A stretch of DNA of 64,000 nucleotides. It comes from Candidatus Giovannonibacteria bacterium RIFOXYD1_FULL_48_21. Its GTDB lineage: Bacteria > Patescibacteriota > Minisyncoccia > JACPKW01 > UBA11713. The stretch covers positions 67,067 to 131,066 of the forward strand of contig MFIU01000004.1 of NCBI GenBank assembly GCA_001778985.1, written 5' to 3'. The notes beneath the pieces were generated by a model. That model saw nothing but the letters and a program-made list of their open reading frames with translations, ran no database searches and had not been told where the DNA came from. Both the position numbers and the translations under genes were made by a program. Positions 1-64,000 of this stretch are shown piece by piece (the first letter of the stretch is position 1; each line of letters starts with the position of its first letter).

Positions 1-244
1 GCTGCGATAAAGCGCTTGCGGCGGCAGACTTTTCGGCCGCAGATGAATACGGGTTTCTCAAAACATTTGAAGCTCTGCTGGCCGCTTTTTTACCTGTTGT
101 TTTAGGATGTGCCATTGAATTACTTTTAAACTAATAAAATAGCGGTTACGACTATTCCGCAATTCAAGTTTATCGCATGCCGCCATAGATAGGCTGTGTA
201 TAACTGCTCGGGTTTTGCTCGGTTGAATATGATATACTGACTAT

Positions 245-1699
245 ATGCTTACCCCTCGTCTAAAACAAATAAAGGATTACGTTGCCCATACTCTATCTAA
301 AAAAGGCATGGCGCCAACTGAACGTGAGATTGCTCGCCGGTTTAAGATTTCTCCATCTACTGCTCATGAGCATATAGAAATGTTGCAAGAAAGAGGATAT
401 CTAGAAAAAATCCAAAAGCGTGCGCGGGGTATTAGAATCTTAAAATCACCATCAACCCTTATACGCATCCCACTTCTGGGAACTATTGCTGCTGGGGAGC
501 CAATTCATGTATTTGAGGAACAAAAGGAAACAATTGCGGTACCGCAAAATAAGGTTCCGCGCCAAGGCGAAGTATATGCCTTACAAGTAATCGGGAATAG
601 CATGCTTGATGAAAATATCAAAGATGGAGATACTATTTTAATCAAAAAACAAAGTGTGGCCGAGAACGGGGAAAAAGTGGTCGCGCTTCTCAACGGCAAC
701 GAGGCAACGCTCAAAACTTTTTATAAAGAAAAAGGTCAAATAAGATTACAGCCGGCAAATAAGAATTATCAGCCAATTATAGTAAAGAGAGGTCAAGATT
801 TTTCTCTACAAGGAATTTTGTTTGATGTAATAAAAACTAGTGAAACAATCCAGCCAACACAAACTTTTGTTTTGCCCCCTGAAAAAGATTTTCAAGAAAG
901 AGGCAATGTTTCTGATTATCTAAATAAGGTTTATAACGGCGATATAATGCATGTTTTGAAAGATTTACCGGACAATAGCGTTAATATGATTTTTGGAGAT
1001 CCTGATTATAATGTCGGCATTAAATACGGAAGCAATAATTATACAAAAAATTTTGATGACTATATAAACTGGTATATAGAACTTACCAAAGAATCAATGC
1101 GCGTTCTCAAAAATGACGGTAATCTTTTTGTGATGAATTATCCGCAACAGAACGCCCACCTCCGTGTTAAGTATTTGGATTTACAATTCCCGCATATTAA
1201 CGAATATGTTTGGGTCTATAATACGAATGTAGGACATACTCCAAAAAGATTTACAACGGCACACCGAAGCATACTACATGTCAGAAAAAATGCTGATAAT
1301 AAATTTTTCAAAGACGAGGTTGCGCTCCCATACAAAAATCTGGCAGACAGAAGAATCCGTCAGAATTTGGCAAATGGATCAAAGGGGAGAATGCCTTATT
1401 CTTGGTTTGAGTTTAATCTTGTAAAAAATGTGAGCAAGGAAAAAACTTATCACGCCTGCCAAATTCCGCAAAAATTAACAGAAATGTTAATTAAAGCGGC
1501 GACCAAGCCAAAAGATATAGTTTTAGTTCTTTTTGGTGGTAGTGGCGCGGAAATAGATGTCTGCAGAAGCTTAAATCGTCAATTTATTTCCGCCGAGATA
1601 GACAAAAAATACTGTGACATTATAAACACTCGCTTGGCAAATGGCTTTATCGCACCAGAGCATAAACTATTTAGAGGACGAAAAAGAATTGAAAATTAA
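245..1699 (+). CDS. LexA-like repressor (winged HTH + S24 peptidase) fused to a beta-class N6/N4 DNA methyltransferase (PF01555-type)
   Basis: The N-terminal ~200 aa align along their whole length with LexA: an HTH domain, the linker '...IAAGEP...' holding the Ala-Gly autocleavage site, the 'GNSM' catalytic Ser motif and 'EATLKTF' holding the catalytic Lys. The C-terminal half carries methyltransferase motif IV-like 'GDPDYNV', then 'HACQIPQKL...DIVLVLFGGSGAEI...FISAEIDKKYCDIINTRL', which matches the PF01555 AdoMet-binding region (F-G-G-S-G). It is a single uninterrupted ORF. Confidence 0.8.
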   Translation: MLTPRLKQIKDYVAHTLSKKGMAPTEREIARRFKISPSTAHEHIEMLQERGYLEKIQKRARGIRILKSPSTLIRIPLLGTIAAGEPIHVFEEQKETIAVPQNKVPRQGEVYALQVIGNSMLDENIKDGDTILIKKQSVAENGEKVVALLNGNEATLKTFYKEKGQIRLQPANKNYQPIIVKRGQDFSLQGILFDVIKTSETIQPTQTFVLPPEKDFQERGNVSDYLNKVYNGDIMHVLKDLPDNSVNMIFGDPDYNVGIKYGSNNYTKNFDDYINWYIELTKESMRVLKNDGNLFVMNYPQQNAHLRVKYLDLQFPHINEYVWVYNTNVGHTPKRFTTAHRSILHVRKNADNKFFKDEVALPYKNLADRRIRQNLANGSKGRMPYSWFEFNLVKNVSKEKTYHACQIPQKLTEMLIKAATKPKDIVLVLFGGSGAEIDVCRSLNRQFISAEIDKKYCDIINTRLANGFIAPEHKLFRGRKRIEN

Positions 1700-2520
1700 C
1701 GAAAGTCAGGCGACAAAAGAGGATAAGTTTCAAAAAGACCCTTGATTTTTGGAAGTGGGGCCATGCCGGAGGGCGGTCGAGCAAACGCACCGGCAAATTT
1801 TGCGAGAGATCGGCGGTTTAATAAAACTGCTACCAGATGAGTGAAAGTTAGCAGGGTATTCACTCGTCCATAATCATGTTGCGCGTTTTCGTGTCCTAGT
1901 GTGTGCATTTTTACATCTTCATTAAGAGCTAAAACATCTAGGAAATATAAAAATACATCAACAGGAACGCCGCCAACTTCGGGAAGGCGTTTTTTAAGCA
2001 CGGCTAAAGATAATTTTGGCGGAATATACCTCCATTTATTTTCTTGATTTCGCTTATGGTCCAACATAAAAGCCATTCGGAATATAAGCATGCCCAAAAG
2101 TTCTAATCCAAACATATCCGCCCGCATAAGATGTTCAATTTGTTCGAATAATGCCCCAAAAGTTAAATCATTACCAACTTTTTTTCCTTTTGTCATTATA
2201 AAAGGGTTCATGTCGTTTTTATTATTCGTAGTTTCTCCTGTTATATAATGTTTCCGTTTGAAATCAGGGGCAGCTTCTTTCCCGGGTTTACCAACGGCAA
2301 TCACAAAATCGCCACTTTTATAAATTTCAGTCATCTTTCTTTTTTCTTGATTTTTACCTTTCGGGAACGCTATTGCTTCTTTCAACATTTCTGCGCGGCG
2401 AGATCTTGCGAATGGACTTAATTTAAGCCCCGCTGTAAGTGCTAACTCCTTATTGATAGCCGAAATATCTTTTTCAGATATGCCCAGCTTCAAATAAAAT
2501 TTCTTTGTTATTGTTTCCAT
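1696..2520 (-). CDS. putative type II restriction endonuclease (PD-(D/E)xK-like), convergent partner of the methyltransferase
   Basis: Its stop codon overlaps the methyltransferase stop by 4 nt (TTAA), tail to tail. It has a candidate catalytic motif 'PVD...x14...EDVK' (PD...DxK) and no similarity I recognise to a housekeeping family. The start is taken at the internal Met ('METITKKF', ATG at 2520), because the longer ORF would run into the tRNA-Ser gene. Confidence 0.35.
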   Translation of the reverse strand: METITKKFYLKLGISEKDISAINKELALTAGLKLSPFARSRRAEMLKEAIAFPKGKNQEKRKMTEIYKSGDFVIAVGKPGKEAAPDFKRKHYITGETTNNKNDMNPFIMTKGKKVGNDLTFGALFEQIEHLMRADMFGLELLGMLIFRMAFMLDHKRNQENKWRYIPPKLSLAVLKKRLPEVGGVPVDVFLYFLDVLALNEDVKMHTLGHENAQHDYGRVNTLLTFTHLVAVLLNRRSLAKFAGAFARPPSGMAPLPKIKGLFETYPLLSPDFR

Positions 2521-2582
2521 ATTATTTGATAAGATACGAGATGTCTTTTTTATAAACCTCTGCAAATTTGCTTTTTCCCAAC

Positions 2583-2671
2583 TGGCGGAGAGGGCGAGAT
2601 TCGAACTCGCGATGGGATTTCTCCCATACTTGCTTTCCAAGCAAGCGCACTAGGCCACTATGCGACCTCTC
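2583..2671 (-). tRNA. tRNA-Ser(GGA), 3' CCA encoded
   Basis: Cloverleaf read by hand: acceptor GGAGAGG/CCTCTCC, anticodon stem CTTGC/GCAAG with loop TTGGAAA, a long variable arm, T-arm GCGAG-TTCGAAT-CTCGC, discriminator G and CCA. Confidence 0.85.
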
Positions 2672-2684
2672 CAATTCTGAAACA

Positions 2685-3356
2685 TTATCTCGAAACGTTC
2701 TTCCTGGCAATAACGGCGACGCGCGAGAGATTCGCCGGAAAATCATCAGCCGTAAGCCGGAGGGTCCGAATATCGCTAAGCCCTGAATCGCGGCAAATCC
2801 GGCGAATTTCGTCCAAAGAATGGGGCTTAAATTTATAGACCATCGCCAAGACCGCGCCAGCCGGATTTCGCCTCACTCCCAAATTCAAAAACATTCCGCC
2901 GGGGCGAAGGAGCGAGGCTAAGCGCGGGATAACGACTTCGACTGGAACGTGCTCCAAGGCGCCGCTGGTAATCACGGCGTCGAAAAAATCAGGCGGGACG
3001 TTGAACGCCTGTTTGGTGTAAAAATCGTCCAAAATTTCCGGCGTATTCAAATCGTTTTGGAAAAGACGCACGTTATCAATTCCCTCTTCTTGAGTGAGAA
3101 GCGCCATCTCGCGGAGCATGCGGCGGTCAATGTCAGAAGCATAAATTTCAATATCTGGAAAACGCTTGGCGAGATAAAGCGCCACGAGTCCAGTGCCGGC
3201 GCCGGCGTCGAGAACCTTGCTTCCTTTTGAAAAAGAAAAATCAACGCGCTCGAGAAAATTTTCCACGCCCCGCTTAAAACCCGTGAGGGTAAGAAAAGCG
3301 TCGTAGACGTTCGCGAGCGAACCATATTGAGAACGAGGAGCGGAGTTTTGGCTCAT
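2685..3356 (-). CDS. class I SAM-dependent methyltransferase
   Basis: Motif I 'VLDAGAGTGLVALYLAKRF' and the spacing of the downstream acidic residue are typical of Rossmann-fold methyltransferases. Confidence 0.7.
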   Translation of the reverse strand: MSQNSAPRSQYGSLANVYDAFLTLTGFKRGVENFLERVDFSFSKGSKVLDAGAGTGLVALYLAKRFPDIEIYASDIDRRMLREMALLTQEEGIDNVRLFQNDLNTPEILDDFYTKQAFNVPPDFFDAVITSGALEHVPVEVVIPRLASLLRPGGMFLNLGVRRNPAGAVLAMVYKFKPHSLDEIRRICRDSGLSDIRTLRLTADDFPANLSRVAVIARKNVSR

Positions 3357-4252
3357 AGCGACATCTCACGCAATCTTTTTACGCGCTCCTTTATCGGCGG
3401 GTGGGTCATAAAAAGTTTCGCGAACCAGCCGACGGTGTTTTTCTTTCCCTGATACGGGTCGTCGAGCCACAAATGGGCTGTGGCGTGATTGGCTTGGCGC
3501 ATCGGAGTATTGTCATGCGCCAGCTTTTCCAAAGCCGAGGCCAGGCCGTCGGGATATCGCGTCAGCAACACCCCGGAAGCGTCAGCCAGAAACTCCCGCT
3601 TTCTCGAAACTGCCAACTGAATTAAAATCCCCGCGATCGGAGCCAAAATCGCGAGAACGATTCCAACCAGAAGAAAAATAGCTGAAGCCTGCCCCTCCCG
3701 GTCATTCCTGCCTCTCCACCAGATTGAGCGCAAAAATATGTCCGAGAGAAGCTGAACCACTCCCACCAGCACCACGACCACGGTCGAAACCAGCATATCG
3801 CGGTTTCCGATGTGGCTCATCTCGTGCGCCAAAACACCCTCGAGCTCGGCGCGGTTCATAATTTTCAAAATGCCGCTAGTAACCGCCACAACCGCGTGCT
3901 CGGGGTCGCGGCCGGTGGCAAAGGCGTTCGGCTGGGGAGAATCAACCAGATAAATTTTTGGCTTGGGAATGCCGGCAGTAATCGCGAGGTTTTCTACAAT
4001 ATTATGAACTTCAGGCGCGGCTGAATTCGGAAGCGGCCGCGCTCCGGTAGTGGCGATGACGATTTTATCCGAGTACCAATACGAGGCGAGGCTCATCAAA
4101 ATGCTCAAACCGAAGGCAAAAATAAAAATAACGGGATTGCCGTAAATTCTTGAGAAAGCCCAGCCCAGAGTGGTTACGATAATCAAAAAAATCGCAATCA
4201 AAAGCCAAGTCTTGCGGATGTTTGAATCCTTATGAGTCCAGATTGTCGCCAT
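3353..4252 (-). CDS. htpX: membrane zinc metalloprotease HtpX (M48 family)
   Basis: N-terminal transmembrane helices, the 'HEMSHIGNRD' HExxH zinc-binding motif, and an arrangement typical of HtpX. Confidence 0.8.
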   Translation of the reverse strand: MATIWTHKDSNIRKTWLLIAIFLIIVTTLGWAFSRIYGNPVIFIFAFGLSILMSLASYWYSDKIVIATTGARPLPNSAAPEVHNIVENLAITAGIPKPKIYLVDSPQPNAFATGRDPEHAVVAVTSGILKIMNRAELEGVLAHEMSHIGNRDMLVSTVVVVLVGVVQLLSDIFLRSIWWRGRNDREGQASAIFLLVGIVLAILAPIAGILIQLAVSRKREFLADASGVLLTRYPDGLASALEKLAHDNTPMRQANHATAHLWLDDPYQGKKNTVGWFAKLFMTHPPIKERVKRLREMSL

Positions 4253-4254
4253 AC

Positions 4255-4815
4255 TTAAAACGAAACTTTGACTGGTTCGCGCTCGGCCGGGGTTTCGTCG
4301 AGGTCGAAAAATTCTTCTTTCTTGAAGCCGAAAGCTCCGGCCACGAGGTTCGAAGGAAAGATTTCGATTTTATTGTTCAGTTCCAGCACATTGGAGTTGA
4401 AAAAACGCCGCGCGGCCTGAATTTTGTTTTCGGTGTCAGAGAGTTCCCGCTGAAGTTCGAGAAAATTCGTATTGGCTTTAAGCTCCGGATAAGCCTCGGC
4501 AATAGCAAAAATGCTTTTGAGCGCTCCGGTCAGCATATTCTCTTTAACCGCCTGCTCATGAGCTGTTCCTCCGCCTTTCAAAGCCTCGGCGCGAGCTTTC
4601 GTAACGTTTTCAAAAGCGGATTGCTCGTGCTTGGCGTAGCCTTTCACGGTCTGAACCAGGTTAGGAATCAAATCATATCTTCGCTTCAATTGAACCTCAA
4701 TGTCTGACCAGGCTTCTTTCGCGCGGTTTTTCAGCGTAATCAGCCGGTTATACGCCAAAATCAGCCAAAGAATAACTACCGCCACCACTCCTAAAATAAT
4801 CCAAAGAGTTGTCAT
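4255..4815 (-). CDS. lemA: LemA family protein
   Basis: N-terminal TM helix followed by the 'AYNRLITLKNRAKEAWSDIEVQLKRRYDLIPNLV' LemA signature. It lies adjacent to htpX, as is common. Confidence 0.75.
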   Translation of the reverse strand: MTTLWIILGVVAVVILWLILAYNRLITLKNRAKEAWSDIEVQLKRRYDLIPNLVQTVKGYAKHEQSAFENVTKARAEALKGGGTAHEQAVKENMLTGALKSIFAIAEAYPELKANTNFLELQRELSDTENKIQAARRFFNSNVLELNNKIEIFPSNLVAGAFGFKKEEFFDLDETPAEREPVKVSF

Positions 4816-4841
4816 CTATTTCATTATACTACAAATCGGAT

Positions 4842-5408
4842 TCAAGCGTAAGTCGGAGGTTTTTCTTGAGCGCCTCTTTGGTGCGCGATGAGGCGCGCCA
4901 GGGCGTATAAAGCGCTCGAAAGCCGGTTCAAATATTTTCGCGCGTTCTCACTAACCGCTGCGGGATTTTTTTCGGCATAGTTAAGCAGAGCGCGCTCGGC
5001 GCGGCGCGCGAGAGCCCGCGCGAAATCGCACCAAGCGCCGAGTTCCACCTCGCCCGCCACCCTAAACTCGGCGACGGGCGGAATCTCTTTTTCAATCGCC
5101 CTGATAAGCGCCTCTAGTTTGCGAACCGCAAATTCCCCCAGATGTTTATCCGCGCCGGCCAATTGGGCCTGCACGATAAAAAGCGCCTCTTGAAACTCGC
5201 GGAAAATTCCTGCCGCCGAAATCACTTTGCCCTCGAGATTGAAAGCGACATCTTTGCTCCGGCTGCGGCATAGGCCCAAGAGAGAATTCAGCTCGTCCAT
5301 CGTTCCCAAAGCTTCAAAAACAGGGTTAGTTTTCGAAAGCCGCTCTCCAGGTTTGGAAGAGAAGAGATTGGTTTCTCCTTTATCTCCCTTCCCGGTGTAG
5401 AGCATCAA
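4842..5408 (-). CDS. pduO: PduO-type ATP:cob(I)alamin adenosyltransferase
   Basis: The N-terminal 'YTGKGDKGETNL' matches the PduO/MMAB 'YTRTGDKGET' signature. The gene sits immediately downstream of a B12-dependent ribonucleotide reductase. Confidence 0.8.
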   Translation of the reverse strand: MMLYTGKGDKGETNLFSSKPGERLSKTNPVFEALGTMDELNSLLGLCRSRSKDVAFNLEGKVISAAGIFREFQEALFIVQAQLAGADKHLGEFAVRKLEALIRAIEKEIPPVAEFRVAGEVELGAWCDFARALARRAERALLNYAEKNPAAVSENARKYLNRLSSALYALARLIAHQRGAQEKPPTYA

Positions 5409-7699
5409 GCCGCGATTTCAATCTCGCACACTCCGGCCACGCAGGCGAGCTCCTGCTTAACGTCGGATTCGTCCTCTTTTTCATAGGTGACTATCTTGGA
5501 AAAATCCAGGTGCGCGACTTTCCGGCTAAGCGCTTCATAGGTTTTTTCGTCAATCGCTTCGTACGGAGCGAGTTGGTAGACATAGTTCGTCCGCGGCAAA
5601 AAGGAAAGTCCGCCGACCAAATCCCAATTTTCGTACACCCAGTTGGCGACGCTAATCCATTCATCGTCTCCGACCGAAATGGTCACGGAAGGATTGTGTT
5701 CGGTGTAATGTTTCTTGACCATTTTCCAGTGCTCCAGCTGTTCGAGCGCGCTCAAGTCGTCGCGGAAGATTCCGCCTTCCGGAGCTTTGACCGGAAATTC
5801 CAGCACATATGTATTCGCGCCGTCTTTCGGCTGTCCCACCTCCGGATGATACGGTATCCCCTGGTCGCGGAGCATTTTGAACAAAGAGTCGGTCGCCGAG
5901 ATGCGCACCCGCCGGACATAGTATTGGGAATGGCGGGGATGCATGCCGGAAGCGGAATCAACCAGCTGGGAAACGGTGCCGGACGGCTTAACGCAGGTAA
6001 TCGTCGCTGAACGCCTGACCCCGAAACGCGTGGCGTATTCTTCGTTCGTCCGGAGCGCCTCGTTTTTCATTTTTTCGAGCATTTCCGGCGTCCGGACGGC
6101 CGGCGAATCCCACTGGCCGGTGATGGAAACGCCCAAGAGCCGGTCCTCTTCGCAATTTTTCTTCCATTCCGGAGAAAGATATTGAAAATCCGTAAGAGTG
6201 GACTGGTAGGTTCCAAGAATAGTGGCGAGCCGCGTCTTTCGCAAAAGCGTTTCTTCGTTGTCTTCCGCCCGGGCGATGATTTCCGTGAGGTTGCAGAACT
6301 GTTTCGGCTTCAAAATAATCTCGCCGCACGGATTCGTTCCCCATTGGATATCTTCATCTTTTACCTTTTCCCAGCGACGAGGCGGCATCGTGTATTGAAG
6401 ATTTTCGCGGTTAAAAATTCCCCGCTCCCCGGAACCGCTTTTGGCCAGCGCCAGCCATTCTTCCATAAATTCTTCGGTCGCGGGCTTTTGGTTGTAGACT
6501 GTGGAATTGTTCGCCAATGACAGCTGGGTGTCGGTGAGATAAAACTGCCCTTTTTTGGCGTCCCTCATTTCAACATCGTCAAGGTCGGAAAGCGAAATAA
6601 GGGCGCTCCGCCTTACGCCGCCGGCGACGACGCATTCGCCGATTTTGCAGATGATGTCGTGCGCGGCGCGGTTGGAAAGCCGCCGGCCTTGATATTTTAA
6701 AATCCGGGCGCGCGTAAATTCCAAAAGCTGGCGCAAAGGTTCGGGTCCGGAACTTTTCCCGCCCATGGTCTTAAGCCTGGCGCCCGCGGGCCGGAGCTTG
6801 GAAAAATCGAACTTGACGTCGTTTCCGTCGTACCAGGTCTGCATTCCGAAAGTCAAGGCGTCGGCCCAGCCCTCGCGGCTGTCCTCAACGACATAATTCA
6901 GAAGCTCTCTGCCGCCCTGCCTTTTGATTTGCGGCAAAGCTTGGATGTTTTGACTTTCCACCGAGAACCCGACCCCTGCCCCGCACATGAGAATATAGAG
7001 AATTTCCGCGAAATCTTGAATGGTTCTGGGCGCAGTGTAAGAACAATTGTAGGCGCAGACGTTAGTTTTTCGCGCCGCCTTGCCCGCGAACTGCATGAGC
7101 CGCATGGAAGGCATCACTTCTTGTTTTAAAATCGCCTCCCGGAGTTCTTCGTATTCCGCCTCCGAGAGCCGGTCCGCCAGGTTCTCTTTCATGAAGTTAA
7201 GGTAACGCCCGACGGTTTCGATCCACGTTTCCCGCCGGCCTTCTTCTTCGATCCAGCGCGCGTAAGAACGGTAGAAAACAAATTCCGAGAGAGGGTTTCT
7301 GAAATATTTTTTGCTTTCGCTAACCAGCTGACGCACATGCTCCGGAACCGCGCCGCGTTCCCGGCGGATTTCAGCCCGCTTTTCGCGGTAAAGAATGTAG
7401 GCCTTGGCCGTCTTCGCGAACCCTTGATAAATAAGTTCTTCTTCCGCCAAATCCTGCACCATCTCGACATGCGGCAGGAAGTCGCCGTTGCGGCTGACTT
7501 TTTTGAGCTTCAAAAGATCTCTATAGACGAGCTCTGAAATTTTATCGGCTTCAGCCTCGCCTGCTTCGCCGGTCGCGTAAAACGCCCGCGCCACCGCCTG
7601 CGTAATTTTTTTAATGTTGAAAGGCGCAATCTGGCCGTCGCGTTTGCGGATTTGGATTAGGGATGGAACCATGATTGCTTTTTTCAGTTCTGGGGGCAT
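5405..7699 (-). CDS. nrdJ: class II (adenosylcobalamin-dependent) ribonucleotide reductase with N-terminal ATP-cone
   Basis: ATP-cone 'IRKRDGQIAPFNIKKI', the ribonucleotide reductase (RNR) active-site 'NPCGEI' and the C-terminal thiol pair. No NrdB or NrdG partner is present and the adjacent pduO supports B12 dependence. Confidence 0.85.
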   Translation of the reverse strand: MPPELKKAIMVPSLIQIRKRDGQIAPFNIKKITQAVARAFYATGEAGEAEADKISELVYRDLLKLKKVSRNGDFLPHVEMVQDLAEEELIYQGFAKTAKAYILYREKRAEIRRERGAVPEHVRQLVSESKKYFRNPLSEFVFYRSYARWIEEEGRRETWIETVGRYLNFMKENLADRLSEAEYEELREAILKQEVMPSMRLMQFAGKAARKTNVCAYNCSYTAPRTIQDFAEILYILMCGAGVGFSVESQNIQALPQIKRQGGRELLNYVVEDSREGWADALTFGMQTWYDGNDVKFDFSKLRPAGARLKTMGGKSSGPEPLRQLLEFTRARILKYQGRRLSNRAAHDIICKIGECVVAGGVRRSALISLSDLDDVEMRDAKKGQFYLTDTQLSLANNSTVYNQKPATEEFMEEWLALAKSGSGERGIFNRENLQYTMPPRRWEKVKDEDIQWGTNPCGEIILKPKQFCNLTEIIARAEDNEETLLRKTRLATILGTYQSTLTDFQYLSPEWKKNCEEDRLLGVSITGQWDSPAVRTPEMLEKMKNEALRTNEEYATRFGVRRSATITCVKPSGTVSQLVDSASGMHPRHSQYYVRRVRISATDSLFKMLRDQGIPYHPEVGQPKDGANTYVLEFPVKAPEGGIFRDDLSALEQLEHWKMVKKHYTEHNPSVTISVGDDEWISVANWVYENWDLVGGLSFLPRTNYVYQLAPYEAIDEKTYEALSRKVAHLDFSKIVTYEKEDESDVKQELACVAGVCEIEIAA

Positions 7700-8211
7700 A
7701 TTTCAAGAGCGGCCTTAGGAGTGGTCACTGATTTTGGATTCGCGGCCACCCAGCGGTAGAGCGCCGGGCTTATGAGCGCGGCAAAAATCGTATTGCCTAA
7801 AAGGTGCCGGGCGGTAAAAGGAATCTGCCCGATAAGCGCCGCCATAAACGGCTGGCCGAAAAAAATAGGGCCGATAGTGAGCCCGGTTAAAGCGTCGTAT
7901 AGTATCGTTCCTCCCACGGCAAAAAGGGAATAATTGAGGGCGGAACTCTCGCGATTCTTGAAAAATAAAGCGGCCAGAATCCCCAGAAGGCCGTAAGCAA
8001 AAGCCGTAACCCATGTCCAGACCCCGATTCCCGAGGTAAAAAGGTCGTAGATGACCATATTAGCGAACGCGAAACAAAAACCCGCCGCCGCCCCGTAGCG
8101 CTTGCTAAAAGGCATCTGAGCCGTAAGCACCGGTTCGATATTGGCGGGACGAAAAGGAATCAAACGCACCAAAAAAACAAGCAGCCATCCAGCAAAAAAC
8201 TTCTTGACCAT
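7684..8211 (-). CDS. small polytopic membrane protein, candidate ECF-type S-component (CbrT-like cobalamin transporter component)
   Basis: 175 aa with about 5-6 hydrophobic helices. It overlaps the nrdJ start by 16 nt. The gene context (membrane protein, then nrdJ, then pduO) resembles the known cbrT-nrdJ-pduO B12 clusters. The family assignment is an inference from context. Confidence 0.4.
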   Translation of the reverse strand: MVKKFFAGWLLVFLVRLIPFRPANIEPVLTAQMPFSKRYGAAAGFCFAFANMVIYDLFTSGIGVWTWVTAFAYGLLGILAALFFKNRESSALNYSLFAVGGTILYDALTGLTIGPIFFGQPFMAALIGQIPFTARHLLGNTIFAALISPALYRWVAANPKSVTTPKAALEICPQN

Positions 8212-8278
8212 GGTAATGATATTTTACCCGTAGAATTTTCCGCCAACAATGGCTTTCCTGTGCAAAACCGCCTCGGGT

Positions 8279-9922
8279 TCAGTAATCCTCGTGGGGCATT
8301 GGCCCCGCCGCGGCGGGATTCTCTTTTTTTGGAAGTTCGGCCACGATAACTTCCGTGGTCAAGAGCATGGCCGAAGCTGAAGCCGCGTTTTGGAGAGCCG
8401 AGCGGGTAACTTTTTTTGGGTCCACGATGCCGGCTTGTATCAAATCCTCATATTTTCCGGTGGCGGCGTTGTAGCCTAAATTATCTTTCAGTTTTAACAC
8501 CTCTTCCGTCACCACCGCGCCCGAAACCCCGGCGTTTTCCGCGATTTGCCAGAGGGGTTTCATAATGGCTAGCCTCAGAATTTCAATTCCGGTAACCTCG
8601 TCGCGATCCTGGCTCCTGGAATCTGTTTTCACGAGCATTTCATCCAATACTTTCGCCGCCCGGACCAGCGCCACGCCTCCGCCCGGCACGATTCCTTCTT
8701 CAATCGCGGCTTTGGTGGCCGAAATCGCGTCCTCAATCCGATGCTGTTTTTCTTTCTGCTCCACTTCGGTGGCCGCCCCAACCCTAATCACCGCCACGCC
8801 TCCGGAAAGTTTCGCCAATCTTTCTTCCAATTTCTCGCGGTCATAGTCCGAGTCGGTTTTTTCAATCAAAGCCTTGAGCTGTTTCATCCGTTTTTCAATG
8901 TCGCCCTTCTCACCTTGGCCGCCTACCAGCGTCGTGTTCTCTTTGGCGGCGATAACTTTCTTGGCGTGCCCCAACATGGCCAGTTCGGCTTTCTCGAGTT
9001 TCAATCCGGCTTTTTCCGAAATAACTTTGCCGCCGGTAACCACCGCGACATCTTCCAGCATTTCTTCCCGGCGGTCGCCGTAGCCCGGAGCTTTGACCGC
9101 CAAGACATTAAAGGTTCCGCGAATTTTGTTCACGACGAAAGTGGCCAAGGCTTCGCCCTCAACGTCCTCGGCGATAATCACAAGTTCCTTTTTGCCTTTC
9201 TGCGCCACCTTCTCCAAAAGCGGCAAAATTTCCTGGATGGAAGAAATTTTCTTGTCCGTGATTAAAATATCCACGTTTTCATAAACCGCTTCCATGCGTT
9301 CGGCGTTCGTAACCATATAGTGCGAGATGTAGCCGCGGTCAAACTGCAGACCTTCCACAATTTCGTAGGAAAGGCCGAAAGTCTGCGACTCTTCCACTGT
9401 AACCACGCCGTCCTTGCCGACTTTATGAATCACTTCGGCAATTCTCTCGCCGATCTCCGCGTCTTTGGCGGAGATGGTGGCCACCTGCGCGATGTCTTCC
9501 TTTTTTTCGCCCACCGGAATCGCGAGTTTTGCCAGATACTCCACCACGGCTTGGCTGGCTTTCTCAATACCGCGCTTCAAACCCATCGGGTTCGCTCCGG
9601 CGGCGATATTCTTAAGGCCTTCGGTGACGATGGCTTGAGCCAGCAAAGAGGCCGTAGTCGTTCCGTCGCCGGCCACATCGTTGGTCTTTGAAGCAACTTC
9701 TTTCACAATCTCCGCGCCCAAATTTTCGAGCTTATTCGGGAGTTCAATTTCCTTGGCAATCGTAACCCCGTCGTTGGTAATCGTGGGCGCGCCGAAACTT
9801 TTCTCCAGAACCACGTTCCGGCCCTTAGGCCCGAGGGTTATTTTCACGGCGTTCGCCACCTGGTCCACCCCGCGCTTCAAGGCTTCGCGCGCTTCGATGT
9901 TAAAAACAATTTGTTTTGGCAT
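8279..9922 (-). CDS. groL: chaperonin GroEL
   Basis: Full-length match including '[15 protein letters not shown]' and the C-terminal Gly/Met-rich tail. Uses a TGA stop. Confidence 0.95.
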
Positions 9923-9923
9923 A

Positions 9924-10229
9924 TTATTCTTCGATTATTGCTAAAATATCTTCTTCTTTGGCGATAAGATATTCTTTCTCGTCAATTTTTATCTCAGTCG
10001 GGCCGTATTTGGAGAAAAGAACTTTTTGACCTTTCTGGACCGCGAGCGGGACAAGTTTTCCTTCGTCAGTCCTCCGGCCTTCGCCCACTTCCAGCACCCG
10101 ACCCTGCTCCGGCCGCTCTTTCTCGGCCGTATCCGGAATCACGATGCCGGATTTGGTTTTGCCTTCTTTTTCTTCGGGGCTCAAAGGTTCGATTAAAACC
10201 CTGTCCCCCAACGGCTTTAGCTTTAACAT
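9924..10229 (-). CDS. groS: co-chaperonin GroES
   Basis: 101 aa, '[11 protein letters not shown]...[11 protein letters not shown]', located immediately upstream of groEL. Confidence 0.95.
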
Positions 10230-10313
10230 ATAAATATAATGCTAATCTACTAATTTATCCGAATGACACGAATATTCGCCGCATTCGCATATCATTCGTG
10301 GATTTGAATCATA

Positions 10314-10332
10314 CTAGCACTTTCAGTGCTAG
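10314..10332 (-). promoter_or_regulatory. CIRCE-like palindromic operator (CTAGCACT-N3-AGTGCTAG) upstream of groES-groEL
   Basis: A perfect 8+8 bp inverted repeat sharing the TAGCACT/AGTGCTA cores of the HrcA operator CIRCE. It lies 85 nt upstream of the groES start and is directly followed on the gene strand by TATGAT, which resembles a -10 box. A second perfect palindrome CGAATATTCG (10270-10279), nested in GAATG...CATTC, lies in the leader. Confidence 0.5.
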
Positions 10333-10398
10333 ACTGCTAATTCTCTATTTTAGGCAAGTCCAAAGCATTGTCAAGCCATTGAATAGAAAGCGGTAGAT

Positions 10399-10427
10399 TT
10401 GACAACCTTTATATTATCTACTATAAC
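10399..10427 (+). promoter_or_regulatory. near-consensus sigma70 promoter (TTGACA-N17-TATAAC) driving a small ORF
   Basis: The -35 box TTGACA (10399-10404), a 17-nt spacer and the -10 box TATAAC (10422-10427), followed by the Shine-Dalgarno sequence AAGGAGGT (10435-10442) and an ATG at 10450. Confidence 0.55.
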
Positions 10428-10449
10428 TGGAAAAAAGGAGGTATAGATC

Positions 10450-10689
10450 ATGAAAAAGAAAAGAAAGGTGTGGTGTTTTGCTCTTCTCATTAAGTTTCGA
10501 AAGTCTGGGCTTTTGGCCATCCATAAGGTGGGGGCGTTTAATAAAATAGACGCCTTACGCATCTTTCGTACTCTCCATGATATGCGCCCCTTAAAAATTA
10601 AGAATGTGTGGCGGGAAGGCATAACAAATGTCGAGTATGGATTGATAGAAGGAGGTTCCCAAGTTATCAAGTTCACGAAATCTCGCTAG
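10450..10689 (+). CDS. small basic protein (79 aa), unknown function
   Basis: A consensus promoter plus a perfect SD 7 nt upstream of the ATG. Lys/Arg-rich. Sits in an AT-rich island. Confidence 0.45.
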   Translation: MKKKRKVWCFALLIKFRKSGLLAIHKVGAFNKIDALRIFRTLHDMRPLKIKNVWREGITNVEYGLIEGGSQVIKFTKSR

Positions 10690-10739
10690 GGGTTTACTGC
10701 AAAGGAGGTGTCAAATCAACCCAAAAGGAGGAGACGACA

Positions 10740-10877
10740 ATGATCTTTGAGGCAATTTGTTGGATAGCATTGCTGGTGTGGGGCTCCACATTCGTAATAT
10801 CGGTGGCCTGCCCGCGCCTTGCTAGGCGTCTGCTGGGGGAGGGAAGGTCTCTCTTCATCCCTCCAGAAGACATATAG
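10740..10877 (+). CDS. small hydrophobic peptide (45 aa, single predicted TM helix)
   Basis: An ATG preceded by AAAAGGAGGAG. The sequence 'MIFEAICWIALLVWGSTFVISVACPRLARRLLGEGRSLFIPPEDI' has a hydrophobic core and a C-terminal charged tail. It is followed by an imperfect hairpin (10900-10939). Confidence 0.35.
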   Translation: MIFEAICWIALLVWGSTFVISVACPRLARRLLGEGRSLFIPPEDI

Positions 10878-10887
10878 AGCAGTGTAC

Positions 10888-11715
10888 CTAAGGGGCAGCA
10901 AACGGCCGTGCGTAAAAATCAGTATGCACGAGCCGTTTTCTTTTGCGCGTTATCTCGTGCGGATAATTTTTTATAGTAGCAAAGTCAAAGATATTTTCAG
11001 TTATCCCAAGTTTTGCCGCCAGATTTCTTGCCTTCTTCTCCCCACCGACGTAGTCAAAAACTTTTTTAACATTCCTCTGATATCTCCATTTTTCTAGCTT
11101 TCTGAGGGCTGAAAGAAGCTTTGTTACCTCTTGTTTCGATGGTGCCTTGAATCCTTGAGACATAAATCTTAAGCATGCAAATAGGTCTGCGGGGTGAGTA
11201 ATTTTATTTACGCGAAGACTTTTTTCTTTAAGATCGTGAATGGCATTTGGTAAGGCAATAATTTTTCTATGCCAATTTTTTGATGCCACATATTTTAAGG
11301 GGAGCGCGAAACCGTTAATGGTAAAATTAGAATGTGCGATTAGATTCTTTGTAACACTTTTCTCATTAGAAATATGAATATCAAGATAAATATAATCAGA
11401 AAGTTGTCTTGGGTTATTTACCTTTTTTCTCTTTAATGTAATTTCATCCTTTCTTTTCAGAAGACCGTACGTGAATCCAACCAATCTCAGTTTTTCGATG
11501 AATTTCTTTTTATTTCCGATAAACAGAATGTCGTAATCGCGTTGTGGCAGTTTCTTGTGAAAGAAATGATAATATAAGGCATTTCTTACCACGCCCCCAA
11601 CAACATAAATCTTGGTGTGTTTAGGAGCTGCTTGTATAACCTGCTTTAATATCTCGTTTGTCTTTGGATCCTGCATAAAGATTGGCGGATTGCCCGAAAA
11701 GTTTTTTCTGTCCAT
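10888..11715 (-). CDS. nucleotidyltransferase of the CCA-adding/poly(A) polymerase head-domain family (short, 275 aa)
   Basis: 'IYVVGGVVRNALYYHF...RDYDILF' matches the GGxVRD...DxD Pol-beta-type motif of tRNA nucleotidyltransferases. It is too short for a full CCA enzyme and lies in an AT-rich region. Confidence 0.5.
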   Translation of the reverse strand: MDRKNFSGNPPIFMQDPKTNEILKQVIQAAPKHTKIYVVGGVVRNALYYHFFHKKLPQRDYDILFIGNKKKFIEKLRLVGFTYGLLKRKDEITLKRKKVNNPRQLSDYIYLDIHISNEKSVTKNLIAHSNFTINGFALPLKYVASKNWHRKIIALPNAIHDLKEKSLRVNKITHPADLFACLRFMSQGFKAPSKQEVTKLLSALRKLEKWRYQRNVKKVFDYVGGEKKARNLAAKLGITENIFDFATIKNYPHEITRKRKRLVHTDFYARPFAAP

Positions 11716-11759
11716 ATGATTATTATATTCTGATTGCTAAATAAATAATGACCTTCTCC

Positions 11760-14573
11760 TTAAACTTTTTTAAGCCATGTTCCAGTCAAGGAGTTTTTGC
11801 TGTGTTTTAAATCCTCTGGAGTTCCCTCGGCTACAATGCGGCCGCCTTTGTCCCCGCCCTCCGGACCGAGGTCTAAAATCCAGTCGGCGTTTTTTAGAAC
11901 ATCAAGATTATGCTCAATCACCAAAACCGTGTTGCCTTTGTCAACGAGAGCCCGAAGAACTAATAAAAGTTTTCTAATATCTTCAAAATGAAGCCCGGTC
12001 GTGGGCTCGTCGAGAATATAAAGAGTTTTCCCCGTAGCTTTCTTGGCAAGCTCTGTGGCTAGCTTTACTCTTTGCGCCTCCCCTCCGGAAAGCGTGGTGG
12101 CTGATTGTCCCAATTTCATGTAACCAAGTCCGACTTCGTTCAGGGTTTCGAGGCGCTGGCGAACTTGAGGGATATTTTTAAAAAATTTAAGCGCCTCTTC
12201 GATGGAAAAATCCAGCACCTGGGCGATGTTCACGCCGTTATAATGAATCGCCAAAGATTCTTTGTTGTAGCGCGTCCCCTTGCACTCTTCGCATTCCACG
12301 TAAATATCGGGCAGAAAATACATTTCGATTTTTTTAACACCCTGGCCCTCGCAAACCTCGCATCGGCCGCCTTTGACGTTAAATGAGAAGCGTCCGGATT
12401 TGTAGCCGCGGCTTCTGGCTTCGCGGGTCTTCGCGAAAATTTCCCGGACGAAAGAGAAAGTTCCGGTGTAGGTCGCGGGATTGGAACGGGGCGTGCGGCC
12501 GATGGGCGACTGGTCCACCACCACGACTTTGTCCAAAAATTCCAAGCCTAAAATCTCATCATGCCTGCCGGGATTTTCCTTTGAACCGTAGAAATGCTTC
12601 AAAAGGGCAGTAGCCAAAATATCGTTGACTAAAGTGGACTTGCCGGAGCCGGAAACGCCGGAAACGCAGACGAATTTTTCCAAAGGAATATCAACCGAGA
12701 TATTTTTAAGATTATGTTCTTTTGCGCCTTTGATAATTAACTGAGGTCCGACCTCAGGGTTTTTTCGAGGTCGGACCTCTAATTTCCGGCGCCCTGCCAA
12801 ATAATCCGCAGTTAAAGTTTTAGCCCGCAGTAATCGGCGATATGTCCCCTCAAAAATAACCTGCCCTCCGTGTTTTCCGGCCCCGGGGCCCAAATCCAAA
12901 ATCCAATCAGCCTGGCGCATGGTTTCGCGGTCATGCTCCACGACCAAAATGGTGTTTCCATAATCGCGAAGTTTTTTCAGCGTCTGAATGAGGCGAGCGT
13001 GGTCGCGGGGATGAAGGCCAACCGAAGGCTCGTCCAGAACATAGATAACTCCGGAGAGGCCGGAGCCGATTTGGGTCGCCAATCTTACTCTCTGCGCCTC
13101 TCCTCCGGCCAGGGTAGTCGAGGAGCGGTCCAAGGTCAGATATTCCAGACCCACATCCAGCAAAAAACGAAGCCTGGCCGCGATTTCTTTTAAAAGCGGA
13201 GAGGCAATATTCGCACTCGCTTTTCCTTTTGAAAAATCTTTTTCAAGTTTTTTCACGAAACCCAGGGCAGATTCGGCGGATTCGGCCGCGAGATCCGCGA
13301 TATTCTTTCCCGCCATCAAGACCGAAAGAGCCTCTGGTTTCAACCTTTTGCCTTTACACTTCGGACAAGGCTCAAAAGTCATATAACGCTCGATCTCGGA
13401 GCGGGTCCATTCGGACTCGGTTTCTTTCCAGCGGCGCTCCAAATTCGGGATAACGCCTTCGTACCCGCCTGCCTGCCCGTCCCCATTAAGAATTAACTCC
13501 ACAACTTTTTTAGGGAGTTCTTTGACCGGAATCGAAAGCGAGAAGCCGTGTTTCTCCGCAAGGTCGGAAAGGGTGTACCAGTACCAGGACTGCCGGCCCA
13601 CGCGGTGCGAAGCTCTGGCCCAAGGAAAAATCGCGCCCTCCTCCAGGGTCAAATTTTTGTTAGGAAGGACCAGATTCGGGTCCACCTCCAAAGTGTGGCC
13701 GAGCCCGGTGCACTCGTCGCAGGCGCCGTAAGGCGAGTTGAATGAGAAAAGCCGCGGCTCAATCGGCGGGAGTGAACGTTCGCAGATAGGACAGGCGAAA
13801 TGCTCGGAGAAAAGATGGTCAGTGTATCCTTTTTCAATTTCAGTCGCGACCATCGCGATTCCATCGCCTTTGCGAAGCGCGGTTTCGAGCGAGTCCACCA
13901 AGCGCGAGCGCTCGGTCTCTTTGTCTAAAATCAACCTATCCACCACAACTTCCAAAGAATGCTTTTTCTTCGGGTCAAGTTTTTCTTCCAAAGCTTCTTC
14001 CAGCCGCATCACGATGCCGTCCAGCCTCACTCTTAAAAATCCTTCTCGGGCCAAAAGCGTCAGCTCCCGGCGGTGCTCTCCTTTTCTCTCGCGGACCAGC
14101 GGACCCAAAATCAAAATCGAGGAGCCCTGGGGCAATTCCAAAATTTTTTTTACCATCTGGTCCACGGACTGTCTTTGGACCTTGCGGCCGCATTGGGGGC
14201 AGTGCGGCTCGCCGAGCCTCGCGAACAAAATTCTAAGATAGTCGTAAATCTCGGTGATGGTCCCTACCGTGGAGCGCGGATTTTTGGAAACCGAGCGCTG
14301 GTCAATCGCTATCGCCGGTGAAAGCCCGGAGATTTCATCCACGTCCGGTTTTTCCGCGACGCCTAAGAACTGGCGGGCGTAAGAGGAAAGCGATTCCACG
14401 AATCTTCGCTCGGCCTCGGCGTAAATCGTGTCGAAAGCGAGCGAGGATTTTCCGGAACCCGAAAGCCCAGTGATGACCACGAGCTTATTTTTCGGAATAT
14501 CAACGCTGATATTCTTTAAATTGTGAACCCTCGCTCCCTTGATGCGTATGAAATCTTTCGACGGCAGAGCCAT
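11760..14573 (-). CDS. uvrA: excinuclease ABC subunit A
   Basis: 937 aa, two ABC ATPase modules ([10 protein letters not shown] / [10 protein letters not shown]) and zinc-finger Cys clusters. Confidence 0.95.
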
Positions 14574-14702
14574 AAAGTTTTAATTATAGTCGGGATGTCA
14601 AGAGATTGCAACCTTTTTGGATATGCTTTCTGCTCCTTTTATTGTGGTCTCTCCTGCCGTTTCCGGGCTGGGCGCGAAAAATTTTCATGTTATCATCTCT
14701 TT

Positions 14703-15959
14703 ATGCTTTCGCGGAAAGATTTCAAAAAAGCGCCTAGCTCGCCGGGGATTTATTTTTTCTCCGCCAAAGGTGGAAAGATTCTCTACATCGGGAAGGCGGC
14801 GAATTTAAGATTGCGGCTTTTGAGCTACGCGGACACAAAAACCCTCGGGCCGGCCAAAGAAAAAATGCTCGAGGAGGCACCGAAAGTCGAATGGCGGGAG
14901 CTTGAATCCGAAGTGGAAGCGCTGATTGAAGAAGCGCTCGCTATAAAACAATATAAACCGCGCTACAACATTGTTTTTCGCGACGATAAACAATATCTTT
15001 TTGTGGGTTTCTCGAAAGAAAAATTTCCAAAAATAATTCCAACTCATCAAAAAAAGAAAAATTTTGAATATATCGGGCCGTTTACCGAGGGAGTATCTCT
15101 AAAAATAGTTTTAAAATCGCTCCAGAAAATATTTCCCTACTGTACATGCAAGGAAAAGCATAGGCGGCCCTGCGTTCGGGCCGAGATCGGACGTTGCCCT
15201 GGCTTTTGCTGCCTCAAAAATGTTGAACATTCAATGTTCAACATTAAAAGCTACCAAAAAAATGTTTCGGCGGTTAAAAACATCCTTCGCGGCAGAAAAC
15301 AAGATGTGCTTAAGACACTCGAAAAAGAAATGCACAGATTCTCCCAAATTCAAAACTTCGAGGAAGCCAGAAAAATCCGCGACCAAATCTTCGCTCTCGA
15401 AAACATTTTCAAGCACGCGCCAATCATCCGGCGGGAAATGAATCCGGAGCGTTTAAAAGCTTTGGTGCTCGCAAAAGAAATCCTGGGCCTGGCCGATGTT
15501 CCCCGAAGAATCGAGGGATATGATATTTCGAACATCCAAGGAACTAGTGCCGTGGGCTCAATGGTGGTCTTTGACAACGGCGAGCCCAAAAAAGAAGATT
15601 ATCGCTTGTTCAAAATTAGATTCAAAAAAACGCCCGATGATACTGCCATGCTCCAGGAAGTTTTAATACGCCGTCTTCGGCACGATGAATGGCCTCTGCC
15701 GGATTTGTTTTTAATAGACGGGGGTGTCGGGCAATTAAACGCCGCGCGAAAAGTTTTGGATTTATATCAGTTAAAAATTCCGGCAGTCGCGCTCGCAAAA
15801 CGCGAAGAGGAATTATGGCTAGGCTCGAGAAAATTTATTCCGCTGAAGCAGGTTTCGCCGGTTCTTTTGCATCTTTTCCAGCATATCCGTAACGAATCCC
15901 ACCGCTTCGCTATAACTTTCCACCGAAAGCGCCGTTCAAGATCATTATTGACGAAATAA
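14703..15959 (+). CDS. uvrC: UvrC-like excinuclease subunit, short form lacking the C-terminal (HhH)2 domain
   Basis: A GIY-YIG domain ('GIYFFSAKGGKILYIGKAANLRLRL'), a Cys cluster, a UVR domain and the UvrC RNase-H-like endonuclease region. It ends at ~418 aa without helix-hairpin-helix motifs. The start is taken at the ATG at 14703, not the overlapping upstream ORF start. Confidence 0.75.
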   Translation: MLSRKDFKKAPSSPGIYFFSAKGGKILYIGKAANLRLRLLSYADTKTLGPAKEKMLEEAPKVEWRELESEVEALIEEALAIKQYKPRYNIVFRDDKQYLFVGFSKEKFPKIIPTHQKKKNFEYIGPFTEGVSLKIVLKSLQKIFPYCTCKEKHRRPCVRAEIGRCPGFCCLKNVEHSMFNIKSYQKNVSAVKNILRGRKQDVLKTLEKEMHRFSQIQNFEEARKIRDQIFALENIFKHAPIIRREMNPERLKALVLAKEILGLADVPRRIEGYDISNIQGTSAVGSMVVFDNGEPKKEDYRLFKIRFKKTPDDTAMLQEVLIRRLRHDEWPLPDLFLIDGGVGQLNAARKVLDLYQLKIPAVALAKREEELWLGSRKFIPLKQVSPVLLHLFQHIRNESHRFAITFHRKRRSRSLLTK

Positions 15960-15983
15960 GCCCGCTGGGCTACACTTAAACCA

Positions 15984-16214
15984 ATGTCTTTTCTCGTTAA
16001 GGCTTTGCCCTACCTCGAGGTGGGGGTGGCGGTCCTCTTGGTTACGGCGATTCTGCTTCAGCAGCGAGGCTCGGGCCTCTCGGCGGCTTTCGGCGGCGAG
16101 GGCAATATTTACGCCACCAAGCGCGGACTCGAAAAAATTCTCTTCCGGACCACGATTGTTCTGGGAGCTTTATTTTTAATCCTGGCTTTTTTAAGCCTCG
16201 CTCTCCCCAAATAA
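15984..16214 (+). CDS. secG: preprotein translocase subunit SecG
   Basis: 76 aa, two TM segments with 'LLQQRGSGLSAAFGGEG'. Confidence 0.7.
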   Translation: MSFLVKALPYLEVGVAVLLVTAILLQQRGSGLSAAFGGEGNIYATKRGLEKILFRTTIVLGALFLILAFLSLALPK

Positions 16215-16221
16215 TCAAGAC

Positions 16222-17943
16222 GTGAGAATAAATTTTCCGTCATCCGACCAACTCCGCTATACCTTGCGCCTGATGAATCCCCGCCAAAGAGCCTGGCTGG
16301 CAATACTCGTTATTTTGACGGCGGTGGGTTTTTTCGGAACGCTGAATAAATTGAACGAGCGCTTTTCGGTGCTGGTGCCGGAGAACGGCGGAAGCATCAC
16401 GGAGGGAATTATCGGCTCGCCGCACTTTATAAATCCGCTTCTCGCCATCGCCGACCCAGACCGCGACGTGACCAATCTGGTTTATGCCGGTCTGATGCGC
16501 TCGGACGGCAAGGGCAATCTGGCGCCGGAGCTCGCCGAAAGATACGAAATTTCTCCGGACGGCCTTTCCTACACCTTTTATTTAAGACCGGGGGCGACTT
16601 TTCACGACGGCGAAGCGGTAACGGCTGATGACGTCATCTTCACCATCGAGTCGGCCAGAAATCCAACGCTGAAAAGCACCGTCCGGGCCGGCTGGGAAGG
16701 CGTGGAGCTGGAAAAGGTTGACGTAAAAACCGTCCGCTTCTGGCTGAAGCGGCCCTATGCTCCCTTCCTTGAAAATACCACCGTAGGCATTCTGCCGGCC
16801 CATCTCTGGAAAAATATTCCGGTTGAACAAATGAGTCTTTCAGAACTAAATTTAGAACCAGTCGGCGCCGGTCCCTTCAAAATCACCAATCTCAAAACCG
16901 AGAAGAGCGGCATAACCAGCTCCTACACTTTGCGGTCCTTTTCTGATTATGTCGGGGAGGAGCCATACCTTCGCAAAATTACGCTGAAATTCTATCCTTC
17001 CGAAGTCGAACTCTTGAATGCCTATGAATCCAAGGAGGTTGACGCCATTTCGGCCATCTCGCCTCAAAACATTAAAAAAATCGGGAGGGGGGGCGGAGAG
17101 ATAAAAACTTTGACTCTGCCGCGGGTCTTCGGCGTATTTTTCAATCAAAACGAGAAATCTCTGTTCATCGAGAAGGAGGTGCGTCAAGCTCTGGAACTGG
17201 CGGTGGACAAAAATCAAATCGTCGCCGAAGTGCTGGGAGGCTACGCTCGCCAAATCTCCTCGCCCATTCCGCCGGGCAGTTTCGGAGCCCTGGAAACCGA
17301 AAACCGCGGACAAAACCTGGAAGAGGCCCGAGGGCTCCTCGAAAAAAATAAATGGAAATTCAACTCCGAAAAAAATATCTATGAAAAAACTGAAAAGAAC
17401 AAAGCAACCAAAGAATTAAGTTTTTCTCTGGCCACCTCCAACGCGCCGGACCTGGTGCGGAGCGCCGACCTTCTGAAGGCGAGTTGGGAAAAATTGGGCG
17501 CCAAGGTGGAAGTCAAAGTTTTCGAAATCGCCGACCTTAACCAAAATGTGATTCGGCCCAGAAAATACGACGCCCTCCTCTTCGGCGAGGTGGTGGGCCG
17601 CGACCCCGACCCTTTCGCCTTCTGGCATTCTTCCCAGCGCAATGACCCTGGACTCAACATTGCCCTTTACACCTCGGCGAAGGTGGACAAAATTTTGGAA
17701 GAGGCCCGCGGCCTCATCTCCCGCGAAGAGCGAACCAAAAAATATGAAGAGTTCCAGAAAGAAATCTTCCAGGACAACCCAGCCATCTTCCTTTATTCGC
17801 CCTCCTTCATCTATATTCTGCCCAAAACTCTAAAGGGTTTCGAAACCGAATATATCGTAACCCCGGCCGAAAGATTCACCAATGTTTTTAAGTGGCACTT
17901 TAACACCCGCTATGTCTGGAAAATCTTTTACAAGAACGATTAA
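16222..17943 (+). CDS. ABC transporter substrate-binding protein, family 5 (peptide/nickel type), orphan
   Basis: 573 aa with an N-terminal signal/TM anchor and SBP_bac_5-like sequence features. No adjacent permease or ATPase genes. Confidence 0.6.
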   Translation: MRINFPSSDQLRYTLRLMNPRQRAWLAILVILTAVGFFGTLNKLNERFSVLVPENGGSITEGIIGSPHFINPLLAIADPDRDVTNLVYAGLMRSDGKGNLAPELAERYEISPDGLSYTFYLRPGATFHDGEAVTADDVIFTIESARNPTLKSTVRAGWEGVELEKVDVKTVRFWLKRPYAPFLENTTVGILPAHLWKNIPVEQMSLSELNLEPVGAGPFKITNLKTEKSGITSSYTLRSFSDYVGEEPYLRKITLKFYPSEVELLNAYESKEVDAISAISPQNIKKIGRGGGEIKTLTLPRVFGVFFNQNEKSLFIEKEVRQALELAVDKNQIVAEVLGGYARQISSPIPPGSFGALETENRGQNLEEARGLLEKNKWKFNSEKNIYEKTEKNKATKELSFSLATSNAPDLVRSADLLKASWEKLGAKVEVKVFEIADLNQNVIRPRKYDALLFGEVVGRDPDPFAFWHSSQRNDPGLNIALYTSAKVDKILEEARGLISREERTKKYEEFQKEIFQDNPAIFLYSPSFIYILPKTLKGFETEYIVTPAERFTNVFKWHFNTRYVWKIFYKND

Positions 17944-18562
17944 GGAACTGTCTCCCGTACTCTTTGGGCCAGCAACAGGACCGGAACGCGTCGTATACGA
18001 GGTTCGGCGCGGAGAGGTGGACAAAAATACAAAAATCCGCTACGATACCACTACTATCTTCCCAGGCCTGTTGGGCCGGGAGCTCCCGAAGACCTTCGGC
18101 CACTACCACAAAGGGGTAGATTTTCCGGAACTCTACGTGGTACTGGAGGGCCGAGCCTGGTATCTAATCCAGCGGCCACAGAAAGCCAACCCGAAAATCA
18201 TCGAAGAAGTCTACCTCATAGAAGCGAAAGAAAATGAAAAAACCATAATACCGCCGGGGTTTGGACATGTCAGCATCAATCCTGAAAATAAAAAATTAAT
18301 CCTGGGCAACTGGATAGGAACTGGATTTGAATACGACTATCAAACGTACGAAAACTTGCGCGGAGCCTGCTACTATCTTTTGGAATCTAAGGGCAGACAG
18401 TCTGTAAATTTCGAAAAAAATTCATATTATGAAAAAATGCCAGAATTGGCAAAAGTACGTCCGCGAGAATTTCCAAAAGAATTGGAAAATTTGGAATTTC
18501 TAACAAAACCGGAAAAATATCTAGAAATTTTGACCATCGAAAATTGCTTCAAAAGAATGTAA
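17912..18562 (+). CDS. cupin-type glucose-6-phosphate isomerase (archaeal cPGI-like)
   Basis: 'FGHYHKGVDFPELYVVLEG' and 'IIPPGFGHVSINP' match the metal-binding G-H-x-H...E-x-Y / PPGxxHxxxN motifs of the Pyrococcus-type cupin phosphoglucose isomerase. Confidence 0.6.
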   Translation: MSGKSFTRTIKELSPVLFGPATGPERVVYEVRRGEVDKNTKIRYDTTTIFPGLLGRELPKTFGHYHKGVDFPELYVVLEGRAWYLIQRPQKANPKIIEEVYLIEAKENEKTIIPPGFGHVSINPENKKLILGNWIGTGFEYDYQTYENLRGACYYLLESKGRQSVNFEKNSYYEKMPELAKVRPREFPKELENLEFLTKPEKYLEILTIENCFKRM

Positions 18563-18566
18563 CCTG

Positions 18567-18650
18567 GCCGCGGTGGCGGAACTGGTAGACGCACTAGCTT
18601 CAGGAGCTAGCGTTCGCAAGGACATGGGAGTTCGAATCTCCCCCGCGGCA
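18567..18650 (+). tRNA. tRNA-Leu(CAG), CCA not encoded
   Basis: Acceptor GCCGCGG/CCGCGGC, anticodon stem CTAGC/GCTAG with loop TTCAGGA, a long variable arm and T-arm GGGAG-TTCGAAT-CTCCC. Confidence 0.85.
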
Positions 18651-18652
18651 CT

Positions 18653-20350
18653 ATGACACCAACCAAACAAATCAAAAGAAAAGGGGATTTGAATTTGCGG
18701 TTCATTCCCCTTGGCGGCTGCGGAGAGGTAACCCGTTCCTGCTACGTCTACGAGTACGGGGACGACATCGTGATTATCGACATGGGGCTGCAATTCCCGG
18801 AAGAGGATATGCCGGGGATAGATTACATTATTCCCAATATTGAATACCTGCGGCCCAAAAAGAAAAATATCAGGGGAATAATCATCACCCACGGGCACTT
18901 AGACCACATCGGAGCAATCCCCCATCTCCTGGAACCGTTGGGTTACCCGGTGCTCTATACCATGCCCCTAACCCGCGGCATGATTTTGAAACGCCAGGAT
19001 GATTTTAAGGATTACGCCAAGCCGAAAGTCCAAACTATTGACGAGAATTCTAAGCTGAAACTGGGAGCTTTTGACATAGAATTTTTACACGTGAATCATA
19101 ATATTCCCGACTCTCTGGGCGTGGTGCTGAAAACCCCGGCCGGCACCGTGGTTCACACCGGCGACTGGAAATTTGACCACACTCCGGTAAATGAAAAGCC
19201 CGCGGACATGGCGCGCCTGAAAAGCCTCGGCGAGGCCGGAGTTTTGCTCCTGGTCTCGGATTCCACCGGAGCTAAAGACGCCGGCCGCACCATCTCCGAA
19301 TCCGAAATCCAAAAAAATCTCGAAGAAATTTTTCAGAAAGCGGACGGGCGCATTATTGCCGCGACTTTCTCCTCGCTCTTGACCAGAGTCCAGCAGTTAA
19401 TCTGGCTTTCCGAGCAATACGGAAGAAAGGTGCTGATTGAAGGCTATTCCATGAAGTCTAACGTGGCGGTGGCGCAGGAACTCGGCTATCTCAAAGTCCA
19501 GAAAGGAACATTCATCACCAAAGAAGAGTTTTCAAAACTTCCCCTGAATCAGGTAACCGTGATTTGCACCGGCGCGCAGGGCGAAGACCGGGCCGTACTG
19601 ATGCGGATTGCCAACGGAGAACACAAATACATTCAAGTGGACCCGAAAGATTCCATTTTATTTTCCTCGTCCGTGATTCCGGGAAACGAAGCCTCGGTCC
19701 AGCGCTTGAAAGACATTCTCTACAAAAAGGCGGGGAAAATTTACCACTCCGAGTCCATGGACATCCACGCCTCCGGGCACGCCAAAGGAGAAGACCTGAA
19801 AGATATGGTTCGCCTCATCAAGCCAAAATATTTCATACCCATGCACGGGAATTACTTTATGCTGCGCCTGCACGCTGAACTCGCCATGGAAGCCGGGGTA
19901 AAGCCGGCTCACGCCGCCATCGCCGAGGACGGCGAGATAATGGAGATGAGCGCCGAGCGCATCCATAAATTAAAAGAAAAAGCGCCTTCCAACTACATCA
20001 TGGTGGACGGGCTCGGCGTTGGAGATGTCAAAGAGGTGGTGCTCCGCGACCGCCAGATGCTTTCGGAAGACGGCATTTTCGTCATTATCGCCGTCGTGGA
20101 CTCCGCTTCCGGAAAGGTGAAGGGCTCGCCGGACATTATCTCCCGCGGTTTCGTGTATCTTCGTGAATCCAAAGAACTCCTCTCACAGGCGCGGCATGTG
20201 ATACGAAAAGTCATCGAAGAGGCCACGGCCGAAATGCACCCCATCAACTGGACTTTCCTCCGAAACGAGCTTCGCGAAGAGCTCGGCAAATTCCTTTTCC
20301 GCAAAACCGAACGCCGCCCAATGGTCCTGCCGGTGATAATCGAGGTCTAA
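18653..20350 (+). CDS. rnj: ribonuclease J (metallo-beta-lactamase / beta-CASP RNase)
   Basis: 'IITHGHLDHIGAIPHL' MBL motif, beta-CASP motifs, 565 aa. Starts 3 nt after the tRNA-Leu gene. Confidence 0.85.
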   Translation: MTPTKQIKRKGDLNLRFIPLGGCGEVTRSCYVYEYGDDIVIIDMGLQFPEEDMPGIDYIIPNIEYLRPKKKNIRGIIITHGHLDHIGAIPHLLEPLGYPVLYTMPLTRGMILKRQDDFKDYAKPKVQTIDENSKLKLGAFDIEFLHVNHNIPDSLGVVLKTPAGTVVHTGDWKFDHTPVNEKPADMARLKSLGEAGVLLLVSDSTGAKDAGRTISESEIQKNLEEIFQKADGRIIAATFSSLLTRVQQLIWLSEQYGRKVLIEGYSMKSNVAVAQELGYLKVQKGTFITKEEFSKLPLNQVTVICTGAQGEDRAVLMRIANGEHKYIQVDPKDSILFSSSVIPGNEASVQRLKDILYKKAGKIYHSESMDIHASGHAKGEDLKDMVRLIKPKYFIPMHGNYFMLRLHAELAMEAGVKPAHAAIAEDGEIMEMSAERIHKLKEKAPSNYIMVDGLGVGDVKEVVLRDRQMLSEDGIFVIIAVVDSASGKVKGSPDIISRGFVYLRESKELLSQARHVIRKVIEEATAEMHPINWTFLRNELREELGKFLFRKTERRPMVLPVIIEV

Positions 20351-20368
20351 ATCTGCTACAATAAAAAA

Positions 20369-21358
20369 ATGGCGAAAGAAATCGTAGTAAGCGGGGTGCG
20401 GCCGACCGGAGAGCTGCATCTTGGAAATTATCTCGGAGCGATAAAACAATTCGTAGAGCTTCAGGACAAATATAAAACTTTTTTCTTTATCGCTGACTTG
20501 CATGCCATCACCGAACCGCAAGACCCAAAAAAATTAGGAAGGCAGATTCTCGAAGTCGCGGCTTTGTACCTCGCCTGCGGGCTTGACCCAAAAAAAACAA
20601 CTCTCTTCATCCAGTCGCAAATCTCCGAACATCTCGAACTCTCTCATATCCTCGGAACGCTCACTCCGGTAGGCGAGCTGAATCGGATGACCCAATATAA
20701 GGAAAAAATTCAAGAAGGCCAGCCTGCGAATTTTGGTCTTTTTGCCTATCCGGTCTTAATGGCGGCGGATATTTTAGTTTACAATGCTGACGCGGTTCCG
20801 GTGGGCGAAGACCAAAGACAACATCTGGAATTCGCGAGAACCATCGCCCGAAAATTTAACTCCCGCTATGGGAAAATGTTCAGGGAGCCGAAAGCTCTGA
20901 CCCAGAAAACCGGAGCGCGCCTCATGGGCCTCGACGACCCTTCCAAAAAAATGTCCAAATCAGCGAAAAGTCCAGACAACTATATCGGGCTTCTGGATAA
21001 CTCTGACGAAATCCGGAGAAAAATTAGAGTCGCCGTGACTGACTCCGGACGCGAGATTAAATACGACTCGGACCGAAAACCGGCGATATCGAACCTACTT
21101 TCTATTTATAGTCTCATCGCCAACTTCCCTATTCCGGAGCTAGAAAAAAAATATAAGGACCGAGGCTACGCCGAGTTTAAAAAAGACCTGGGAGAAGTTC
21201 TAGTTCAAAAGCTCTCCTCCATCCAGAAACAATATCGGGCGCTCGCGAAAAACCAGCAAAAAATTAAAAAAATCCTCGAAGACGGGGCAAAAGAGGCAAG
21301 AAAAACGGCCGGGAAAACTATGTCCGAAGTCCGCCGCAAAATCGGATTTCTCGGCTAA
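20369..21358 (+). CDS. trpS: tryptophan--tRNA ligase
   Basis: 329 aa class I aaRS with HIGH-like 'GELHLGNY' and 'KMSKS'. Confidence 0.9.
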   Translation: MAKEIVVSGVRPTGELHLGNYLGAIKQFVELQDKYKTFFFIADLHAITEPQDPKKLGRQILEVAALYLACGLDPKKTTLFIQSQISEHLELSHILGTLTPVGELNRMTQYKEKIQEGQPANFGLFAYPVLMAADILVYNADAVPVGEDQRQHLEFARTIARKFNSRYGKMFREPKALTQKTGARLMGLDDPSKKMSKSAKSPDNYIGLLDNSDEIRRKIRVAVTDSGREIKYDSDRKPAISNLLSIYSLIANFPIPELEKKYKDRGYAEFKKDLGEVLVQKLSSIQKQYRALAKNQQKIKKILEDGAKEARKTAGKTMSEVRRKIGFLG

Positions 21359-21381
21359 GCCCCGCTAAGCGGGGCTAATCA
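21359..21381. terminator. bidirectional hairpin terminator (AGCCCCGC-taa-GCGGGGCT)
   Basis: A perfect 8 bp GC-rich stem between the convergent trpS and phosphoglucomutase genes. Confidence 0.5.
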
Positions 21382-22751
21382 ATCTTCGCCCCTTTCCCAA
21401 AAAGAAAAGCCAAAAGCTCGTCTTTTTTCTCGTGAAAAATTTCTTTGCTTCGGGCTTCAATTACCAAACGTAACAAATCTTCGGTGTTGGACTGCCGGAG
21501 ATTGAACCACCAGAAAGGATATTCCACCGTCAGGCCGTCTAAATAGTTCCTGGCTCCGTCTTTATATTTTTCGGATAGCTCCGAAATGATCAGGTCATGC
21601 CGCGCGGCGATAAGATTTATGTCTCCGGATTGAAAATAGCGGCGAAAGGGCTTTAACAATTCGGAAAGGGCGGCTTCGCTTCTGGAGAGAATTTCAAGCA
21701 CTTTCAAAGCGGCCCAGAGGGCGGAGTCAGAGTAAAAGAATTCTTTGAAAAAAAAGTGCCCCGAAAGTTCGCCTCCCAACAAAGCGTCCTCTTCCCGCAT
21801 AAGTTCTTGAATAAAGGACCTTCCCACTCTGCTTTTCAAAAGACGCATCCCTTTATCTTCGGCTTCATCCTTTAGCGCTCGGGAAGCGCGCAGGTCCGCC
21901 ACCAGCGTATCGCCGGGCTTCGCGAAATTCGAGGCGAGGAGCCACAAAATCGCGTCGGCCCGCGCCGCCTCACCCTTTTCATCAAGAACGACGAGTCTAT
22001 CCCCGTCCGGGTCAAAAATAAAAGCGACCTCGGCCTTCGTTTTTAAAACTTCCTCCCGGGCCTTGGCCTGGGCCGACTGAGAAAGAGGGTCCGGTTTTCT
22101 GACCGAAAGACGCGGGTCTGGTTTCAAAAAAAGGCACTCACTTTTCAAATTTAACTTTTCAAGAACTTTCGGCAGAATCAACCCCATAGTTCCGCCGCCG
22201 GTGTCGAAAATCGCGTTTATTTTTCTTCCGAGAGAAGCATGAGAAACGACAAACTCAGCGTAATTTTTACCAAAATCCTCAAACCTGCGGCCGCCCCTGG
22301 GGCCGGCGTAAGGCTTAAGGCCGGCCTCAATAATATTCTTAATGTCTTTAAGCCCGGTTCTTTCGCTCAAAGCCCGGGTTCCTTCGTAAAGTTTCAGCCC
22401 GTTATACTGAATGGAATTATGCGAAGCCGTTATCATGATGCCGCCGTCGGCCTCGCTCTGATTTAAGGCGAAAAGAAAAAGAGGAACATCAACGACCCCC
22501 ACTTCCAAAACATCTAGTCCCCTCTCCAAAACCTTACTCTTGACCATTTCCCTGATTTCCGGAGAGGTATAGCGAACGTCCTCGCCCAAGAGACAGAGAT
22601 TCCCTTTATCGTGGGAGTGAAGATATTCAACAAAGCCTGAAGCAATGAGCTCGACGGTATTGTGGTCGAGCTCCTGGGGATAAAGCCCCCGAATGTCGTA
22701 AGCCTTGAAAACTTTGGGGTTAAGCGCTTTGAGTTTAAGTTTCACATCCAT
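21375..22751 (-). CDS. phosphoglucomutase/phosphomannomutase family protein
   Basis: 'ITASHNSIQYNGLKL' phospho-Ser active-site loop and four-domain PGM/PMM length. Confidence 0.8.
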   Translation of the reverse strand: MDVKLKLKALNPKVFKAYDIRGLYPQELDHNTVELIASGFVEYLHSHDKGNLCLLGEDVRYTSPEIREMVKSKVLERGLDVLEVGVVDVPLFLFALNQSEADGGIMITASHNSIQYNGLKLYEGTRALSERTGLKDIKNIIEAGLKPYAGPRGGRRFEDFGKNYAEFVVSHASLGRKINAIFDTGGGTMGLILPKVLEKLNLKSECLFLKPDPRLSVRKPDPLSQSAQAKAREEVLKTKAEVAFIFDPDGDRLVVLDEKGEAARADAILWLLASNFAKPGDTLVADLRASRALKDEAEDKGMRLLKSRVGRSFIQELMREEDALLGGELSGHFFFKEFFYSDSALWAALKVLEILSRSEAALSELLKPFRRYFQSGDINLIAARHDLIISELSEKYKDGARNYLDGLTVEYPFWWFNLRQSNTEDLLRLVIEARSKEIFHEKKDELLAFLFGKGAKID

Positions 22752-22764
22752 TAGTCTTAATTAT

Positions 22765-22877
22765 ATGAACCCCGTTAGAAAATCTCCAGATGTTTGAAAC
22801 TTCTAAAATAATTTTTTCCTTGTTAAAAAGTCTATCCAGGGCAGATAGACCCGGCTTAGATTTTCTAACGGGGTGAA
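22765..22877 (+). mobile_element. MITE-like inverted-repeat element (copy 1), inserted at the ychF start codon
   Basis: Perfect 16 bp terminal inverted repeats CCCCGTTAGAAAATCT (22770-22785) and AGATTTTCTAACGGGG (22858-22873) enclosing a 72 nt AT-rich core. They are flanked by the direct repeat TGAA (ATGAA at 22765-22769 and GTGAA at 22873-22877). Removing the element restores ATGAAAATCGGA = M-K-I-G. Confidence 0.7.
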
Positions 22878-23832
22878 AATCGGAATCGTCGGACTACCCA
22901 ACGTCGGAAAATCCACGCTCTTCCAGGCTTTGACAAAAAAAGAAGTGGATTGCTCCAACTATCCTTTCGCCACCATCGACCCCAACGTCGGGGTGGTTCA
23001 GGTGCCGGATTTACGGCTTGCCAAGCTGTCGAGCCTCTCAAATTCCCAAAAAACCATTCCCGCCATAATAGAGTTCGTGGACATCGCCGGGCTCGTGAAA
23101 GGCGCGGCTGAAGGCGAAGGCCTCGGAAACAAATTCCTCGCTCACATCCGCGACGTGGACGCCATCGTGGAGGTGGTAAGAGTTTTTGAAGACGAAAGCG
23201 TCGTTCACGTTGACGGACGGCCGAATCCGGAAAGGGACATCGCCGTGCTTGAGACGGAACTCATCCTAAAAGATATGGAAAGCATCGAAAAAGCATTGGA
23301 GAAGGCCGCTAAAGACGCGAAAACCGGAGACAAAAAAACACTCCTCCGCCTCGAAGAGCTCAAAAAACTTCAAACGGAACTCGCGAGCGGCAAAAAGGCC
23401 TGGGAAGGCGCGGAAAATCTTCTGACCGCGAAGCCCATCCTTTATTGCTTCAACTCTCAAGAGGAAAATCAGGCCTTGAAGGAAAAATTCCCCAACTCCG
23501 TTTTTCTTAATCTAAAAAAGGAATTAGAAGAAGAGGAAAAACTTCCAGAACTCGCTCGCGAAGCTTACCGGCTCCTCGGGTTGATAACCTTTTTCACGAC
23601 CGGAGAAGATGAGACCAGAGCTTGGACTATTCCCAAAGGTTCCAAGGCGCCGCGGGCCGGGCGCGCCATCCACGGCGATTTTGAAGAAAAATTCATAAAA
23701 GCGAGTGTTATCTCCTATGAAAAACTGGTCGAGGCCGGAAGCCTCGCGAAGGCGCGCGAAGCCGGCTGGCTTCGCACCGAAGGCAAGGAATATCTCGTCC
23801 AAGACGGCGACGTGATTGAATTTAAAATCTAG
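22873..23832 (+). CDS. ychF: ribosome-binding ATPase YchF (Obg-family GTPase)
   Basis: 'IGIVGLPNVGKSTLF' G1 motif and the C-terminal TGS domain. It now starts with GTG formed at the element/target-duplication junction. Confidence 0.9.
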   Translation: MKIGIVGLPNVGKSTLFQALTKKEVDCSNYPFATIDPNVGVVQVPDLRLAKLSSLSNSQKTIPAIIEFVDIAGLVKGAAEGEGLGNKFLAHIRDVDAIVEVVRVFEDESVVHVDGRPNPERDIAVLETELILKDMESIEKALEKAAKDAKTGDKKTLLRLEELKKLQTELASGKKAWEGAENLLTAKPILYCFNSQEENQALKEKFPNSVFLNLKKELEEEEKLPELAREAYRLLGLITFFTTGEDETRAWTIPKGSKAPRAGRAIHGDFEEKFIKASVISYEKLVEAGSLAKAREAGWLRTEGKEYLVQDGDVIEFKI

Positions 23833-23834
23833 CC

Positions 23835-24251
23835 GTGTTAAGATTGTCCGATATGGAACCGAAATTATACGAACTCGCCTATCTCCTCCGCAATGAACCG
23901 GAAGAAGCGCTGAAGCCGATACTCGAGAAAATCAGAGAATACATCGAGAAAAAAAATGGCCGGAGTTTAGAAGGAGTAAGCTTGAGCCGAAGACGTTTTT
24001 CCTATCCTATCCGCAAAGAAAACGAAGGCTTTTTCGGGCATCTTAAATTTTTTATAAAAGCCGAGGACCTGGCGGAACTGGAGGAAATTTTGAAGCGGGA
24101 AAAAAGCATCCTGCGCTATCTGCTGACGAAAATAAAAAGATTGGAAGCTGAAGTCCGGCCGCAGGTGCGGAGAATAAGAAAGCCGGTCGAGAAAAAAGCG
24201 GTAGACCTCGCGGAAATTGACAAAAAGCTGGAAGAAATCCTAGGCAGCTGA
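23835..24251 (+). CDS. rpsF: 30S ribosomal protein S6
   Basis: 'YELAYLL...RRRFSYPIRK' pattern parallel to S6, followed by ssb and rpsR in the canonical rpsF-ssb-rpsR order. Confidence 0.65.
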   Translation: MLRLSDMEPKLYELAYLLRNEPEEALKPILEKIREYIEKKNGRSLEGVSLSRRRFSYPIRKENEGFFGHLKFFIKAEDLAELEEILKREKSILRYLLTKIKRLEAEVRPQVRRIRKPVEKKAVDLAEIDKKLEEILGS

Positions 24252-24263
24252 TAAGCTAAAACT

Positions 24264-24375
24264 ATGAATCCCGTTAGAAAATCTAGAAACTTTTCCATAG
24301 TCAAAAAGAGTGTTTTAATTTTAAAAAACTGGCTCAGGTCGGGTCGGTTTATTATAGATTTTCTAACGGGATGAA
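24264..24375 (+). mobile_element. MITE-like inverted-repeat element (copy 2), inserted at the ssb start codon
   Basis: Terminal inverted repeats TCCCGTTAGAAAATCT (24269-24284) and AGATTTTCTAACGGGA (24356-24371), a 71 nt AT-rich core and the flanking direct repeat ATGAA (24264-24268 and 24371-24375). It has the same orientation as copy 1 and the same internal GAAACTT motif. Confidence 0.7.
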
Positions 24376-24820
24376 CTTAAATAAAGCGTTTTTAATCGGC
24401 AACCTGACGCGCGACCCGGAGCTCCGGACTTTGCCCTCCGGACAACCGGTGGCTTCTTTCGGACTGGCCACGAACCGCGTCTTTACTCGGGATGGGAAAC
24501 AGGAAAGACAGGCTGAATTTCATAATATCGTGGCCTTCGGACGCCTCGCCGAAATTGCCTCGCAGTATCTCTCCAAAGGCAAAATGGCCTTGGTGGAAGG
24601 AAGACTCGTTACCAGGAACTGGGAGGCTAAAGATGGGACAAAACGAAATCGCACCGAGATAATCGCGGAGCGGCTGCAATTGGGCCCTCGACTAGCCCCG
24701 CCTGCCGGACGGGCAGGTCAGACTGAAGCCCCCCCAGAAGAACCGAAGCGAAGCGAGGAAAAGCTGGACACCATCGAATACCCGTCAGAAGAAATCAACC
24801 CAGATGAAATCCCTTTCTAA
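24371..24820 (+). CDS. ssb: single-stranded DNA-binding protein
   Basis: OB-fold N-terminus 'MNLNKAFLIGNLTRDPELR', an acidic C-terminal tail ending '...DEIPF', located between rpsF and rpsR. Confidence 0.9.
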   Translation: MNLNKAFLIGNLTRDPELRTLPSGQPVASFGLATNRVFTRDGKQERQAEFHNIVAFGRLAEIASQYLSKGKMALVEGRLVTRNWEAKDGTKRNRTEIIAERLQLGPRLAPPAGRAGQTEAPPEEPKRSEEKLDTIEYPSEEINPDEIPF

Positions 24821-25022
24821 GCAGTGTTTCTTTTGCACTTCCAATATCCAGGCGCTAGACTACAAAGACACTGAAAACTTAAAGCGTTTTCTAGACCCTC
24901 TATCCCGCATCCTTCCCAAAAGGCGAAGCGGGCTTTGCGCCGGGCACCAAAGAGAATTCGGCCGCAACGTAAAGAAAGCGCGCGCCCTGGGGCTCCTGCC
25001 TTATCGGCCGCTCGCCAAATAA
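24804..25022 (+). CDS. rpsR: 30S ribosomal protein S18
   Basis: 'DYKDTENLKRFL...ILPKRRSGLCAGHQREFGRNVKKARALGLLPY' matches the S18 core. Confidence 0.85.
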   Translation: MKSLSKQCFFCTSNIQALDYKDTENLKRFLDPLSRILPKRRSGLCAGHQREFGRNVKKARALGLLPYRPLAK

Positions 25023-25585
25023 GACGCCAGGGCGGCTTTCAGAGTCGGGTCGCCGGGATTTTTACGAAGCCCCTCTTCCAAAATATCGTCGGCGAGTTCG
25101 GCCTTTTCTTTATATTGATAGCGGTAAAGTTCGTGAAGATTCATATAGCCCGCGATGTAGCCGGGGTAAAGTTCAACGGCTTTCCGCAGATTTTGCTCCG
25201 CCTTGGGAAAATCGCGAAGGTAGAATTGATAGAGGTCGCCAAGATTGGAGTAAGGAATATGACTTTCAGGGATTAGCCTCGACGCCTCTTCCCAGACCTT
25301 AACGGCGCCGGCGTAATCTTTATTATTTTTCTTCGAAATCCCGAGGAAAAGCAGGTCTTCAAAAGAAAGCTGGGGCTCGGGTTGTGGTTCGGGTTTGGGT
25401 TCTGGTTCAGGGGAAGATAAACTTCCGCTTGGAAGCTTAGCTTCTTCGGGAACTTCTGGAAGTTTCGTGAAATCTTTAAAGATAACAAAGCCCAGAACAC
25501 CCAAGGCCACGACAGCCAAAGATGAAATAGATATCAAGATTAAGTTTGGTTTCATAATCCAGCTATTGTAACAAATTTTCCCCAA
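25001..25585 (-). CDS. membrane-anchored tetratricopeptide-repeat protein
   Basis: An N-terminal TM helix, a Pro/Glu-rich linker and TPR-like helical repeats. Confidence 0.5.
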   Translation of the reverse strand: MGKICYNSWIMKPNLILISISSLAVVALGVLGFVIFKDFTKLPEVPEEAKLPSGSLSSPEPEPKPEPQPEPQLSFEDLLFLGISKKNNKDYAGAVKVWEEASRLIPESHIPYSNLGDLYQFYLRDFPKAEQNLRKAVELYPGYIAGYMNLHELYRYQYKEKAELADDILEEGLRKNPGDPTLKAALASYLASGR

Positions 25586-25592
25586 AAACCAA

Positions 25593-25616
25593 CCCCGCCG
25601 TTAGGCGGGGTTGGCT
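25593..25616 (-). terminator. hairpin terminator CCAACCCCGCC-gtta-GGCGGGGTTGG downstream of the large surface-protein gene
   Basis: A perfect 10-11 bp GC stem with a 4-nt loop. Confidence 0.5.
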
Positions 25617-25637
25617 AGTTCACAAGGATAAACTATT

Positions 25638-28600
25638 TTAGTTCGGAGAGGTGAAGGTCTCCAGAGTCATGTTCAGGGTCGGCAGTCCTGGAATGAGATA
25701 GCCGTTGGAGTAGTCCAGAGACGTCCTCGAGGAGGCAGTGGTCGTGGACCTTGGTGACCAGATAAAGTCATCATTCGTGTCGTCGTCCACCCCAGTTATG
25801 CTGTTCTCGAAGGATTCTCCAACCCGTCCCATGTTACCGGTTATGCTCTGACCAGCCTGGTGCTGGGTCGGGAAAGCGGCATCACCCAAGAGTCCAACCT
25901 GGAAGGTTTCCTGTCCGGTGGCACTCTCCACAGTGGCTACCGTGGCTCTCAGCTCAAAGTAGCGAGTCGCGTCTTTGGGAACAGAGTAGGTGGTGGTTGC
26001 CGTACCAGTGTTGCAGGAGGTCGCGTCCTTGTCCATGAAGATTTCCGCGGAAGGAGCAGAGCCGTTTACGCCTCCGGCCGCAGAGCCAATCAGTGCCGTA
26101 TCAGGGTTGTTGGCAAAGCCGGAACGGTAGCACTGCGAGGCGTTCAAGAGACCGTCAGAGCTGAAAGTTGTGTCAGCCTGCGAGTAGCTGGAATCAGTAA
26201 AGGCGTAGAGGGATAGGAGCGAAGTGGTCGCTCCGGCCTGAGCGGCTGGCGCGGTTGAGGAAGAGATGGAGAAGCTAAACTTGTAAAGGTCCACAACGCC
26301 TCCGACCGCGGTAACCTTGAAGCGGTAGAGCACCTTATTGGCAGTGGTTCCGGCAGAGAGAGCCCTGTCCGAAGAGCTCAAAGGAATATGAGCGAAAGAC
26401 GGATAGGCCTTGAAGATTCTCGTGCCTGACACCGCGGAGTCAGTGGTAGCGCCGTTTATGGTCGCTCCAGAGGAAAGTCCGGTGCCATAGGTTCCGTTAA
26501 GACCGACATTGCCGCCGTCATAGTCAACCCGCAAGCGGTCTCCAGAGAAGGTCATCGGTCCATTTACAGATATTCCGGCAATATCTCCCTTGATGGTCAT
26601 AATCCTGGTTCCGCCCGCAGGAATTCTGAAGTTTCCGGTCGTAATCGGGGAGGAGGTCGCGTAGTCGGAGTTTGAGCCGGAGAATTGAGCCGTGCCAATC
26701 TGTGTTCCGGTCTGGTCATCCCACAGCGTTACCTTCTGGTCCACTAGGTTGTTCGGGGAGTTGGAAGCAGCAACCGAGATCTCCAGAGCCACCTGTTTGA
26801 GGTCAATATCCTCGTTGGTGGCGCTGAAGCGAAGCTTGTTAAGCGTAACTCCAGTCTGGCCAGCGTAGGCGAATTGATATCCCGGAGCTGAATCGTCCGA
26901 AGCCACATCCATCGTGCCGCTGCCGGACGCTGACATTTTCTGACCGATGTTCGCAACCATAGTTTCGGCTACAGTCTGCCCTGAAGTCATTCCAGTCGCG
27001 CCGGTGTAGTTGGTGGCGTCATTTATCTGACCCCACTGATAGGCTCCGGTAGCGCCGGAAGAAATGTCGCATTTCAAGCCAACAGTCTTGGCGGTTCCTT
27101 TGGCCACAGTCAGGCCTGTTCCGCTGAAGGTAAAGGTAGTAGTCGAAGCTCTGGCCGTGGGGTTAAGGGTGGTGGAAGAAACCACGACAGTGCCGTCATA
27201 GAGCTTGCAGTTGGTAAGGTCTGTGGCGCTTCCAGCCGGGATGTTGTATTCCGGCGTAAGCGAAGTCATTCTCACATCCTCTCCTGAAGCCGTGGCGTCC
27301 AGAACGTAATTGGCGAAGAGGAATTGAGAGGAACCGGCGATTATAGTCTGGGCAACCGGAACCGAGGAAACGCTTATGGTCAGCGCTCCTGACCTCACGG
27401 TCATTTGGTTAAGAGTAATGACAGAGTTTGGATCCGGGCTGATAGTGTTGCCGGAAATCTGACCCCGGACCGTGCCGGCAAAGTCAGAGCGCGGAGTAGT
27501 GGAAGCTTGGACGGTGCCGGTGGCAATGTCCGTGCCCAGCTTGCCTTTCAGAGTGTAGACGTGGTCCCCGACCGGGAAGACAACCGTGTCAGTAAAGATT
27601 ATCGCGCCGTCGGAAGAACCAGCAGCCTGCGCGTGGTCGTCAGTCGCAGAGCCGTCTACCGGGCCGGCAACGATGGCGCCGTTTTCATCCACTAGGGTAA
27701 CGTTGGTAATGTCATCCACGTCGGCCGCGGTGCCGGTGGAGCCGGTGGAGCTCAAAGTAACGTTGAATCCGATTCGGCCCACCGAGATGGCCTCACCTCT
27801 AACTTGAGACAAGAACGAGCCTAGGGGCTGGTTGGCCAAGCTGTTGGCGACATTTTGGGCCGGAACCGCGTTGGAGTTGGCGATATTAATGGTGCCGGCT
27901 CCAACGGTTACTTCTGCCGCGTCATACCACGGGTCTTCAGAAGAGCTGAAAGCCGCCGTGTCGGCCGTAGGAACAGAAGAGCCGGTCTGCGGCGGAGTGA
28001 TTCCGTAGCCGTAGGTTTCGCCAGTAAGGCCGATGTCTCGGCGTTTGGCGACGTCAAAGTCCACGGTTCTTCCGGAACCTCCGGCAATATCCCCTTTAAT
28101 ATAGATTTCTTTGGAAAATCCTTTATCAATGAGGATTCCTTTGCCGTTGTTCTCCGGGAAAGAGGCGGTGTAGTACTTGCCGTCAGAACTGACCGTAGGT
28201 ACATAGGCAACGCCGTCTAGGTAAACTTTAAGATTTGCGAGGTCTCCTGAACCGATTGAGCCGGTCTGATTCCATCGGAAAGATTTAAGATAGATTCTTT
28301 CGGTCGAGCCGGCGGTAACTTTCACTGAAGAGAAAGTATAATCTGCCTGGCCGACCCGCTTGGTCTGGCTGGCGCCTGGGTCAGTAGGACCCCGGCCCAC
28401 AGTGACCGAACCGATGGAAAGCGAAGCGTTGATGGTGTGGCCTGCTCCAGTTATGGGCAAACTTCCGCTTACGGTCGCGGAGGTGTTAACGCTTACCACC
28501 GAAACGTAAGCTACTTGTCCTGCTTCTTGAGACAGGTCTGAATCCATATTGGCTCCGATAGTCATGGTCCTGGTCTGGCCGGCTTTAACCACAAAGGCCT

Positions 28601-29399
28601 CACCGACGGTGGCCTGATGATTGGAGTTTAAGGTCTTTTCAATCCCAAGCTGGAGTCCGTTTTCATCCATCAGGATGACCCCGGAAAACACGGTATCAGC
28701 CGCGAGTCCGGTCCGCTCCACCGTGATGCTGTTCACGGTTACGTCCCCGTCAGAAGCGGCGGTTAATTGAAGCACCGTAAACGGAACTCGGGCCGCGGAT
28801 TGGGGCGCGAGCGAGTTTGCGGGCTGTGTTCCAGCAATCACACTCAAGCCAGTGCCTGGAGGCGCTGGAGGAGTCGGGCCTGGAGGCGTAGGCGGTGTTG
28901 CGATAACCAAGGAGTTGTATTTGGCTCGAGAAATTGGACCAAAGTAGCCGGCCGTGGGAGAAACCCCGTTGGCCGCCTGCCAACTGGAAACCGCACTCTG
29001 GGTTCTTGACCCAAAGTAATTAGTCTCGTTTCCTGGCGAACCGGCGCCTGAAGAGGCAACCTGGTGGCCTGCTGAATTCAAGTATTTCTGCAGACACAAT
29101 ACATCATCACCAGTCGAATCTCTGGTCAGGTCGCGAGTGAAACTGCAGGTTCCGCTCGGTGCCGGAGGCGTAGTCGTCGGCAGACCGCGAAGCGAAGCAT
29201 TGACATTGGCCCTCGTGGCAGAATCCACACCGAAGCTGTCCAGTAAGGTCAGAATGGAGTTAATTTGCGCTTCCGTCAGAGCCGCGTGGGCCACTAACGG
29301 AACAGTTAGCGAGGCTCCCGACAGAAATATTGCCGTCGAAAGACTCAAGAAAGTAACGGTGATTCTTGACACCAGTCCTTTCTTTAATTCTTTACTCAT
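25638..29399 (-). CDS. very large secreted/cell-surface protein with an N-terminal peptidoglycan-binding domain and a long Ser/Thr/Gly-rich beta-repeat region
   Basis: A signal peptide, a PG_binding_1-like region ('DVLCLQKYLNSAGH...GYFGSRTQSAVSSWQAANG') and 1253 aa of low-complexity T/S/G/A-rich sequence typical of adhesin-like surface proteins. Confidence 0.6.
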   Translation of the reverse strand: MSKELKKGLVSRITVTFLSLSTAIFLSGASLTVPLVAHAALTEAQINSILTLLDSFGVDSATRANVNASLRGLPTTTPPAPSGTCSFTRDLTRDSTGDDVLCLQKYLNSAGHQVASSGAGSPGNETNYFGSRTQSAVSSWQAANGVSPTAGYFGPISRAKYNSLVIATPPTPPGPTPPAPPGTGLSVIAGTQPANSLAPQSAARVPFTVLQLTAASDGDVTVNSITVERTGLAADTVFSGVILMDENGLQLGIEKTLNSNHQATVGEAFVVKAGQTRTMTIGANMDSDLSQEAGQVAYVSVVSVNTSATVSGSLPITGAGHTINASLSIGSVTVGRGPTDPGASQTKRVGQADYTFSSVKVTAGSTERIYLKSFRWNQTGSIGSGDLANLKVYLDGVAYVPTVSSDGKYYTASFPENNGKGILIDKGFSKEIYIKGDIAGGSGRTVDFDVAKRRDIGLTGETYGYGITPPQTGSSVPTADTAAFSSSEDPWYDAAEVTVGAGTINIANSNAVPAQNVANSLANQPLGSFLSQVRGEAISVGRIGFNVTLSSTGSTGTAADVDDITNVTLVDENGAIVAGPVDGSATDDHAQAAGSSDGAIIFTDTVVFPVGDHVYTLKGKLGTDIATGTVQASTTPRSDFAGTVRGQISGNTISPDPNSVITLNQMTVRSGALTISVSSVPVAQTIIAGSSQFLFANYVLDATASGEDVRMTSLTPEYNIPAGSATDLTNCKLYDGTVVVSSTTLNPTARASTTTFTFSGTGLTVAKGTAKTVGLKCDISSGATGAYQWGQINDATNYTGATGMTSGQTVAETMVANIGQKMSASGSGTMDVASDDSAPGYQFAYAGQTGVTLNKLRFSATNEDIDLKQVALEISVAASNSPNNLVDQKVTLWDDQTGTQIGTAQFSGSNSDYATSSPITTGNFRIPAGGTRIMTIKGDIAGISVNGPMTFSGDRLRVDYDGGNVGLNGTYGTGLSSGATINGATTDSAVSGTRIFKAYPSFAHIPLSSSDRALSAGTTANKVLYRFKVTAVGGVVDLYKFSFSISSSTAPAAQAGATTSLLSLYAFTDSSYSQADTTFSSDGLLNASQCYRSGFANNPDTALIGSAAGGVNGSAPSAEIFMDKDATSCNTGTATTTYSVPKDATRYFELRATVATVESATGQETFQVGLLGDAAFPTQHQAGQSITGNMGRVGESFENSITGVDDDTNDDFIWSPRSTTTASSRTSLDYSNGYLIPGLPTLNMTLETFTSPN

Positions 29400-29705
29400 A
29401 ATTAATTTGCTCTTATTTTCTAATAATCACTAATAATAGCTAACGACTTTTTTAATTTGTCAATAGAAACATTTTCATTCTTTCGGCCGTTAATATTTAG
29501 TTATCAAAGTTCTAACAAAGCGACAAACCCCGTATCTTCTACGGTATTTGCTTAATTGTGTCTTCCCTTATTATAGGGATTCATCTTAAAGGCAACAAGT
29601 AGATTAGTAAAGCCTTTGTGGATAACTAGAAAGTCCTTAGAAATAAGGTCTTTTTAGTATTTAAATACACTTGTTTGCCTTGAGGTGAAAAACTATAATT
29701 GAACC

Positions 29706-30719
29706 ATGGGGAACTTTAAATCAAATCTTACCATTATTGGAGTTGTTGTTATTGTCTTTCTTTCGGGCTTAGTTTTGTGGTACTCGCCTCCAGATTTTTT
29801 GAAGCCGGAGCCGGTTAAAGTTCAGTATCAAGTTGCTACCGGAGGAGCCAATGAATTGCGGGCGCAAGTGATTAAAAAATATGGCCTTGACAAGAAGCAT
29901 GGCGTTGAGCTTGAAATAATTTCCACGGACCCCGGAGAATTGGAAAGGAGAATCTCCAAAGGCGAGTCTTATCTGGCCGAGGTCTCCCCTTTCACCGCCT
30001 TGACGGCAAAGCAAAATAATGTCGAGCTTCGCATTATAAGCCCGGCGGTTTACTTTAATTACTACCTGCTCGTTTCAAGCAATTCCAAGATTACCTCTCT
30101 GGAGGAGTTGAAAGGGGGAAAAATCGGGACACAGCCAAAAGTCACTGCCGCTTACAGCGCCTTGGCCATAGTGCTTAAGTCCGCGGGTTTTGACATTGAG
30201 AAAGATTTCAGCGTCCTTTTCGGAAATATCCCCCAAACCGTCGCCGCTGTGGAAAAAGGAGAAGCGGACGCGGCTTCAGCCTCGTATCCGAGCGCGGCCG
30301 CTATCATTGCCGGCGGGAAATTCAGAAGCATCGCGTCTTTGGGAGACCTTTGGAGCAAAAATGAGGACGGGCTTTCCCTGCCATTCGTCGTGCTGGCCGC
30401 GAATGGCGATTGGTTCGAAGAAAACCGAGAAACGGCGCGGCGAGTGGTGGAAACTATTCTGGAAGGCGGGCGCTTTATTCAAGAACAGCCGCAAGTACTT
30501 TCCGAACTTACTGATTATCTCAACAAATACAACTACAATACTCCGCAAATCACGGCGCTGCTGGAAGCGCATATACCAAGCATGCTGCCCGCGAGTTACG
30601 GAGAGAAAGAAGTAAGAGCCTTTGAAAGATTCTTCGCGCGGGCGAAGCAATTAAAAATCATCCCTCCCGACGCTCCGATTGAAAGTTATCTGGTGAAACC
30701 GGAGGATTTAGGAATTTAG
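29706..30719 (+). CDS. ABC transporter substrate-binding protein, NMT1/THI5 (SsuA/TauA-like) family, orphan
   Basis: An N-terminal TM anchor and a periplasmic-binding fold with NMT1-like sequence features. No permease or ATPase neighbours. Confidence 0.5.
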   Translation: MGNFKSNLTIIGVVVIVFLSGLVLWYSPPDFLKPEPVKVQYQVATGGANELRAQVIKKYGLDKKHGVELEIISTDPGELERRISKGESYLAEVSPFTALTAKQNNVELRIISPAVYFNYYLLVSSNSKITSLEELKGGKIGTQPKVTAAYSALAIVLKSAGFDIEKDFSVLFGNIPQTVAAVEKGEADAASASYPSAAAIIAGGKFRSIASLGDLWSKNEDGLSLPFVVLAANGDWFEENRETARRVVETILEGGRFIQEQPQVLSELTDYLNKYNYNTPQITALLEAHIPSMLPASYGEKEVRAFERFFARAKQLKIIPPDAPIESYLVKPEDLGI

Positions 30720-30880
30720 GCTGGGTTGTTCAATATCGGCAAGAGGTGTGGACAACTTTTCTGGAAATATGCTATAGTGTATTTGGCGCTTGGAGGGCTT
30801 TGGCCCTATCACGGTCAATGTTTTCCAAACCGTAACCAAGTGCCACCAAAAAGTACCGCATAAGCGGCACTTTTTGTTTC

Positions 30881-31360
30881 TTAATCGGTTTCGGGTTTGC
30901 CGCTATGGAGCAATCTCCGTCCAGTTATTTTATCCATCTTCCAAAACGGGATAATGCTCCAAAAATATTTTCCTGAACCGCCTTCGACTTCTTTCATGAT
31001 AACTCTAACTCGATAGTCGTTGATTACGGCTACAAACTCGTAATATGTTACAGAACGCATTGCTGTCTCCCATCTGCTATTCGTTTTTATACGCTCAAGA
31101 TTATTTCTTCGTGATAGACCTTGAAGAGTGTGTGATTCCTGTAAAATGCGGGGAGCCAATGAAATTAAACGAAAACGGATGTACTGATCTCTATGTGACC
31201 GTGCATGCCTAGGGCCATGAAATTTTATGTGCTCAAGACCTTTAGCATTAAATGATATCCCTTCCTTGAAATACGGACAGCGAACTTTTCCGATGGTTTT
31301 ATAAAACGCTTCAGATTCGTTTTTTACTTTCTCAAATTTGATTGGATCAATATCGTTCAT
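30881..31360 (-). CDS. hypothetical protein (low-GC, accessory)
   Basis: A 159 aa ORF with AT-rich codon usage distinct from the neighbouring genes, located 3' of tRNA-Gln. Confidence 0.4.
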   Translation of the reverse strand: MNDIDPIKFEKVKNESEAFYKTIGKVRCPYFKEGISFNAKGLEHIKFHGPRHARSHRDQYIRFRLISLAPRILQESHTLQGLSRRNNLERIKTNSRWETAMRSVTYYEFVAVINDYRVRVIMKEVEGGSGKYFWSIIPFWKMDKITGRRLLHSGKPETD

Positions 31361-31477
31361 ATTTTGTATAATCCCTTTCCCCTATCGGGGAGTGTCGGTT
31401 AGAACTTGTCCAAATTTTATTTTATCGTTTCGATGTTTACCCGTCCGTAGTCTTGACGCAGGAGGGCTCCTCGGATA

Positions 31478-31867
31478 TTACGACTTTTTCAATCTCCTAT
31501 AAGTTCGAGTGAACCAATTTTTAGAAATAAAATCGAGAGTAAATTCCATTTCTTTAGTCGCTCGTGGCTGATCTGCCCACTGAGTCTTCAAATCGGTAAG
31601 AATTCTTTTCGTAACAGGGAAATAACTCGGAAAATTTCTGAGTTCAAAAATTACAGCTATTTGCCTGTCGAGTTTAATTTGCCTATCTGGATTACGTTGC
31701 TCATTAACTAATCCATCAATTAATTCATGATATGTTTTAAAGCGCTTGTCCTTTAAATATTCTCTAAATTTGAGAAAGGGCCAAATACCAGCAACTATTA
31801 ATGAAAAGATAGTTGCGGCTGCAGGATATTCTTTCAAGAAACCGAGAATACTGATTAGTATGTTCAT
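31478..31867 (-). CDS. hypothetical membrane protein (low-GC, accessory)
   Basis: 129 aa with an N-terminal TM helix, AT-rich. Confidence 0.4.
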   Translation of the reverse strand: MNILISILGFLKEYPAAATIFSLIVAGIWPFLKFREYLKDKRFKTYHELIDGLVNEQRNPDRQIKLDRQIAVIFELRNFPSYFPVTKRILTDLKTQWADQPRATKEMEFTLDFISKNWFTRTYRRLKKS

Positions 31868-31995
31868 AATTTAGTGATTATATATCTCCTTAGACTCCTA
31901 ACCCATCTCCCTCCTTCGCTAAAGCTACGGACGCTAAAGCTACGGACGGGCAGGCAGGTTGGCTACCGGCCAAGTATTTTAAATTCCGTCCGGAG

Positions 31996-32066
31996 CTGCG
32001 GGACTAGGATTCGAACCTAGATTCCCGGGTTCAGGGCCCGGTTGCCTACCATTAGCAGATCCCGCA
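31996..32066 (-). tRNA. tRNA-Gln(CTG), U1:A72, CCA not encoded
   Basis: Acceptor TGCGGGA/TCCCGCA, anticodon stem CCGGG/CCCGG with loop CCCTGAA and T-arm CTAGG-TTCGAAT-CCTAG. Confidence 0.8.
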
Positions 32067-32139
32067 ACTCCGGAAAGAATTTCGTTTAATAATTTTCTTC
32101 TAGACTACCCCACAATACTCGAGATACTATAATAAAATA

Positions 32140-32580
32140 GTGCGCTTGTCTAAAAAAGAGAAAAGAACGAAAGTCCTGGAATATCTGAAGCAAAACCGGC
32201 TCATGAGCCTGGGGACTTCCTCGGCCAACAAGCCCTGGGCGGCTACGGTGTTTTTTGCTTATGATAAAAATTTAAATCTCATTTTCTATTCGCGCGAAGA
32301 CACGCGCCACTGCCGCCACATAAAAAGAAACCCATATGTTTCAGCCGCGATAAATCAGGACTGGAAAGAAAAAGGAGGCATTAAAGGACTGCAAATTACC
32401 GGGCGCGCTTCCAAGATAACGAAAAAGCAATATAACCGTTATTATGCCATTTATAAATCGCGCTTCCGGTGGGCTGACGAATTCGCTTCCGACCACATCC
32501 TCTACCTCGTGAAGCCCCTCGAGGTTTGGTACATCAATCAGAAACTTTTCGGGCACTTTCGCCGGGTGAAAATGATTTAA
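32140..32580 (+). CDS. pyridoxamine 5'-phosphate oxidase-like FMN-binding family protein
   Basis: 146 aa split-barrel-like pattern 'LMSLGTSSANKPWAATVFFAYD'. Confidence 0.45.
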   Translation: MRLSKKEKRTKVLEYLKQNRLMSLGTSSANKPWAATVFFAYDKNLNLIFYSREDTRHCRHIKRNPYVSAAINQDWKEKGGIKGLQITGRASKITKKQYNRYYAIYKSRFRWADEFASDHILYLVKPLEVWYINQKLFGHFRRVKMI

Positions 32581-32586
32581 ATATCC

Positions 32587-33183
32587 ATGATAGAAATTGA
32601 AAAAAATTTTGACCTCCACCCCGGCGATAAAGAGCGGCTGATAGAAGGCGCGAAGTTCTTGAACAAGAAAACTTTTACGGATGTCTATTATGATACCGAG
32701 GATTTTCGCCTCACCGCGAAAGATTACTGGCTACGGCAGAGGGATGGAAAATGGGAACTAAAAGTTCCGCTTAACGGGACAGCGGCAAACCGCGAAACCG
32801 ACCAGTACCGGGAACTGGAAGACCAAAAAGAAATCGCGCGCGAGCTAGAATTGCCCGGCAATGCCCCTTTTCAAAAAGAAATTCAAAACATTGGCGCGAG
32901 GCCTTTCGCGACCATAGTCACGAATCGCAAAAGATATCAAAAAGGAGATTTTCATCTTGACTTTGATGAAATGGATTTTGGATTTTCCACCTTCGAAGCA
33001 GAACTCATGATAGAAAACGAAAAAGATATCCCTGCCGCCGAACAAAAAATCATGGATTTCGCCCGTGAATACGGCATCGCCTCAACTCCCGGAGCCGGAA
33101 AAGTAATAGTCTTTATCGAGCGCAATAATCTGGCGCATTACAACGCACTTTTAAAATCAGGTGTAGTCAGAGAACATGCTTAG
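32587..33183 (+). CDS. CYTH-domain protein (triphosphate tunnel metalloenzyme)
   Basis: 'IEIEKNF...E' N-terminal signature and acidic clusters typical of CYTH. Confidence 0.5.
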   Translation: MIEIEKNFDLHPGDKERLIEGAKFLNKKTFTDVYYDTEDFRLTAKDYWLRQRDGKWELKVPLNGTAANRETDQYRELEDQKEIARELELPGNAPFQKEIQNIGARPFATIVTNRKRYQKGDFHLDFDEMDFGFSTFEAELMIENEKDIPAAEQKIMDFAREYGIASTPGAGKVIVFIERNNLAHYNALLKSGVVREHA

Positions 33184-33631
33184 ACCGATTCTGCCGCCGC
33201 CTTATATATTTTTGGGGCCGCTTTTAATCGGGGTTGGTTTAAATATTATTTTTCCGCTTCGGATATTTCCTGGAAATCTTTCCAATTTGCGTTTCCTTGT
33301 CGCGGCCATTTTGGCGTTAGGCGGGGTTTCATTACTTCTCTGGGCGATAAAAACTCTTTTTCGCTCCGGGGTTGACCCCCGTTTTAAACCCGTGGGCGGA
33401 ATTGTTTCCCAAGGGCCCTTTGGGATAACAAGAAATCCGATGTATGTAAGTTTCACCCTAATTTATTTAGGAGTCGCGGCGGGATTCAACGCGCTCTGGC
33501 CGATTCTATTTTTACCGATTATATTTCCGGTCCTCCATTACGGAGTAATTCTCCGGGAAGAAGCATATTTAGAAAAAACCTTAAGTGAAGAATATAAAAA
33601 ATATCGAACTAAAGTAAGGAGGTGGTTATAA
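33176..33631 (+). CDS. isoprenylcysteine carboxyl / phospholipid methyltransferase family membrane protein
   Basis: A multi-TM protein with 'NPMYVSFTLIYLGVAAG' and the C-terminal 'REEAYLEKTLSEEYKKY' ICMT/PEMT signature. Confidence 0.6.
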   Translation: MLRPILPPPYIFLGPLLIGVGLNIIFPLRIFPGNLSNLRFLVAAILALGGVSLLLWAIKTLFRSGVDPRFKPVGGIVSQGPFGITRNPMYVSFTLIYLGVAAGFNALWPILFLPIIFPVLHYGVILREEAYLEKTLSEEYKKYRTKVRRWL

Positions 33632-34029
33632 AATCAATCTGAAGCTATTATATAAGGTATGAATCCCATCGATATGAATCCCATGATGAATATGCCCGAC
33701 GGTTTTGGGCAGGGTTCTCAGGGAACCAATCTTTTAAGCATCCTTATTAACGCGGCCTTTGGGTTCGTGGCCGGGCTTATGCTGTTTATCGGGCCGAAGG
33801 AAGTGATTGCCTACGGGTCTAAGCTCGCGGGAGAGCTCATCAAGCTTACTGGTTATGGACAACAAATGGCGGCGTTTGGATTTGCTACAACCGCGGCGCC
33901 ATATATAGTTCTCGCGCCAATTGTCGGCTTGGTGGTCCGCCAACTTGCTTCCGTTCGTTCGCTCAAGAGTTTCGCGTTTTTCGCGCTCGCGGCGGCGGTC
34001 GGATTTGGCGCCGCCTACTTTGGCCAGGA

Positions 34030-34548
34030 TTATATTACAACCACTTTCTCTATCTTCCCCACGACGGCCTCAACATCAATATTGGCAGTATCAATAACCA
34101 AATCGAACTTCTCGTCCGTAAAGTCCGTAATGCCGTAATATTTCCGGTAACGCTCGGCTATCATTTTTTCCCGAAATTCGGTGTGTTCTCGGGCTTCTTC
34201 GAAAGAAATTTTGTCGCGCGCGGCGACTCGTTTCACGCGCGTTTCAAAATCGCATTCTAACTTTATCTTTATTGAATCCGGTATGAAGTGCCAGGCCAAG
34301 CGCGACTCCACCACAAAATTATCATTTTTCTCTCCGAAGTTTTTTATTTCCCGGTCGAGCTTCTTATCGTACTGCGGGTCTTGATTTGTAAGTTTTTCAA
34401 AATCCTGCAAAGACATATCGTTTTCTTGGGCCATTTTCCTGAAAAGCATTCCGCTCGAAAGAAAAGTATAGCCGAGTTTCGCGGCCAGAATTTTCCCCAC
34501 CGAACTCGTCCCCGTCCCAGCTAGCCCGAAAATCGTAATCTTAGCCAT
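34030..34548 (-). CDS. cytidylate kinase-like P-loop kinase
   Basis: 'ITIFGLAGTGTSSVGKILAAKLGYTF' Walker A at the N-terminus, 172 aa. Confidence 0.55.
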   Translation of the reverse strand: MAKITIFGLAGTGTSSVGKILAAKLGYTFLSSGMLFRKMAQENDMSLQDFEKLTNQDPQYDKKLDREIKNFGEKNDNFVVESRLAWHFIPDSIKIKLECDFETRVKRVAARDKISFEEAREHTEFREKMIAERYRKYYGITDFTDEKFDLVIDTANIDVEAVVGKIEKVVVI

Positions 34549-34614
34549 TGGTTTTATTTTAAATGAACCTCACTTTCAATTGAACCCCCTCGGGTTTTGC
34601 GTTAAAATTTCGCC

Positions 34615-35184
34615 ATGAAACGGGTCTTTATAGTTCACTGCTGGGAAGGATATCCGGAATATTGCTGGTATCCTTACGTAAAAAGAGAGCTTGAAACCAG
34701 AGGATTCGAGGTGAAAGTTCCGGCTTTTCCTGACACCGACAACCCCCGGCAAAACAAATGGGTTCCCTGCTTGGCGGAGCAAATCGGCACGCCGGATGAA
34801 AACGTTTTTCTCGTCGGTCACAGCATCGGCGTTGCCACCATCTTGCGCTATCTTGAAACCATGCCGGAGGATAAAAAAATCGGCGGAGCGGTCCTCGTCG
34901 CGGGATTTACCGAAGACATCGGGTATGAAGAGGTTAAAAATTTTTTTGAAACACCATTCGATTTTGCGAAAATCAAAGCCAGCGCGCGAAAAGGATTTGC
35001 CGCGATTCATTCCGATAACGACCCTTACGTTGATTTAAAATTTTCCAAAATTTTCAAAGAGAAACTCGGAGCCGAGGTTATCGTAAAACACGCCTTGGGG
35101 CATTTCTCCGGCTCTATCGAAGGCGAACCCGCCTGCACCGAACTCCCTGTGGTCTTAGAAAAAATTCTGGAGATGGCAAAATAA
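34615..35184 (+). CDS. alpha/beta hydrolase of the RBBP9/YdeN serine hydrolase family
   Basis: 'FLVGHSIGVATILRY' nucleophile elbow, 189 aa. Confidence 0.65.
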   Translation: MKRVFIVHCWEGYPEYCWYPYVKRELETRGFEVKVPAFPDTDNPRQNKWVPCLAEQIGTPDENVFLVGHSIGVATILRYLETMPEDKKIGGAVLVAGFTEDIGYEEVKNFFETPFDFAKIKASARKGFAAIHSDNDPYVDLKFSKIFKEKLGAEVIVKHALGHFSGSIEGEPACTELPVVLEKILEMAK

Positions 35185-35185
35185 A

Positions 35186-35689
35186 TTGGACATTCTCTCA
35201 CACGGGCTTTGGGGCTCTTTGGCTTTCGGAAGAAAAAACCGAAGAAATTTCTGGCTTGCGTTTCTTTTCGGCATTGCGCCTGATTTTTTTTCTTTCGGCG
35301 CTTTTTTTATTTCAGTCTGGCTGGGAATTCAAGAACTTCCACCCTTTTCCCCTGAACCGCCTGACCCGGCCTTAATCCCGGCCTATGTTTCAAATCTTTA
35401 TAATTTCTCGCATAGCATCATTATCTTCGCGATAGCTTTTCTGGCGGTTTGGCTCATCTGGAAGCGCCCCTTCTGGGAAATGTCCGCCTGGGGGCTTCAT
35501 ATCCTTTTTGACATTCCCACTCATTCTTATAAATTCTTTCCCACTCCGTTTTTATGGCCGATTTCGGATTTCAAATTCAATGGCTGGCATTGGGGTTCTC
35601 CCTGGATTTTCTTTCCGAATATTGCTCTGCTTTTTTTACTCTATCTCTGGTTTTTTGTAATTCGAAAATTGCTTAAAAAAGATATCTAA
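35186..35689 (+). CDS. membrane-bound metal-dependent hydrolase, YdjM/DUF457-like
   Basis: 'MDILSHGLWG' N-terminus and a multi-TM topology. Confidence 0.5.
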   Translation: MDILSHGLWGSLAFGRKNRRNFWLAFLFGIAPDFFSFGAFFISVWLGIQELPPFSPEPPDPALIPAYVSNLYNFSHSIIIFAIAFLAVWLIWKRPFWEMSAWGLHILFDIPTHSYKFFPTPFLWPISDFKFNGWHWGSPWIFFPNIALLFLLYLWFFVIRKLLKKDI

Positions 35690-35759
35690 TTCACAGCTGA
35701 TTTTATTTTTTCATTGTAGAATGTAAATAGCGGTCTTTAATGGTTAATTGAAATATAAA

Positions 35760-35879
35760 ATGAAAAAACTGAAAAAACGCGCGAAGACCTCGGGAGGGGG
35801 CTTCACGATTTCGCGTGAAATCTGGGTGCTCGGCATAGGATTTTTGGCGCTCGCGGCCATCGTTTCGGCTGGCCTATAA
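35760..35879 (+). CDS. small membrane protein (39 aa)
   Basis: 'MKKLKKRAKTSGGGFTISREIWVLGIGFLALAAIVSAGL', followed by a strong terminator. Below the ORF-track length cutoff. Confidence 0.3.
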   Translation: MKKLKKRAKTSGGGFTISREIWVLGIGFLALAAIVSAGL

Positions 35880-35905
35880 AGACAAAAACTCATATTTAAA
35901 AAGCT

Positions 35906-35937
35906 AAGCCTTGCTGAAATTTTTCAGCAAGGCTTAT
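35906..35937. terminator. bidirectional terminator (TAAGCCTTGCTGAAA-TT-TTTCAGCAAGGCTTA)
   Basis: A perfect 15 bp stem flanked by A/T runs on both strands. Confidence 0.6.
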
Positions 35938-36461
35938 AACTTTTTGCGAAAACTCCGCTTCAGCCCGGCTTTAAGCCGAAACCAAGAAGAGACGAATAAA
36001 TTTCGCAAGAACCAGACCGGAAGAGCGGCAGTTGAAATCCAGCCGTGATTGGACTCAAAACTGCATTTAAACTTTCGGAACTCCGCCTCCGGGCCGATGT
36101 GCTGTTTAAAAATCGGTCTGACCGCCAGGGCGTGAACCGACTCTGTAAACACGAAGAGACTCCGGATGCTGCCAAATCTCGTCTTCAGCTCGCGGGCGAG
36201 GCGCCGCGCTAACTCTTCTTCGTTCTTAAAAAAACCGAGTTCAATCAGTTGGACCGCGCCGCAGTGAGCAATAAGTTCCTTTTTAAGCTCCAGCTCTTCC
36301 TGAAAGTCAGAGTCAAAACTGGCCAAGACCAAATAGATCCGAGGCCTGACGCCGCTGAAAGACTTTTTCCAGAAATTCAGAGCCCGCTCCAGAGCTTTAA
36401 CCGAGGCCGCGGACAGTTTTCCGTTCGCCAAGCCGTACGGAATCGGCAACAGGACATACAT
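35934..36461 (-). CDS. hypothetical protein
   Basis: 175 aa ORF immediately downstream of ftsX on the same strand. Confidence 0.4.
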   Translation of the reverse strand: MYVLLPIPYGLANGKLSAASVKALERALNFWKKSFSGVRPRIYLVLASFDSDFQEELELKKELIAHCGAVQLIELGFFKNEEELARRLARELKTRFGSIRSLFVFTESVHALAVRPIFKQHIGPEAEFRKFKCSFESNHGWISTAALPVWFLRNLFVSSWFRLKAGLKRSFRKKL

Positions 36462-36512
36462 TTTCCACCTCCTTTCCTCCCGAATATTACCAGAGCCAGG
36501 TTTTTATTCCAG

Positions 36513-37424
36513 CTATTTGTTCAAATACCTCCTCGTGGCAATAAGACTCGAAATGACGCCAAGAACAACGCCGATGAACAAAAGCATCAGAAAAATCCAG
36601 AGAAAGTTTGAAAAATAGTAGTCCAGAAGATTCGGTCCGCCGAAGAAACGCTCGGCTTTTGGTCCCAGCCAGGCCACGAGCGGCCAAAAAATAATCATGG
36701 CGGCGAGGGAGGCCAAAAACCCGTGAAGCACTCCTTCCACTAAAAAGGGTCCGCGGATATAGGAATTGGCCGCGCCCACGAGGCGCATGATTGAAATTTC
36801 GTCCCGCGAGGTGTAGATGGCGAGGCGGACGGTGTTGAAAGCGACCAGAATCGCGATTACCGCCAAGACTATGGTCACGCCGAGCCCCATGGCGCGCGAA
36901 GAATTCAAAATTTGACTTAACCTCTCGATAACAAGCTGGTTTTGGCGGTAATTTATTTTGTCGATTATATTTTCAAAGCTCGCTGATTCAAGAAAGCGCG
37001 AAATCGCTTCATACTGATTGGGATTCTGGGCCCTTATATTCAAAGAGGCGCCCAATGGATTTTCACCAAGCTCTTCCAAAGACTGGGTGATTAACGAGTT
37101 TTCGCGGTGCCGCTCCTCGAACTCCAAAAGCGCTTGTTCCCTCGAAATATATTCCGCCTCGCGCACTTCCGCCAATTTTTCCACTGAAGATTTTAACGCG
37201 AGAATTTCGTCTTCTATGGCTGAAGTTTTGAAATAAACGCTGATGTCCACCTTCTCCTCGAGTTGTTCCAGGGCCGAGGTCAAAAGAACATTTGAAAAAA
37301 AGAGCCCTCCGAAAACGAAAAGCGTCAAAACCATGACCAAAACCGTGGCCAAAGAAACCCAGCCGTTTCGCCAGAAGTTTACAAAGCCTTGCCTGACAGT
37401 TCTTTTTAGCTGAATTATTTCCAT
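36513..37424 (-). CDS. ftsX: cell division ABC transporter permease FtsX
   Basis: 303 aa, four TM segments with a large periplasmic loop, following ftsE. Confidence 0.8.
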   Translation of the reverse strand: MEIIQLKRTVRQGFVNFWRNGWVSLATVLVMVLTLFVFGGLFFSNVLLTSALEQLEEKVDISVYFKTSAIEDEILALKSSVEKLAEVREAEYISREQALLEFEERHRENSLITQSLEELGENPLGASLNIRAQNPNQYEAISRFLESASFENIIDKINYRQNQLVIERLSQILNSSRAMGLGVTIVLAVIAILVAFNTVRLAIYTSRDEISIMRLVGAANSYIRGPFLVEGVLHGFLASLAAMIIFWPLVAWLGPKAERFFGGPNLLDYYFSNFLWIFLMLLFIGVVLGVISSLIATRRYLNK

Positions 37425-37426
37425 GC

Positions 37427-38107
37427 CTAAAGCACGTATCTGCCGCGTTTTTCATCTCGCACCACCCGGCCTTTCTCCAAAGTGACAACGCGGCGCTTCA
37501 AAGAATTAATCACTTCTTTGTCATGGGTCGCCAAAATCACGGTCGTCCCCAGTTCATTTATTTTCTCAAGTAAATTGATGATTTCCCAGGTATTGATGGG
37601 GTCGAGGTTTCCGGTCGGCTCATCCGCGATTACCACATCCGGCCGGTTCACGATGGCCCTCGCGATGGCCACGCGCTGGAGCTCCCCTCCGGAGAGCTCG
37701 GAAGGAAAATGCCAGGCTTTGTCCATCAAGCCCACGAGCTCCAAAACCTGCGGCACGTCCTGCTGGATTTCTTCTTCGGTCTTACCGGCGGCTTCCATGG
37801 CGAAAGCGATGTTCTCATAGGCGGTTTTAGTCGGCAGAAGCTTATAGTCCTGAAAGACTACGCCCATGCGCCGGCGCACCCTGGGAAGCTCCCCATTCGA
37901 AATCTTGTGTACGTCCAAAGATTCAAAAAAAACTTTTCCGGAAGAGGGTTTTTCTTCCGCCAAGAGAAGCTTCAAGAGCGTGGATTTGCCGGCTCCGGAT
38001 TGCCCCACAATCGAAACGAATTCCTGCGGCTCCACCGCGAAAGAAACGTCTTCGAGCGCCGCCGAAGTCGGAGAATACACCTTGGAAACGTGGTCAAAAT
38101 AAATCAT
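37427..38107 (-). CDS. ftsE: cell division ATP-binding protein FtsE
   Basis: ABC ATPase with 'GQSGAGKSTLL', 'LSGGELQRVAIARA' and 'IADEPTGNLD'. Confidence 0.85.
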   Translation of the reverse strand: MIYFDHVSKVYSPTSAALEDVSFAVEPQEFVSIVGQSGAGKSTLLKLLLAEEKPSSGKVFFESLDVHKISNGELPRVRRRMGVVFQDYKLLPTKTAYENIAFAMEAAGKTEEEIQQDVPQVLELVGLMDKAWHFPSELSGGELQRVAIARAIVNRPDVVIADEPTGNLDPINTWEIINLLEKINELGTTVILATHDKEVINSLKRRVVTLEKGRVVRDEKRGRYVL

Positions 38108-38115
38108 ACAATCAT

Positions 38116-39184
38116 CTACAATCCTAACTCGACTTCAATAAACTCATCAAGGGCTCCGTTCAGAACTTTTTGGACGTCAGAAATTTCAAGGCCGGTGCGG
38201 TGGTCTTTTACCAATTGGTAAGGATGCAAAACGTAGGAGCGAATCTGGTGGCCCCATTCAATTTCCCCCGCCTTAGTCTTCTTCAAAGTTTCTTTTTCTT
38301 TTTTCTGGCTCGTGACGCGCAGAGCATAGAGCTTAGAACGAAGCAGTTCTTTGGCTTTCTCGCGGTTTCGTTCCTGGGAGCGCTCTTCGGAAACATGGAC
38401 CTGAAGGCCGGTGGGCTTGTGGGTAAGGCGCACCGCGGTCTCCCGCTTGTTCACGTTCTGCCCGCCCGGGCCGCTGGAGCGGGCAAAACCAAATTCCAAA
38501 TCTTCCTCGCGAAGTTCCACTTCGGAGGGCGGAACAAACTTGGGCATCACTTCCACCAGCGCGAAAGAGGTGTGCCGGCGCTTATTGGCGTCAAACGGAG
38601 AGATGCGGACCAGACGGTGCACTCCGGATTCTTTTTCAAGATAGCCGTAAGCGTATCGGCCGCCAATCTCGGCCGTGGCGTTTTTAACTCCGTTTAGTTC
38701 GTTGAAGTGCCGATGCAGAGTTCTAAAACTCCATTTCTGCCGCGAGGCGTATTTTTCATACATTTCAAGCAAAATCCGCGCCCAGTCCTCGGCGTCGTCT
38801 CCGCCCGCGCCGGCCACGATTGTCAAAACCGCGTCACCTTTGTCGTAGGGGCCGGAGAGAAAAGCCTCGCGCTTTTTATTTTCAAAAACTCTTGAAATTT
38901 CGAGATATTTTTTTTCAAGCTCCCCCGCCTCCGCAATCGCCGCGAGCTCTTTCAAACTTCCAGCCTCCGACCTCAAATTTTCCCAGAATGAAGTAAATTC
39001 CCTTAGTTCAGAAATTTTTTGGGTGAGCTCTGCGGCGCGTTTTGGATTATTCCAGAAATTAGGATGTCGAGTTTCCTCTTCGAGTTTTAAGGCTTCTTCT
39101 TTTTTTCTGCTCAAGTCAAAGCCGGTCCGAAATCTTTCGGACCTCGGCCTCCAAAGTTTCAATTTTTTCTTTCAGAAGTTCCAT
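38116..39184 (-). CDS. prfB: peptide chain release factor 2, with programmed +1 ribosomal frameshift
   Basis: The frame-0 leader '[22 protein letters not shown]' ends at the in-frame TGA within CTT-TGA-C (minus strand, 39115-39121). The +1 frame continues '[12 protein letters not shown]...' through '[23 protein letters not shown]' (GGQ motif). Confidence 0.85.
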
Positions 39185-39217
39185 AAAAATATTTTAGCAT
39201 AAAAATGTCTGATAAAC

Positions 39218-39407
39218 AATGGAGCCGATGGTCGGACTTGAACCGACAACCTATCGCTTATTCAGCCCGTTAGAAATCTACAGAGCCGGAGGCGAGATTC
39301 GAACTCGCGACCTTTGCTTTACGAAAGCACTGCTCTACCAACTGAGCTACTCCGGCATACATTTCTAACGGGCCGGGACGATTGCTCTGCCATTGAGCTA
39401 CATCGGC
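39218..39407 (-). tRNA. split or interrupted tRNA gene (intact D-arm, T-arm and acceptor, CCA encoded) carrying a ~128 nt insertion in the anticodon loop
   Basis: 5' half GCCGATG-TA-GCTC-AATGGCA-GAGC-A-ATCGT and 3' half GCGAT-AGGTT-GTCGG-TTCAAGT-CCGAC-CATCGGC-T-CCA. Between the two anticodon-stem strands lies CCCG-[GCCCGTTAGAAAT...ATTTCTAACGGGC]-TGAATAA, in which the 13 bp inverted repeats enclose a complete tRNA-Thr. Confidence 0.5.
39285..39356 (-). tRNA. tRNA-Thr(CGT), nested inside the interrupted tRNA
   Basis: GCCGGAG-TA-GCTC-AGTTGGTA-GAGC-A-GTGCT-TTCGTAA-AGCAA-AGGTC-GCGAG-TTCGAAT-CTCGC-CTCCGGC. A canonical 72-nt cloverleaf with U33, anticodon CGU and A37. Confidence 0.75.
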
Positions 39408-39413
39408 GATTAT

Positions 39414-39563
39414 TTAAATATAAGTATCTTCGCGCCGACGTTCGATTTTCAAGATAAATAAATTTCTTTTTTGATCACCAGCAGAAAGTTTCTTCAGTAT
39501 AATTTTTACCCTCTCGCGTTCTTTGGAAATCAGCTTCGAAAGCGCCTTTTCAATTCTGTCCAT
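39414..39563 (-). CDS. short ORF (~49 aa) downstream of a Phd/YefM antitoxin gene; candidate truncated toxin
   Basis: 'MDRIEKALSKLISKERERVKIILKKLSAGDQKRNLFILKIERRREDTYI'. Its start lies 6 nt after the antitoxin stop. Confidence 0.25.
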   Translation of the reverse strand: MDRIEKALSKLISKERERVKIILKKLSAGDQKRNLFILKIERRREDTYI

Positions 39564-39569
39564 GAAGCC

Positions 39570-39791
39570 TCAAATTCTAGCAAGGACTTCTCGCAGAGGA
39601 ATGCCTCCTTTTTTGATTTTCGTGAAATCTAACACGGTTTCCCAAAGCTCTGACTCCTCTTCCGGCGAGGAGATTTTAAATACCGGCCTCGAACGCCTTA
39701 CCACAATGAAAGAATCCCCTCTTTTCACGCGCTCAATGTAGCGTTCGGCATTTCCTCGAAGTTCTTTAAGCCCAATGACACTTTTAGCCAT
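39570..39791 (-). CDS. Phd/YefM-family type II antitoxin
   Basis: 'LKELRGNAERYIERVKRGDSFIVVRRSRPVFKI' matches the Phd/YefM fold signature. Confidence 0.65.
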   Translation of the reverse strand: MAKSVIGLKELRGNAERYIERVKRGDSFIVVRRSRPVFKISSPEEESELWETVLDFTKIKKGGIPLREVLARI

Positions 39792-40049
39792 AAAATAAGT
39801 TTATCTCAAGATAAACCTGGAGTCAATATTTAAAGTGGCGGAGGATCAAAAACACCCCGCAAACTTGCGGAGTGTTTTATTAAATACCAATCATCAGGCT
39901 CGGAACCATTTAGGAATAATGCAGACCTAGAAACAGTGCTTAGAGGAGAGAGATTTTTTCTCCATCCGCCATACAGCAATGAAGATATCTCACACTGCCG
40001 CCAGACCTGATCTTAAATGGCTCACGAGCCTGATAACGACTATTCAATT

Positions 40050-40076
40050 TTTTACTTCTAACCTCGTCTCGACCCA
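40050..40076 (+). repeat. repeat B (TTTTNCTTNTAACCTCGTCTCGACCC), copy 1 upstream of hicB; copy 2 at 41172-41199
   Basis: A ~25 nt near-identity. Copy 2 is followed by the complementary GGTCGAGGT and a CGCC-aga-GGCG hairpin. Confidence 0.5.
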
Positions 40077-40112
40077 TTGATTTTACGTCGGCAGCACACT
40101 ATCATAACCTAT

Positions 40113-40367
40113 ATGAACTCTTATACCTACCGAATAATAATAGAGCCGGATGAGAACAACACTTTTCACGCCTATGTTCCGGCGCTTCCTGGTTGCCATA
40201 CTTGGGGAGAAAGTTTTGAGGAAGCGCGTGGGAATATCCGCGATGCCATTGACGTTTACATCAGAAGCCTCACAAAAGACGGCGAGAAAATTCCTATAGA
40301 TCGCGGCGTAGAGATCGTGGAAACTATCTCTGCTTCCCGGCACAGAAAATCTTTTTCCCGTGTCTAA
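40113..40367 (+). CDS. hicB: HicB-family antitoxin
   Basis: 'YRIIIEPDENNTFHAYVPALPGCHTWGESFEEARGNIRDAIDVYI' (UPF0150/HicB RNase-H-like fold). Confidence 0.7.
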   Translation: MNSYTYRIIIEPDENNTFHAYVPALPGCHTWGESFEEARGNIRDAIDVYIRSLTKDGEKIPIDRGVEIVETISASRHRKSFSRV

Positions 40368-40593
40368 ACTTCCCCAGATTAAAGACCGGGAGTTGATCCG
40401 AGCGTTAAAGAAACTCGGATTTTTTGAGCATCCGGAACGCGGCAGTTCTCATTTGGTCTTTGCACATCAAGACGGAAGACGCGCCACCGTGTCTCGCCAT
40501 CCAGGCAAAAACATTCCCAGAGGCACTCTCCGCGCCATCATGCGCGACATCAATATTTCTCCTCAAGAATTCACCAGACTTTTGAAGCAGTAA
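40360..40593 (+). CDS. hicA: HicA-family toxin (mRNA interferase)
   Basis: 'ALKKLGFFEHPERGSSHLVFAHQDGRRATVSRHPGKNIPRGTLRAIMRDI'. Overlaps hicB by 8 nt. Confidence 0.7.
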   Translation: MSKLPQIKDRELIRALKKLGFFEHPERGSSHLVFAHQDGRRATVSRHPGKNIPRGTLRAIMRDINISPQEFTRLLKQ

Positions 40594-40614
40594 TTTTTCT
40601 CAAAGAACTCTCAG
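40592..40614 (+). repeat. repeat A (TAATTTTTCTCAAAGAACTNTC), copy 1, abutting the hicA stop codon; copy 2 at 41116-41138 abuts the DUF2283 stop
   Basis: A 22/23 nt identity between 40592-40614 and 41116-41138, each beginning at or next to a stop codon. Copy 1 is tandemly half-duplicated at 40626-40645. Confidence 0.5.
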
Positions 40615-40886
40615 AGTCCTCGAGATTTCTCAAGAACTCAATCGAGTGGGGGAAGATATTGAGTCCTCCCCCCTCTAAAGTTTGAGATTGATTTCCTTCA
40701 CTACACTGTTATATTATGGGTACAGGCATGGAAAGATTCAGCTCACCCTTTGGAATTATAGAACTGACTTCTGATTTTTTATTCACCTGTCCCGGGCAAG
40801 AAATATCTCGCCATAGTCGTAAAGATAAACCGCCGAAATTTTATCCTAACCGCTTACGTTACCAATAAAATTCAACATCTGCCGCT

Positions 40887-41114
40887 ATGAAACTCCATTA
40901 TTATTACGACCGAGAAGCAGACGTACTCTATTTCTCGCAAGGGAAGCCGTCCCGGAAAGACATCTCTGAAGAAGCGTCTGACGACGTGGTGCTTCGTCTT
41001 GACCCCAGAACCAAAAAGGTAAAAGGATTTACTATCCTCAATTTCGCCAAACGAGGCGCGAAGAAATACGCGCCGCTCTCGTTGCCTATCAAAGCCGAAC
41101 TCTTGCCGGCTTGA
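40887..41114 (+). CDS. DUF2283-family small protein
   Basis: 'YYYDREADVLYFSQGKP...' is the characteristic DUF2283 N-terminus. Confidence 0.5.
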   Translation: MKLHYYYDREADVLYFSQGKPSRKDISEEASDDVVLRLDPRTKKVKGFTILNFAKRGAKKYAPLSLPIKAELLPA

Positions 41115-41390
41115 CTTAATTTTTCTCAAAGAACTTTCGACTCGTTTTTGCGAATCGAGATGAGATTACAAGTTTTTGCTTTTAACCTCGTCTCGACCCG
41201 CCCGCCAGAGGCGGGTAAATAGGTCGAGGTCACTCATATATATTTTAAGATTCGCCTTGGAACTCTCTCCTCTAGAGTTGGAGAGAATTATGGAGATGAG
41301 TTCTTGAGTGAACCTGCGGGCCAATATATATTATTTGATTCCTCATTAAAAAGAAAATTCCGCGCGCGCCCACTTGTTGACTTTTCCTAA

Positions 41391-41464
41391 TGGTGCGGGA
41401 TACGAGAATTGAACTCGTGTCTCTTGCTTGGGAAGCAAGCATATTACCACTATACTAATCCCGC
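41391..41464 (-). tRNA. tRNA-Gly(CCC), CCA encoded
   Basis: Acceptor GCGGGAT/ATCCCGC, anticodon stem CTTGC/GCAAG with loop TTCCCAA, T-arm ACGAG-TTCAATT-CTCGT, discriminator A and CCA. Confidence 0.8.
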
Positions 41465-41518
41465 CTTCGGTCGCCGTAGCGACCTTCGGCGGGCAAGCCC
41501 GCTGGGTCGCGAAGGCGA

Positions 41519-42082
41519 CTAATACCTTCTCTGCACCTCTCCGTCTTCCCATTTCCAGCGGGGAAGGTATATGGAGATTCTAGCTGCGCTCAAAGATTTT
41601 TCAAGCCACTGGTCCGGTTCGATATTTTCTTTCTGAAATTCCTCCATTATCAGAAGGCGGCGGGACTGCGGATAGAGTATAAATTTTTTAAAATCATCCA
41701 GCGACCAGTCGTAAAGCCGGGCTACGGCGTCTTCAAGATTTGATAATTCCTCATCGCTTACCGTGGAGCGAATAAGCTTCTGGACATCTTCCTCTCCTCT
41801 GCCCCTTAATTTGAGCTCTTTTTGAATCAAAGTATTTTCGATAAAGGCCAGAATAACTCCTTTTTCAATATCCAAATCTGAAATATTTTCTTTACTTAAT
41901 TCCCGGAACTGCTTCAACCCGGCCCTATTCTTAGAAAAATCCCTCCAGAAAAGACTCTCCCCCTCAACTCTCACGACCGGCAGAAAGGAACGAGTAAAAA
42001 TAAAAAGGGCTGAAAGTATAATTATAATCAGGAGTAGGACCGAGAGATTCTTCATTGGAAAATATTCTTTATAAACTCCCAC
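41519..42082 (-). CDS. hypothetical membrane-anchored protein
   Basis: 187 aa with an N-terminal TM helix. Overlaps the upstream ftsB-like gene by 31 nt. Confidence 0.4.
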   Translation of the reverse strand: MGVYKEYFPMKNLSVLLLIIIILSALFIFTRSFLPVVRVEGESLFWRDFSKNRAGLKQFRELSKENISDLDIEKGVILAFIENTLIQKELKLRGRGEEDVQKLIRSTVSDEELSNLEDAVARLYDWSLDDFKKFILYPQSRRLLIMEEFQKENIEPDQWLEKSLSAARISIYLPRWKWEDGEVQRRY

Positions 42083-42432
42083 GCACGGCGGTAAGGAGGG
42101 CTCGTTATCGAATCTTTTTCTTCCGTCTTCGGCTCCACAATCACTAAAACTTTTTCATCCGGAGCGGTGATGGTAAAACGTTCTTTGGCTTCTTTTTCTC
42201 TCTCTTCCGGGTTTTCCAAAGTTTTAATCTTCCCCTCGAGCCTTTCTTTCTGGGCCAGAAGCTCCTGATATTCTTTCTCCAGTTCCAGGCGCGCCTGATA
42301 AGCCTGCCAGGCGCGAAGGGTCATCCGGAAAGAAGCGACCAGCAAAAAAAGGACCAAAACCATCAGAAAAAAAAGAATCGGCCGAGAGCTTAAAAAACGC
42401 TGAATTTTTTTTCGTTCTTGATAAACCCGCAT
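42052..42432 (-). CDS. septum formation initiator (FtsB/DivIC-like)
   Basis: A single TM helix followed by a coiled coil 'RLELEKEYQELLAQKERLEGKIKTLENPEE'. Confidence 0.5.
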   Translation of the reverse strand: MRVYQERKKIQRFLSSRPILFFLMVLVLFLLVASFRMTLRAWQAYQARLELEKEYQELLAQKERLEGKIKTLENPEEREKEAKERFTITAPDEKVLVIVEPKTEEKDSITSPPYRRAWEFIKNIFQ

Positions 42433-42654
42433 AATTCGGTTAAAATTTTTTAATGGCGACTCAACGTCAGAAACGCCGCAACCAATTCATCTGGACCGCC
42501 ATCACCATTGTAGCGGTTTTGAGTATGATTGTTTATCTTCTGATTCCGCTGATTTAAATTCGCTCGCACTTGAATTAGGTAAAGAAAAAGCCGCGTTGGT
42601 TACCCAAGGGCTTTTCCTTTCGCCAGATATGGAAGCGACGTGAGGTTCTCTGGC

Positions 42655-43131
42655 TTAACCCCACGGTTTGAGGTCGGTGTACTGCATGGCCTTAATCCAA
42701 TCATCCGCTTCGGGAAAGTCAGGAATATTCATGAGGGGTCCCTTTGCGACTGGAGAGGTCATGAGTGCCCACCGTTTCTGGAGCAGACGACGTAGAAAGG
42801 TATTGAAGATATTCTTCTTCGGATTCGGCTTCCCATAATGGGATACCGTCTCGTGGAAGAAACGCTTCACGATTTCCGCCATCTGGGGAATTGTCAGGCC
42901 GAGTTGAAGCCTGACCTTCTCGCCGATCGTCATACTATCAGCCCTTGTGGCTGGTGTTATGACGACTTCCAGATTCAGATAGTAAAGAGTCTTCGGCGTT
43001 TCCCAACCAGGCCCACCGCCTCCACCTCCGAACGTAATATGGGACTCCGGAAGTGAGTCATAGCAGTGGTCCGGCACGGCCATGAATTCCTCAAACCCGA
43101 TCTCCTTGCCAGCATTAGTATTAGCCTCCAT
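42655..43131 (-). CDS. hypothetical protein
   Basis: 158 aa ORF with a Gly-rich loop 'FGGGGGGPGWE'. Confidence 0.4.
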   Translation of the reverse strand: MEANTNAGKEIGFEEFMAVPDHCYDSLPESHITFGGGGGGPGWETPKTLYYLNLEVVITPATRADSMTIGEKVRLQLGLTIPQMAEIVKRFFHETVSHYGKPNPKKNIFNTFLRRLLQKRWALMTSPVAKGPLMNIPDFPEADDWIKAMQYTDLKPWG

Positions 43132-43284
43132 GACATCCTCCTTTCTTGTCTCGAGCCTGCCTTTCGGTCAGGATAGTGGCCAAGCCACTGCTTGTGAGAC
43201 TGAGGCGAAACAGTGAAGGTACTAATATCCATACAAAATAGCATAAATAAACAAATATGTCAATACTTTAGAAGAAATCAAAAA

Positions 43285-43303
43285 ACCCTTACGTTACAAG
43301 GAT
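43285..43303. terminator. small hairpin (CCTT-acgttac-AAGG) flanked by A/T runs, downstream of lepA
   Basis: aaaaaCCCTTacgttacAAGGattttta. The stem is weak but the flanks are symmetric. Confidence 0.3.
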
Positions 43304-43316
43304 TTTTATACAAAAA

Positions 43317-45107
43317 CTACTTTTTTAACATTTTGATGAACGCTTCCGCGGGGATGGAATAGCGGCTTTCGGCTTGGAGGCGTTTTTTGCCGGCTTTCTG
43401 CTTTTTCCAGAGCTTCATTTTGCGCGAGCGGTCGCCGCCGTAAAGATAACCCGTCACGTCTTTTCGCAAAGCCTTGAGGGTTCTGGAAGCCAAGATTCTG
43501 CCAAGAGCTTTGGCCTGAATTTTGAGCGCGAACAAAGCCGGCGGCAGTATTTTATGCAATTTTTCAACCGCGCGCTCGGCTTCTTCTCGAACCCGCGCCT
43601 TTGGAACGATTCTGGAAAAAGCCGGTTGGACCTCTTGGGCTACCAAAACATCAAGCCGCACCAGGTCCCCGGGGCGCATCTCCAAAAATTCATAATTCAG
43701 CGAGGCGTAGCCCTGGGAAACGCTTTTTAATTCGTCAAAAAAATCCCGCATCAGTTCGCGCAAGGGCATTTCGGCTTCGAGCTTTATTCTGGATTCGGAA
43801 AACTGATGTGTATCTCCTACTGCGGCTTCATGTTCTTTCAGAAGTTTTAAAACCGGGGATATTTTCCCGGGCGGCATTAAAATTTCCAGCTTAAGCCACG
43901 GTTCCATAACTTTAACCAGCTCGCCCTCGTCAGGAAATTTATGCGGCGAATAGATTTCCATTTTTTTCTCTCTGGTCTGGACGAGATATCTGACGGTAGG
44001 CGTGGCCACAACAGTCTCGACGTTAAAATCCCGCTTGAGCCGCTCCACTACAATCTCCAAATGCAGCATGCCCAAAAAACCGGCACGAAATCCCCGGCCC
44101 AAAACTCCGGCGGATTCTTCTTCAAAAAACAGGGAGGCGTCGGAAAGTTTTAATCTCTCAAGGGCCCGGCGAAGCTCCTCAAAATCATCTTGACTCTCAG
44201 GATAGAGACTCGAAAAAACCACGGGCTTAACCTCGCGATAGCCCGCCAAAGGCTCGCCGACCTGACCAAGAATAGTATCTCCTGTCCGTACAACACGCGC
44301 TTCTTTTATATTCGTAACCACGTAGCCAATCTCGCCGTTGGAGAGCTTCTCGGCCGGCTCCAGTTCCGGCTTGAAAAAACCAACCTCCCCAACCACAAAA
44401 TTTTCTTTGGCTTGAAACAGCTTGAGCCTGTCTCCTTTTTTGAGCTCGCCGTCGAACACCCGGATATGCGCAATAACCCCGCGGTGAAGCGAATAATCAA
44501 AATCAAAGATTAAAGCCCGGCATTCTTCGCGAGCTCCCTTTGGTTCCGGGAAGCGCTTAACGATTTCTTCCAAAAGTTTTTCCACTCCCTCGCCGGTTCT
44601 GGCGGAAACTTTTAAAATATCTTCGTTCTCGCACCCCAAAAGATTTTTGAGCTCCTCGCTGGTTTCTTTAATCCTCGCCTGCGCGAGGTCAATTTTGTTT
44701 ATGACCGGAAGTATGACCAAGTTAAGCGCCTTCGCCAACTCCACGTTGGACAAAGTCTGCGCCTCGACCCCTTGGGTGGCGTCCACCAATAAAACCGCGC
44801 CTTCCACCGCGGCCAAAGCCCTAGAAACTTCATATGAAAAATCAACGTGGCCTGGAGTATCTATCAAGTTCAGAACGTATTCCCGTCCTTCGCTTTGCTC
44901 AGGACCTCCAGGATGCCAAAGCATCCTCACGGGCTGCATTTTTATGGTAATTCCGCGCTCCCGCTCCAAGGGCATCTGGTCCAAATACTGCTCGCGCATT
45001 TTCCGGGCTTCCACGGTTTTCGTAATCTCCAGCATCCGATCCGCCAGAGTGGACTTCCCGTGGTCAATATGAGCGATGATGGAAAAATTGCGAATATTGC
45101 GTTCCAT
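43317..45107 (-). CDS. lepA: elongation factor 4 (LepA)
   Basis: 'NFSIIAHIDHGKSTLADR' G1 motif, 596 aa, with the LepA C-terminal domain. Confidence 0.95.
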   Translation of the reverse strand: MERNIRNFSIIAHIDHGKSTLADRMLEITKTVEARKMREQYLDQMPLERERGITIKMQPVRMLWHPGGPEQSEGREYVLNLIDTPGHVDFSYEVSRALAAVEGAVLLVDATQGVEAQTLSNVELAKALNLVILPVINKIDLAQARIKETSEELKNLLGCENEDILKVSARTGEGVEKLLEEIVKRFPEPKGAREECRALIFDFDYSLHRGVIAHIRVFDGELKKGDRLKLFQAKENFVVGEVGFFKPELEPAEKLSNGEIGYVVTNIKEARVVRTGDTILGQVGEPLAGYREVKPVVFSSLYPESQDDFEELRRALERLKLSDASLFFEEESAGVLGRGFRAGFLGMLHLEIVVERLKRDFNVETVVATPTVRYLVQTREKKMEIYSPHKFPDEGELVKVMEPWLKLEILMPPGKISPVLKLLKEHEAAVGDTHQFSESRIKLEAEMPLRELMRDFFDELKSVSQGYASLNYEFLEMRPGDLVRLDVLVAQEVQPAFSRIVPKARVREEAERAVEKLHKILPPALFALKIQAKALGRILASRTLKALRKDVTGYLYGGDRSRKMKLWKKQKAGKKRLQAESRYSIPAEAFIKMLKK

Positions 45108-45110
45108 GCT

Positions 45111-46796
45111 CTAAGGCAGTTTCTCGGGCTCTGAGAAGAGGACGAAAATTTTCTTCCAGAATTTTTCGCGAAAGGCTTCGGCGAACTCCTTAAATTCCTG
45201 GTTTTTGAGAAAAAACAGAACCAAAGCGCCGGCAAAAATTCCCAAAATACCGGCCGAAAAACCCTGCAGAAAAATTCCCAAAAAAGTATCCAAGTCGAAA
45301 ATTAAGGCAAAGAACTTAAGGCTGTAATAAGCCGCCAGCCCCAAAATAAAGCTCGCGAGAAAAGAATCCCGCCAGGAATATTTAATCGCCTCTCCGTCAA
45401 AACGGCCGAAATTCTTTTTAAAATACCAGAGCAAGAGAATCAAGTTGACTAAACTTCCCAAGGAGATCGCCAGCGGCAAAATCAAAACTCCGCTCTCGGC
45501 AATGTCTCCGACTCTCAAAGTTCTCAAAAACCAACTATGGAAAGCAGCCGAGGTTTGGAACAGACCCAAAAACCACCAAGCCGAAGCCACCGTAGCCGCG
45601 GAGGAAATCAAATTGAGGCCCACGGGCAGAAAGGTGTGGCCGGCGGCGTAAAAGGCACGGATGAAAAGCATAATCAGACTTTGGGAAAGAATTGAAAACG
45701 AGAATAAAAATAAGGCGGCGGCCGTGAGCCTGGTGTCCGCCCAGGTGAAAGCGCCCGCGCCCAGAATGACCCGCACGATCTGGGCCCTTAAAACGATGAA
45801 AAGCACGGTGGCCGGCAAAGACCAGAAAACAATATGCCGAAAAGCCAGAGAAAAATGTTCCAGAAATTCACTCCGGCCGTTTTTCGCGTATGAAGCCGCG
45901 AGGGTAGGGAAAGCCGAAACCGCGTAGGAAAGACCGATGACCGACAAGGGAACGGATTGCAGATTGGTCGCGAAATTAAAAACCGCCACCGCGCCCGCGC
46001 CCAAGGTACTTCCCAGAGCCGTGACGGCGCTTAAAACCAGCTGATTCAAAGAAAGGCCGAGGGTCCGCGGCAAAGAAAGTTTTAAGGAGCGGATAAGTTC
46101 CGGAGAGATTTTCGGGAGGCGCGGCCTTAAAGAGAACCCTAGGGAAAAAACTGTCGGCAGCTGAATAACCAGATGCAAAAACGCGCCAAAGACCACCCCC
46201 CAGACAATTCCGGAAAGTCCCCAGCGCGGCAGGAAAAAAATTATGCCGATTATAATTCCGAGATTGTAGAAAAGAGGAGAGAGGGCATAAATATAAAAAC
46301 GCCGAAAGGACTGAATCACCGAAGAGACTAAATTGGAAAGACCCAAAAACAGAGGCGAGAGCAATAAAATTCTGGAGAGCAAAATTACCCTTCCTTGCTC
46401 CTCGGCCGAAAACCCGGGCGCAAAATACGGCACCAAAAAAGGCATCAAAAAATAGGCCAAGACGACCAGGAGCACGGTGACGAGTCCAAAGAGCGAGAAA
46501 ATATTTCCGAAAAAATCTTCTGCCCCTTTCCGGTCTTCTGAAAATTTTTCCAAAAGAATCGGAATCACGGCGGTGGAGGCCGCGAAGAAAAGCGAGAAAG
46601 TATAAATAAAATCAGGAATCCTAAAGGCGACATAATATAAATCCAGGGTTCGGGAAGCTCCGAATTCCGACGCCAAGAGCCGGTCGCGAAAAAGCGACAA
46701 GAGGTCCGCCAAAATTCCGGCGGCGGCCAAAACGAAAGCGCCCTGCGTCACGCTTTTAAGTTCGCTTCCGAAAAAAGAAAAGAAATTGTAAACCAT
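45111..46796 (-). CDS. murJ: lipid II flippase MurJ (MviN)
   Basis: 561 aa, 14 TM segments, N-terminus 'GAFVLAAAGILADLLSLFRDRLLASEFGAS'. Confidence 0.85.
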   Translation of the reverse strand: MVYNFFSFFGSELKSVTQGAFVLAAAGILADLLSLFRDRLLASEFGASRTLDLYYVAFRIPDFIYTFSLFFAASTAVIPILLEKFSEDRKGAEDFFGNIFSLFGLVTVLLVVLAYFLMPFLVPYFAPGFSAEEQGRVILLSRILLLSPLFLGLSNLVSSVIQSFRRFYIYALSPLFYNLGIIIGIIFFLPRWGLSGIVWGVVFGAFLHLVIQLPTVFSLGFSLRPRLPKISPELIRSLKLSLPRTLGLSLNQLVLSAVTALGSTLGAGAVAVFNFATNLQSVPLSVIGLSYAVSAFPTLAASYAKNGRSEFLEHFSLAFRHIVFWSLPATVLFIVLRAQIVRVILGAGAFTWADTRLTAAALFLFSFSILSQSLIMLFIRAFYAAGHTFLPVGLNLISSAATVASAWWFLGLFQTSAAFHSWFLRTLRVGDIAESGVLILPLAISLGSLVNLILLLWYFKKNFGRFDGEAIKYSWRDSFLASFILGLAAYYSLKFFALIFDLDTFLGIFLQGFSAGILGIFAGALVLFFLKNQEFKEFAEAFREKFWKKIFVLFSEPEKLP

Positions 46797-46799
46797 TTT

Positions 46800-49088
46800 T
46801 TATTCCCCCACCGGAGGCTTGCTTCGTTTCTCCGGCGCCGGTCCGGGCGGAGCAATCGAAAAAAGAGGGTCTCGGCCGGAAAGCAGATTCTGAATAATAG
46901 TTTTAACCTCTTGGTTCGCGGGATTTAACTCGGCGATTTTCTGAAATTCTTCCAAGGCCTTGTCCGGCTGGCGCTCGCGGGCATAGATTAAACCCAAAAA
47001 ATAACGAGCGTTGGAGTAGTTGGAGTTAAGCCCCACGGCCCGTTCCAGCACCAAACGCGCCTCGCTGAAATTTCGGTTTTGGTAATACAAAAGTCCCAGC
47101 TGAAAAAGAGCCCCGATGTCGTCCGGCGCGAGAAGCGCCGTAGTTTCGGCGCTCCCAATCGCCGCCCCGATATTGCCGGCAGCGGCTTCCAGCTGCGCCA
47201 GCAGGAAATGCGCTTCGGCGTAGTCTCGCTTCAAACTAATGGCCTGTTTGAGATACTCTCTTGCCGCCGTGAGATTGTTTTGAGAAATTTCAACTCGGGC
47301 CAGGGCCAGATACGGCTCCGGACTTGAAGGAAACTGCTTCGAGCCCTCGGTATAAGAGTTTTTAGAAAATTCGGCCGCGCCCTGAATCCGAAAGGGTAAG
47401 ACCGCTTCATAGACCCTGCCAAGATTCATCCAGTTCAAAGGGTCTACCGGATTCAAAGCCGTGGCCTCCTGGGCCGCGCGGATAGTCTGGGCCAGAGCAT
47501 TTTGAAACTGAAGCCGAAGTTCTTCCGCTGAAACATCCTGGCGTCCCACAATCTGCTGCAGTCTCGCGAGCCCGGCCGCGGTAAGACTGCGCAAATATAA
47601 ATCGCGCCGGTCCAGATTCAAAGCCCGGTTAAATCCGTCTTCAGCTTCCTCGAGCTTGCCTGCGGCCAGAGCTTGAGTTCCGTCAGCGTAAAGAAGAGCG
47701 GCGTAATATTTCTGCGCCAAAACTGAAAGCCAGGAAACGCCCAGGACCACGAAAAGAATGAGCAAAAGCGCGCCGATAAATCCCGGGCCGGAACGCTCGA
47801 AAAGCGATATTTCCAAATTTTCCGAAACTCCTCTCTGGGCCGCGAGCCTCAAAAAAATACCAGTGAAGAAAAAAGCGAAAAAAATCAAAGAAAACCCGGC
47901 CGAGTACACGAAGGCAAATATCCAGAGGTACAAAGCCGCGATAAAACTAGCCGAAAGAGCGAAAGAAGCCGGGACGGAAAATTTAACGAAAGCTCTAAAC
48001 CCTGACCAAAGAAAAAGCCCCAGAAAGCAGACGAGCGCCAAAGTCCCTACCAGTCCGCTCGTAATCAGCAGGGTGGGAATGAACCCTATGCCGGAATTAA
48101 ATCTGGTCTGCCAAAAAGGAGTGGCGGCGATGTCAGCCGGACGGTGCTTGAACCAGGCATAAAGAAAAGTATTGGGGCCAAAACCAAAGGCTGAACGTTC
48201 TTTGAGCACCTTGGAAGCCACCTCCAGAGTTGAAGCTAAAGAAGGCCTGATTTCAACAAATTGAACCCCAAGATTATTAATAAGTTCCGTCATGAGCGGA
48301 GCGGCAAAAATAAAGAACAAAGAAATTACCAAGGCCGCGAAGGGCGCGCCGGAAAGCGCGCTCATTTCCCGTTTTTGAGAATAGTTATATGCCAAGAAAA
48401 TAATCAGGACCGCGGCCATAATCCACCAAACGAGCGTAAAATTAACCGCGGCCGTCAGTGCCAGGGCCGAAAGAAGCACGACCCCGGCCAAAACTTTCCA
48501 AAAAGAACGGGGCAGGACTTCAAAAAGAATAAGGCTCAAAAGGACCGCGAGTCCGGAAAAAATTCCCAACTCGTTCCAAGAACCGAAAAGATTAAAACTT
48601 GGGTCGCGGCTCATGGAGGCGAGAAGCGGAATCTTAAAAAGAGATTGGGAAAGCTGGAACAGAAAAATCACAAGAAAACTTCCCAAAAGAGCCGAGAGTG
48701 CCCAGAAGACCTTGGATTCTGAGTCAAAGACAGAAAACGCCAGGAACAAGGTCAAGGCAAAAAGAATAAAGGCGCCGAGTGTTCCAACTTCGCTGCCAAG
48801 ACCGAAAAAAGAAACGTGCGGCGAAACGGAAAGAAAGCTGGAGAGGGCCAAAACCGCCAAAAATACCGCCAAAAAAATCCACGCGATACTTTTAGGCACT
48901 ATAATCTTGCCGCTTCGAAGTGCGGAAACAATATGGATAAGACCGATAAGGATAATCAGAAAATAGGCCAAATAACTTTTGTTTAGCGCGACAGGCAAAA
49001 AAGTCTGGGGTAAAACTAAAAGCGGGAAGAAAAAAATAAGCAGATAGAAGAACCAATCCCGGGCTTGTTCGATAGATTTTTCTAGCAT
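46800..49088 (-). CDS. O-antigen-ligase-like polytopic membrane protein with C-terminal TPR repeats
   Basis: A ~450 aa multi-TM N-terminal domain and a C-terminal run of TPR-like repeats ('YYAALLYADGTQALAAGKLEEAEDGFNRALNL...'). Confidence 0.55.
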   Translation of the reverse strand: MLEKSIEQARDWFFYLLIFFFPLLVLPQTFLPVALNKSYLAYFLIILIGLIHIVSALRSGKIIVPKSIAWIFLAVFLAVLALSSFLSVSPHVSFFGLGSEVGTLGAFILFALTLFLAFSVFDSESKVFWALSALLGSFLVIFLFQLSQSLFKIPLLASMSRDPSFNLFGSWNELGIFSGLAVLLSLILFEVLPRSFWKVLAGVVLLSALALTAAVNFTLVWWIMAAVLIIFLAYNYSQKREMSALSGAPFAALVISLFFIFAAPLMTELINNLGVQFVEIRPSLASTLEVASKVLKERSAFGFGPNTFLYAWFKHRPADIAATPFWQTRFNSGIGFIPTLLITSGLVGTLALVCFLGLFLWSGFRAFVKFSVPASFALSASFIAALYLWIFAFVYSAGFSLIFFAFFFTGIFLRLAAQRGVSENLEISLFERSGPGFIGALLLILFVVLGVSWLSVLAQKYYAALLYADGTQALAAGKLEEAEDGFNRALNLDRRDLYLRSLTAAGLARLQQIVGRQDVSAEELRLQFQNALAQTIRAAQEATALNPVDPLNWMNLGRVYEAVLPFRIQGAAEFSKNSYTEGSKQFPSSPEPYLALARVEISQNNLTAAREYLKQAISLKRDYAEAHFLLAQLEAAAGNIGAAIGSAETTALLAPDDIGALFQLGLLYYQNRNFSEARLVLERAVGLNSNYSNARYFLGLIYARERQPDKALEEFQKIAELNPANQEVKTIIQNLLSGRDPLFSIAPPGPAPEKRSKPPVGE

Positions 49089-49110
49089 AGAATTTTATTA
49101 ATTATAGCAT

Positions 49111-49317
49111 ATGGAGAACAATTACCGTCAATACCTGAAAATTAGTCAAGCCGCCCAATTTCTCGGGGTAAGCCGGGAAACGCTTAGGGATTGGGACCGT
49201 TCAAAAAAGCTGAAAGCGTTTAGGCACCCAAAAAACAAGTACCGTCTCTACCAGGTCGGCGAACTTCAAAAATCCAAAGAAAATCACAAAAGGAAATATC
49301 ATAAAATGCAGAAGTAA
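49111..49317 (+). CDS. small MerR/excisionase-type helix-turn-helix DNA-binding protein
   Basis: 'YLKISQAAQFLGVSRETLRDWDRSKKLKAF' is an Xis/AlpA/MerR-like HTH_17 motif, 68 aa. Confidence 0.55.
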   Translation: MENNYRQYLKISQAAQFLGVSRETLRDWDRSKKLKAFRHPKNKYRLYQVGELQKSKENHKRKYHKMQK

Positions 49318-49321
49318 AATC

Positions 49322-49343
49322 AACCCCGCATTCTGCGGGGTTG
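49322..49343. terminator. hairpin AACCCCGCA-ttct-GCGGGGTT shared by the HTH gene (+) and rnpB (-)
   Basis: A perfect 9 bp GC-rich stem. Confidence 0.55.
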
Positions 49344-49347
49344 ATTT

Positions 49348-49753
49348 AGATACGCCTATAAGCCGAATTCTGTCCTCCCGCTGAAAGCGGGATGTATGGT
49401 CATTTATCTCAGCCTCGCCTTACGGCGGGGCCTGAAGCGGCACTTCCCGCCTTCCTTTGAAAGTTTCAATGGTTGGCGGGACACGGCCTTGCACCAGGCA
49501 GGGTTTTCAACTCCGGCGTCTTGCGAGGTCGGAGCGTGCGCTCTTACCGCACGATTTCACCTTTGCTCTCTTGCCCTTTAGGGGAAAGAGGGCCGTATAT
49601 TTTCTGTTGCACTATCCGTCCCTGAAAGATTCCTCTTTCAAGGCGTGGGTGTTACCCACTGCCCACTTCTCATTTTTCAATGAGGGTGTTCGGACTTTCC
49701 TCCCCGCCTACGATTATTTTTAAATGTTGGCGGGGTGACCATCCGGCGTATCT
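49348..49753 (-). ncRNA. rnpB: RNase P RNA, bacterial type A
   Basis: Minus-strand matches to the conserved blocks GGCGGGGAGGAAAGTCCGAACACC, AGTGCAACAGAAAAT...CGGCC, AGGTGAAATCGTGCGGTAAGAGCGCACGC and GGACAGAATTCGGCTTATAGG (P4). P1 forms by pairing AGATACGCC (5') with GGCGTATCT (3'). Confidence 0.9.
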
Positions 49754-49854
49754 TGCAGTAATTATAGTCGAGAAATAATTTTTGTCAACTATTTATTTTA
49801 TTTTAAAAAATCCGGCGGATACCCAAGGGCATCCGCCGTTTAGAGAAACATTCA

Positions 49855-50625
49855 TCAGCGTATCTTTTCCACCTCTTCCATAAAGCGCTCCACCAGCTCG
49901 CGTGAAACCGGCTCGCCAGGCTCAACGCCGCGTTTCTTGAAGGCAGTGCCAACAATTGCGCCGTCCGCGATGGCAAGTTGCGACCGGACATTTTCCGGCG
50001 TAAGGCCACTTCCTACAACAAGGGGATGCTCGTTTAACGCCTCTCGCGCGACGCGAAGGTCATCGAAAGTTGCGGGATCACCCGTGATCTGTCCCGTCAC
50101 TACTACTGCGTCTGCAAGCACCATCGCTTTTTTGGCGCATTCCGCAAGTGAGCAAGTCGGCTCAACGAGTTCGTAGTACTTGGGATGGATACCTCCAAAA
50201 ACCGCTATGTTGGAATAGAACTTCCGCGCCCAGAGATATTCACCGGCTTCGACTGACTCGCAACCGACAAAATCCCCGGTAATATGGTCCATTTGGATAA
50301 ACTTGCCTCCAGTGGAGAGCGCAACCGATAGTGCCTTTTCGTAGTCGTTTGGTAGAACGTTTACGCCAATAGGGATCTTCGAGTGTTTCCTAACCGTGAG
50401 GGCAATTTCGGCGAGCCGTTCCGCCATCTCATCGGTGGCGCAGTTCGCATCAAGGTAGCCGCAGTCGTAGTTCTCTACGAGTAAGCCGTCTACGCCGCCT
50501 CTCTGGAGTCGTTCGACATCTTCCAGGGCTTTGTCAATTTGCCTCTGGCGCTTGCCGTTGAAGACATGGATCATCGCGATGATTGGTTTTTTCTTGGGAA
50601 AGAGCTTATGAAAAAGTGAATTCAT
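49855..50625 (-). CDS. BtpA/SgcQ family TIM-barrel protein
   Basis: 'IIAMIHVFNGK...GVDGLLVENY' matches the BtpA family pattern, 256 aa. Confidence 0.5.
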   Translation of the reverse strand: MNSLFHKLFPKKKPIIAMIHVFNGKRQRQIDKALEDVERLQRGGVDGLLVENYDCGYLDANCATDEMAERLAEIALTVRKHSKIPIGVNVLPNDYEKALSVALSTGGKFIQMDHITGDFVGCESVEAGEYLWARKFYSNIAVFGGIHPKYYELVEPTCSLAECAKKAMVLADAVVVTGQITGDPATFDDLRVAREALNEHPLVVGSGLTPENVRSQLAIADGAIVGTAFKKRGVEPGEPVSRELVERFMEEVEKIR

Positions 50626-50659
50626 CTTTCACCTCCTTTCAGAAAAAAATATAGCAGTT

Positions 50660-51019
50660 TCAAATCCAAAACGCAACGAGGCCGTATTTTCTGATGCGCT
50701 CGCGATAGCCAGGGTAGACATAGTATTGTTTCTTAATATTCTCCAGCGTGCGCACCGGCATATGCGGCCAGACCAGTTTTTGATTTACTTCTTTGAAAAA
50801 TTTCTCCACGCTTAGAAATTTACTGACTTTTATAATCTTTTTGCGAAGTCTTGCTTTTCCGCACATAAAAAGAAGTGTATCCCCTTTCTGGACACTCCCG
50901 AAATTTTTTCCGGTCTTGGTATGGCCGAGGGCGCGCGTTTCCACTTTCTTTTTGCCGGATTTAATTTGATTGAAAATAATCCGGTTTTTCGCCCGAATCC
51001 TCAATACCCAAGTTCTCAT
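50660..51019 (-). CDS. ASCH (PUA-like) domain protein
   Basis: 119 aa with 'IFNQIKSGKKKVETR' as in ASCH beta-barrel proteins. Confidence 0.4.
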   Translation of the reverse strand: MRTWVLRIRAKNRIIFNQIKSGKKKVETRALGHTKTGKNFGSVQKGDTLLFMCGKARLRKKIIKVSKFLSVEKFFKEVNQKLVWPHMPVRTLENIKKQYYVYPGYRERIRKYGLVAFWI

Positions 51020-51037
51020 TCAGCTATTCTACCGCGA

Positions 51038-52150
51038 CTAGAGTTTTTTTGAGCGGCGCAGAAACGCCGGAATAGAATCCCACTCGGAATTCTCCGCGGC
51101 TGGCTCCAAAAGTTCCTCGCCAGGCTTTGGTCCGGCGGACTCGCGGCGCAAAGTTTGAATTTCGGTCGGGAAAAGAGAAATACTGCGGCCAAAACCGTTC
51201 GGAAAACCAGAGGCAATCACGGTTACTTTCAGCTGGCCTTTCCTAAGCCGGTCATCCTGCACCGCGCCAAAAATAATTTTAGCCTCTTTGTCAATATTTT
51301 CGGTGATAAGTTTGGCGGCTTCCTGCACTTCCCACATGGAAAGGTCTTCCCGTCCGGAAACCGTGAATAAAACTCCTTTGGCTCCGTCAGCCGAAACCTC
51401 GAGGAGCGGCGAATGGATCGCGAGGCGGGCCGCTTCCTGGGCGCGGTTTCGGCCGGAAGCCAAGCCTATTCCAATGATGGCCGAGCCGGAGTTTAAGAGA
51501 ACCGTTCTTACGTCCGCGAAATCCACGTTAATAATGCCCGGGGTAATTATCAAATCCGCAATCCCTTCCACCGCTTGTCTCAAAACTTCGTCGCACATCG
51601 CAAAAGCCGCCAGAAAAGGAGTGTCCCGCTCCACCGTGTTCAGCAAGCGGTCATTGGGAATCACAATCATGGCGTCAACAGCTTTGCGAAGCCTCACCAG
51701 ACCGTCCTCGGCAATTCTTTTGCGAATCTCGCCTTCAAAAGCGAAAGGTTTGGTGACGATGGCCACGGTGAGCGCGCCTTGATTTTTGGCAAGCTCGGCC
51801 ACGATCGGCCCCCCGCCCGTGCCGGTGCCGCCGCCGAAACCGCAGGTGACGAAAACTAAATCCGCGCCGCGGATAAATTCTTCAATCTCGCGCTTCGACT
51901 CTTCCGCGGACATGCGGCCGAGCTCCGGGTTCATGCCCGCGCCGAGCCCACGGGTTACGTTTTTCCCGATGTGAAGTTTTTTTGGAGCAAGTGAATTATG
52001 CAAATCTTGGGCGTCGGTGTTGATGGCGATGAAATCCACTCCGCGCACCCTGGAGCGAATCATATGGTCGACCGCGTTCTGTCCCGACCCCCCTACCCCG
52101 ATTACTTTCAGCCGGGCCGCGGTTTCAAATTCTGGCTTAACCTGAGGCAT
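51038..52150 (-). CDS. ftsZ: cell division GTPase FtsZ
   Basis: 'GGGTGTGGGPIVAE' tubulin signature, 370 aa. Confidence 0.95.
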   Translation of the reverse strand: MPQVKPEFETAARLKVIGVGGSGQNAVDHMIRSRVRGVDFIAINTDAQDLHNSLAPKKLHIGKNVTRGLGAGMNPELGRMSAEESKREIEEFIRGADLVFVTCGFGGGTGTGGGPIVAELAKNQGALTVAIVTKPFAFEGEIRKRIAEDGLVRLRKAVDAMIVIPNDRLLNTVERDTPFLAAFAMCDEVLRQAVEGIADLIITPGIINVDFADVRTVLLNSGSAIIGIGLASGRNRAQEAARLAIHSPLLEVSADGAKGVLFTVSGREDLSMWEVQEAAKLITENIDKEAKIIFGAVQDDRLRKGQLKVTVIASGFPNGFGRSISLFPTEIQTLRRESAGPKPGEELLEPAAENSEWDSIPAFLRRSKKL

Positions 52151-52184
52151 AATAATCCAAGCCTAGCCGTTCACCTAAAGCCCG

Positions 52185-52988
52185 TCAAGCGGCGACATGT
52201 TTTTGAGCTTTGAAATCCGGCTCCCCTGAAACTCGCTTATGCCATTCGCTTTCATAGAATTCTTTAAGTATCGCTCCTGCCTCTCCCGCGTTTCTGCGCA
52301 CTTCAGGATTTTCTAAATGCTCGGGTAAAACTATGAAAGTTGGCTGGGGCGCTTCATACATACCGACATAGGGAATCCGCGGGTAGACTATCTTTTCTGC
52401 TCCGCCTCCTTCGGCTTCCCATTTCGCGAAATCATAGATTGCAATATCAGGATAGCCCTTATTGAGGCCTTGCAGAATCGACATCAAATCGAAACCCTGC
52501 GGTATTTTCCCATCTCTCTGGGCCTCCTCTAATCCTCGAACGGTGTCTTCGGTCCAGCGCATCAAACCTTCGAAGCCGGCTTTACTTTCGAACTTTGCCA
52601 CTCCTGGAATTTTGGTGGTTTTGCTTTTTCGCTCGTAACCTTTGAGATTCTCGACAGTAAGCATCTGAATTTTCTTGTCTTCGCTCTTCTCCACCTCTCC
52701 AACAAAACCAAGCTCAATCCCTTTCTCTTTAAGCAATGAATTGATTCTGGCTACTGACTCTTTCAGCTCTTCTTCGTCAGTAAAGGAGTGCCAAATCTCG
52801 GTATTGGGCTTAAAGCCGGCCATGGTTAAAACAACGCCCGGTTCAACAAAGTGGGCTCCAAATTCTCGGGGGATTTTTTCGTAAAGTTCCTCTGAGAGTC
52901 TGGCTACTTCCTTCCCAGAAAAAACCTCGGGAATTGCCTCGATTGATTCTGATCTAACTTCGGTAGGTTGGGGCAATTTCTCTGACAT
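52185..52988 (-). CDS. hypothetical protein
   Basis: 267 aa ORF, co-directional with ftsZ and 34 nt upstream of it. Confidence 0.45.
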   Translation of the reverse strand: MSEKLPQPTEVRSESIEAIPEVFSGKEVARLSEELYEKIPREFGAHFVEPGVVLTMAGFKPNTEIWHSFTDEEELKESVARINSLLKEKGIELGFVGEVEKSEDKKIQMLTVENLKGYERKSKTTKIPGVAKFESKAGFEGLMRWTEDTVRGLEEAQRDGKIPQGFDLMSILQGLNKGYPDIAIYDFAKWEAEGGGAEKIVYPRIPYVGMYEAPQPTFIVLPEHLENPEVRRNAGEAGAILKEFYESEWHKRVSGEPDFKAQKHVAA

Positions 52989-52989
52989 T

Positions 52990-53400
52990 TTAATTTAAAA
53001 TGGCCAAATCTTCTTTGATTCCTTTTTTGAGCGCTTCCAGTTCAGAGGCAGGGACAGAAAGAAGCGAGGCGAAAAATTCAACTCGCTCCGCATTTTCCAA
53101 ATGCGCATTTGCCAGAAGTTCTGCTACCTCCCTTCTTTTTCCCTCAAAAATGTAAACCTCAAAATTTCTCTTCCTCAACTCTTCCACCACAGCCCAGAAA
53201 TAATTTTCATTCCCCGGACCGATCTCTTCCTCGACCAAGAGGTCGTCTTCGTGCCTTAAAATCGAAATACGTTCCTCGATTAAAGTTTTTACCAAATCAT
53301 TCTTAGAAATATCCTCATCTTTAGAAATTTTCCCGAGGTACTCGCCGTCTTTTTTGAAGATGTAAGCGCTCTCCATTTTAGTATTCTTTTTCTCTAACAC
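52990..53400 (-). CDS. hypothetical protein
   Basis: 136 aa ORF. Confidence 0.4.
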   Translation of the reverse strand: MLEKKNTKMESAYIFKKDGEYLGKISKDEDISKNDLVKTLIEERISILRHEDDLLVEEEIGPGNENYFWAVVEELRKRNFEVYIFEGKRREVAELLANAHLENAERVEFFASLLSVPASELEALKKGIKEDLAILN

Positions 53401-54415
53401 CCTCGGGCTTGCTTTTTTGATTTTGCCGGCGTTCCAGTTCCGGAATATTGTATGCTGTTTCTTTGTCTAAATAATCTCTCACCAGCTCGCGGTCTTGACG
53501 CCCAAGCAAGATAGCACTCGCGGAGTTTGCCCTAACAATTTCCGCCCAGTATTCCGAGGCTTTCATTAATAATTCCTTCTTTTTATCCTCGTTGCGAATG
53601 GATTCAACATATCCCGAATAATATCTGTCTTCCGATTTAACTCTCTCCAATGTCCTGTGAAGCAAATCTACGCGCTCCGGCATTGAGCGGCGGCGATTCT
53701 TCCAGTCATTCGCGTGAGCGATTTCATGCCTGAAGCTTAAGGCAAAACTGCTTTCTTGCCAGCCGTCGGGATGCTTAAAAAAAGATAATACTGTTTCGTT
53801 GCCGGCACTACTATAAGAAGCTTGGCCAACGACATTGAGGTCAGATTTCAGCCCGTAATCTTTCCTGACTTTTCCAATTTGCTCTTCTCTATCAACGAAA
53901 TTGATTTCGTTGATACTTTCTATCCAAACATGCGGAAGTGCATCTAAAATAAAATTTATCGACCTGGGATTGATGCCCATTTGTTTTGCTCTCTCGGGTG
54001 ATATATTCGGGTAATTCAAAGTCTTGTCGTGGAAGTGTTCTTTTATTTTTTCACTTTCTCCTGCAATTCCAAAATTTCTGTCTAAGTTAGCGGCTCCAAT
54101 TTTCTCTTCGACTTTCTTTGCCTTTGCAACGGTTTGGAAAAGTTCTTTTCTTTCTTTTCCATCCATTTCCCCCTCCTTTGCGGCTTTATCGGCGCGTTTA
54201 ACGTATTCCGAAACTTTTATATCCTGGTGCAGCATTTCTTCCACGTTTTTCTTCGAAAACCCTACTTGTTCAGGCGCCGCCAGCACGCCTGAAAATGCCA
54301 TGGGCAGGACTGCAGCAGAAACAGCTTTTTTAAATCTCTCGCGGATGGACAAAACCGCCTTCTCTCTATCCTCGCTTCGAGGTTCTGGTTTTTCAAAAGA
54401 AAATTTTTCCGACAT
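53378..54415 (-). CDS. putative zinc metallopeptidase (HExxH)
   Basis: 'FALSFRHEIAHANDWKNRR' HEIAH motif and an N-terminal hydrophobic signal-like segment. Confidence 0.4.
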   Translation of the reverse strand: MSEKFSFEKPEPRSEDREKAVLSIRERFKKAVSAAVLPMAFSGVLAAPEQVGFSKKNVEEMLHQDIKVSEYVKRADKAAKEGEMDGKERKELFQTVAKAKKVEEKIGAANLDRNFGIAGESEKIKEHFHDKTLNYPNISPERAKQMGINPRSINFILDALPHVWIESINEINFVDREEQIGKVRKDYGLKSDLNVVGQASYSSAGNETVLSFFKHPDGWQESSFALSFRHEIAHANDWKNRRRSMPERVDLLHRTLERVKSEDRYYSGYVESIRNEDKKKELLMKASEYWAEIVRANSASAILLGRQDRELVRDYLDKETAYNIPELERRQNQKSKPEGVREKEY

Positions 54416-54420
54416 TGAAA

Positions 54421-54495
54421 TTAAATTCCTTTATGCCTCCTCCTAATCTCCTCCTCCACTTCTTCTCTGGGGCGGGTGAACTTGGAGCGGGAGTA
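54421..54495 (-). repeat. peptide-conserving 3'-end repeat, copy A (other copies at 55669-55770 and 56943-57016)
   Basis: Core TGCCTCCTCCT(A/T)ATCTCCTCCTCNACTTCTTCTCTGGGGCGG plus a flanking ...TTGGAGCGG. On the minus strand all three copies encode SRSK(F/Y)xRPREEVEEEIRRRH(K/H)(G/A). The nucleotide differences fall mostly on synonymous positions (GTG/GTT/GTC Val and ATT/ATA Ile). Confidence 0.7.
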
Positions 54496-54502
54496 TATAA
54501 AA

Positions 54503-54754
54503 TCATTTATAAATATCTTTTCGGTGGCCAACTTTCAAAATTATAATGCGGTCGCGTTCGACATCAAAAAGTGCCCGATAGTCCCCAATATGAAAACGCC
54601 GCTCGCCGAGGCGAGGGTCTTTCAGTTCTTCGGAGAATTTAAGCGGATCTATCGCGGCGGTGTAAAAATCGAATTTGGTTATGATCCGCCTTTGAACGAT
54701 TCTTGGGAGCTTTTTAAGATCTTTGAGAGCAGCAGGTTTAAAGAAATACTTCAT
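54503..54754 (-). CDS. relE: RelE/ParE-family type II toxin
   Basis: 'RFHIGDYRALFDVERDRIIILKVGHRKDIY' is the RelE/ParE C-terminal signature. Confidence 0.7.
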   Translation of the reverse strand: MKYFFKPAALKDLKKLPRIVQRRIITKFDFYTAAIDPLKFSEELKDPRLGERRFHIGDYRALFDVERDRIIILKVGHRKDIYK

Positions 54755-54975
54755 AACCGAAGAAGTCTCTTTACTTCAGCTGCGGAGTAAAGTTTTTTCT
54801 CTTTTCGGGCTTTTATAATTTCTTTTGGAAGAATGTTTGAATTTCTCATCTCCGTATCTTCCATCAAATCCTCCAGCTTTCTCCAATCCTCCAAGGGTAT
54901 CACTACCACCGGCTCGCCGCGAAAGCGAGTCTTCTCAATTTTTTTATCAATAGTAGCGAGGTTGCGATGGGCCAT
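54751..54975 (-). CDS. type II antitoxin (RelB/Phd-like), partner of relE
   Basis: A 74 aa ORF overlapping relE by 4 nt, with 'PVVVIPLEDWRKLEDL'. Confidence 0.55.
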   Translation of the reverse strand: MAHRNLATIDKKIEKTRFRGEPVVVIPLEDWRKLEDLMEDTEMRNSNILPKEIIKARKEKKLYSAAEVKRLLRL

Positions 54976-55073
54976 GTTCCAACTCTATTCTTCTCCTGCC
55001 CAAAAGTCAAAAATCAAAATGCGCGACCCTGAGGATCGTGCGACAAGAATGAACCCTTAATTTCTGAATATTT

Positions 55074-55628
55074 CTACCTCGTTTCCCTATATTTTTCCAT
55101 TATTTCTTCGGCGCTCTTAGAAATTTCGAGATCACCTTCGGCTGCTGCGGCTTGACCAAAACTTTTTATTCCTTCCTGTAAGCCCTCCGTTTCCGTATAC
55201 GCAAGCCAATTTTTAGGGTCTTTCTCTAAAGCTGATTGAGAATATCCCAAGAGCTCAGATGCAGTATCAATCCATTCTTTTGGGGTAAAAATTCCTTTTG
55301 GAATAGAAATAGATCCTCCGCCGAATGAAATAGAAGATTCCCATTCATCTTTTCGAGTTTCCTTGTTCCAAACCTGCTTATTAATTTGATATACGCCAGG
55401 ATTTGGTATCGCTACATGACGCTCCTTGCTAGCTCTTTGCATTACCTCCTTTAATTTTTCTCGCTTCTTCGTCAAAGCTAGATAACTGAACTGGGCATTT
55501 TCTCTTGCCTCCGCCATTCTAGTCTCATGATGCATCGCCTCCAATTCCTCTAGAGTCTTGTTAGGCTTATTCTCCAACTCATAGAGCCTTCTATTAGGAT
55601 CCTCAGAATTTGGTGTTTCAAATCCCAT
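55074..55628 (-). CDS. hypothetical protein
   Basis: 184 aa, Glu/Lys-rich. Confidence 0.4.
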   Translation of the reverse strand: MGFETPNSEDPNRRLYELENKPNKTLEELEAMHHETRMAEARENAQFSYLALTKKREKLKEVMQRASKERHVAIPNPGVYQINKQVWNKETRKDEWESSISFGGGSISIPKGIFTPKEWIDTASELLGYSQSALEKDPKNWLAYTETEGLQEGIKSFGQAAAAEGDLEISKSAEEIMEKYRETR

Positions 55629-55761
55629 ATTTTATGTTTATTAGTTTAATAAAATCCTCCTGCCTAAATTATATTGCTTTTTCTGGAGTCGCGCCAGCGT
55701 GGTGCCTCCTCCTAATCTCCTCCTCAACTTCTTCTCTGGGGCGGCCGTATTTGGAGCGGTC

Positions 55762-55989
55762 TCATAAATGTTTAGAAAATTCTCCGGGTGTCACTTCGAT
55801 CTCCCGCAGAATCTGCCGCAGGAGCCCGCGGCCGATATCTTCTCCGCCGTGCCTAGGAACCAAAGTGGTTCTGCCATCCGGATGTTTAAAAAAGATATGA
55901 GAACCAACTTGACGAAAACCTCTAAAGCCGAACTTCTCTAAAACGCGCATAACATCGCGCGCCTTTAGCATCGGCAAGCGGCCTTTCAT
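55762..55989 (-). CDS. hicA: HicA-family toxin
   Basis: 'VLEKFGFRGFRQVGSHIFFKHPDGRTTLVPRHGGEDIGRGLLRQIL'. Confidence 0.7.
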   Translation of the reverse strand: MKGRLPMLKARDVMRVLEKFGFRGFRQVGSHIFFKHPDGRTTLVPRHGGEDIGRGLLRQILREIEVTPGEFSKHL

Positions 55990-55993
55990 AAAT

Positions 55994-56248
55994 TTAAACG
56001 CTTACCAACTCCACTCCCACAAAGGATGGTTCATAAGCGAAGAGTTGAATTTTCTTTCGATATTGCGGGTCGGTCTTGGCGACAGAAAGGCAAAGCTTGA
56101 TTGCCTCGCGAACGCGCCTCCTTAGCTCTTCCAGGTCTTTGGCTTGGGTATGACAGCCCGGCAAAGCCGGAACAGAAGCCACAAAGTAGCCGTCTTCATC
56201 GCGTTCAATGAGGACTTTAAATTCTTTTGGTGATATTTCTCTAGCCAT
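55994..56248 (-). CDS. hicB: HicB-family antitoxin
   Basis: 'LIERDEDGYFVASVPALPGCHTQAKDLEELRRRVREAI'. Confidence 0.7.
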   Translation of the reverse strand: MAREISPKEFKVLIERDEDGYFVASVPALPGCHTQAKDLEELRRRVREAIKLCLSVAKTDPQYRKKIQLFAYEPSFVGVELVSV

Positions 56249-56328
56249 ATTTAGAGCCTATCACGTCCAAAGTCAAAAATCAAAATGCGCGACCAGTAAG
56301 CCGCGCATTTCTTGAAAATAAATCCAGC

Positions 56329-56904
56329 CTAAAAATCAAACTCTTTTTTCTGTTTCTCTTGTGCTTCTTTTTCCAACCTTTCCCTCTTTTTGGTTATGGC
56401 CTTCCAGATTTCTTCTAACGCCTCGCTGTCTTGTTGGTCATTCCTATTAAACTTGTTAAAGTTTAATTTCAGAAGATCTTCTGTCACCTTATTTCTTAAT
56501 TTATCTTTTAATTCAAAATTATAGCCTTGCGCGGGCTGCGGAACATTTTTATAAGCAGAAATTTTTGATGCATCCAGCTTTACTTTCGCAACATTTCCGT
56601 CTCTATCTACATAATAGAAGTCATTCAGTAACCCAAAAGAGCTATCATATTTTCCTTTCATGCCTTCCAATTTCTTTTTTAAGTCCCCCGACATTTCTGG
56701 GTCCTCTAACGAAAGAAAGAACTGTTTATTCATTTTTATATACGTCCCCAAGTCGGCCACCATCTCTCCCTTTTCAAGACGCTCTCGAAGATTCTCGCGT
56801 TCCTCTTTTGTGCCAATAATAACAGCGGCGTTTTCTTCCCAGCCTTCTTTATTGATATCGGCTTTGGCTTGTTCAAATTCAGAATCTGGTTGTTCTTGGC
56901 CCAT
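56329..56904 (-). CDS. hypothetical protein
   Basis: 191 aa, acidic/Lys-rich. Confidence 0.4.
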   Translation of the reverse strand: MGQEQPDSEFEQAKADINKEGWEENAAVIIGTKEERENLRERLEKGEMVADLGTYIKMNKQFFLSLEDPEMSGDLKKKLEGMKGKYDSSFGLLNDFYYVDRDGNVAKVKLDASKISAYKNVPQPAQGYNFELKDKLRNKVTEDLLKLNFNKFNRNDQQDSEALEEIWKAITKKRERLEKEAQEKQKKEFDF

Positions 56905-56942
56905 AACCGTATCTTACAATATCGAACAAAGGATGCAAATGT

Positions 56943-59333
56943 TTATCCACCTTTATGCCTCCTCCTTATCTCCTCCTCGACTTCTTCTCTGGGGCGGCTG
57001 TACTTTGAACGGGAGAGCTGCTTAATATAATCGGCCATCTGGGGGTTGCCGGTTTCGGGCGGAATGGTTTTTATATTGAAAGGTTTTGAAGTCTGCCCGT
57101 CAATCAATAATTTTAGATAGGCGTTATAGTTATCGATATTCAGCAAGTCGTGGGCAGAGAATACGGGTTGAAACTGCTTCTCCATATACTCGCCGTCGTC
57201 CGAGCCGATTCTGAAGGAACAAATAGAACCGACGTTTCCAAAGACCGCTTTCTGAATCTCTTCCTCGAGCTGTCCGATGAACTGGTGAGTTAAAATGAGG
57301 TTCAATTTATACTTTCTCGCTTCGGAAAGTATGGTCGCGATGGACTTAGTTGTGACGTTTTGGAACTCATCGATATAAAGGTAAAAATCGGGACGTTGGG
57401 ATTCGTCAACGTTTACTCTGGATAGCGCGGCCATCAAAATTTTACCAACCATAATTAGCCCGAGGAGCGACGAGTTAAGCTCGCCTAGGCGCCCCTTGGA
57501 AAGATTCAACAGCAAAATCTTTTTATTATCCATCACCTCGCGGATATTGAAGGCGGATTTCTCCTGCGCGATGATTGGGCGCATTATTTCGTTTGCAAGA
57601 AATGTGTCGAATTTCGAGACCACATAAGGCACCATGTTCTGCAAAGCGGCCTCGCCGCCGGCTTTCTCGGCAATCTGTTTCCAGAAGGTCTCAACCACGA
57701 TATTTTTCGAGCGGGAAAGTTTGTAGTCGCGAAAGGATTTATCCGCCAAAACGCGCTCAATCTCCAAAAGGGTGTTCCCTGACTCCGGATCGTCCATCAC
57801 CAGCAAAGCGGCATTCCTGAAATACTGCTCGAACATCGGGCCTCCGGCGACTGACATATTGAAAAGCTTGTTGAAGATTTCCAAAAGCTCGTTCACTATC
57901 ATGGTTTTCTGCTCCGGACGCGCCGCATCATACTCCAGCATGTTAAGCCCCATGGGATATTGAACGTCTCCGGGGTCAAAATAAATCACGTCCTCGGCGC
58001 GCTCGCGCGGGACGAGCGCTAAAATTTTTTCGATAAGCTCTCCGTGCGGGTCAATCACCGCGACTCCCTCGCCCGCTCGTATATCCTGAATAATCATGTT
58101 CTGCATTAAGACTGATTTTCCGGTTCCGGTCTGGCCGATGGTATAAAAATGCCTGCGCCGGTCGTCTTTTTTAATCCTTACTTCCTGGGAAGTTCCGCGA
58201 AAAGCGCTCCTGCCGACTAAAATTCCCTCCTTTGGAAGATTTACGGGCGGGGCCGCCTCTCGGGCTTTTAGCATCCGCACCTGGGGTGCGGCTTTCTTGG
58301 AATACGGAAAATGATAAATGCTTGCGATTTCCTCCACGTTGAGCGGTATCGCCGTATCTTCATCAAAAAACCTGAAAGAAAAATCTTCATTTAACTTGCG
58401 AAGCCTACTTCCAAAAACGTTCCGGATTTTGAATGAATTTCCCTCGGGACTCGAGAATTGATAAAAACCGGCTTCAAATTCTTTCATAATTCGATCGGTT
58501 TCTGCGTCTGATCCGGCAGAAACAATGAGGCGAACATTCGCGTCGAAAATCATCTTGCCTGCTTTCTCCTCCAGTATCTTTACAAGCTCCTCATCGTAGA
58601 CTACGGGTTTGTTTTTTTCCTCGGGCCTCTGGCTTTTCGGTTTTTTGAAAATTTCAATTGTTTCTTCCGCCAAACTTTTTTCTCCCAGAACCTCTTTTCT
58701 TGATTTCCCCTGCTTTAACTTCTCCGTAACGCTATGTATCGACTTTTCGAGCTTTTCTGCTGAAGGCCGCAGTACAAGCTGTAGGGCGGCTCCTTCGTCG
58801 AACTCGTCAATCTTCGAGAAAGCAGAGGTTATAGTTTCAACAGGATCTGACTCTATTTTTTGATAAGTTTTCAAAGGCAGGAATTTATTTTTTTCAAGTT
58901 CCAGAATCGCACCGCGGGATATTCCGTCCGGATTAAAAATGTTGTAATCGTTTACTTTGTCTATTTTGGCTTCCGGAAATGCGCCATGCAGCTGGCCCTC
59001 GACGAGTTTTTCGAATTTTCGTGGTGCGGCCACATAAAAAAATATCTCCGCTCCGTTATTGTGCGCCGCGAGCTCCAGGGCAAAACTTTTATTCTTCATT
59101 CCGCCAAAGCCCATCAAAAACTTTTCCATCTGGGCGATGAAATTTTTTCTGGCTTCATTTGGGTTTTCCTTACCTTCCTCGCGGCTTTCCGGAACGCTCA
59201 CCAAGAAAAGCTGAAGCGAAAGGCTCGAAGATATGGCGCTTGTTCTCTTGTAGCGTAAATAAAAAAAGAGAATTACTAAAATGGGGACGAGGAGAACAAA
59301 GAAAGTCGTGAAAATAAAGGCGCCGTCATTCAT
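56943..59333 (-). CDS. membrane-anchored FtsK/TraG/VirD4-superfamily P-loop ATPase (type IV coupling-protein-like)
   Basis: An N-terminal TM helix, Walker A 'YTIGQTGTGKSVLM', Walker B 'FYLYIDEFQNV' about 275 aa downstream (T4CP-like spacing) and 'DPHGE'. Its last ~22 aa are encoded by repeat copy C. Confidence 0.6.
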   Translation of the reverse strand: MNDGAFIFTTFFVLLVPILVILFFYLRYKRTSAISSSLSLQLFLVSVPESREEGKENPNEARKNFIAQMEKFLMGFGGMKNKSFALELAAHNNGAEIFFYVAAPRKFEKLVEGQLHGAFPEAKIDKVNDYNIFNPDGISRGAILELEKNKFLPLKTYQKIESDPVETITSAFSKIDEFDEGAALQLVLRPSAEKLEKSIHSVTEKLKQGKSRKEVLGEKSLAEETIEIFKKPKSQRPEEKNKPVVYDEELVKILEEKAGKMIFDANVRLIVSAGSDAETDRIMKEFEAGFYQFSSPEGNSFKIRNVFGSRLRKLNEDFSFRFFDEDTAIPLNVEEIASIYHFPYSKKAAPQVRMLKAREAAPPVNLPKEGILVGRSAFRGTSQEVRIKKDDRRRHFYTIGQTGTGKSVLMQNMIIQDIRAGEGVAVIDPHGELIEKILALVPRERAEDVIYFDPGDVQYPMGLNMLEYDAARPEQKTMIVNELLEIFNKLFNMSVAGGPMFEQYFRNAALLVMDDPESGNTLLEIERVLADKSFRDYKLSRSKNIVVETFWKQIAEKAGGEAALQNMVPYVVSKFDTFLANEIMRPIIAQEKSAFNIREVMDNKKILLLNLSKGRLGELNSSLLGLIMVGKILMAALSRVNVDESQRPDFYLYIDEFQNVTTKSIATILSEARKYKLNLILTHQFIGQLEEEIQKAVFGNVGSICSFRIGSDDGEYMEKQFQPVFSAHDLLNIDNYNAYLKLLIDGQTSKPFNIKTIPPETGNPQMADYIKQLSRSKYSRPREEVEEEIRRRHKGG

Positions 59334-59728
59334 TTTATTTTCCTGGCCTCCAGAAGCTTTTGATAATAATAATCGGCTAAAGTGTCGTGAAATTCGTCCA
59401 AGAGATGCGGATTTTTGAGAGAATTTGCCACTTTGAGGGCCGAGGATAAATTTTTTTCAAAAGCCAGATTGATAAGTTCTTCGATTATATATTTGTGCTC
59501 TTTTTCTTTGAGCTCGGCGGCTTTGTCCTTGCTCGTCTCGTCCGGAATCGTTACTGGCGGCAAAATCGGCGGAGAAGGCTTCTCGCCGGCTCCGGCTTCG
59601 CGGAAAATCTCCCCAATCATTTCCCGCTCCTCCCTCGGCTCTTTCCCCTCTCCTGAAAGCTCTTTTTTCTTCGTCTCGAGCTGACTCTCGAGCCACTTTA
59701 TCTCTTCACGAATCTGCTCCTGCGGCAT
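59330..59728 (-). CDS. hypothetical protein
   Basis: 132 aa, overlaps the ATPase start by 4 nt. Confidence 0.4.
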   Translation of the reverse strand: MPQEQIREEIKWLESQLETKKKELSGEGKEPREEREMIGEIFREAGAGEKPSPPILPPVTIPDETSKDKAAELKEKEHKYIIEELINLAFEKNLSSALKVANSLKNPHLLDEFHDTLADYYYQKLLEARKIK

Positions 59729-59755
59729 GGTTTTATTCTAACTTCTTTAAGAATT

Positions 59756-60916
59756 CTATGGAATCAGCGAGCGCAGCCATGAAGAGAGTTTCTGGCGAAG
59801 GGCTGAAGGTTTTTTGAAAGCAGGGCTGGTTTCTTGGTCGAGCGCCAAAAGGGCCGCACCCAAGGCAGTGTGCCAGAGAGAGTCCTGAAGTTTGTGCCCG
59901 GAATCAAGCTCGCGGCATCCTCCGAGCTCGGCCGGAAGCCGGAGAGCGTTTCTGGAAAATTCTTCAAGGCCCGGAATTTTGGCCGAGCCTCCCGACAAAA
60001 CCACCCCGCCCGGCAAAAGTCCGGCGCGTCCTATTTTTTTCAGATGCGTCTGGACCAGCTCAAACATATCCTCGAGCCTGGCCTCCACGATGTTTTGAAA
60101 CTTTTTTTTGGACGTTTGAGAATCATCCGGAAGTTTCGCGGAAATTTTTATCTCCTCGGCTTTCTCCAGCGGAACTTGAAAACCAAGCGCGATATCGTTC
60201 GTGATATGCGCTCCGCCAAATGGAAAAATCGCCAGAGAATACGGAAGGTTCTCCTCAAAAACCGCGAGGTTCAAGGTCTCGGCTCCAATATCCATAATTA
60301 AAGCGCCGGCTTCGCGCTGTCTGGAGGCGAGCAAAGCTCTGGCTGTGGCGAGAGGCGCCGGAACAACGTCATCAATCGCAACTCCCGCCTCCTCCACAGC
60401 GCTAATCGCTTCGGCGAGCGGTTTTAGGAGCGAGGTTACGAATAAAACTTCTGCCTCCAAATGCTCTCCCTTGAGCCCGACTGGGTCTTTCAGGGAAAGC
60501 TCTAAATCCACGGCATAGTTCAAGCCGAAAAATTCCATCACCCCGCGGTTTTGGAGTTCGCGGGAAGAGGGCCGGGCCTGGGCCAGCACCCGGTCCACGT
60601 CGTAGGGACTGACTTCTCCAGAGGCTTGGGAGATGGCCACGCGGGAGCGCACTTTCTGAAAGCCGAGAGCCGGCGAGCCGAAAACCACGTAGGCATGCTT
60701 GAAAGGAATCCCGGAAAAGCGCCCCACCTCTTTCACGACTTCTTTTATTTTTTTGGATAGAAGGCCTGGGGTCTGAACCAAACCGCGCCTAACTCCCTCG
60801 GCCGGGACCAGGGCCGCGCCCAAAATATGCAGCCCGGTTTCTTGCGGCCTGCGCTCCGCACTCAAAGCTTTAAGGCTCGCCGAACCGATATCCAAGATAT
60901 GAACGATATTCCTCAT
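59756..60916 (-). CDS. ftsA: cell division protein FtsA
   Basis: Actin-like ATPase 'MRNIVHILDIGSASLKAL...'. The start is taken at the ATG at 60916, which overlaps the ybeY stop (ATGA). Confidence 0.85.
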   Translation of the reverse strand: MRNIVHILDIGSASLKALSAERRPQETGLHILGAALVPAEGVRRGLVQTPGLLSKKIKEVVKEVGRFSGIPFKHAYVVFGSPALGFQKVRSRVAISQASGEVSPYDVDRVLAQARPSSRELQNRGVMEFFGLNYAVDLELSLKDPVGLKGEHLEAEVLFVTSLLKPLAEAISAVEEAGVAIDDVVPAPLATARALLASRQREAGALIMDIGAETLNLAVFEENLPYSLAIFPFGGAHITNDIALGFQVPLEKAEEIKISAKLPDDSQTSKKKFQNIVEARLEDMFELVQTHLKKIGRAGLLPGGVVLSGGSAKIPGLEEFSRNALRLPAELGGCRELDSGHKLQDSLWHTALGAALLALDQETSPAFKKPSALRQKLSSWLRSLIP

Positions 60917-61215
60917 GAAAACTTTTTCTCCAAAGCCTCCATCTTGGGGCCGTGGCGAAACCCTTTTAAATGCAGAAGACCGTGCAGATACAAAGTCCAA
61001 AGGCGCTCTTTTTTTCTAGCCAGCTCGCGGTTCAAAAAAATCTGGCCTAATTTTGGCGAAAGCGCGAAAGCGAGCACATCGGCTGCCTTATTTTTACGGC
61101 GGTAAGTTTTATTCAAGCGAAGCATCGTTTTTGAATCCGCAAAAACTAAATCCAATTCGTATTTCTTTCCTAAAATTTTATCTTTGGCTTTTTTGAAATG
61201 CTGACGGGGAGGCAC
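60913..61215 (-). CDS. ybeY: endoribonuclease YbeY (short form)
   Basis: 'YLHGLLHLKGFRHGPKMEALE' matches the H-x-x-x-H...H zinc motif of YbeY. Confidence 0.65.
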   Translation of the reverse strand: MPPRQHFKKAKDKILGKKYELDLVFADSKTMLRLNKTYRRKNKAADVLAFALSPKLGQIFLNRELARKKERLWTLYLHGLLHLKGFRHGPKMEALEKKFS

Positions 61216-61216
61216 C

Positions 61217-61690
61217 TTAGCCCAAAAGCTTTTTTAAAACGGCGGAGATGCGCTCGCCCGAGGCCTTGCCTTTCAAAACCGGCATCACGGTTTTCATGAC
61301 TTGGCCGAAATCTTTCGGGCCGGAAGCGCCCGCCTTGCCGCGAGGCAGGCCCGCTTCGCGAATACCGTCTTTCAAAATCCGCTCCAGGTCTTCGTCCGAA
61401 ATCTCCGCCGGCAGGTAGACCGCCAGCAGTTCGGCTTCTCTCTTTTCTTTATCGGCGAGGTCAGCGCGGCTGGCTTTTTCAAACTCCGCGCTGGCGTCCT
61501 TGCGTTTTTTAACTTCCCCTTTCAGAACTTCCACCACTTCTTCGTCCGAAAGTCCGGTCTCTTTTTTCAAAAGCTGAATCTCCTTATTGTGAATCGCGCT
61601 CTGGGCCATCCGAAGCGCGGAAAGTTTCAACTGCTCGCTGGCTTTCAAGGCGGCGCGCAGGTCTTCTTCAATTCTCTTTTGAAGATTCAT
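61217..61690 (-). CDS. GatB/YqeY domain protein
   Basis: 157 aa, 'EEDLRAALKASEQLKLSALRMAQSAI', downstream of rpsU as in many bacteria. Confidence 0.7.
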   Translation of the reverse strand: MNLQKRIEEDLRAALKASEQLKLSALRMAQSAIHNKEIQLLKKETGLSDEEVVEVLKGEVKKRKDASAEFEKASRADLADKEKREAELLAVYLPAEISDEDLERILKDGIREAGLPRGKAGASGPKDFGQVMKTVMPVLKGKASGERISAVLKKLLG

Positions 61691-61693
61691 GAT

Positions 61694-61915
61694 TTATTCT
61701 ATTTTACCCAGCTTCCTAAGCCGCTCCATATTTTCTTGCCATTGAATCCTCTTGAGCGCTTCCTTTTTTTTCTTGAAATCGGACTTGGAACGCGCTCGAA
61801 ACTGCCGGCCCCTCGCTTCAATCAAAATTTTGGAACGCTGAATTTTTCTGGTGAAGCGCCGCAAGAGGCTTCCCACTGATTCATTTTCTCTTTTTCTAAC
61901 TCCCACACTCGCCAT
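61694..61915 (-). CDS. rpsU: 30S ribosomal protein S21
   Basis: 'VRKRENESVGSLLRRFTRKIQRSKILIEARGRQF'. Confidence 0.85.
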   Translation of the reverse strand: MASVGVRKRENESVGSLLRRFTRKIQRSKILIEARGRQFRARSKSDFKKKKEALKRIQWQENMERLRKLGKIE

Positions 61916-61916
61916 G

Positions 61917-62249
61917 TTATACCTCCACTTTCCCCGGCTTCTCTCTCCAACCTCCCAAGAGATGCAGATGGAGATGTTCCACCACCTGCCCGCCCGCCGG
62001 GCCTACGTTAAAAACAAGCTTATAACCCTCGAGTTTTTTCTCGGCCGCGATTTTTTTTGCTATTTCGACCGTAGTACCGATGAGCTCCCCTTTCGCCTCC
62101 AGAACTGAAGCCAAATGTTCTTTCGGCAATACTAAAATATGGACCGGCGCTTTCGGATGAATATCCTCAAAAGCGACGAACTTTTCGTCTTCAAAAACGA
62201 ACTGGGCGGGAATTTCCTTTTGAGAAATTTTGCAAAAGATACAATTCAT
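61917..62249 (-). CDS. HIT-family (histidine triad) hydrolase
   Basis: 'CIFCKI' and 'HLHLHLLGG' histidine triad. Confidence 0.85.
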   Translation of the reverse strand: MNCIFCKISQKEIPAQFVFEDEKFVAFEDIHPKAPVHILVLPKEHLASVLEAKGELIGTTVEIAKKIAAEKKLEGYKLVFNVGPAGGQVVEHLHLHLLGGWREKPGKVEV

Positions 62250-62250
62250 T

Positions 62251-63600
62251 TCATTTGAATTTCAGTTTCAAGCGCTCGAGCGCCTTGGCCACCGGCAAAG
62301 TCTCCTGCATGCCGGAGTCCATGTTACGGATAATAATGGTACCTTCGAGGGCTTCCTTCTGGCCCATAATCAAGCTGAATTCAACTCCGAGTTTTGAGGC
62401 CAAGCGGAGCTGGCCCCGGAGCGAATCCTTGGAGAGCGACTGGGCTAGAGGAATTCTAGCCTTTCGAAAATCTTCCATCAAGCTTAAAATCTTCCGTTTG
62501 GCCGCCATGCCCAGTTGAATCAGAAAGACCTGCGGTCTCTCGGTTTTCAAAAGTTGAGCGCGGTCTTTTTCTTCCGGGCGGGATGAAACGAGCTCGGCTA
62601 TCCGATCAATGCCCAGCGCCGCTCCCGCGGCCGCCAAATCTTTTCCAGCCAAAACCTGCGCCAGATAATCGTATCTCCCTCCGCCTCCCAATTCAACCCG
62701 CTTCCCGCCTTGACTCGCGGAAGGCGAGGCAGGCCCGCCGGTTTCGCCCTCGGCTTCGGTTTTGCCCGTAGTCACGAACTCAAAAACCGTTCGGGTGTAA
62801 TAATCAAAACCTCGCACCAGCTGCGGGTTCAGCCGATAAGGCAATTCCAGGGAGTCCATGAATTCCAAAACTTCTTTGAAGTGCGCTTTGCATTCCTCGC
62901 AGACGTATTCCAGCATCTGCGGCGCTTTGGCTTTAAATTCCTGACAGGAGGGCTCTTTGCAGTCCAAAAGCCGGAGAGGATTTTCTTTAAACCTCCGCTT
63001 GCAGTCTTTGCAGAGTTTTTCGAAATGCTTCCGATAAAAAGCCACCAGTTCCTTCTTCCAAGTCGGCCGGCATTCTTTGTCTCCGAGGGTGTTCAATTCC
63101 AAGCTCGTCTCAATCCCAAGTTCTTTGAAAATCAGACTGCAGACTCGGATGATGGTGGCTTCGGCCACCGCCAGCTCTTCACCCAAAATTTCAAGACCAA
63201 ATTGGTTGAATTCGCGAAAACGCCCCTTCTGCGGGCTCTCGTGCCTGAAAAATGAGCCGGAATAATAAAGCATGACTGGCTGTGGCCAAGAGCCAAGGCC
63301 GTGTTCGAAATAAGCGCGCACCGCCGGCACGGTTCCCTCCGGCCGCAGAACCAAAGCATCTCCGCCCCTGGTCCGAAAAGTGTACGTCTGTTTCTCCACC
63401 ACATCCGTGCTCTCGCCCAAGGAGGCTCCAAAAAGTTCGGCATGCTCGAAATGCGGGGTTTGAATCTCCTGAAAACCATAGTAGCTGGAAAACTCCTGGG
63501 CGGTTTTTTGGATTTTCCTCACAACCGAAAGCTCGGACTCTAAAAGATCCCTCGTGCCCCTGGGCGTTTTTAATAGTTCTCTCTTAACTTTCGAACCCAT
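62251..63600 (-). CDS. hisS: histidine--tRNA ligase
   Basis: Class II aaRS motifs, 'ALVLRPEGT' and the HisRS anticodon-binding C-terminus. It carries a Gly/Glu-rich insertion. Confidence 0.9.
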   Translation of the reverse strand: MGSKVKRELLKTPRGTRDLLESELSVVRKIQKTAQEFSSYYGFQEIQTPHFEHAELFGASLGESTDVVEKQTYTFRTRGGDALVLRPEGTVPAVRAYFEHGLGSWPQPVMLYYSGSFFRHESPQKGRFREFNQFGLEILGEELAVAEATIIRVCSLIFKELGIETSLELNTLGDKECRPTWKKELVAFYRKHFEKLCKDCKRRFKENPLRLLDCKEPSCQEFKAKAPQMLEYVCEECKAHFKEVLEFMDSLELPYRLNPQLVRGFDYYTRTVFEFVTTGKTEAEGETGGPASPSASQGGKRVELGGGGRYDYLAQVLAGKDLAAAGAALGIDRIAELVSSRPEEKDRAQLLKTERPQVFLIQLGMAAKRKILSLMEDFRKARIPLAQSLSKDSLRGQLRLASKLGVEFSLIMGQKEALEGTIIIRNMDSGMQETLPVAKALERLKLKFK

Positions 63601-64000
63601 AAACTCCCGGTAAAAAATTTAATCTATTCGGCGGCCACAGTCGTAAGAGGGCCCGGCCTATAATCAGTCCTTTATCTAATGTTCCCCATTTTCTGGAATC
63701 CGAGGAAAAGAGTCGGTTGTCGCCGAGCATAAAATATTCGCCGGCCCCCAGCTCGACGACGCTGTCAGGCGTGGTGAGGGCTTCGCTCAAATAAGGCTCG
63801 TCGAGCTCTTCTCCCTTAATAAAAATTTTGTTATTGCGAATCTCGAGCGACTCGCCCGGAAGCCCTATTATTCTTTTGATAAAAAATTTCGAGGGGTCTT
63901 GGGGAAAGCGAAAAACTATAACCTCGCCCCGCTGGGGTTCGCGAAACCGGTAAGAGAGCTCATCGATAACAAGATATTCGCCGTCCTCAAAAGTCGGCTC
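63584..64000 (-). CDS. lepB: signal peptidase I (5' end beyond the window)
   Basis: 'YFMLGDNRLFSSDSRKWG', and upstream in the same frame 'VIVFRFPQDPSKFFIKRIIGLPGE'. Confidence 0.8.
   Translation of the reverse strand, partial: EPTFEDGEYLVIDELSYRFREPQRGEVIVFRFPQDPSKFFIKRIIGLPGESLEIRNNKIFIKGEELDEPYLSEALTTPDSVVELGAGEYFMLGDNRLFSSDSRKWGTLDKGLIIGRALLRLWPPNRLNFLPGVYGFES

What the first reader, a model, noticed from the sequence alone, without database searches (positions are those of the whole stretch)
245..2520. Complete LexA repressor fused in-frame to a DNA methyltransferase, tail-to-tail with a putative restriction endonuclease
The 484 aa ORF begins as a complete LexA. It has the HTH, the Ala-Gly autocleavage site in '...LLGTIAAGEP...', the 'GNSM' catalytic Ser and the 'EATLK' catalytic Lys. 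Without a break it then continues into a beta-class PF01555 N6A/N4C methyltransferase ('DPDY' motif IV followed by 'FGGSGAEI...' motif I). Its stop overlaps by 4 nt (TTAA) the stop of a convergent 275 aa ORF with a plausible PD...DxK nuclease motif. In ordinary R-M systems control uses small C proteins or HTH extensions. Fusion to an intact, presumably RecA-cleavable LexA would tie methyltransferase dosage, or operator occupancy of the R-M locus, to DNA damage. It might also derepress restriction during SOS. I do not know of a described example. The motif-IV variant DPDY instead of DPPY is also unusual.
Basis: partly seen in the sequence, partly recalled or inferred. Interest (0 to 1): 0.78.

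Follow-up and report, generated by a model that had tools for sequence, protein, structure and literature searches.

The report
LexA-fused methyltransferase restriction-modification cassette
A small mobile restriction-modification gene cassette of ultra-small (CPR/Patescibacteria) bacteria makes its protective DNA methyltransferase as one protein with a complete LexA DNA-damage repressor, which appears to switch off its own promoter and could link self-protection to DNA damage; this arrangement is widespread in metagenomes but I found no description of it.

Summary
ORF 245..1699 (484 aa) is a full LexA fused by a roughly 20-residue disordered linker to a beta-class N6/N4 DNA methyltransferase. 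LexA has its wHTH, Ala83-Gly84, Ser119 and Lys157, and scores above NCBI's lexA equivalog cut-off. The junction is not an artefact. The identical protein is on at least 24 independently assembled contigs, and over 120 protein clusters across Patescibacteria share the architecture.

In 68 distinct fusions the cleavage site and the Ser/Lys dyad are invariant. Every promoter carries an 11-bp-period direct repeat (window 206-222, GCTCGG-N5-GCTCGG). Its sequence covaries 68/68 with a recognition-helix residue, so the LexA domain most likely autoregulates the methyltransferase gene.

The convergent 274-aa ORF has no detectable nuclease fold, so the PD-(D/E)xK idea is unsupported. It behaves like a restriction enzyme by association: it is always paired with this methyltransferase, and distant relatives sit beside C5 methyltransferases.

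Complete cassettes also carry a C-protein gene upstream of R. In the window only a 3' remnant survives, next to tRNA-Ser.

RecA-dependent cleavage and SOS coupling are inferred, not shown. This is a new variant of the known "regulatory methyltransferase" theme.

The parts
195..205 (+). TGTGTATAACT: one-mismatch copy of the TGTGGATAACT box (reverse complement of the DnaA-box consensus TTATCCACA). It is the left-most element conserved among cassettes and marks the left boundary of the low-GC insert. Its binding partner is unknown.
206..222 (+). Direct-repeat operator GCTCGG-N5-GCTCGG (11-bp period), the inferred binding site of the LexA wHTH dimer in the M promoter.
   Evidence: The exact repeat occurs once in the 64 kb window. 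A homologous repeat is in all 68 fusion promoters and covaries with the recognition helix. The same GCTCGG repeat occurs with the same PST[AV]HEH helix in L062 and L116.
233..238 (+). TATACT, the candidate -10 hexamer, 6 nt before the ATG. This would give a leaderless or near-leaderless mRNA (inferred).
   Evidence: Read from the sequence. TATACT/TATAAT sits at the same place in relatives. The simple sigma-70 scan did not call it.
245..1699 (+). LexA-methyltransferase fusion gene, 484 aa.
248..430 (+). LexA winged-HTH DNA-binding domain (aa 2-62). The recognition helix is S36-PSTAHEH-43, and E42 aligns with E. coli LexA Glu45.
491..496 (+). Ala83-Gly84, the LexA-type autocleavage site in LLGTIA|AGEP.
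   Evidence: Aligned with E. coli Ala84-Gly85. Ala and Gly are invariant in 68/68 fusions (A3 invariants).
470..820 (+). Peptidase_S24 domain (aa 76-192) with catalytic Ser119 (nt 599-601) and Lys157 (nt 713-715).
839..895 (+). Inter-domain linker (aa 199-217), predicted disordered.
   Evidence: AF2 model of the fusion: pLDDT 30-44 in this stretch, with folded modules on both sides.
980..1627 (+). Beta-class N6/N4 DNA methyltransferase domain (aa 246-461). Motif IV DPDY is at nt 998-1009 and motif I FGGSG at nt 1532-1546.
1696..2520 (-). Convergent 274-aa gene, the putative restriction endonuclease. It belongs to an unannotated family with no recognisable fold.
2522..2572 (-). 3' remnant (…KFAEVYKKDISYLIK*) of the C-protein-like HTH_3 gene that precedes R in complete cassettes.
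2583..2672 (-). tRNA-Ser(GGA). Its 3' end abuts the truncated right end of the cassette, and it is on the same strand as R, so it is a possible source of R transcription (inferred).

Best explanation
Window 193-2582 is a horizontally acquired, low-GC Type II restriction-modification cassette typical of Patescibacteria. Its methyltransferase is made as a single polypeptide with a complete LexA repressor.

Shown: the domains, the intact cleavage site and catalytic dyad, the conservation of the fusion, and a promoter direct repeat whose two copies change in concert and covary with the recognition helix.

Inferred: the protein dimerises through its S24 domain. Its two wHTH domains bind the direct repeat (GCTCGG-N5-GCTCGG) that lies at the core promoter. 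The gene therefore represses itself and holds methyltransferase at a set level, as SsoII/Ecl18kI-type regulatory methyltransferases do.

Further inferred: when the chromosome is cut (self-restriction, imbalance after transfer, other damage), RecA-ssDNA filaments stimulate cleavage at Ala83-Gly84. The DNA-binding domain is detached, the promoter is derepressed, and S24-methyltransferase is released. This gives a burst of protective methylation, a Type II analogue of 'restriction alleviation'.

The convergent 274-aa gene is the cognate endonuclease. In complete cassettes it is driven by a separate C-protein circuit, which the window copy has lost. There R probably depends on read-through from tRNA-Ser.

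The confidence of 0.55 is for the whole chain. Taken separately, I put the R-M cassette with an autoregulatory LexA-MTase at about 0.85 and the damage-triggered cleavage with a protective outcome at about 0.45.
For: Architecture. Not an artefact: at least 24 contigs; 120 clusters; about 100 loci.

Selection on the protease: Ala-Gly 68/68, Ser 68/68, Lys 68/68.

Operator: an 11-bp-period 6-mer pair is in every promoter, between the box and the -10 or overlapping the spacer. The two copies are mostly identical within a locus but differ between loci. Helix residue F/Y goes with ...TA in 50/50 and E/Q with ...GG in 18/18. PST[AV]HEH goes with GCTCGG in 3/3. L021 has a second, inverted copy downstream of the -10. 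LexA binding to direct repeats has precedent, including Patescibacteria (PMC7739468, citing Sanchez-Osuna 2017).

No regulon: near matches to the window operator (up to 3 mismatches) are no more frequent than chance in the 64 kb (65 against 62.6 expected), and the exact repeat occurs only at 206-222.

R-M identity: a convergent partner with overlapping stops is present in 57 of 57 loci with enough sequence. Distant relatives of the 274-aa family lie beside C5 DNA methylases, with or without Vsr, in 4 of 4 places examined. A C-protein gene with C-box-like palindromes precedes R in at least 28 of 49 loci. The cassette sits at different chromosomal sites, often among defence genes. Its GC is about 37% against about 52% for the host.

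Functional linkage independent of fusion: L018 has a separate LexA-like gene, then a stand-alone MTase (85% identical), then R. L021 has LexA fused to a different SPPY MTase with an HNH partner.

Logic of the SOS link: R-M imbalance and post-segregational killing induce SOS (PMC3874152).
Against: No experiment shows binding, cleavage or methylation.

Helix-operator covariation could partly reflect physical linkage, since the two lie about 150-250 bp apart, and shared ancestry. The GG/TA split may be few events.

No RecA gene was seen in the window, and RecA presence in this genome was not tested.

Ser, Lys and Ala-Gly are also retained in S24 repressors that serve mainly as dimerisation modules.

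The fate of the S24-MTase fragment after cleavage is unknown; in E. coli both LexA fragments are degraded.

The partner protein has no nuclease signature at all.

The window promoter lacks a recognisable -35.

The window copy lacks the C gene, so the state of R expression is uncertain.
Confidence: 0.55

Rival explanations
1. This is a plain autoregulatory methyltransferase. The LexA module supplies only DNA binding and dimerisation (an SsoII-like regulatory MTase), and it is not cleaved in response to DNA damage in vivo.
For: Regulatory MTases with N-terminal HTH domains are an established class (PMC12707154, sections 10-11; PMC3978073). The operator evidence needs only binding, not cleavage. 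RecA was not seen in the window.
Against: A small HTH would suffice for that role. Instead the whole S24 protease is kept, with the Ala-Gly site, Ser and Lys invariant in 68 of 68 diverged fusions, and in the unfused L018 repressor. The wHTH evolves fast (median 38% identity), while S24 stays at 75%.
Confidence: 0.25
2. This is a damage-triggered suicide or abortive switch. Cleavage exposes degradation signals, so the methyltransferase fragment is destroyed. Methylation lapses and the stable endonuclease kills the damaged or infected cell.
For: Recalled knowledge: in E. coli both LexA cleavage fragments are degraded by ClpXP/Lon. The new C-terminus here would be ...TIA-A, resembling LexA ...VAA (alignment). 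R-M systems can act as addiction or death modules (PMC3874152, PMC5737642). One distant relative of the partner protein is itself fused to an S24 domain (P0286).
Against: Cleavage simultaneously derepresses the M promoter, which works against loss of methyltransferase. There is no evidence on fragment stability. Only one S24-partner fusion cluster was found.
Confidence: 0.1
3. This is not an R-M system. The fusion is a solitary (epigenetic or repair-linked) methyltransferase, and the convergent 274-aa protein is not an endonuclease.
For: No nuclease fold or motif is detectable. Near-identical MTases pair with two unrelated partner families.
Against: The convergent pairing is strict, with overlapping stops. 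A C-protein gene with C-boxes lies upstream of both partner types, as in known C-R operons (PDB hits to C.BclI and C.AhdI). Distant relatives sit next to C5 MTases and Vsr. The L021 variant pairs with a recognisable HNH nuclease. Isospecific but unrelated endonucleases for one MTase type are common in R-M systems (general knowledge).
Confidence: 0.08
4. The fusion is the host's own SOS master regulator (its only LexA), which happens to have captured a methyltransferase. Its targets would then be a chromosomal SOS regulon.
For: It passes the lexA equivalog cut-off, and no second LexA is in the window or in 730 kb of related loci. An orphan box plus a TAGAAA-N5-TAGAAA repeat lies at 29617-29644.
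Against: The gene travels with R on a low-GC cassette found at unrelated chromosomal sites. The window-type operator has no further copies in 64 kb beyond chance. DNA-binding specificity differs between cassettes in related hosts. The orphan site at 29617 is of the TTTCTA type, not the window's GCTCGG type.
Confidence: 0.05
5. The fusion is an artefact: a frameshift or mis-assembly joining two genes.
For: None was found.
Against: The identical 484-aa protein is on at least 24 contigs from independent samples and assemblers. The fusion is conserved across 120 clusters down to 66% identity, and in a 36%-identical variant.
Confidence: 0.01

Closest known systems
Regulatory (dual-function) Type II methyltransferases: M.SsoII, M.Ecl18kI, M.EcoRII, M.MspI type
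   Same: A sequence-specific DNA-binding domain is fused to the N-terminus of the MTase through a flexible linker. It binds an operator in the system's own promoter region and autorepresses M (PMC12707154; PMC3978073). The same logic is inferred here from operator-helix covariation and the disordered linker.
   Different: Those enzymes are C5 MTases with a short (about 70 aa) HTH region and no protease. Their operator lies between divergent R and M promoters, so binding also stimulates R. Here the MTase is beta-class N6/N4, the regulator is a complete LexA (wHTH plus S24 autoprotease), the genes are convergent, and the operator is a direct repeat seen only at the M promoter.
LexA and LexA-like S24 repressors (LexA, lambda CI, SetR, UmuD)
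   Same: The full LexA domain set is present and scores above the lexA equivalog cut-off. It has Ala-Gly, Ser and Lys, and it aligns with E. coli LexA over residues 4-199. The direct-repeat operator has 11-bp spacing, like alphaproteobacterial GTTC-N7-GTTC (recalled) and, according to PMC7739468, Patescibacteria.
   Different: It carries a 270-aa enzyme on its C-terminus, so cleavage would release an enzyme rather than only inactivate a repressor. It is cassette-borne and apparently controls only itself. RecA dependence is untested.
C-protein controlled convergent R-M systems such as Esp1396I (also AhdI, BclI, PvuII)
   Same: Complete cassettes have a 73-aa HTH_3 gene directly upstream of R, forming a C-R operon convergent with M. 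Paired palindromes (AATCCCAtttTGGGATT plus TAGGATATAC) lie upstream. The protein gives PDB sequence hits to C.BclI and C.AhdI (PMC2691842).
   Different: M is controlled by its own fused LexA rather than by C. The window copy has lost the C gene except for a remnant.
Restriction alleviation of Type I systems after DNA damage (ClpXP degradation of HsdR)
   Same: Functional analogy only: a link between DNA damage and a shift of the R/M balance toward protection (general knowledge; inferred here).
   Different: The components and mechanism are entirely different, and nothing here has been demonstrated.

Membership tests
LexA (TIGR00498 / Pfam LexA_DNA_bind + Peptidase_S24) | N-terminal winged-HTH DNA-binding domain | tested here: met
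   PF01726 at aa 2-62, E 1.2e-12. Aligned to E. coli LexA from residue 4.
LexA (TIGR00498 / Pfam LexA_DNA_bind + Peptidase_S24) | Ala-Gly scissile bond and Ser/Lys catalytic dyad in an S24 domain | tested here: met
   A83-G84, S119 and K157 are in register with E. coli A84-G85, S119 and K156. They are invariant in 68 of 68 fusions.
LexA (TIGR00498 / Pfam LexA_DNA_bind + Peptidase_S24) | Whole-protein score above the curated equivalog cut-off | tested here: met
   172.4 bits against a cut-off of 110.95, over aa 2-198.
LexA (TIGR00498 / Pfam LexA_DNA_bind + Peptidase_S24) | RecA*-stimulated self-cleavage | not testable with these tools
   Needs biochemistry. No recA is in the 64 kb window.
LexA (TIGR00498 / Pfam LexA_DNA_bind + Peptidase_S24) | Controls a chromosomal SOS regulon through a shared operator | tested here: not met
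   The window-type repeat GCTCGG-N5-GCTCGG occurs once. Near matches (up to 3 mismatches) are no more frequent than in shuffles, 65 against 62.6. Only 64 kb could be scanned.
Beta-class N6A/N4C DNA methyltransferase (PF01555) | Profile match over the full domain, with motif IV (D/S-P-P-Y/F) N-terminal to motif I (F-x-G-x-G) | tested here: met
   PF01555 positions 1-220 of 221, E 2.3e-37. DPDY is at aa 252-255 and FGGSG at aa 430-434. The second Pro is replaced by Asp in 67 of 68 family members. PDB relatives are MboIIA, CcrM and RsrI.
Beta-class N6A/N4C DNA methyltransferase (PF01555) | Target base and recognition sequence | not testable with these tools
   Needs SMRT/ONT methylomes or in vitro assay. 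The leading Asp and the closer adenine-MTase hits favour m6A only weakly.
Type II restriction-modification system | MTase gene adjacent to a cognate endonuclease gene, conserved as a unit | tested here: met
   A convergent partner is in 57 of 57 loci with sequence: 31 of the 274-aa type, 25 of the 209-aa type, and 1 HNH. The flanks are unrelated between genomes.
Type II restriction-modification system | Partner protein is demonstrably a nuclease | tested here: inconclusive
   There is no family, motif or fold match. The only support is association with MTases of two classes and the C-R operon layout.
C-protein controlled R-M systems | Small HTH_3 controller gene upstream of R, with C-box palindromes | tested here: not met
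   In the window only a remnant of about 16 codons remains (2522-2572). The feature is met in at least 28 of 49 related loci (HTH_3 1.1e-14; C.BclI 5.9e-5; palindrome AATCCCAtttTGGGATT).
SsoII-type regulatory methyltransferases | N-terminal DNA-binding domain fused to the MTase, with its operator in the system's promoter | tested here: met
   Domain order, disordered linker, and operator-helix covariation 68/68. Binding itself was not tested.
SsoII-type regulatory methyltransferases | C5-cytosine MTase catalytic domain with a short HTH extension homologous to the SsoII N-terminal region | tested here: not met
   The catalytic domain is PF01555, not PF00145. The regulator is LexA plus S24.

The most novel reading that the evidence does not exclude
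This would be a restriction-modification system with a built-in DNA-damage sensor. RecA-stimulated self-cleavage of the LexA-methyltransferase both derepresses its promoter and releases active enzyme, so that self-inflicted chromosome breaks feed back to raise protection. The cassette also diversifies its wHTH/operator pairs for regulatory orthogonality, and it uses two endonuclease families of previously unseen fold.
Probability: 0.35. Interest if true: 0.82.

Novelty: new variant of a known kind. Interest (0 to 1): 0.68.

Why it matters
Control of the R/M balance is a life-or-death problem for every mobile R-M system. The known solutions are C proteins, promoter methylation, antisense RNA and short HTH extensions on the methyltransferase. 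A complete, apparently cleavable LexA fused to the methyltransferase would add a fifth: direct sensing of DNA damage, the very consequence of R/M imbalance.

The arrangement is abundant across Patescibacteria, organisms with very few regulators and no genetics. It comes with a simple, testable operator code: one helix residue paired with two operator bases. That makes it attractive both for understanding defence regulation in ultra-small bacteria and as a source of orthogonal, damage-responsive repressor/operator pairs.

The two partner families, one with a confident model and no structural neighbour, are candidates for new restriction-endonuclease folds.

Tried and rejected
(1) Assembly or frameshift artefact: rejected.

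(3) Homology between the 274-aa and 209-aa partner families: pairwise BLAST hinted at E about 3e-4, but hhalign gave 6.8% probability, so it was rejected.

(4) E. coli-type palindromic SOS box upstream (CTGT-N8-ACAG): the resemblance at 193-206 is not palindromic. It was replaced by the direct-repeat operator.

(5) TGTGGATAACT as a general host promoter element or insertion target: rejected, because only 2 exact copies lie outside cassette promoters in 730 kb. Its role stays unexplained.

(6) Flanking direct repeats or att sites for the insert: none beyond chance.

(7) Phage carriage: no fusion was found in IMG/VR, only 32-35% identical MTase domains.

(8) A second LexA or a RecA in the window or the loci: none.

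(9) The operator at the R or C promoters: not seen.

(10) Literature: no natural LexA-MTase fusion was found in 9 searches. The Patescibacteria LexA paper (Sanchez-Osuna 2017) is not held, so its motif could not be compared.

(11) Rfam over the window: only tRNAs and RNase P.
Full report
**1. Observation**

The 484-aa ORF at 245..1699 (+) exists as described. Its domain content is as follows.
- Pfam places LexA_DNA_bind at aa 2-62, Peptidase_S24 at 76-192 and N6_N4_Mtase at 246-461.
- The N-terminal part passes NCBI's curated lexA equivalog cut-off, with 172 bits against 111.
- It aligns with E. coli LexA residues 4-199. The scissile Ala-Gly (A83-G84 here), Ser119 and Lys157 are in register.
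- The C-terminal part matches a PADLOC Type II methyltransferase model at 394 bits. Its solved relatives are MboIIA, CcrM and RsrI.
- Motif IV (DPDY) precedes motif I (FGGSG), as in beta-class enzymes.

An AF2 model of the whole protein gives folded LexA and methyltransferase modules joined by a low-confidence stretch at aa 199-217. The convergent ORF is 1696..2520, 274 aa. The two stop codons share TTAA at 1696-1699.

**2. The fusion is real and common**

- The identical protein is encoded on at least 24 contigs from independent samples (ENA, JGI, NCBI), always in the same neighbourhood.
- The 120 best database clusters, 66-99% identical, all carry the three domains. Where named, they come from many Patescibacteria lineages, and sources label them 'LexA' or 'methylase'.
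- Scans of species-representative genomes and of metagenomes returned about 100 loci, which yielded 68 distinct full-length fusions.
- In these 68, Ala-Gly, Ser and Lys are invariant. DPDY is present in 67.
- No fusion was found on IMG/VR viral contigs.

**3. What the cassette is**

- The region from about 193 to 2582 has about 37% GC against about 52% in the flanks.
- Relatives sit at unrelated chromosomal positions, several among defence genes (DndB; OLD-TOPRIM/PDDEXK/PIF1).
- Similarity between cassettes starts exactly at an 11-mer, TGTGGATAACT (window 195-205, one mismatch).

A convergent partner with overlapping 3' ends is always present:

| Partner type | Loci |
|---|---|
| 274-aa family (as in the window) | 31 |
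| unrelated 209-aa family | 25 |
| recognisable HNH nuclease (L021) | 1 |

L021 is a distant variant in which LexA is fused to a different, SPPY-type methyltransferase. One locus, L018, has the same methyltransferase unfused. There it is preceded by a separate LexA-like S24 repressor gene.

- It is a 73-aa HTH_3 protein directly upstream of R (Pfam 1e-14).
- It gives PDB sequence hits to the controller proteins C.BclI and C.AhdI.
- C-box-like palindromes, AATCCCAtttTGGGATT plus TAGGATATAC, lie upstream of it.
- It is intact in at least 28 of 49 loci with enough sequence.

In the window only the last ~16 codons remain (2522-2572). They abut the 3' end of tRNA-Ser(GGA) at 2583. No terminator-like site lies between the tRNA and R, so R may be read through from the tRNA. 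This last point is inferred.

**4. The partner protein**

The proposed PD...DxK motif is therefore unsupported, and D71 is not even conserved. Invariant polar residues do exist (KPGKE 78-82, NNxND 99-103, D154-H155, E201-D202-x-K204, D216-Y-G-R219), but they define no known site.

Its restriction-enzyme role rests on context.
- It is strictly paired with the methyltransferase.
- It sits in a C-R operon layout.
- All four distant relatives whose context I could examine sit next to C5 DNA methylases, one with Vsr as well.

**5. How the LexA part most likely works**

Every fusion promoter contains two copies of a 6-mer spaced 11 bp apart. They lie between the box and the -10, or overlap the -35/-10 spacer. 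The two copies are mostly identical within a locus but differ between loci: TTTCTA, TTTCGG, GCTCGG, GTTCGG, TGTCGG, TTTAGG and GTTCTA.

The last two bases covary perfectly with the recognition-helix residue that aligns with E. coli LexA Glu45:

| Helix feature | Operator feature | Count |
|---|---|---|
| residue Phe or Tyr | repeat ends in TA | 50/50 |
| residue Glu or Gln | repeat ends in GG | 18/18 |
| helix P-S-T-[AV]-H-E-H | repeat GCTCGG | 3/3 |

L021 has a second, inverted pair downstream of its -10.

Two caveats apply. The helix codons and the operator are only about 200 bp apart, and the loci are related, so linkage contributes to the covariation. However, the concerted change of both half-sites while the spacer drifts is what a functional dimer site predicts.

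LexA proteins that read direct repeats are known, and Patescibacteria are cited among them (PMC7739468). The wHTH is the fastest-evolving part, with median identity to the window of 38%, against 75% for S24 and 88% for the methyltransferase. All helix classes occur with both partner types. This suggests modular exchange and selection for distinct specificities.

The window-type operator has no further copies in the 64 kb above chance. No second LexA or RecA is in the window.

I conclude, with fair confidence, that the protein represses its own promoter. DNA damage may trigger self-cleavage, derepression and release of S24-methyltransferase. That step is inferred from the invariant protease features and from the known induction of SOS by R-M imbalance (PMC3874152). 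It is not shown.

**6. Comparison with known systems**

- Closest in logic are the SsoII/Ecl18kI 'regulatory methyltransferases', which have a short N-terminal HTH on a C5 enzyme and autorepress (PMC12707154; PMC3978073).
- Closest in gene layout is Esp1396I, with M convergent to a C-R operon (PMC2691842).
- The difference is the regulator: a whole LexA with its autoprotease, on a beta-class enzyme, using a direct-repeat operator.
- A 2025 review of R-M biology does not mention LexA at all.
- A 2026 preprint on CPR methyltransferases mentions neither LexA nor fusions.
- Targeted searches found only artificial yeast LexA fusions.

I therefore class this as a new variant of a known kind. It is present in databases and apparently undescribed in the literature I could search.

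**7. Verdict**

The fusion, its completeness and its R-M context hold. The nuclease fold and the implied absence of a C protein do not. SOS coupling remains plausible but untested.
- Interest is 0.68.

Noticed in passing
window 195-205; also 29617-29627 (exact) and 30747-30757 (1 mismatch): TGTGGATAACT, the reverse complement of the DnaA-box consensus TTATCCACA, is the left-most conserved element of every cassette. It occurs in either orientation, centred about -36 to -54 from the inferred start. It is also kept upstream of the unfused LexA-like gene in L018 and in the L021 variant. Outside cassette promoters only two exact copies occur in 730 kb. One is at window 29617, and it is followed by TAGAAA-N5-TAGAAA, the reverse complement of a TTTCTA-type operator. 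What binds the box is unknown.
   Followed up: partly
window 2522-2572 (-) and 2583-2672 (-): A remnant of the C-protein gene (…KFAEVYKKDISYLIK*) is fused in frame to sequence antisense to nothing functional, and it abuts the 3' end of tRNA-Ser(GGA). A tRNA gene also sits directly upstream of R, in place of C, in L056, L100/L002 and L114. This suggests recurrent replacement of the C promoter by a tRNA gene, or tRNA-end targeting.
   Followed up: partly
L002, L003, L006, L008-L010, L015, L016, L019 and 16 metagenome loci: A second, unrelated convergent partner of 209 aa, also without any family or PDB match, replaces the 274-aa protein next to methyltransferases that are 78-96% identical. The switch point is at the 3' end of the MTase gene, where the C-terminal tails differ (…FRGRKRIEN against …GPRGKKK…SSAY).
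   Followed up: partly
L021 4001-6077: In a Jorgensenbacteria MAG, LexA is fused to a different methyltransferase (TSPPY, N4C-like, 28% identical). It is convergent with an HNH endonuclease and keeps the same box and a TTTCGG repeat, plus an inverted second repeat downstream of the -10.
   Followed up: partly
L018 3252-5611: This is the unfused version: a separate 236-aa LexA-like S24 repressor (GSANCGP, GNSL, TIKK), then a 283-aa stand-alone methyltransferase (85% identical), then the 274-aa-type partner.
   Followed up: partly
L033 268-1449 (protein P0286): A distant relative of the 274-aa partner carries a C-terminal Peptidase_S24 domain (Cys-Gly site, Ser and Lys present) and is followed by an RmuC gene. 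This is a second, independent link between S24 autoproteases and this protein family.
   Followed up: no
L031/L032, L034, L035, L036: Distant relatives of the 274-aa family lie next to C5 DNA methylases in every orientation. One is with Vsr, one is beside a BglII-type endonuclease gene, and one is beside a GmrSD_C gene. The family is therefore not restricted to Patescibacteria; it also occurs in Nanoarchaeota and Coriobacteriia.
   Followed up: partly
window 1-10000: The cassette has GC of about 33-42% against 48-58% in the flanking host genes (SAM methyltransferase, HtpX-like M48 peptidase, LemA, class II ribonucleotide reductase). This is consistent with recent horizontal acquisition.
   Followed up: yes
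window 49343-49754 (-): A bacterial RNase P RNA class A (189 bits) and four further tRNA genes. These are ordinary housekeeping features.
   Followed up: no

Follow-up and report, generated by a model that had tools for sequence, protein, structure and literature searches.

Two hairpin elements of 104 and 103 nt, el1 and el2, occupy the start codons of the essential genes ychF and ssb in the window, by which we mean the whole 64-kb stretch of DNA analysed, which comes from a groundwater bacterium with a tiny genome. We conclude with high confidence that both are recent insertions of a small, non-autonomous, MITE-like mobile element, and we infer that the two genes are kept expressed by translational coupling through the inserted DNA. 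The el1 locus reads ATGAA|CCCCGTTAGAAAATCT-72 nt-AGATTTTCTAACGGGG|TGAAAATC and the el2 locus reads ATGAA|TCCCGTTAGAAAATCT-71 nt-AGATTTTCTAACGGGA|TGAACTTA. The features of the two loci are as follows.

22765-22797, forward strand: el1 uORF1, from the old ychF ATG, in the ychF frame, stopping after 10 codons (MNPVRKSPDV*)
22766-22769, forward strand: left TGAA copy at el1, inside the old ychF start ATGAA (22765-22769)
22770-22873, forward strand: el1, a hairpin element of 104 nt whose 72-nt core lies between arms at 22770-22785 and 22858-22873; site empty in the relative L039
22790-22876, forward strand: el1 uORF2, 28 codons (MFETSK...DFLTG*)
22873-23832, forward strand: ychF, 319 aa, with a GTG start formed by the last base of el1 and the duplicated TG
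22874-22877, forward strand: right TGAA copy at el1, bases 2-3 of the rebuilt GTG and the first two bases of ychF codon 2
24264-24374, forward strand: el2 ORF of 36 codons, from the old ssb ATG through the entire el2 to a TGA overlapping the new ATG (ATGA)
24265-24268, forward strand: left TGAA copy at el2, inside the old ssb start ATGAA (24264-24268)
24269-24371, forward strand: el2, a hairpin element of 103 nt, its arms being 24269-24285 and 24355-24371; site empty in L039
24371-24820, forward strand: ssb, 149 aa, with a rebuilt ATG start
24372-24375, forward strand: right TGAA copy at el2, inside the rebuilt ssb start

An initial annotation had described these as elements of about 108 bp with terminal inverted repeats, 71-72-nt cores and TGAA direct repeats on either side. 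The inverted repeats were confirmed, being complementary at 17/17 positions in el1 and 20/21 in el2 and perfect over about 16-18 bp (YCCCGTTAGAAAATCT); the core lengths (72 nt in el1, 71 nt in el2) and the flanking TGAA copies were also as described. The stated size was incorrect: 108 and 107 nt are the spacings between the old and new start codons of ychF and ssb, respectively. The 64 kb contain exactly four copies of the 15-mer CCCGTTAGAAAATCT, one in each arm of el1 and el2, and all other matches to it in the window carry 3 mismatches. The arms alone are common to the two elements, as the alignment of the two cores did not rise above shuffle level. An Rfam search of both elements, at the gathering threshold and at E <= 10, returned nothing relevant, and none of the el1 and el2 ORFs, all of 10-36 codons, had a family match. 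The cores were considered as decayed tRNAs and rejected, since ARAGORN at relaxed thresholds gave shuffle-level results except for a genuine tRNA-Thr cargo (see below). A promoter or terminator carried by the element was rejected as well: a consensus scan of 1.9 kb gave one promoter-like and four terminator-like sites, no more than in shuffles, and none of the terminator-like sites lay within the elements. The minus strand also has an inner hairpin with a T-run after it, which failed the same scan as a terminator.

Insertion was established by comparison with L039, a relative whose YchF is 93% identical and in which both sites are empty. The pgm-ychF junction of L039 (...cattagtcttaattatATGAAAATCGGAATC...) and its rpsF-ssb junction (...ctgataagctaaagctATGAATTTAAAC...) are each identical to the window sequence once the element and one TGAA are removed from it; at both loci L039 has one TGAA where the window has two. 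The proposal of insertion with target-site duplication was thereby met base for base. Filled and empty sites compared at the nucleotide level demonstrate that each insertion hit a TGAA consisting of start-codon bases 2-3 and the next two bases (A|TGAA). Because the element ends in G or A, its last base and the downstream TG rebuild a start codon: G22873 becomes the first base of the ychF GTG and A24371 that of the ssb ATG, in agreement with the earlier suggestion that the duplicated target recreates the starts. The predicted YchF and Ssb proteins are shown by this comparison to be unaltered by the insertions. All same-species contigs examined that span both sites carry el1 and el2 unchanged.

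The two elements adjoin start codons on the 5' side, their leaders fold far better than shuffled sequences (z = -5.1 and -5.6; 0/200), and the arms co-vary across the members described below, as would be expected if el1 and el2 were ancestral structured 5' leaders (a riboswitch, a protein-binding operator or an attenuator) and not insertions. We regard this reading as already contradicted by the empty sites and give it almost no credence. Neither element is present in L039, where the spacers at the two sites are just 13 and 12 nt; both are likewise absent from the more distant relatives L040 and L042; relatives at 68% identity lack them. Besides the absence of an Rfam match, the same termini stand beside a tRNA, in other elements, in an IS leader and in a tRNA anticodon loop.

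El1 and el2, read as insertions, belong to a superfamily with the termini YCCCGTTAGA...TCTAACGGGR, found on about 20 contigs besides that of the window; two of these are Candidatus Giovannonibacteria, as is the window, and most are unclassified. There are 3 copies in the 64-kb window, 5 on L016, at least 3 on L033 and several on L025, and nested insertions were found in L017, L028 and L025. Viral contigs scanned with the superfamily patterns gave no match. Scan hits on L014 and L022 were discarded as chance matches, and L019, L020/L027, L026/L031 and L034 were not accepted as members, sharing only GTTAGAAAATC within other, longer palindromes. In the family table of 24 elements, 13 were bounded by perfect 4-bp repeats that fit TNNA (2.5 expected by permutation; 13 was reached in 0/5000), and 11 had no identical flanks. 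T occupied outward position +1 in 41 of 48 ends and A occupied position +4 in 40 of 48, with TGAA, TGGA, TGCA, TTTA/TAAA and TTGA as variants. The expectation of recurrent repeats with recurrent flanks was thus fulfilled. TGAA within ATG-AAx as the target held at el1 and el2 but not in general, the flank being TNNA and about half of the members lying away from start codons. Three insertions with known empty sites had no duplication; one of their sides bore an additional T(G/A)AA instead, suggesting that the tetranucleotide may travel with the element and need not arise from a staggered cut.

The arms of the members form perfect stems of 16-25 bp. At 8 of 16 stem positions both sides have changed such that the arms stay complementary, and the terminal pair was C-G in 14 elements, T-A in nine and G-C in one, a mismatch never being seen (n = 24). 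Cores are unrelated, with no alignment above shuffle level except between same-contig copies and between orthologous loci.

Nine of the 24 members adjoin a start codon, namely those of ychF, ssb, rplB, rpmC, rpsQ, tsaD and three other genes, and half of the members lie within 10 nt of one. Seven of the eight independent start-abutting elements are spanned from end to end by an ORF no shorter than the core, whose stop coincides with the rebuilt start or falls no more than 8 nt from it. This stop is either the TAA of the 3' arm or a TGA that overlaps the start. The exception is L037, which has no spanning ORF. Shuffles predict 0.69 such ORFs (Poisson-binomial P = 1.2e-7), in a test that was devised after the pattern had been seen. 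Open frames were also in some excess in elements away from start codons (23 of 90 frames). The 36-codon ORF reported for copy 2 is present at 24264-24374, but it is no peculiarity of that copy, as such ORFs are general in start-codon copies, copy 1 included. In el1, the ATG of uORF2 overlaps the end of uORF1 and its TGA overlaps the ychF GTG (GGGGTGA).

Folding predictions place bases 1-2 of the new start codons in the stem (P >= 0.93) and leave the old AUG unpaired. An SD-like motif precedes only 6 of 47 genes, and in 11 of 39 the ends of -10-like hexamers cluster 7-8 nt upstream of the ATG. We infer that the genome is mostly without Shine-Dalgarno sites and relies on leaderless starts and on coupling through stop/start overlaps. 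From this scarcity of Shine-Dalgarno sites, the leaderless-type promoters and a start otherwise buried in a hairpin, translational coupling was inferred: the short frame through the element probably brings ribosomes to the rebuilt start, a proposal that is based on sequence statistics alone and not on expression data. In the model, the old ATG and its promoter or coupling context would remain intact and unpaired directly 5' of the hairpin, and that ATG would open a short reading frame entering the element. In el2 this frame would traverse the element and terminate at the TGA overlapping the new ATG. In el1 it would end after 10 codons on a second ATG, from which the second frame would lead to the TGA overlapping the new GTG. 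Ribosomes translating these frames would open the stem (-27 kcal/mol), in which the new start codon is otherwise buried, terminate on that codon and re-initiate there, and such coupling would keep ychF and ssb expressed. The stem had been suggested to modulate initiation; the leaders do fold, as the z-scores attest, but the stem would probably block initiation unless opened.

The same arms may also be read as a mobile sequence co-opted by the host, the hairpin serving as a regulatory device (a Correia-like RNase III processing site or a binding site for a global regulator) with the ORFs incidental. The stem perfection, kept by compensatory changes while cores drift, would fit, as would the closeness of half the members to start codons and the 17-bp stem, which is close to the size of an RNase III substrate. 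We consider co-option improbable. Close relatives differ in the presence or absence of the element at essential genes, so the hairpin is not required for their expression; neither a processing site nor an operator predicts the excess of core-spanning ORFs that end at the start; and many copies lie away from genes.

Insertion at start codons is not the only form that the superfamily takes. The third member in the window lies in a tRNA gene and carries a tRNA of its own.

39265-39373, reverse strand: third superfamily member, GCCCGTTAGAAAT...ATTTCTAACGGGC, carrying an intact tRNA-Thr(CGT)
39283-39356, reverse strand: the cargo tRNA-Thr(CGT), intact, inside the third element
39220-39407, reverse strand: the resident tRNA-Thr(CGT), whose anticodon is interrupted by the third element
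39378-39407 and 39220-39257, reverse strand: the 5' half and the 3' half, respectively, of the resident tRNA-Thr(CGT)

This copy replaces the tRNA that it destroys. An unsplit ortholog of the resident tRNA-Thr is present at L059 2340-2412, and the split arrangement is identical in four contigs from other samples. The possibility that the outer tRNA contains an intron was rejected, as ARAGORN made no intron call and no simple splice yields a canonical loop.

Neither the window nor the family loci examined yielded a transposase or any other mobility gene bounded by matching ends, and no domain of a HUH (Y1) transposase, the partner of IS200/IS605-type and REP/RAYT elements, was detected among window proteins of at least 150 aa. 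Because no such mobility gene was found, 'MITE' is used here as a structural label only. The elements meet the structural criteria (104 and 103 nt, no transposase gene, terminal inverted repeats, a duplication relative to the empty site and dispersed copies), which supports the original MITE-like designation; a classical transposase-driven MITE is not established, no autonomous partner having been found.

The 4-bp duplications, which match the empty sites and recur as perfect flank repeats in 13/24, together with CCC ends and TNNA flanks that recall piggyBac and IS1380, would suit a classical DDE transposase acting in trans (IS1380/piggyBac-like or IS5-like) with a 4-nt staggered cut at TNNA. 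We hold this to be possible, at rather less than even chances. No transposase with such ends lies in the 64 kb or in the loci examined; IS5-like elements located beside the GIY-YIG cassettes described next were rejected as the parent IS, their ends (GAGACCTTTGCA...) being different; and the co-variation of the arms and the three duplication-free insertions are unexpected for simple end-binding transposition.

A sister cassette of 285 bp has the structure TCCCGTTACAAAT-[85-aa GIY-YIG ORF]-ATTTGTAACGGGA. It shares its terminal 8 nt and a T(G/A)AA flank with the hairpin elements, and its stop codon lies inside the right arm. The 85-aa protein matched PF01541 (E = 1.5e-16), and its nearest solved structures are the UPF0213 proteins 1zg2 and 1ywl. 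It has more than 2000 near-uniform homologs, mostly on short contigs. In homologous IS5-like copies the cassette is found at two different positions, and a CCCCGTTAGA-type element lies 35-50 nt from it in two independent contexts. All of these properties of the ends, the homologs and the sites favour a small GIY-YIG nuclease that acts on the hairpin form, by an Ssn-like single-strand DNA route, as does the finding that small GIY-YIG proteins with flanking hairpin repeats are sequence-specific ssDNA nucleases (PMC11893778). This route nevertheless appears unlikely to us, and less likely than a DDE transposase: the 64-kb window contains no GIY-YIG cassette, the terminal likeness extends to just 8 nt, the published SRM consensus is unmatched, transposition by Ssn proteins is not known, and a clean 4-bp duplication is not an obvious outcome of ssDNA cleavage. 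Equally tentative is a joint reading in which all YCCCGTTA-ended elements, the start-codon copies of about 100 nt and the tRNA-Thr-carrying element in the tRNA anticodon alike, would be non-autonomous or cargo relatives of the 285-bp cassette, moved by its GIY-YIG nuclease via a single-stranded hairpin, with ends that evolved to be translation-transparent. If this were true, the cassette would be the smallest known autonomous transposon and would represent a new, GIY-YIG-driven class of DNA transposition, and the 'translation-transparent' ends (an open frame in, a stop by the rebuilt start out) would allow elements to colonise essential-gene start codons in genomes that are leaderless and ultra-compact.

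Whatever moves them, the insertions at ychF and ssb bear on how mobile DNA persists in the Candidate Phyla Radiation. Genomes of this group are small and tightly packed, and the start codon, which the family has reached both in this genome and on contigs of related samples, is one of the rare sites where the host survives an insertion. The element's ends restore that codon, supply adjacent stop codons and leave the frame open from the old start. The elements thus offer a concrete, testable example of co-adaptation between selfish DNA and the initiation of translation in an organism that is leaderless and poor in Shine-Dalgarno sites. For annotation, ignoring them leads to misread start codons, short ORFs and 'intergenic' lengths. 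The tRNA-carrying copy and the 285-bp GIY-YIG cassette point to an unrecognised mobilisation system. Our literature search found no description of MITEs in Candidate Phyla Radiation genomes and no direct precedent for GIY-YIG genes with terminal repeats or for MITEs at start codons.

Several known systems share parts of this picture. The integron attC site (RYYYAAC...GTTRRRY) was rejected, as the order here, GTTAGA...TCTAAC, has the opposite polarity and the DNA between el1 and el2 consists of the core genes ychF and rpsF, not cassettes. The piggyBac and IS1380 elements have ends that start with CC(C) and a 4-bp T..A flank (TTAA in piggyBac); piggyBac has CCC... ends, and IS1380 has CC ends and 4-5 bp duplications. 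The 4-bp TNNA flank and YCCC ends of the present elements satisfy a piggyBac/IS1380-like definition (4-5 bp duplication, CC ends), and the arm CCC(GT)TAGAAAA resembles the piggyBac end, CCCTAGAAAGATA, a likeness that serves as a lead only. In contrast to those systems, the flank is TNNA and not TTAA, the arms co-vary, and a DDE transposase was not found in the sequence examined.

REPIN/RAYT and IS200/IS605 systems likewise include hairpin-forming doublets of about 100 nt in which arms are conserved and spacers drift, and the fixed tetranucleotide that accompanies the ends of some of the present copies recalls them as well. Each arm in those systems is itself a small palindrome or a subterminal hairpin, whereas the elements described here have long perfect terminal repeats, and those systems lack the target duplication that is seen here as 4-bp repeats in 13/24.

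The sister cassette resembles the Ssn GIY-YIG single-strand nucleases and their NTS/SRM hairpin repeats (Chenal et al., 2025; PMC11893778): in both, a single-domain GIY-YIG gene of about 90 aa stands between inverted repeats of which further copies are dispersed over the genome, and the repeat-gene-repeat layout is IS-like. The 85-aa protein of the sister cassette meets their size range (single-domain GIY-YIG, about 90-100 aa). The SRM consensus HGTCWY..RNCYNB had 0 matches, whether in the entire window, in el1, el2 and the tRNA element or in three cassettes. Unlike Ssn repeats, the cassette flanks are half-sites that pair across the gene and not a local hairpin, and the link to el1 and el2 consists of the 8 common terminal bases and proximity on other contigs.

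Like the present elements, the Correia/NEMIS elements of Neisseria are non-coding sequences of about 100-150 bp with terminal inverted repeats and a target duplication, dispersed between genes, co-transcribed with their neighbours and able to affect expression through the hairpin. Correia elements have a TA duplication, 26-bp repeats, conserved cores and hundreds of copies. Identity with them was rejected, as el1 and el2 have TNNA flanks of 4 bp, arms of 16-18 bp and cores that are unrelated even within one genome; copy number is low, with 3 in the 64 kb, and the ends rebuild a start codon on insertion at A|TGNA. With the Rickettsia palindromic elements (RPEs) they share a small palindromic form and toleration in essential genes of reduced genomes, owing to a sequence compatible with translation. 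RPEs insert in frame inside coding sequences and so contribute residues to the encoded protein, whereas the elements described here are placed at the start codon, where they would be read as a separate, coupled upstream ORF.

Each of the ychF and ssb genes in the window begins on the last base of a hairpin-forming inverted-repeat element of about 100 nt.

22770-22873, element 1, at the start of ychF: arms CCCCGTTAGAAAATCT and AGATTTTCTAACGGGG with a 72-nt core between them
24269-24371, element 2, at the start of ssb: arms TCCCGTTAGAAAATCT and AGATTTTCTAACGGGA with a 71-nt core between them

Within the 64 kb there are exactly four copies of the 15-mer arm, namely the inverted pairs of the two elements, and the inverted repeats are matched at 17/17 and 20/21 in elements 1 and 2, respectively, when the flanking A/T is counted. 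TGAA stands on both sides of each element, and the final element base serves as the first base of the ychF GTG (22873) or the ssb ATG (24371). The identities of YchF (PF01926/PF06071) and SSB (PF00436) are firm; pgm, trpS, rpsF and rpsR are the neighboring genes, and the host, known from aquifer metagenomes, belongs to Candidatus Giovannonibacteria (Patescibacteria/CPR). Both leaders fold much better than shuffled sequences (z about -5 to -6). The two cores show no significant similarity to each other, and an Rfam search with both elements matched no family.

The initial annotation had proposed that the elements were inserted into the two start codons and that target duplication rebuilt the starts, a reading that would fail if the sequences were ancestral leaders with no empty site in related genomes. 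Both elements were present and unchanged in every fetched same-species contig covering the sites. In a contig of a close relative (L039), whose YchF is 93% identical, the pgm-ychF and rpsF-ssb spacers measure 13 and 12 nt; the sites read cattagtcttaattatATGAAAATCGGAATC and ctgataagctaaagctATGAATTTAAAC, in both cases the window sequence minus the element and minus one TGAA. The elements are also absent from relatives at 68% identity. These empty sites, together with the more distant relatives, therefore favour insertion with a 4-bp duplication over an ancestral leader, so that the original observation is confirmed and its interpretation supported. The rpsF-ssb spacer of one 68%-identity relative contains a different 97-nt inverted-repeat element, CCCCGCCCTCT...AGAGGGCGGGG (contig L040, 7517-7613), so a second element type has struck this spacer independently.

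When a species-representative genome collection and a metagenome collection were searched for exact arms, 3 and about 14 true members, respectively, were recovered; some further matches were chance or unrelated palindromes and were rejected. Scanning the fetched contigs with the 7-mer CCCGTTA identified sister subfamilies with other arm interiors (AGAAAT, AGAAGT, AGAGGTT, AGAGAATC, AGAAT and AGAAC), as well as nested insertions, mini-hairpins and a third member inside the window. Perfect 4-bp flanking repeats were found in 13 of the 24 tabulated elements, compared with a permutation expectation of 2.5 (at least 13 in 0/5000 permutations). Counting outward from the element, position 1 is T at 41 of 48 ends and position 4 is A at 40 of 48, which defines the flank as TNNA, with the variants TGAA, TGGA, TGCA, TTTA/TAAA and TTGA. 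Total length in the main subfamily is nearly constant (about 98-104 nt), and cores from different loci do not align with one another. Complementarity of the arms is maintained by compensatory change: 8 of 16 stem positions are altered on both sides, and the terminal pair is C-G in 14 elements, T-A in 9 and G-C in 1, being mismatched in none. One reservation is that the search pattern fixed 11 inner bases per arm; it put no constraint on the sister subfamilies, on the flanks, or on the terminal pair and CCC/GGG tips.

Some elements are nested within others that belong to a related subfamily (flank CTTCG), and arms-only mini-hairpins of 29-53 nt, such as CCCCGTTAGAAAcgaggTTTCTAACGGGG, also occur in the fetched contigs.

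Nested elements and mini-hairpins
L017, 1465-1700
L028, 93-308
L025, 467-560 and 6300-6410

At one locus recovered from two samples (L020, 6023-6115; L027, 605-697), a long perfect palindrome has its central ~49 nt inverted between the contigs; this segment is therefore invertible, or recombines via its arms.

In 9 of the 24 members the last element base is the first base of a real gene's start codon, the genes being ychF, ssb, rplB, rpmC, rpsQ, tsaD and three others. Three further members have an ATG within 3-5 nt, following a TAA formed by the flank (GGGGTAAATG). Contig L016 carries two near-identical copies at the rpmC and rpsQ starts within a ribosomal-protein operon, and the arm of the rpsQ copy also contributes a new stop (TCC CGT TAG) for rpmC, whose end overlaps there.

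Sister subfamily TCCCGTTAGAAATC[A/G]CAGACACAG... (~118 nt), three copies abutting the rplB, rpmC and rpsQ starts
L016, 1931-2049
L016, 4682-4800
L016, 4988-5106

The stem by itself contributes about -26.6 kcal/mol. Ensemble prediction gives bases 1-2 of the new start codon a pairing probability of 0.93-1.0 and leaves the old AUG immediately 5' of the stem unpaired. A Shine-Dalgarno-like motif precedes only 6 of 47 window genes; -10-like (TATAAT-like) hexamers cluster so that they end 7-8 nt ahead of the ATG (11/39 genes), a pile-up that is the signature of leaderless transcripts. Judged from sequence, this suggests that leaderless mRNAs are widespread in this genome. The empty sites carry a TANNNT hexamer at the same position, TAGTCT for ychF and TAAGCT for ssb. 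Insertion would retain the old ATG (22765 and 24264) with its context, opening a putative frame into the element, ATG NAY CCC GTT AGA AAA TC. In element 2 the frame from the old ATG is 36 codons long, and the TGA that closes it overlaps the new ATG. In element 1 this frame is the same as that of ychF but meets a stop after 10 codons; overlapping the stop is a second ATG (22790), which begins 28 codons ending at a TGA that overlaps the GTG. The 3' arm contains TAA in one frame, and the TGAA/TAAA flank provides a stop in a second.

An ORF of at least core length ending at the arm TAA or the flank stop is present in seven of eight independent start-abutting elements (0.69 expected from core shuffles; Poisson-binomial P = 1.2e-7). 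This test was devised after the pattern had been seen, the eight elements include two related copies, and open frames are also in excess, though less strongly, in elements that lie away from start codons. A translating ribosome would open the stem, permitting termination-reinitiation coupling at the new start. We infer, in the absence of expression data, that ychF and ssb expression may be kept by such coupling through the hairpin.

The third member carries a tRNA gene and is itself inserted in the anticodon of another.

39265-39373, minus strand: third element, arms GCCCGTTAGAAAT/ATTTCTAACGGGC around an intact tRNA-Thr(CGT)
39220-39407, minus strand: outer tRNA, with the whole unit between its two anticodon-stem strands

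The inner gene is bounded by CCCGTTAGAAAT inverted repeats and is similar to the tRNA-Thr found in L061, a more distant relative. The intact ortholog of the outer tRNA, in the relative L059, is a tRNA-Thr(CGT) with the loop TTCGTAA. Four fetched contigs from other samples show the identical arrangement, and the RNA is predicted to fold as one cloverleaf inside another, with a 15-bp stem joining the two. A tRNA-Thr cargo inside a split tRNA-Thr(CGT) that is intact in L059 means that this member has knocked out the resident tRNA-Thr and itself supplies the substitute.

Between tRNA-Gly/tRNA-Thr and prfB, the window (39411-41390) and the 92% relative (L059, 2413-3000) differ in toxin-antitoxin modules, HicAB-like plus Phd-like versus Phd/ParE. 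Elsewhere in the window, one 484-aa ORF (245-1696, plus strand) combines LexA DNA-binding, S24 peptidase and N6/N4 DNA methylase domains. A 66-nt repeat containing GGAGGAGG on the minus strand recurs along a series of ORFs that lack Pfam matches, in three copies 82-91% identical and about 1.26 kb apart.

54428-54493, just upstream of one ORF start
55697-55762, second copy
56950-57015, third copy, overlapping the 3' end of a TrwB/VirD4-like ATPase gene

None of the window ORFs of at least 150 aa encodes a transposase, integrase or HUH protein, and no full-length element with YCCCGTTAGA-type ends was found. Contig L033 contains an 85-aa GIY-YIG ORF closely bounded by TCCCGTTACAAAT...ATTTGTAACGGGA, with its stop codon within the right arm; the first 8 nt are identical to those of the element arms, and the T(G/A)AA flank is also common to both.

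285-bp cassette (13-bp inverted ends TCCCGTTACAAAT plus the 85-aa GIY-YIG ORF)
L033, 376-660
L043, 1980-2263
L051-L058
L062
L063, 3545-3827

More than 2000 GIY-YIG homologs were detected, nearly all of exactly 85 aa and most on short contigs; the cassette is very abundant in metagenomes, with the same ends at the homolog loci examined. It occupies two different positions in homologous IS5-like elements, each therefore being the empty site of the other. In two independent contexts the cassette has a CCCCGTTAGA-type element 35-50 nt away. The window contains no such cassette, and its link to mobilisation of the elements is a lead rather than a finding.

Three insertions with known empty sites, namely the window tRNA element and the cassette in the IS5-like ORF (two diverged copies), lack a duplication; the filled sites have an extra T(G/A)AA on one side and CCCG, which repeats the arm tip, on the other. 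For this reason the tetranucleotide may be part of the element, or may recombine with a target that matches it, instead of arising from a staggered cut.

A MITE-like element is a known kind of thing. In the literature searched we found no description of ends adapted to start-codon insertion, of an ORF running through such an element, of co-varying arms, or of relatives with tRNA and GIY-YIG cargo. The closest literature to the 285-bp cassette concerns the Ssn family; the published repeat consensus of that family has no match here, which, like the absence of a cassette from the window, speaks against a direct link. Ssn proteins are ~94-aa GIY-YIG proteins that are flanked by hairpin repeats and cut single-stranded DNA beside these repeats; the authors of that study likened the architecture to an insertion sequence (PMC11893778).

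What the first reader, a model, noticed from the sequence alone, without database searches (positions are those of the whole stretch)
39218..39407. A tRNA gene split in its anticodon loop by an inverted-repeat-bounded insert that contains a complete tRNA-Thr(CGT)
On the minus strand an outer tRNA has a canonical 5' half (acceptor, D-arm, 5' anticodon-stem strand ATCGT) and 3' half (GCGAT, variable loop, T-arm, acceptor, discriminator, encoded CCA). Between the anticodon-stem strands lies CCCG-[GCCCGTTAGAAAT ... ATTTCTAACGGGC]-TGAATAA. The 13 bp inverted repeat belongs to the CCCGTTAGAAA(A)TCT family of the two MITE-like elements at 22.8 and 24.3 kb. Inside the repeat sits a perfectly canonical 72-nt tRNA-Thr(CGU). 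This tRNA-within-a-tRNA arrangement has several possible explanations. It could be an intron-like insert whose excision requires the repeat stem. It could be a MITE carrying a tRNA cargo that disrupted a tRNA gene. Or RNase P/Z processing of the inner tRNA could liberate halves that are later joined. The splice junction, and hence the outer anticodon, cannot be read unambiguously. The candidates are CGG or GAA depending on the junction. The internal lengths of all three repeat-bounded units (71, 72 and 80 nt) are close to tRNA length.
Basis: seen in the sequence. Interest (0 to 1): 0.82.

Follow-up and report, generated by a model that had tools for sequence, protein, structure and literature searches.

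The report
Mobile tRNA cassette nested inside tRNA
A resident tRNA-Thr gene of a candidate-phyla-radiation bacterium has been split in its anticodon by a 113-base inverted-repeat mobile cassette that carries its own complete tRNA-Thr, and this gene-inside-its-own-kind arrangement recurs, sometimes three to five layers deep, in many uncultivated bacteria.

Summary
On the minus strand, 39407-39220 is a complete tRNA-Thr body. It is interrupted between anticodon positions 35 and 36 by G-CCCGTTAGAAAT...ATTTCTAACGGG-C plus TGAA, and the insert holds an intact tRNA-Thr(CGU) (Rfam 69.9 bits).

The outer gene is the resident one. The two closest relatives (RF2 92% and 76% identical) carry the same tRNA uninterrupted, 96-97% identical, with loop TTCGTAA. 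So the outer anticodon was CGU, not CGG or GAA.

The repeat belongs to a cross-phylum MITE-like superfamily. Ordinary copies have 4-bp TNNA target duplications (111 of 184). Two copies in this window sit exactly on the ychF and ssb start codons.

Seventy repeat-bounded units carry a complete tRNA. Nearly all lie inside a tRNA of the same amino acid (39 of 45 by nearest neighbour). All recognisable outers are co-oriented with the inner gene (45 of 45), and none has a target duplication (0 of 66). Near-identical cassettes sit in divergent outer genes, Thr lineages swap inner and outer roles, and 3-5-level Russian-doll nests exist.

Best reading: a mobile tRNA cassette disrupted the resident cognate gene and replaces its function; the outer gene is a young relic. 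Splicing of the outer tRNA is unlikely but not excluded. I found no prior description.

The parts
39374..39407 (-). Outer (resident) tRNA-Thr, positions 1-35: acceptor 5' strand, D arm, anticodon-stem 5' strand ATCGT, then CCCG in place of the ancestral TTCG (positions 32-35).
   Evidence: Sequence. ARAGORN after removal of the insert. Uninterrupted orthologues L243 and L245 are 96-97% identical.
39361..39373 (-). Left terminal inverted repeat, G+CCCGTTAGAAAT.
   Evidence: the repeat finder I1. Pattern hits. Family-wide conservation.
39284..39356 (-). Inner (cargo) tRNA-Thr(CGU). Canonical cloverleaf, no encoded CCA, with a 4-nt leader and a 6-nt trailer inside the repeat helix.
   Evidence: ARAGORN. 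Rfam RF00005 69.9 bits. Closest to the outer genes of L230 and L238 (0.84) and to the plain resident Thr(CGU) of L244 and L246 (0.78-0.79).
39265..39277 (-). Right terminal inverted repeat, ATTTCTAACGGG+C.
39261..39264 (-). TGAA, four extra bases carried in with the cassette. They are absent from the empty site and sit where a target-site duplication would be, but they are not a copy of positions 32-35.
   Evidence: Filled versus empty site comparison. Flank statistics.
39220..39260 (-). Outer tRNA-Thr, positions 36-76: TAA, anticodon-stem 3' strand GCGAT, variable loop, T arm, acceptor 3' strand, discriminator U, encoded CCA.
39423..39452 (-). Promoter-like site TTGAAA-18-GATACT, ending 16 nt upstream of the outer tRNA. 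It is the only candidate promoter for both tRNAs, because the cassette has no room for its own.
   Evidence: Consensus scan: 1 site found against 0.7 expected. Weak evidence.
22766..22877 (.). Ordinary copy of the same repeat family: TGAA | C-CCCGTTAGAAA...TTTCTAACGGG-G | TGAA. The last repeat base plus the duplicated TG form the GTG start codon of ychF (22873).
   Evidence: Pfam YchF-GTPase_C and MMR_HSR1.
24265..24375 (.). Ordinary copy: TGAA | T-CCCG...CGGG-A | TGAA, lying between rpsF and ssb. The ATG of ssb (24371) is the last repeat base plus the duplicated TG.
   Evidence: Pfam SSB and Ribosomal_S6.

Best explanation
The 113 bases at 39373-39261 are a small non-coding mobile cassette. 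It consists of terminal inverted repeats of the CCCGTTAGAAA family, a 4-nt tail, and a complete tRNA-Thr(CGU) gene as cargo. It inserted between anticodon positions 35 and 36 of the resident tRNA-Thr(CGU) gene upstream of prfB.

Shown:
- The resident gene exists uninterrupted in the closest relatives.
- The cassette's repeat defines a transposon-like family with target-site duplications.
- tRNA-bearing cassettes are found almost only inside tRNA genes of the same amino acid, always in the same orientation.
- Near-identical cassettes occur in divergent host tRNA genes, and they can be stacked.

Inferred:
- Both tRNAs are transcribed from the resident promoter as one roughly 190-nt precursor. 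In it, the repeat arms form a 15-bp helix that extends the outer anticodon stem and presents the inner tRNA at its tip.
- RNase P and 3' processing (possibly RNase III acting on the helix) release the inner tRNA, which then supplies Thr(CGU) decoding.
- The outer halves are not rejoined. They are a young, still intact-looking relic.
- The restriction to cognate genes and to one orientation arises because disrupting a single-copy tRNA gene is tolerated only when the cargo replaces it and can use its promoter. A real targeting (homing) mechanism may also contribute.
- The position 35|36 fits the family's preferred target TTCA/TTTA, which matches positions 32-35 (U32 U33 C/U34 N35) of these anticodon loops.
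For: 1. Empty site. L243 (RF2 92% identical) and L245 (76%) carry plain tRNA-Thr(CGU) genes 96% and 97% identical to the window's outer gene, with loop TTCGTAA, upstream of prfB-ftsE-ftsX.

2. Mobile family. More than 120 genome loci in many phyla hold the repeat pair. Of 184 ordinary copies, 111 have an exact 4-bp TNNA duplication, and the outermost repeat bases are complementary in 173.

3. Recurrence of nesting.
- 70 repeat-bounded units hold a complete tRNA.
- 45 have a recognisable outer tRNA once the insert is removed, all on the same strand as the inner one.
- The outer gene's nearest neighbour is a tRNA of the inner's amino acid in 39 of 45.
- Only one of the 70 (the Met unit L221) looks un-nested, judged by eye from the flank listings.

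4. Mobility relative to the host gene.
- In 16 of 18 close pairs, inner cassettes 0.89-1.00 identical sit in outer genes only 0.55-0.84 identical.
- The window's outer lineage is the inner one in L158 and L230, and the reverse also holds.
- Inner and outer genes do not co-diverge.
- Nests 3-5 levels deep occur in L181, L129, L237 and L179.

5. The outer gene is dispensable elsewhere. 25 of 70 outer genes are truncated, decayed or further interrupted, including in close relatives of intact ones (L190 versus L155 and L176).

6. In the window, positions 31-33 differ from the empty site (CTT to TCC), so U33 is lost.

7. No intron family or motif fits.
Against: - Apart from positions 31-33, the outer gene is a flawless tRNA: 21 of 21 stem pairs, a G18 G19 D loop, a TTCAAGT T loop and an encoded CCA. 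That could mean constraint rather than youth.
- In several classes all 4+3 loop bases of the correct cognate anticodon are retained on either side of the insert (Leu TTCA|GGA, Thr TTCG|TAA, Gly TTGC|CAA).
- Nested cassettes never show the target duplication that ordinary copies have (0 of 66). They therefore did not arrive by the family's standard transposition, or their flanks were remodelled. The insertion mechanism is unknown.
- No autonomous element or transposase with these repeats was found.
- No RNA data are available.
- Whether the genome has another Thr(CGU) gene could not be checked.
Confidence: 0.65

Rival explanations
1. Intron-like arrangement in which both tRNAs are functional. 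The inner tRNA is cut out by RNase P and RNase Z, or the long helix is cut by a double-strand-specific or unknown endonuclease. The outer halves, held together by the repeat helix and the acceptor stem, are then trimmed and ligated (for example by an RtcB-type ligase) into a decoding tRNA-Thr.
For: - The outer cloverleaf is perfect, and the predicted fold keeps the two halves in register.
- The loop bases are split 4+3 at 35|36, and the cognate anticodon is still readable in five classes.
- 35/36 is also the site of self-splicing group I introns in Patescibacteria tRNAs (PMC13011429).
- The outermost repeat pair co-varies: G-C in the window and L229, C-G in L158.
Against: - There is no bulge-helix-bulge motif (an internal loop of 2 x 5 nt instead).
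- There is no ribozyme core, and Rfam finds nothing else even at E < 5.
- Joining at 35|36 gives CCCGUAA with C33. The extra TGAA would also have to be removed.
- In the Ala, Val and Pro(UGG) classes no 7-nt cognate loop can be rebuilt.
- Outer halves are deleted in many genomes.
- The inner and outer genes have the same anticodon, so the outer is redundant.
- The outer layers of multi-level nests cannot all be spliced.
Confidence: 0.12
2. The outer tRNA no longer decodes but is kept as a tRNA-shaped scaffold. It supplies the promoter, defined 5' and 3' ends (RNase P, CCA) and nuclease protection for the precursor that delivers the inner tRNA. The engineered 'tRNA scaffold', in which an RNA is inserted in place of an anticodon loop, works the same way.
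For: - 45 of 70 outer genes keep clean cloverleaves although their loops are destroyed.
- Inner and outer are always co-oriented.
- The cassette has only 4-5 nt of leader and no room for a promoter.
- The one promoter-like site lies upstream of the outer gene.
- A continuous helix runs from the outer anticodon stem to the inner acceptor stem. In the Leu and some Thr units the repeat abuts the inner acceptor stem directly.
Against: - Intact outer genes are equally well explained by recent insertion into functional genes. In this window the closest relative still has the empty site.
- Many lineages have lost one outer half without losing the inner tRNA.
- The engineered analogy comes from memory, not from a test.
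Confidence: 0.18
3. Chance resemblance or assembly chimera: the two flanks only look like tRNA halves, or the assembler joined repeats wrongly.
For: None beyond the general risk with repeats in metagenome assemblies.
Against: - The locus is identical in five independent assemblies, including a 292-kb scaffold.
- The flanks are 96-97% identical to an intact orthologous tRNA.
- The fold has z = -6.3.
- There are dozens of independent parallel cases.
Confidence: 0.01

Closest known systems
Bacterial MITEs such as Correia/NEMIS elements of Neisseria, RUP, ERIC and Nezha (from established knowledge)
   Same: - About 100-150 bp and non-coding.
- Terminal inverted repeats that form a long hairpin when transcribed.
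- Short target-site duplication and many copies per genome.
- Often co-transcribed with neighbouring genes.
Ordinary copies of this family behave this way.
   Different: - The 11-nt repeat core is conserved across several phyla.
- The duplication is TNNA.
- Copies sit exactly on start codons.
- A subfamily carries whole tRNA genes, lies inside cognate tRNA genes, lacks the duplication (0 of 66) and can be nested several layers deep.
- No autonomous partner is known.
Integrative elements (phages, ICEs with tyrosine integrases) that insert into tRNA genes and carry a copy of the displaced tRNA segment (from established knowledge)
   Same: Insertion into a tRNA gene, often at the anticodon loop, is made harmless because the incoming DNA restores the tRNA function.
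   Different: - Those elements are kilobases long and encode an integrase.
- They rebuild the same gene by fusion at attL and leave a direct repeat of the 3' part.
- Here a 113-nt cassette brings a whole independent tRNA gene and leaves the host gene split. No integrase and no direct repeat are seen.
Group I introns in bacterial tRNA anticodon loops, including the 35/36 introns of Patescibacteria (PMC13011429)
   Same: They interrupt a bacterial tRNA anticodon loop. 35/36 is used in the same phylum, and standard tRNA finders miss the host gene.
   Different: - There is no catalytic core: only 113 nt, and no Rfam match.
- The insert is a repeat-bounded tRNA gene.
- No evidence of splicing.
Archaeal bulge-helix-bulge introns, split tRNAs and tri-split tRNAs (from established knowledge)
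   Same: tRNA halves are held together by a helix formed from flanking complementary sequence, and the interruption lies in or near the anticodon loop.
   Different: - The host is bacterial (class A RNase P in the window).
- No BHB motif.
- The intervening sequence is itself a tRNA gene.
- The halves are probably not joined.

Membership tests
MITE (miniature inverted-repeat transposable element) | Terminal inverted repeats | tested here: met
   13 nt perfect, or 16 nt at 94%. The same core is found in more than 230 loci.
MITE (miniature inverted-repeat transposable element) | Target-site duplication flanking the element | tested here: not met
   This copy has CCCG on the left and TGAA on the right, and the empty site is TTCG|TAA. 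Nested copies overall: 0 of 66. Ordinary family members do meet the feature: 111 of 184 exact, including both other copies in the window.
MITE (miniature inverted-repeat transposable element) | Small size, no transposase gene, several copies in one genome | tested here: met
   113 nt with a tRNA as the only content. Three copies lie in this 64-kb window.
MITE (miniature inverted-repeat transposable element) | An autonomous element with the same repeats that supplies the transposase | tested here: inconclusive
   In about 240 loci, repeat pairs show no peak at 0.3-4 kb spacing, and the long pairs hold no transposase-like ORF. There were no hits in viral contigs or in PLSDB plasmids. Whole genomes could not be searched.
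Functional elongator tRNA (the outer gene) | Cloverleaf with conserved D and T loop bases | tested here: met
   ARAGORN after removal of the insert, 21 pairs. MFE fold. 96-97% identical to intact orthologues.
Functional elongator tRNA (the outer gene) | Continuous 7-nt anticodon loop with U33 and a purine at 37 | tested here: not met
   The loop is split by 113 nt. Joining at 35|36 gives CCCGUAA with C33, and no other junction gives a Thr anticodon with U33.
Bulge-helix-bulge (archaeal-type) tRNA intron | Two 3-nt bulges separated by a 4-bp helix at the exon-intron boundaries | tested here: not met
   The predicted structure has an asymmetric internal loop (2 nt on the 5' side, 5 nt on the 3' side) between the anticodon stem and a 15-bp helix. 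The host is bacterial.
Group I intron | Conserved catalytic core (P3-P9), detectable by covariance model | tested here: not met
   No Rfam match at gathering score or at E < 5 apart from the inner tRNA. The insert is only 113 nt.
tRNA-targeting integrative element (tyrosine integrase) | Integrase gene and a direct repeat of the tRNA 3' segment at the far end | tested here: not met
   The whole insert is 113 nt. The neighbours are prfB, ftsE, ftsX and small toxin-antitoxin genes. There is no duplicated 3' segment.

The most novel reading that the evidence does not exclude
These are selfish, homing tRNA-gene cassettes: a class of mobile element whose cargo is a tRNA and whose target is the anticodon loop of the resident gene for the same tRNA.

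Each invasion kills the resident copy and makes the invader indispensable, which is addiction by gene replacement. Rival cassettes invade one another in turn, leaving Russian-doll tRNA genes. Over time the tRNA genes of candidate-phyla-radiation bacteria are replaced horizontally.

Targeting may use the match between the element's preferred TTCA/TTTA target and positions 32-35 of the loop, or an interaction between the cargo and target anticodon hairpins.
Probability: 0.4. Interest if true: 0.92.

Novelty: new variant of a known kind. Interest (0 to 1): 0.82.

Why it matters
If the reading holds, it has several consequences.

- **Evolution.** tRNA genes in streamlined uncultivated bacteria are not simply inherited. 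They can be overwritten by mobile copies from other lineages. This is a new route of horizontal replacement for a core translation component, and a new way for a tiny element to make itself essential.
- **Annotation.** It explains why standard tRNA finders report odd or 'missing' tRNAs in these genomes, and why tRNA-length inverted-repeat elements sit on start codons and promoters.
- **Experimental use.** It gives a natural, testable counterpart of the engineered tRNA scaffold.
- **A possible surprise.** If the outer tRNAs turned out to be rejoined, this would be the first protein-dependent tRNA splicing system in bacteria.

Tried and rejected
- **ARAGORN intron modes.** Run on the native sequence, they gave only a forced, poor 'Gln' model with a 91-nt intron. 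Rejected.
- **BHB motif and group I intron.** Rejected from the fold and from Rfam.
- **IS200/IS605-type reading** (a constant carried end and a variable target). In the largest ordinary subfamily the flanks behave as true duplications. Rejected for ordinary copies.
- **6-bp duplication.** Only about half of the copies match at the outer positions, so this is a target preference R-TNNA-Y and not a duplication.
- **Single ancient insertion with co-divergence.** There is no inner/outer correlation and the lineages swap roles. Rejected, though the Mantel test on roughly 70-nt genes has little power.
- **Search for an autonomous element or transposase.** Nothing found.
- **Viral contigs and plasmids as vectors.** No matches.
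- **Literature searches** by sequence and by concept. Nothing relevant beyond the Patescibacteria group I intron paper.
- **A uniform rule for the non-duplicated flanks.** I tried a 2-bp duplication, conservative recombination with a shared overlap, an inverted copy of positions 32-35, and carry-over from a previous host. None fits all classes. Unresolved.
- **The window's plain tRNA-Leu(CAG) as an 'empty site' for the nested Leu loci.** It is syntenic but resembles their inner genes more than their outer genes. It is therefore not a simple empty site.

Full report
**1. What is in the sequence**

Read on the minus strand, 39407-39220 consists of these parts in order:
- the first 35 positions of a tRNA (GCCGATG TA GCTC AATGGCA GAGC A ATCGT CCCG);
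- G+CCCGTTAGAAAT, then GTAT;
- a complete tRNA-Thr(CGU) at 39356-39284;
- CTGTAG, then ATTTCTAACGGG+C;
- TGAA;
- the remaining positions 36-76 of the first tRNA (TAA GCGAT AGGTT GTCGG TTCAAGT CCGAC CATCGGC T CCA).

ARAGORN and Rfam see only the inner gene (69.9 bits). When the insert is deleted, ARAGORN calls an outer tRNA at every junction tried, with 21 paired positions in the best model.

Folded as one RNA, the 193 nt adopt exactly an outer cloverleaf, a 15-bp helix made by the repeat arms, and an inner cloverleaf. The energy is -82.9 kcal/mol, z = -6.3, and none of 200 shuffles folds as well.

The locus is base-for-base identical in five independent assemblies.

**2. The outer gene is the resident tRNA-Thr(CGU), and the closest relatives have the empty site**

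The neighbouring genes are prfB (with its CTT TGA C frameshift site), ftsE and ftsX. The nearest named RF2 homologues are from Candidatus Giovannonibacteria at about 70% identity. Together with the class A RNase P, this places the window in Parcubacteria/Patescibacteria.

I fetched the prfB loci of the closest RF2 homologues.
- L243 (RF2 92% identical) and L245 (76%) carry an uninterrupted tRNA-Thr(CGU) upstream of prfB. These genes are 96% and 97% identical to the window's outer gene, and their anticodon loop is TTCGTAA.
- The outer gene is therefore the ancestral resident, and its anticodon was CGU. The insert arrived in the window's lineage.
- Empty site: ...AATCGC TTCG|TAA GCGAT....
- Filled site: ...AATCGT CCCG [G-repeat...repeat-C TGAA] TAA GCGAT....
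- The filled site thus has 113 inserted bases plus three transitions confined to positions 31-33. These remove the universal U33. TGAA, and probably CCCG, came in with the cassette.
- L244 and L246 (75% and 70%) have, at the same place, a plain Thr(CGU) of the other lineage, the one that resembles the window's inner gene (0.78-0.79).

**3. The repeat defines a widespread transposon-like family**

The hosts are Patescibacteria, Omnitrophota, Planctomycetota, Desulfobacterota, Nitrospirota and others.
- 184 copies have no tRNA inside. Their flanks follow R-TNNA-Y | CCCG...CGGG | R-TNNA-Y.
- The 4-bp duplication is exact in 111 copies and has at most one mismatch in 131. The outermost repeat bases are complementary in 173.
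- The commonest target tetranucleotides are TTTA, TTCA, TAAA and TGAA.
- Subfamilies with conserved interiors exist.
- Many copies sit exactly on start codons or on TTGAC boxes.
- Both other copies in this window do so. Each is flanked by a TGAA duplication. The last repeat base plus TG forms the GTG of ychF (22873) and the ATG of ssb (24371). The ssb copy lies inside the rpsF-ssb operon.
- No autonomous partner was found, and there were no matches in viral contigs or plasmids.
- From memory, CCC-type ends and a 4-bp T..A duplication recall IS1380 and piggyBac-like elements. This was not tested.

**4. A tRNA inside a tRNA is a recurrent, cognate-restricted architecture**

In the genome scan, one further repeat pair besides the window's own (L043) enclosed a tRNA, and only those two units had an outer tRNA spanning the junction. 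A metagenome scan that required a T-loop inside the repeat pair returned 118 loci. Over all loci, 70 units hold a complete tRNA:
- Ala CGC is the most frequent.
- The others are Pro UGG/CGG, Leu CAG, Val GAC/CAC/UAC, Thr CGU/UGU, Gly CCC, Ser UGA/CGA and one Met.

Properties of the nested units:
- In 45 of them ARAGORN recognises an outer tRNA once the insert is removed. It is always on the same strand as the inner gene, 45 to 0.
- The outer gene's nearest neighbour among 184 reference tRNAs has the inner's amino acid in 39 of 45.
- Identity marks agree by eye: G3:U70 in Ala outer genes, C1:G72 in Pro, long variable arms in Leu and Ser.
- Where the loop bases can be read, they are split 4+3 at 35|36 and spell the same or a closely related anticodon. 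Examples are Leu TTCA|GGA, Thr TTCG|TAA and TTTG|TAA, Pro TTCG|GGT and Gly TTGC|CAA.
- A few inserts lie elsewhere: the D loop in L228, position 26/27 in L237 and position 31/32 in L211.
- Judged by eye from their flanks, nearly all of the 25 units without a callable outer gene still show class-specific junctions beside truncated, decayed or doubly interrupted halves. Only the Met unit looks un-nested.
- Nested units never have a target duplication: 0 of 66, against 111 of 184 for ordinary copies.
- Instead, one flank is TTCA/TTTA-like and the other is CRRG-like. The same pair (TTCA...CAAG, or its mirror CTTG...TGAA) appears in the Ala, Leu and Pro classes. Part of the flank therefore travels with the cassette.

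**5. The cassettes move relative to their hosts**

- In 16 of 18 close pairs, inner cassettes that are 0.89-1.00 identical lie in outer genes only 0.55-0.84 identical. Examples are L179/L203 (1.00 against 0.67), L169/L182 (0.97 against 0.68) and L204/L227 (1.00 against 0.84).
- Inner-inner identity exceeds outer-outer identity in every class, and inner and outer distances are uncorrelated.
- The two Thr(CGU) lineages swap roles. The window's outer gene is closest to the inner genes of L158 and L230 (0.84, 0.82). The window's inner gene is closest to the outer genes of L230 and L238 (0.84).
- Several loci are Russian dolls:
  - L181 has three Pro(CGG) genes, one inside the other, each layer bounded by the repeat.
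  - L237 (Leu) and L179 (Pro) have three layers.
  - L129 has five successive Ala 5' halves, each followed by a left repeat, then one intact tRNA-Ala, then two right repeats with their 3' halves.
  - In L129 two cassette types, with identical spacers, are each used twice.
- These facts are hard to explain except by repeated insertion of tRNA-bearing cassettes into the currently intact cognate gene.

**6. How it most likely works here**

Shown:
- A cassette with a Thr(CGU) cargo of foreign lineage sits at 35|36 of the resident Thr(CGU) gene.
- The resident loop is destroyed and U33 is lost.
- The cassette has only a 4-nt leader and no room for a promoter.
- The one promoter-like site (TTGAAA-18-GATACT) lies just upstream of the outer gene (weak evidence).

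Inferred:
- Both tRNAs are made as one precursor. The inner tRNA is released by the normal tRNA end-processing enzymes from the tip of the repeat helix, and it decodes ACG.
- The outer halves are a relic.
- Cognate identity and co-orientation are what selection would leave. Knocking out a single-copy tRNA is survivable only if the cargo is the same isoacceptor and can use the host promoter.
- The preferred targets TTCA and TTTA are exactly, or nearly, positions 32-35 of loops with C34 or U34. This would explain the site and the excess of C34 isoacceptors.
- Two observations suggest more than random insertion plus selection, and point to some form of targeting: un-nested tRNA cassettes are nearly absent, and deep nests exist. 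I could not identify the mechanism.
- The missing duplication shows that it differs from the way ordinary copies insert.

**7. What argues the other way**

- The window's outer gene is otherwise perfect, and many other outer genes are too. That fits recent insertion, since the closest relative is still empty.
- It also fits retention as a processing scaffold or, less likely, splicing.
- Splicing is disfavoured for these reasons:
  - there is no BHB motif and no ribozyme core;
  - the loop would have C33, and TGAA would also have to be removed;
  - some loops cannot be rebuilt, namely those of the Ala, Val and Pro(UGG) classes;
  - the inner and outer genes have redundant anticodons;
  - some outer halves are deleted;
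  - the outer layers of multi-level nests cannot all be spliced.
- Only RNA data can settle it.

**8. Comparison with what is known, and novelty**

- The element is MITE-like, but this copy fails the target-duplication criterion.
- It works like the tRNA-targeting integrative elements that restore the gene they interrupt, but it is 113 nt long, has no integrase, and brings a whole gene.
- It occupies the same 35/36 site as the Patescibacteria group I introns (PMC13011429) but is not a ribozyme.
- It looks like an archaeal split tRNA but lacks the motif and the enzymes.
- Full-text searches by sequence and by concept found no description of repeat-bounded tRNA cassettes nested in cognate tRNA genes.
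- I rate it a new variant of a known kind: a cargo-carrying MITE that replaces its target gene. If cognate homing is real, it would be a new category of selfish element.

Noticed in passing
window 22766-22877 and 24265-24375: Two ordinary copies of the same repeat family sit exactly on the start codons of ychF and ssb. Each has a TGAA duplication, and the last repeat base completes a GTG or ATG. The ssb copy lies inside the rpsF-ssb operon, so it must be co-transcribed. Its hairpin may bring an upstream ribosome-binding site next to the start codon, or act as a processing site.
   Followed up: partly
L129 3573-3951; L181 1354-1568; L237 4731-4944; L179 110-261: Russian-doll tRNA genes with three to five layers of the same amino-acid identity, each layer bounded by the CCCGTTAGAAA repeat. 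In L129 two cassette types with identical spacers each occur twice.
   Followed up: partly
L135, L195, L203, L208, L219, L224 (5' halves of outer tRNAs); also upstream of the outer gene in L230: A second kind of insertion ending in ...CTACGGGGCAGGC interrupts the D-arm region of several outer tRNAs. L198 and L214 have yet another structured insert (…GGTT[TC]CCGCTCATTCATTT[CT]TATGAATGA[GA]CGAGGCTCGCCC) directly after the right repeat. Their nature was not determined.
   Followed up: no
window 39115-39121 (minus strand); prfB ATG at 39184: prfB has the classical +1 programmed frameshift site CTT TGA C, 22 codons into the gene. The long ORF at 38116-39162 is the downstream frame.
   Followed up: partly
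window 18567-18651 and 18494-18505: The window's plain tRNA-Leu(CAG) has loop TTCAGGA. It is syntenic with nested Leu loci in relatives (L125, L185, L219, L224, L234, L237) but resembles their inner genes more than their outer genes. About 60 nt upstream lies GGAATTTCTAAC, a possible decayed repeat arm. This fits a cycle of invasion, loss of the outer relic, and a plain gene again.
   Followed up: partly
L243, L245, L246 versus window 39220-41464: In relatives, tRNA-Gly(CCC) directly abuts tRNA-Thr(CGU) upstream of prfB. In the window the two are 2 kb apart, with small toxin-antitoxin-type genes (HicA/HicB, Phd/YefM-like) between them. L243 has a ParE toxin module between the tRNA and prfB. 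This spot seems to collect small mobile modules.
   Followed up: no
L122-L236 (for example L136, L149, L150, L215): A subfamily of the same repeat family, mostly in Desulfobacterota-type contigs, has a conserved roughly 90-nt interior. The interior holds three hairpins (…GCCCCGCTGCTCTGCAGCGGGG…GGCGGGGTTTAATGCCCCGC…GAGTCGCAACGACT…), and the usual duplication is TTTA. It may be a structured RNA.
   Followed up: no
all nested units: Only 4 of 70 inner tRNAs have an encoded CCA, against 20 of 45 outer tRNAs. Cargo tRNAs are a distinct population that ends at the discriminator base.
   Followed up: partly
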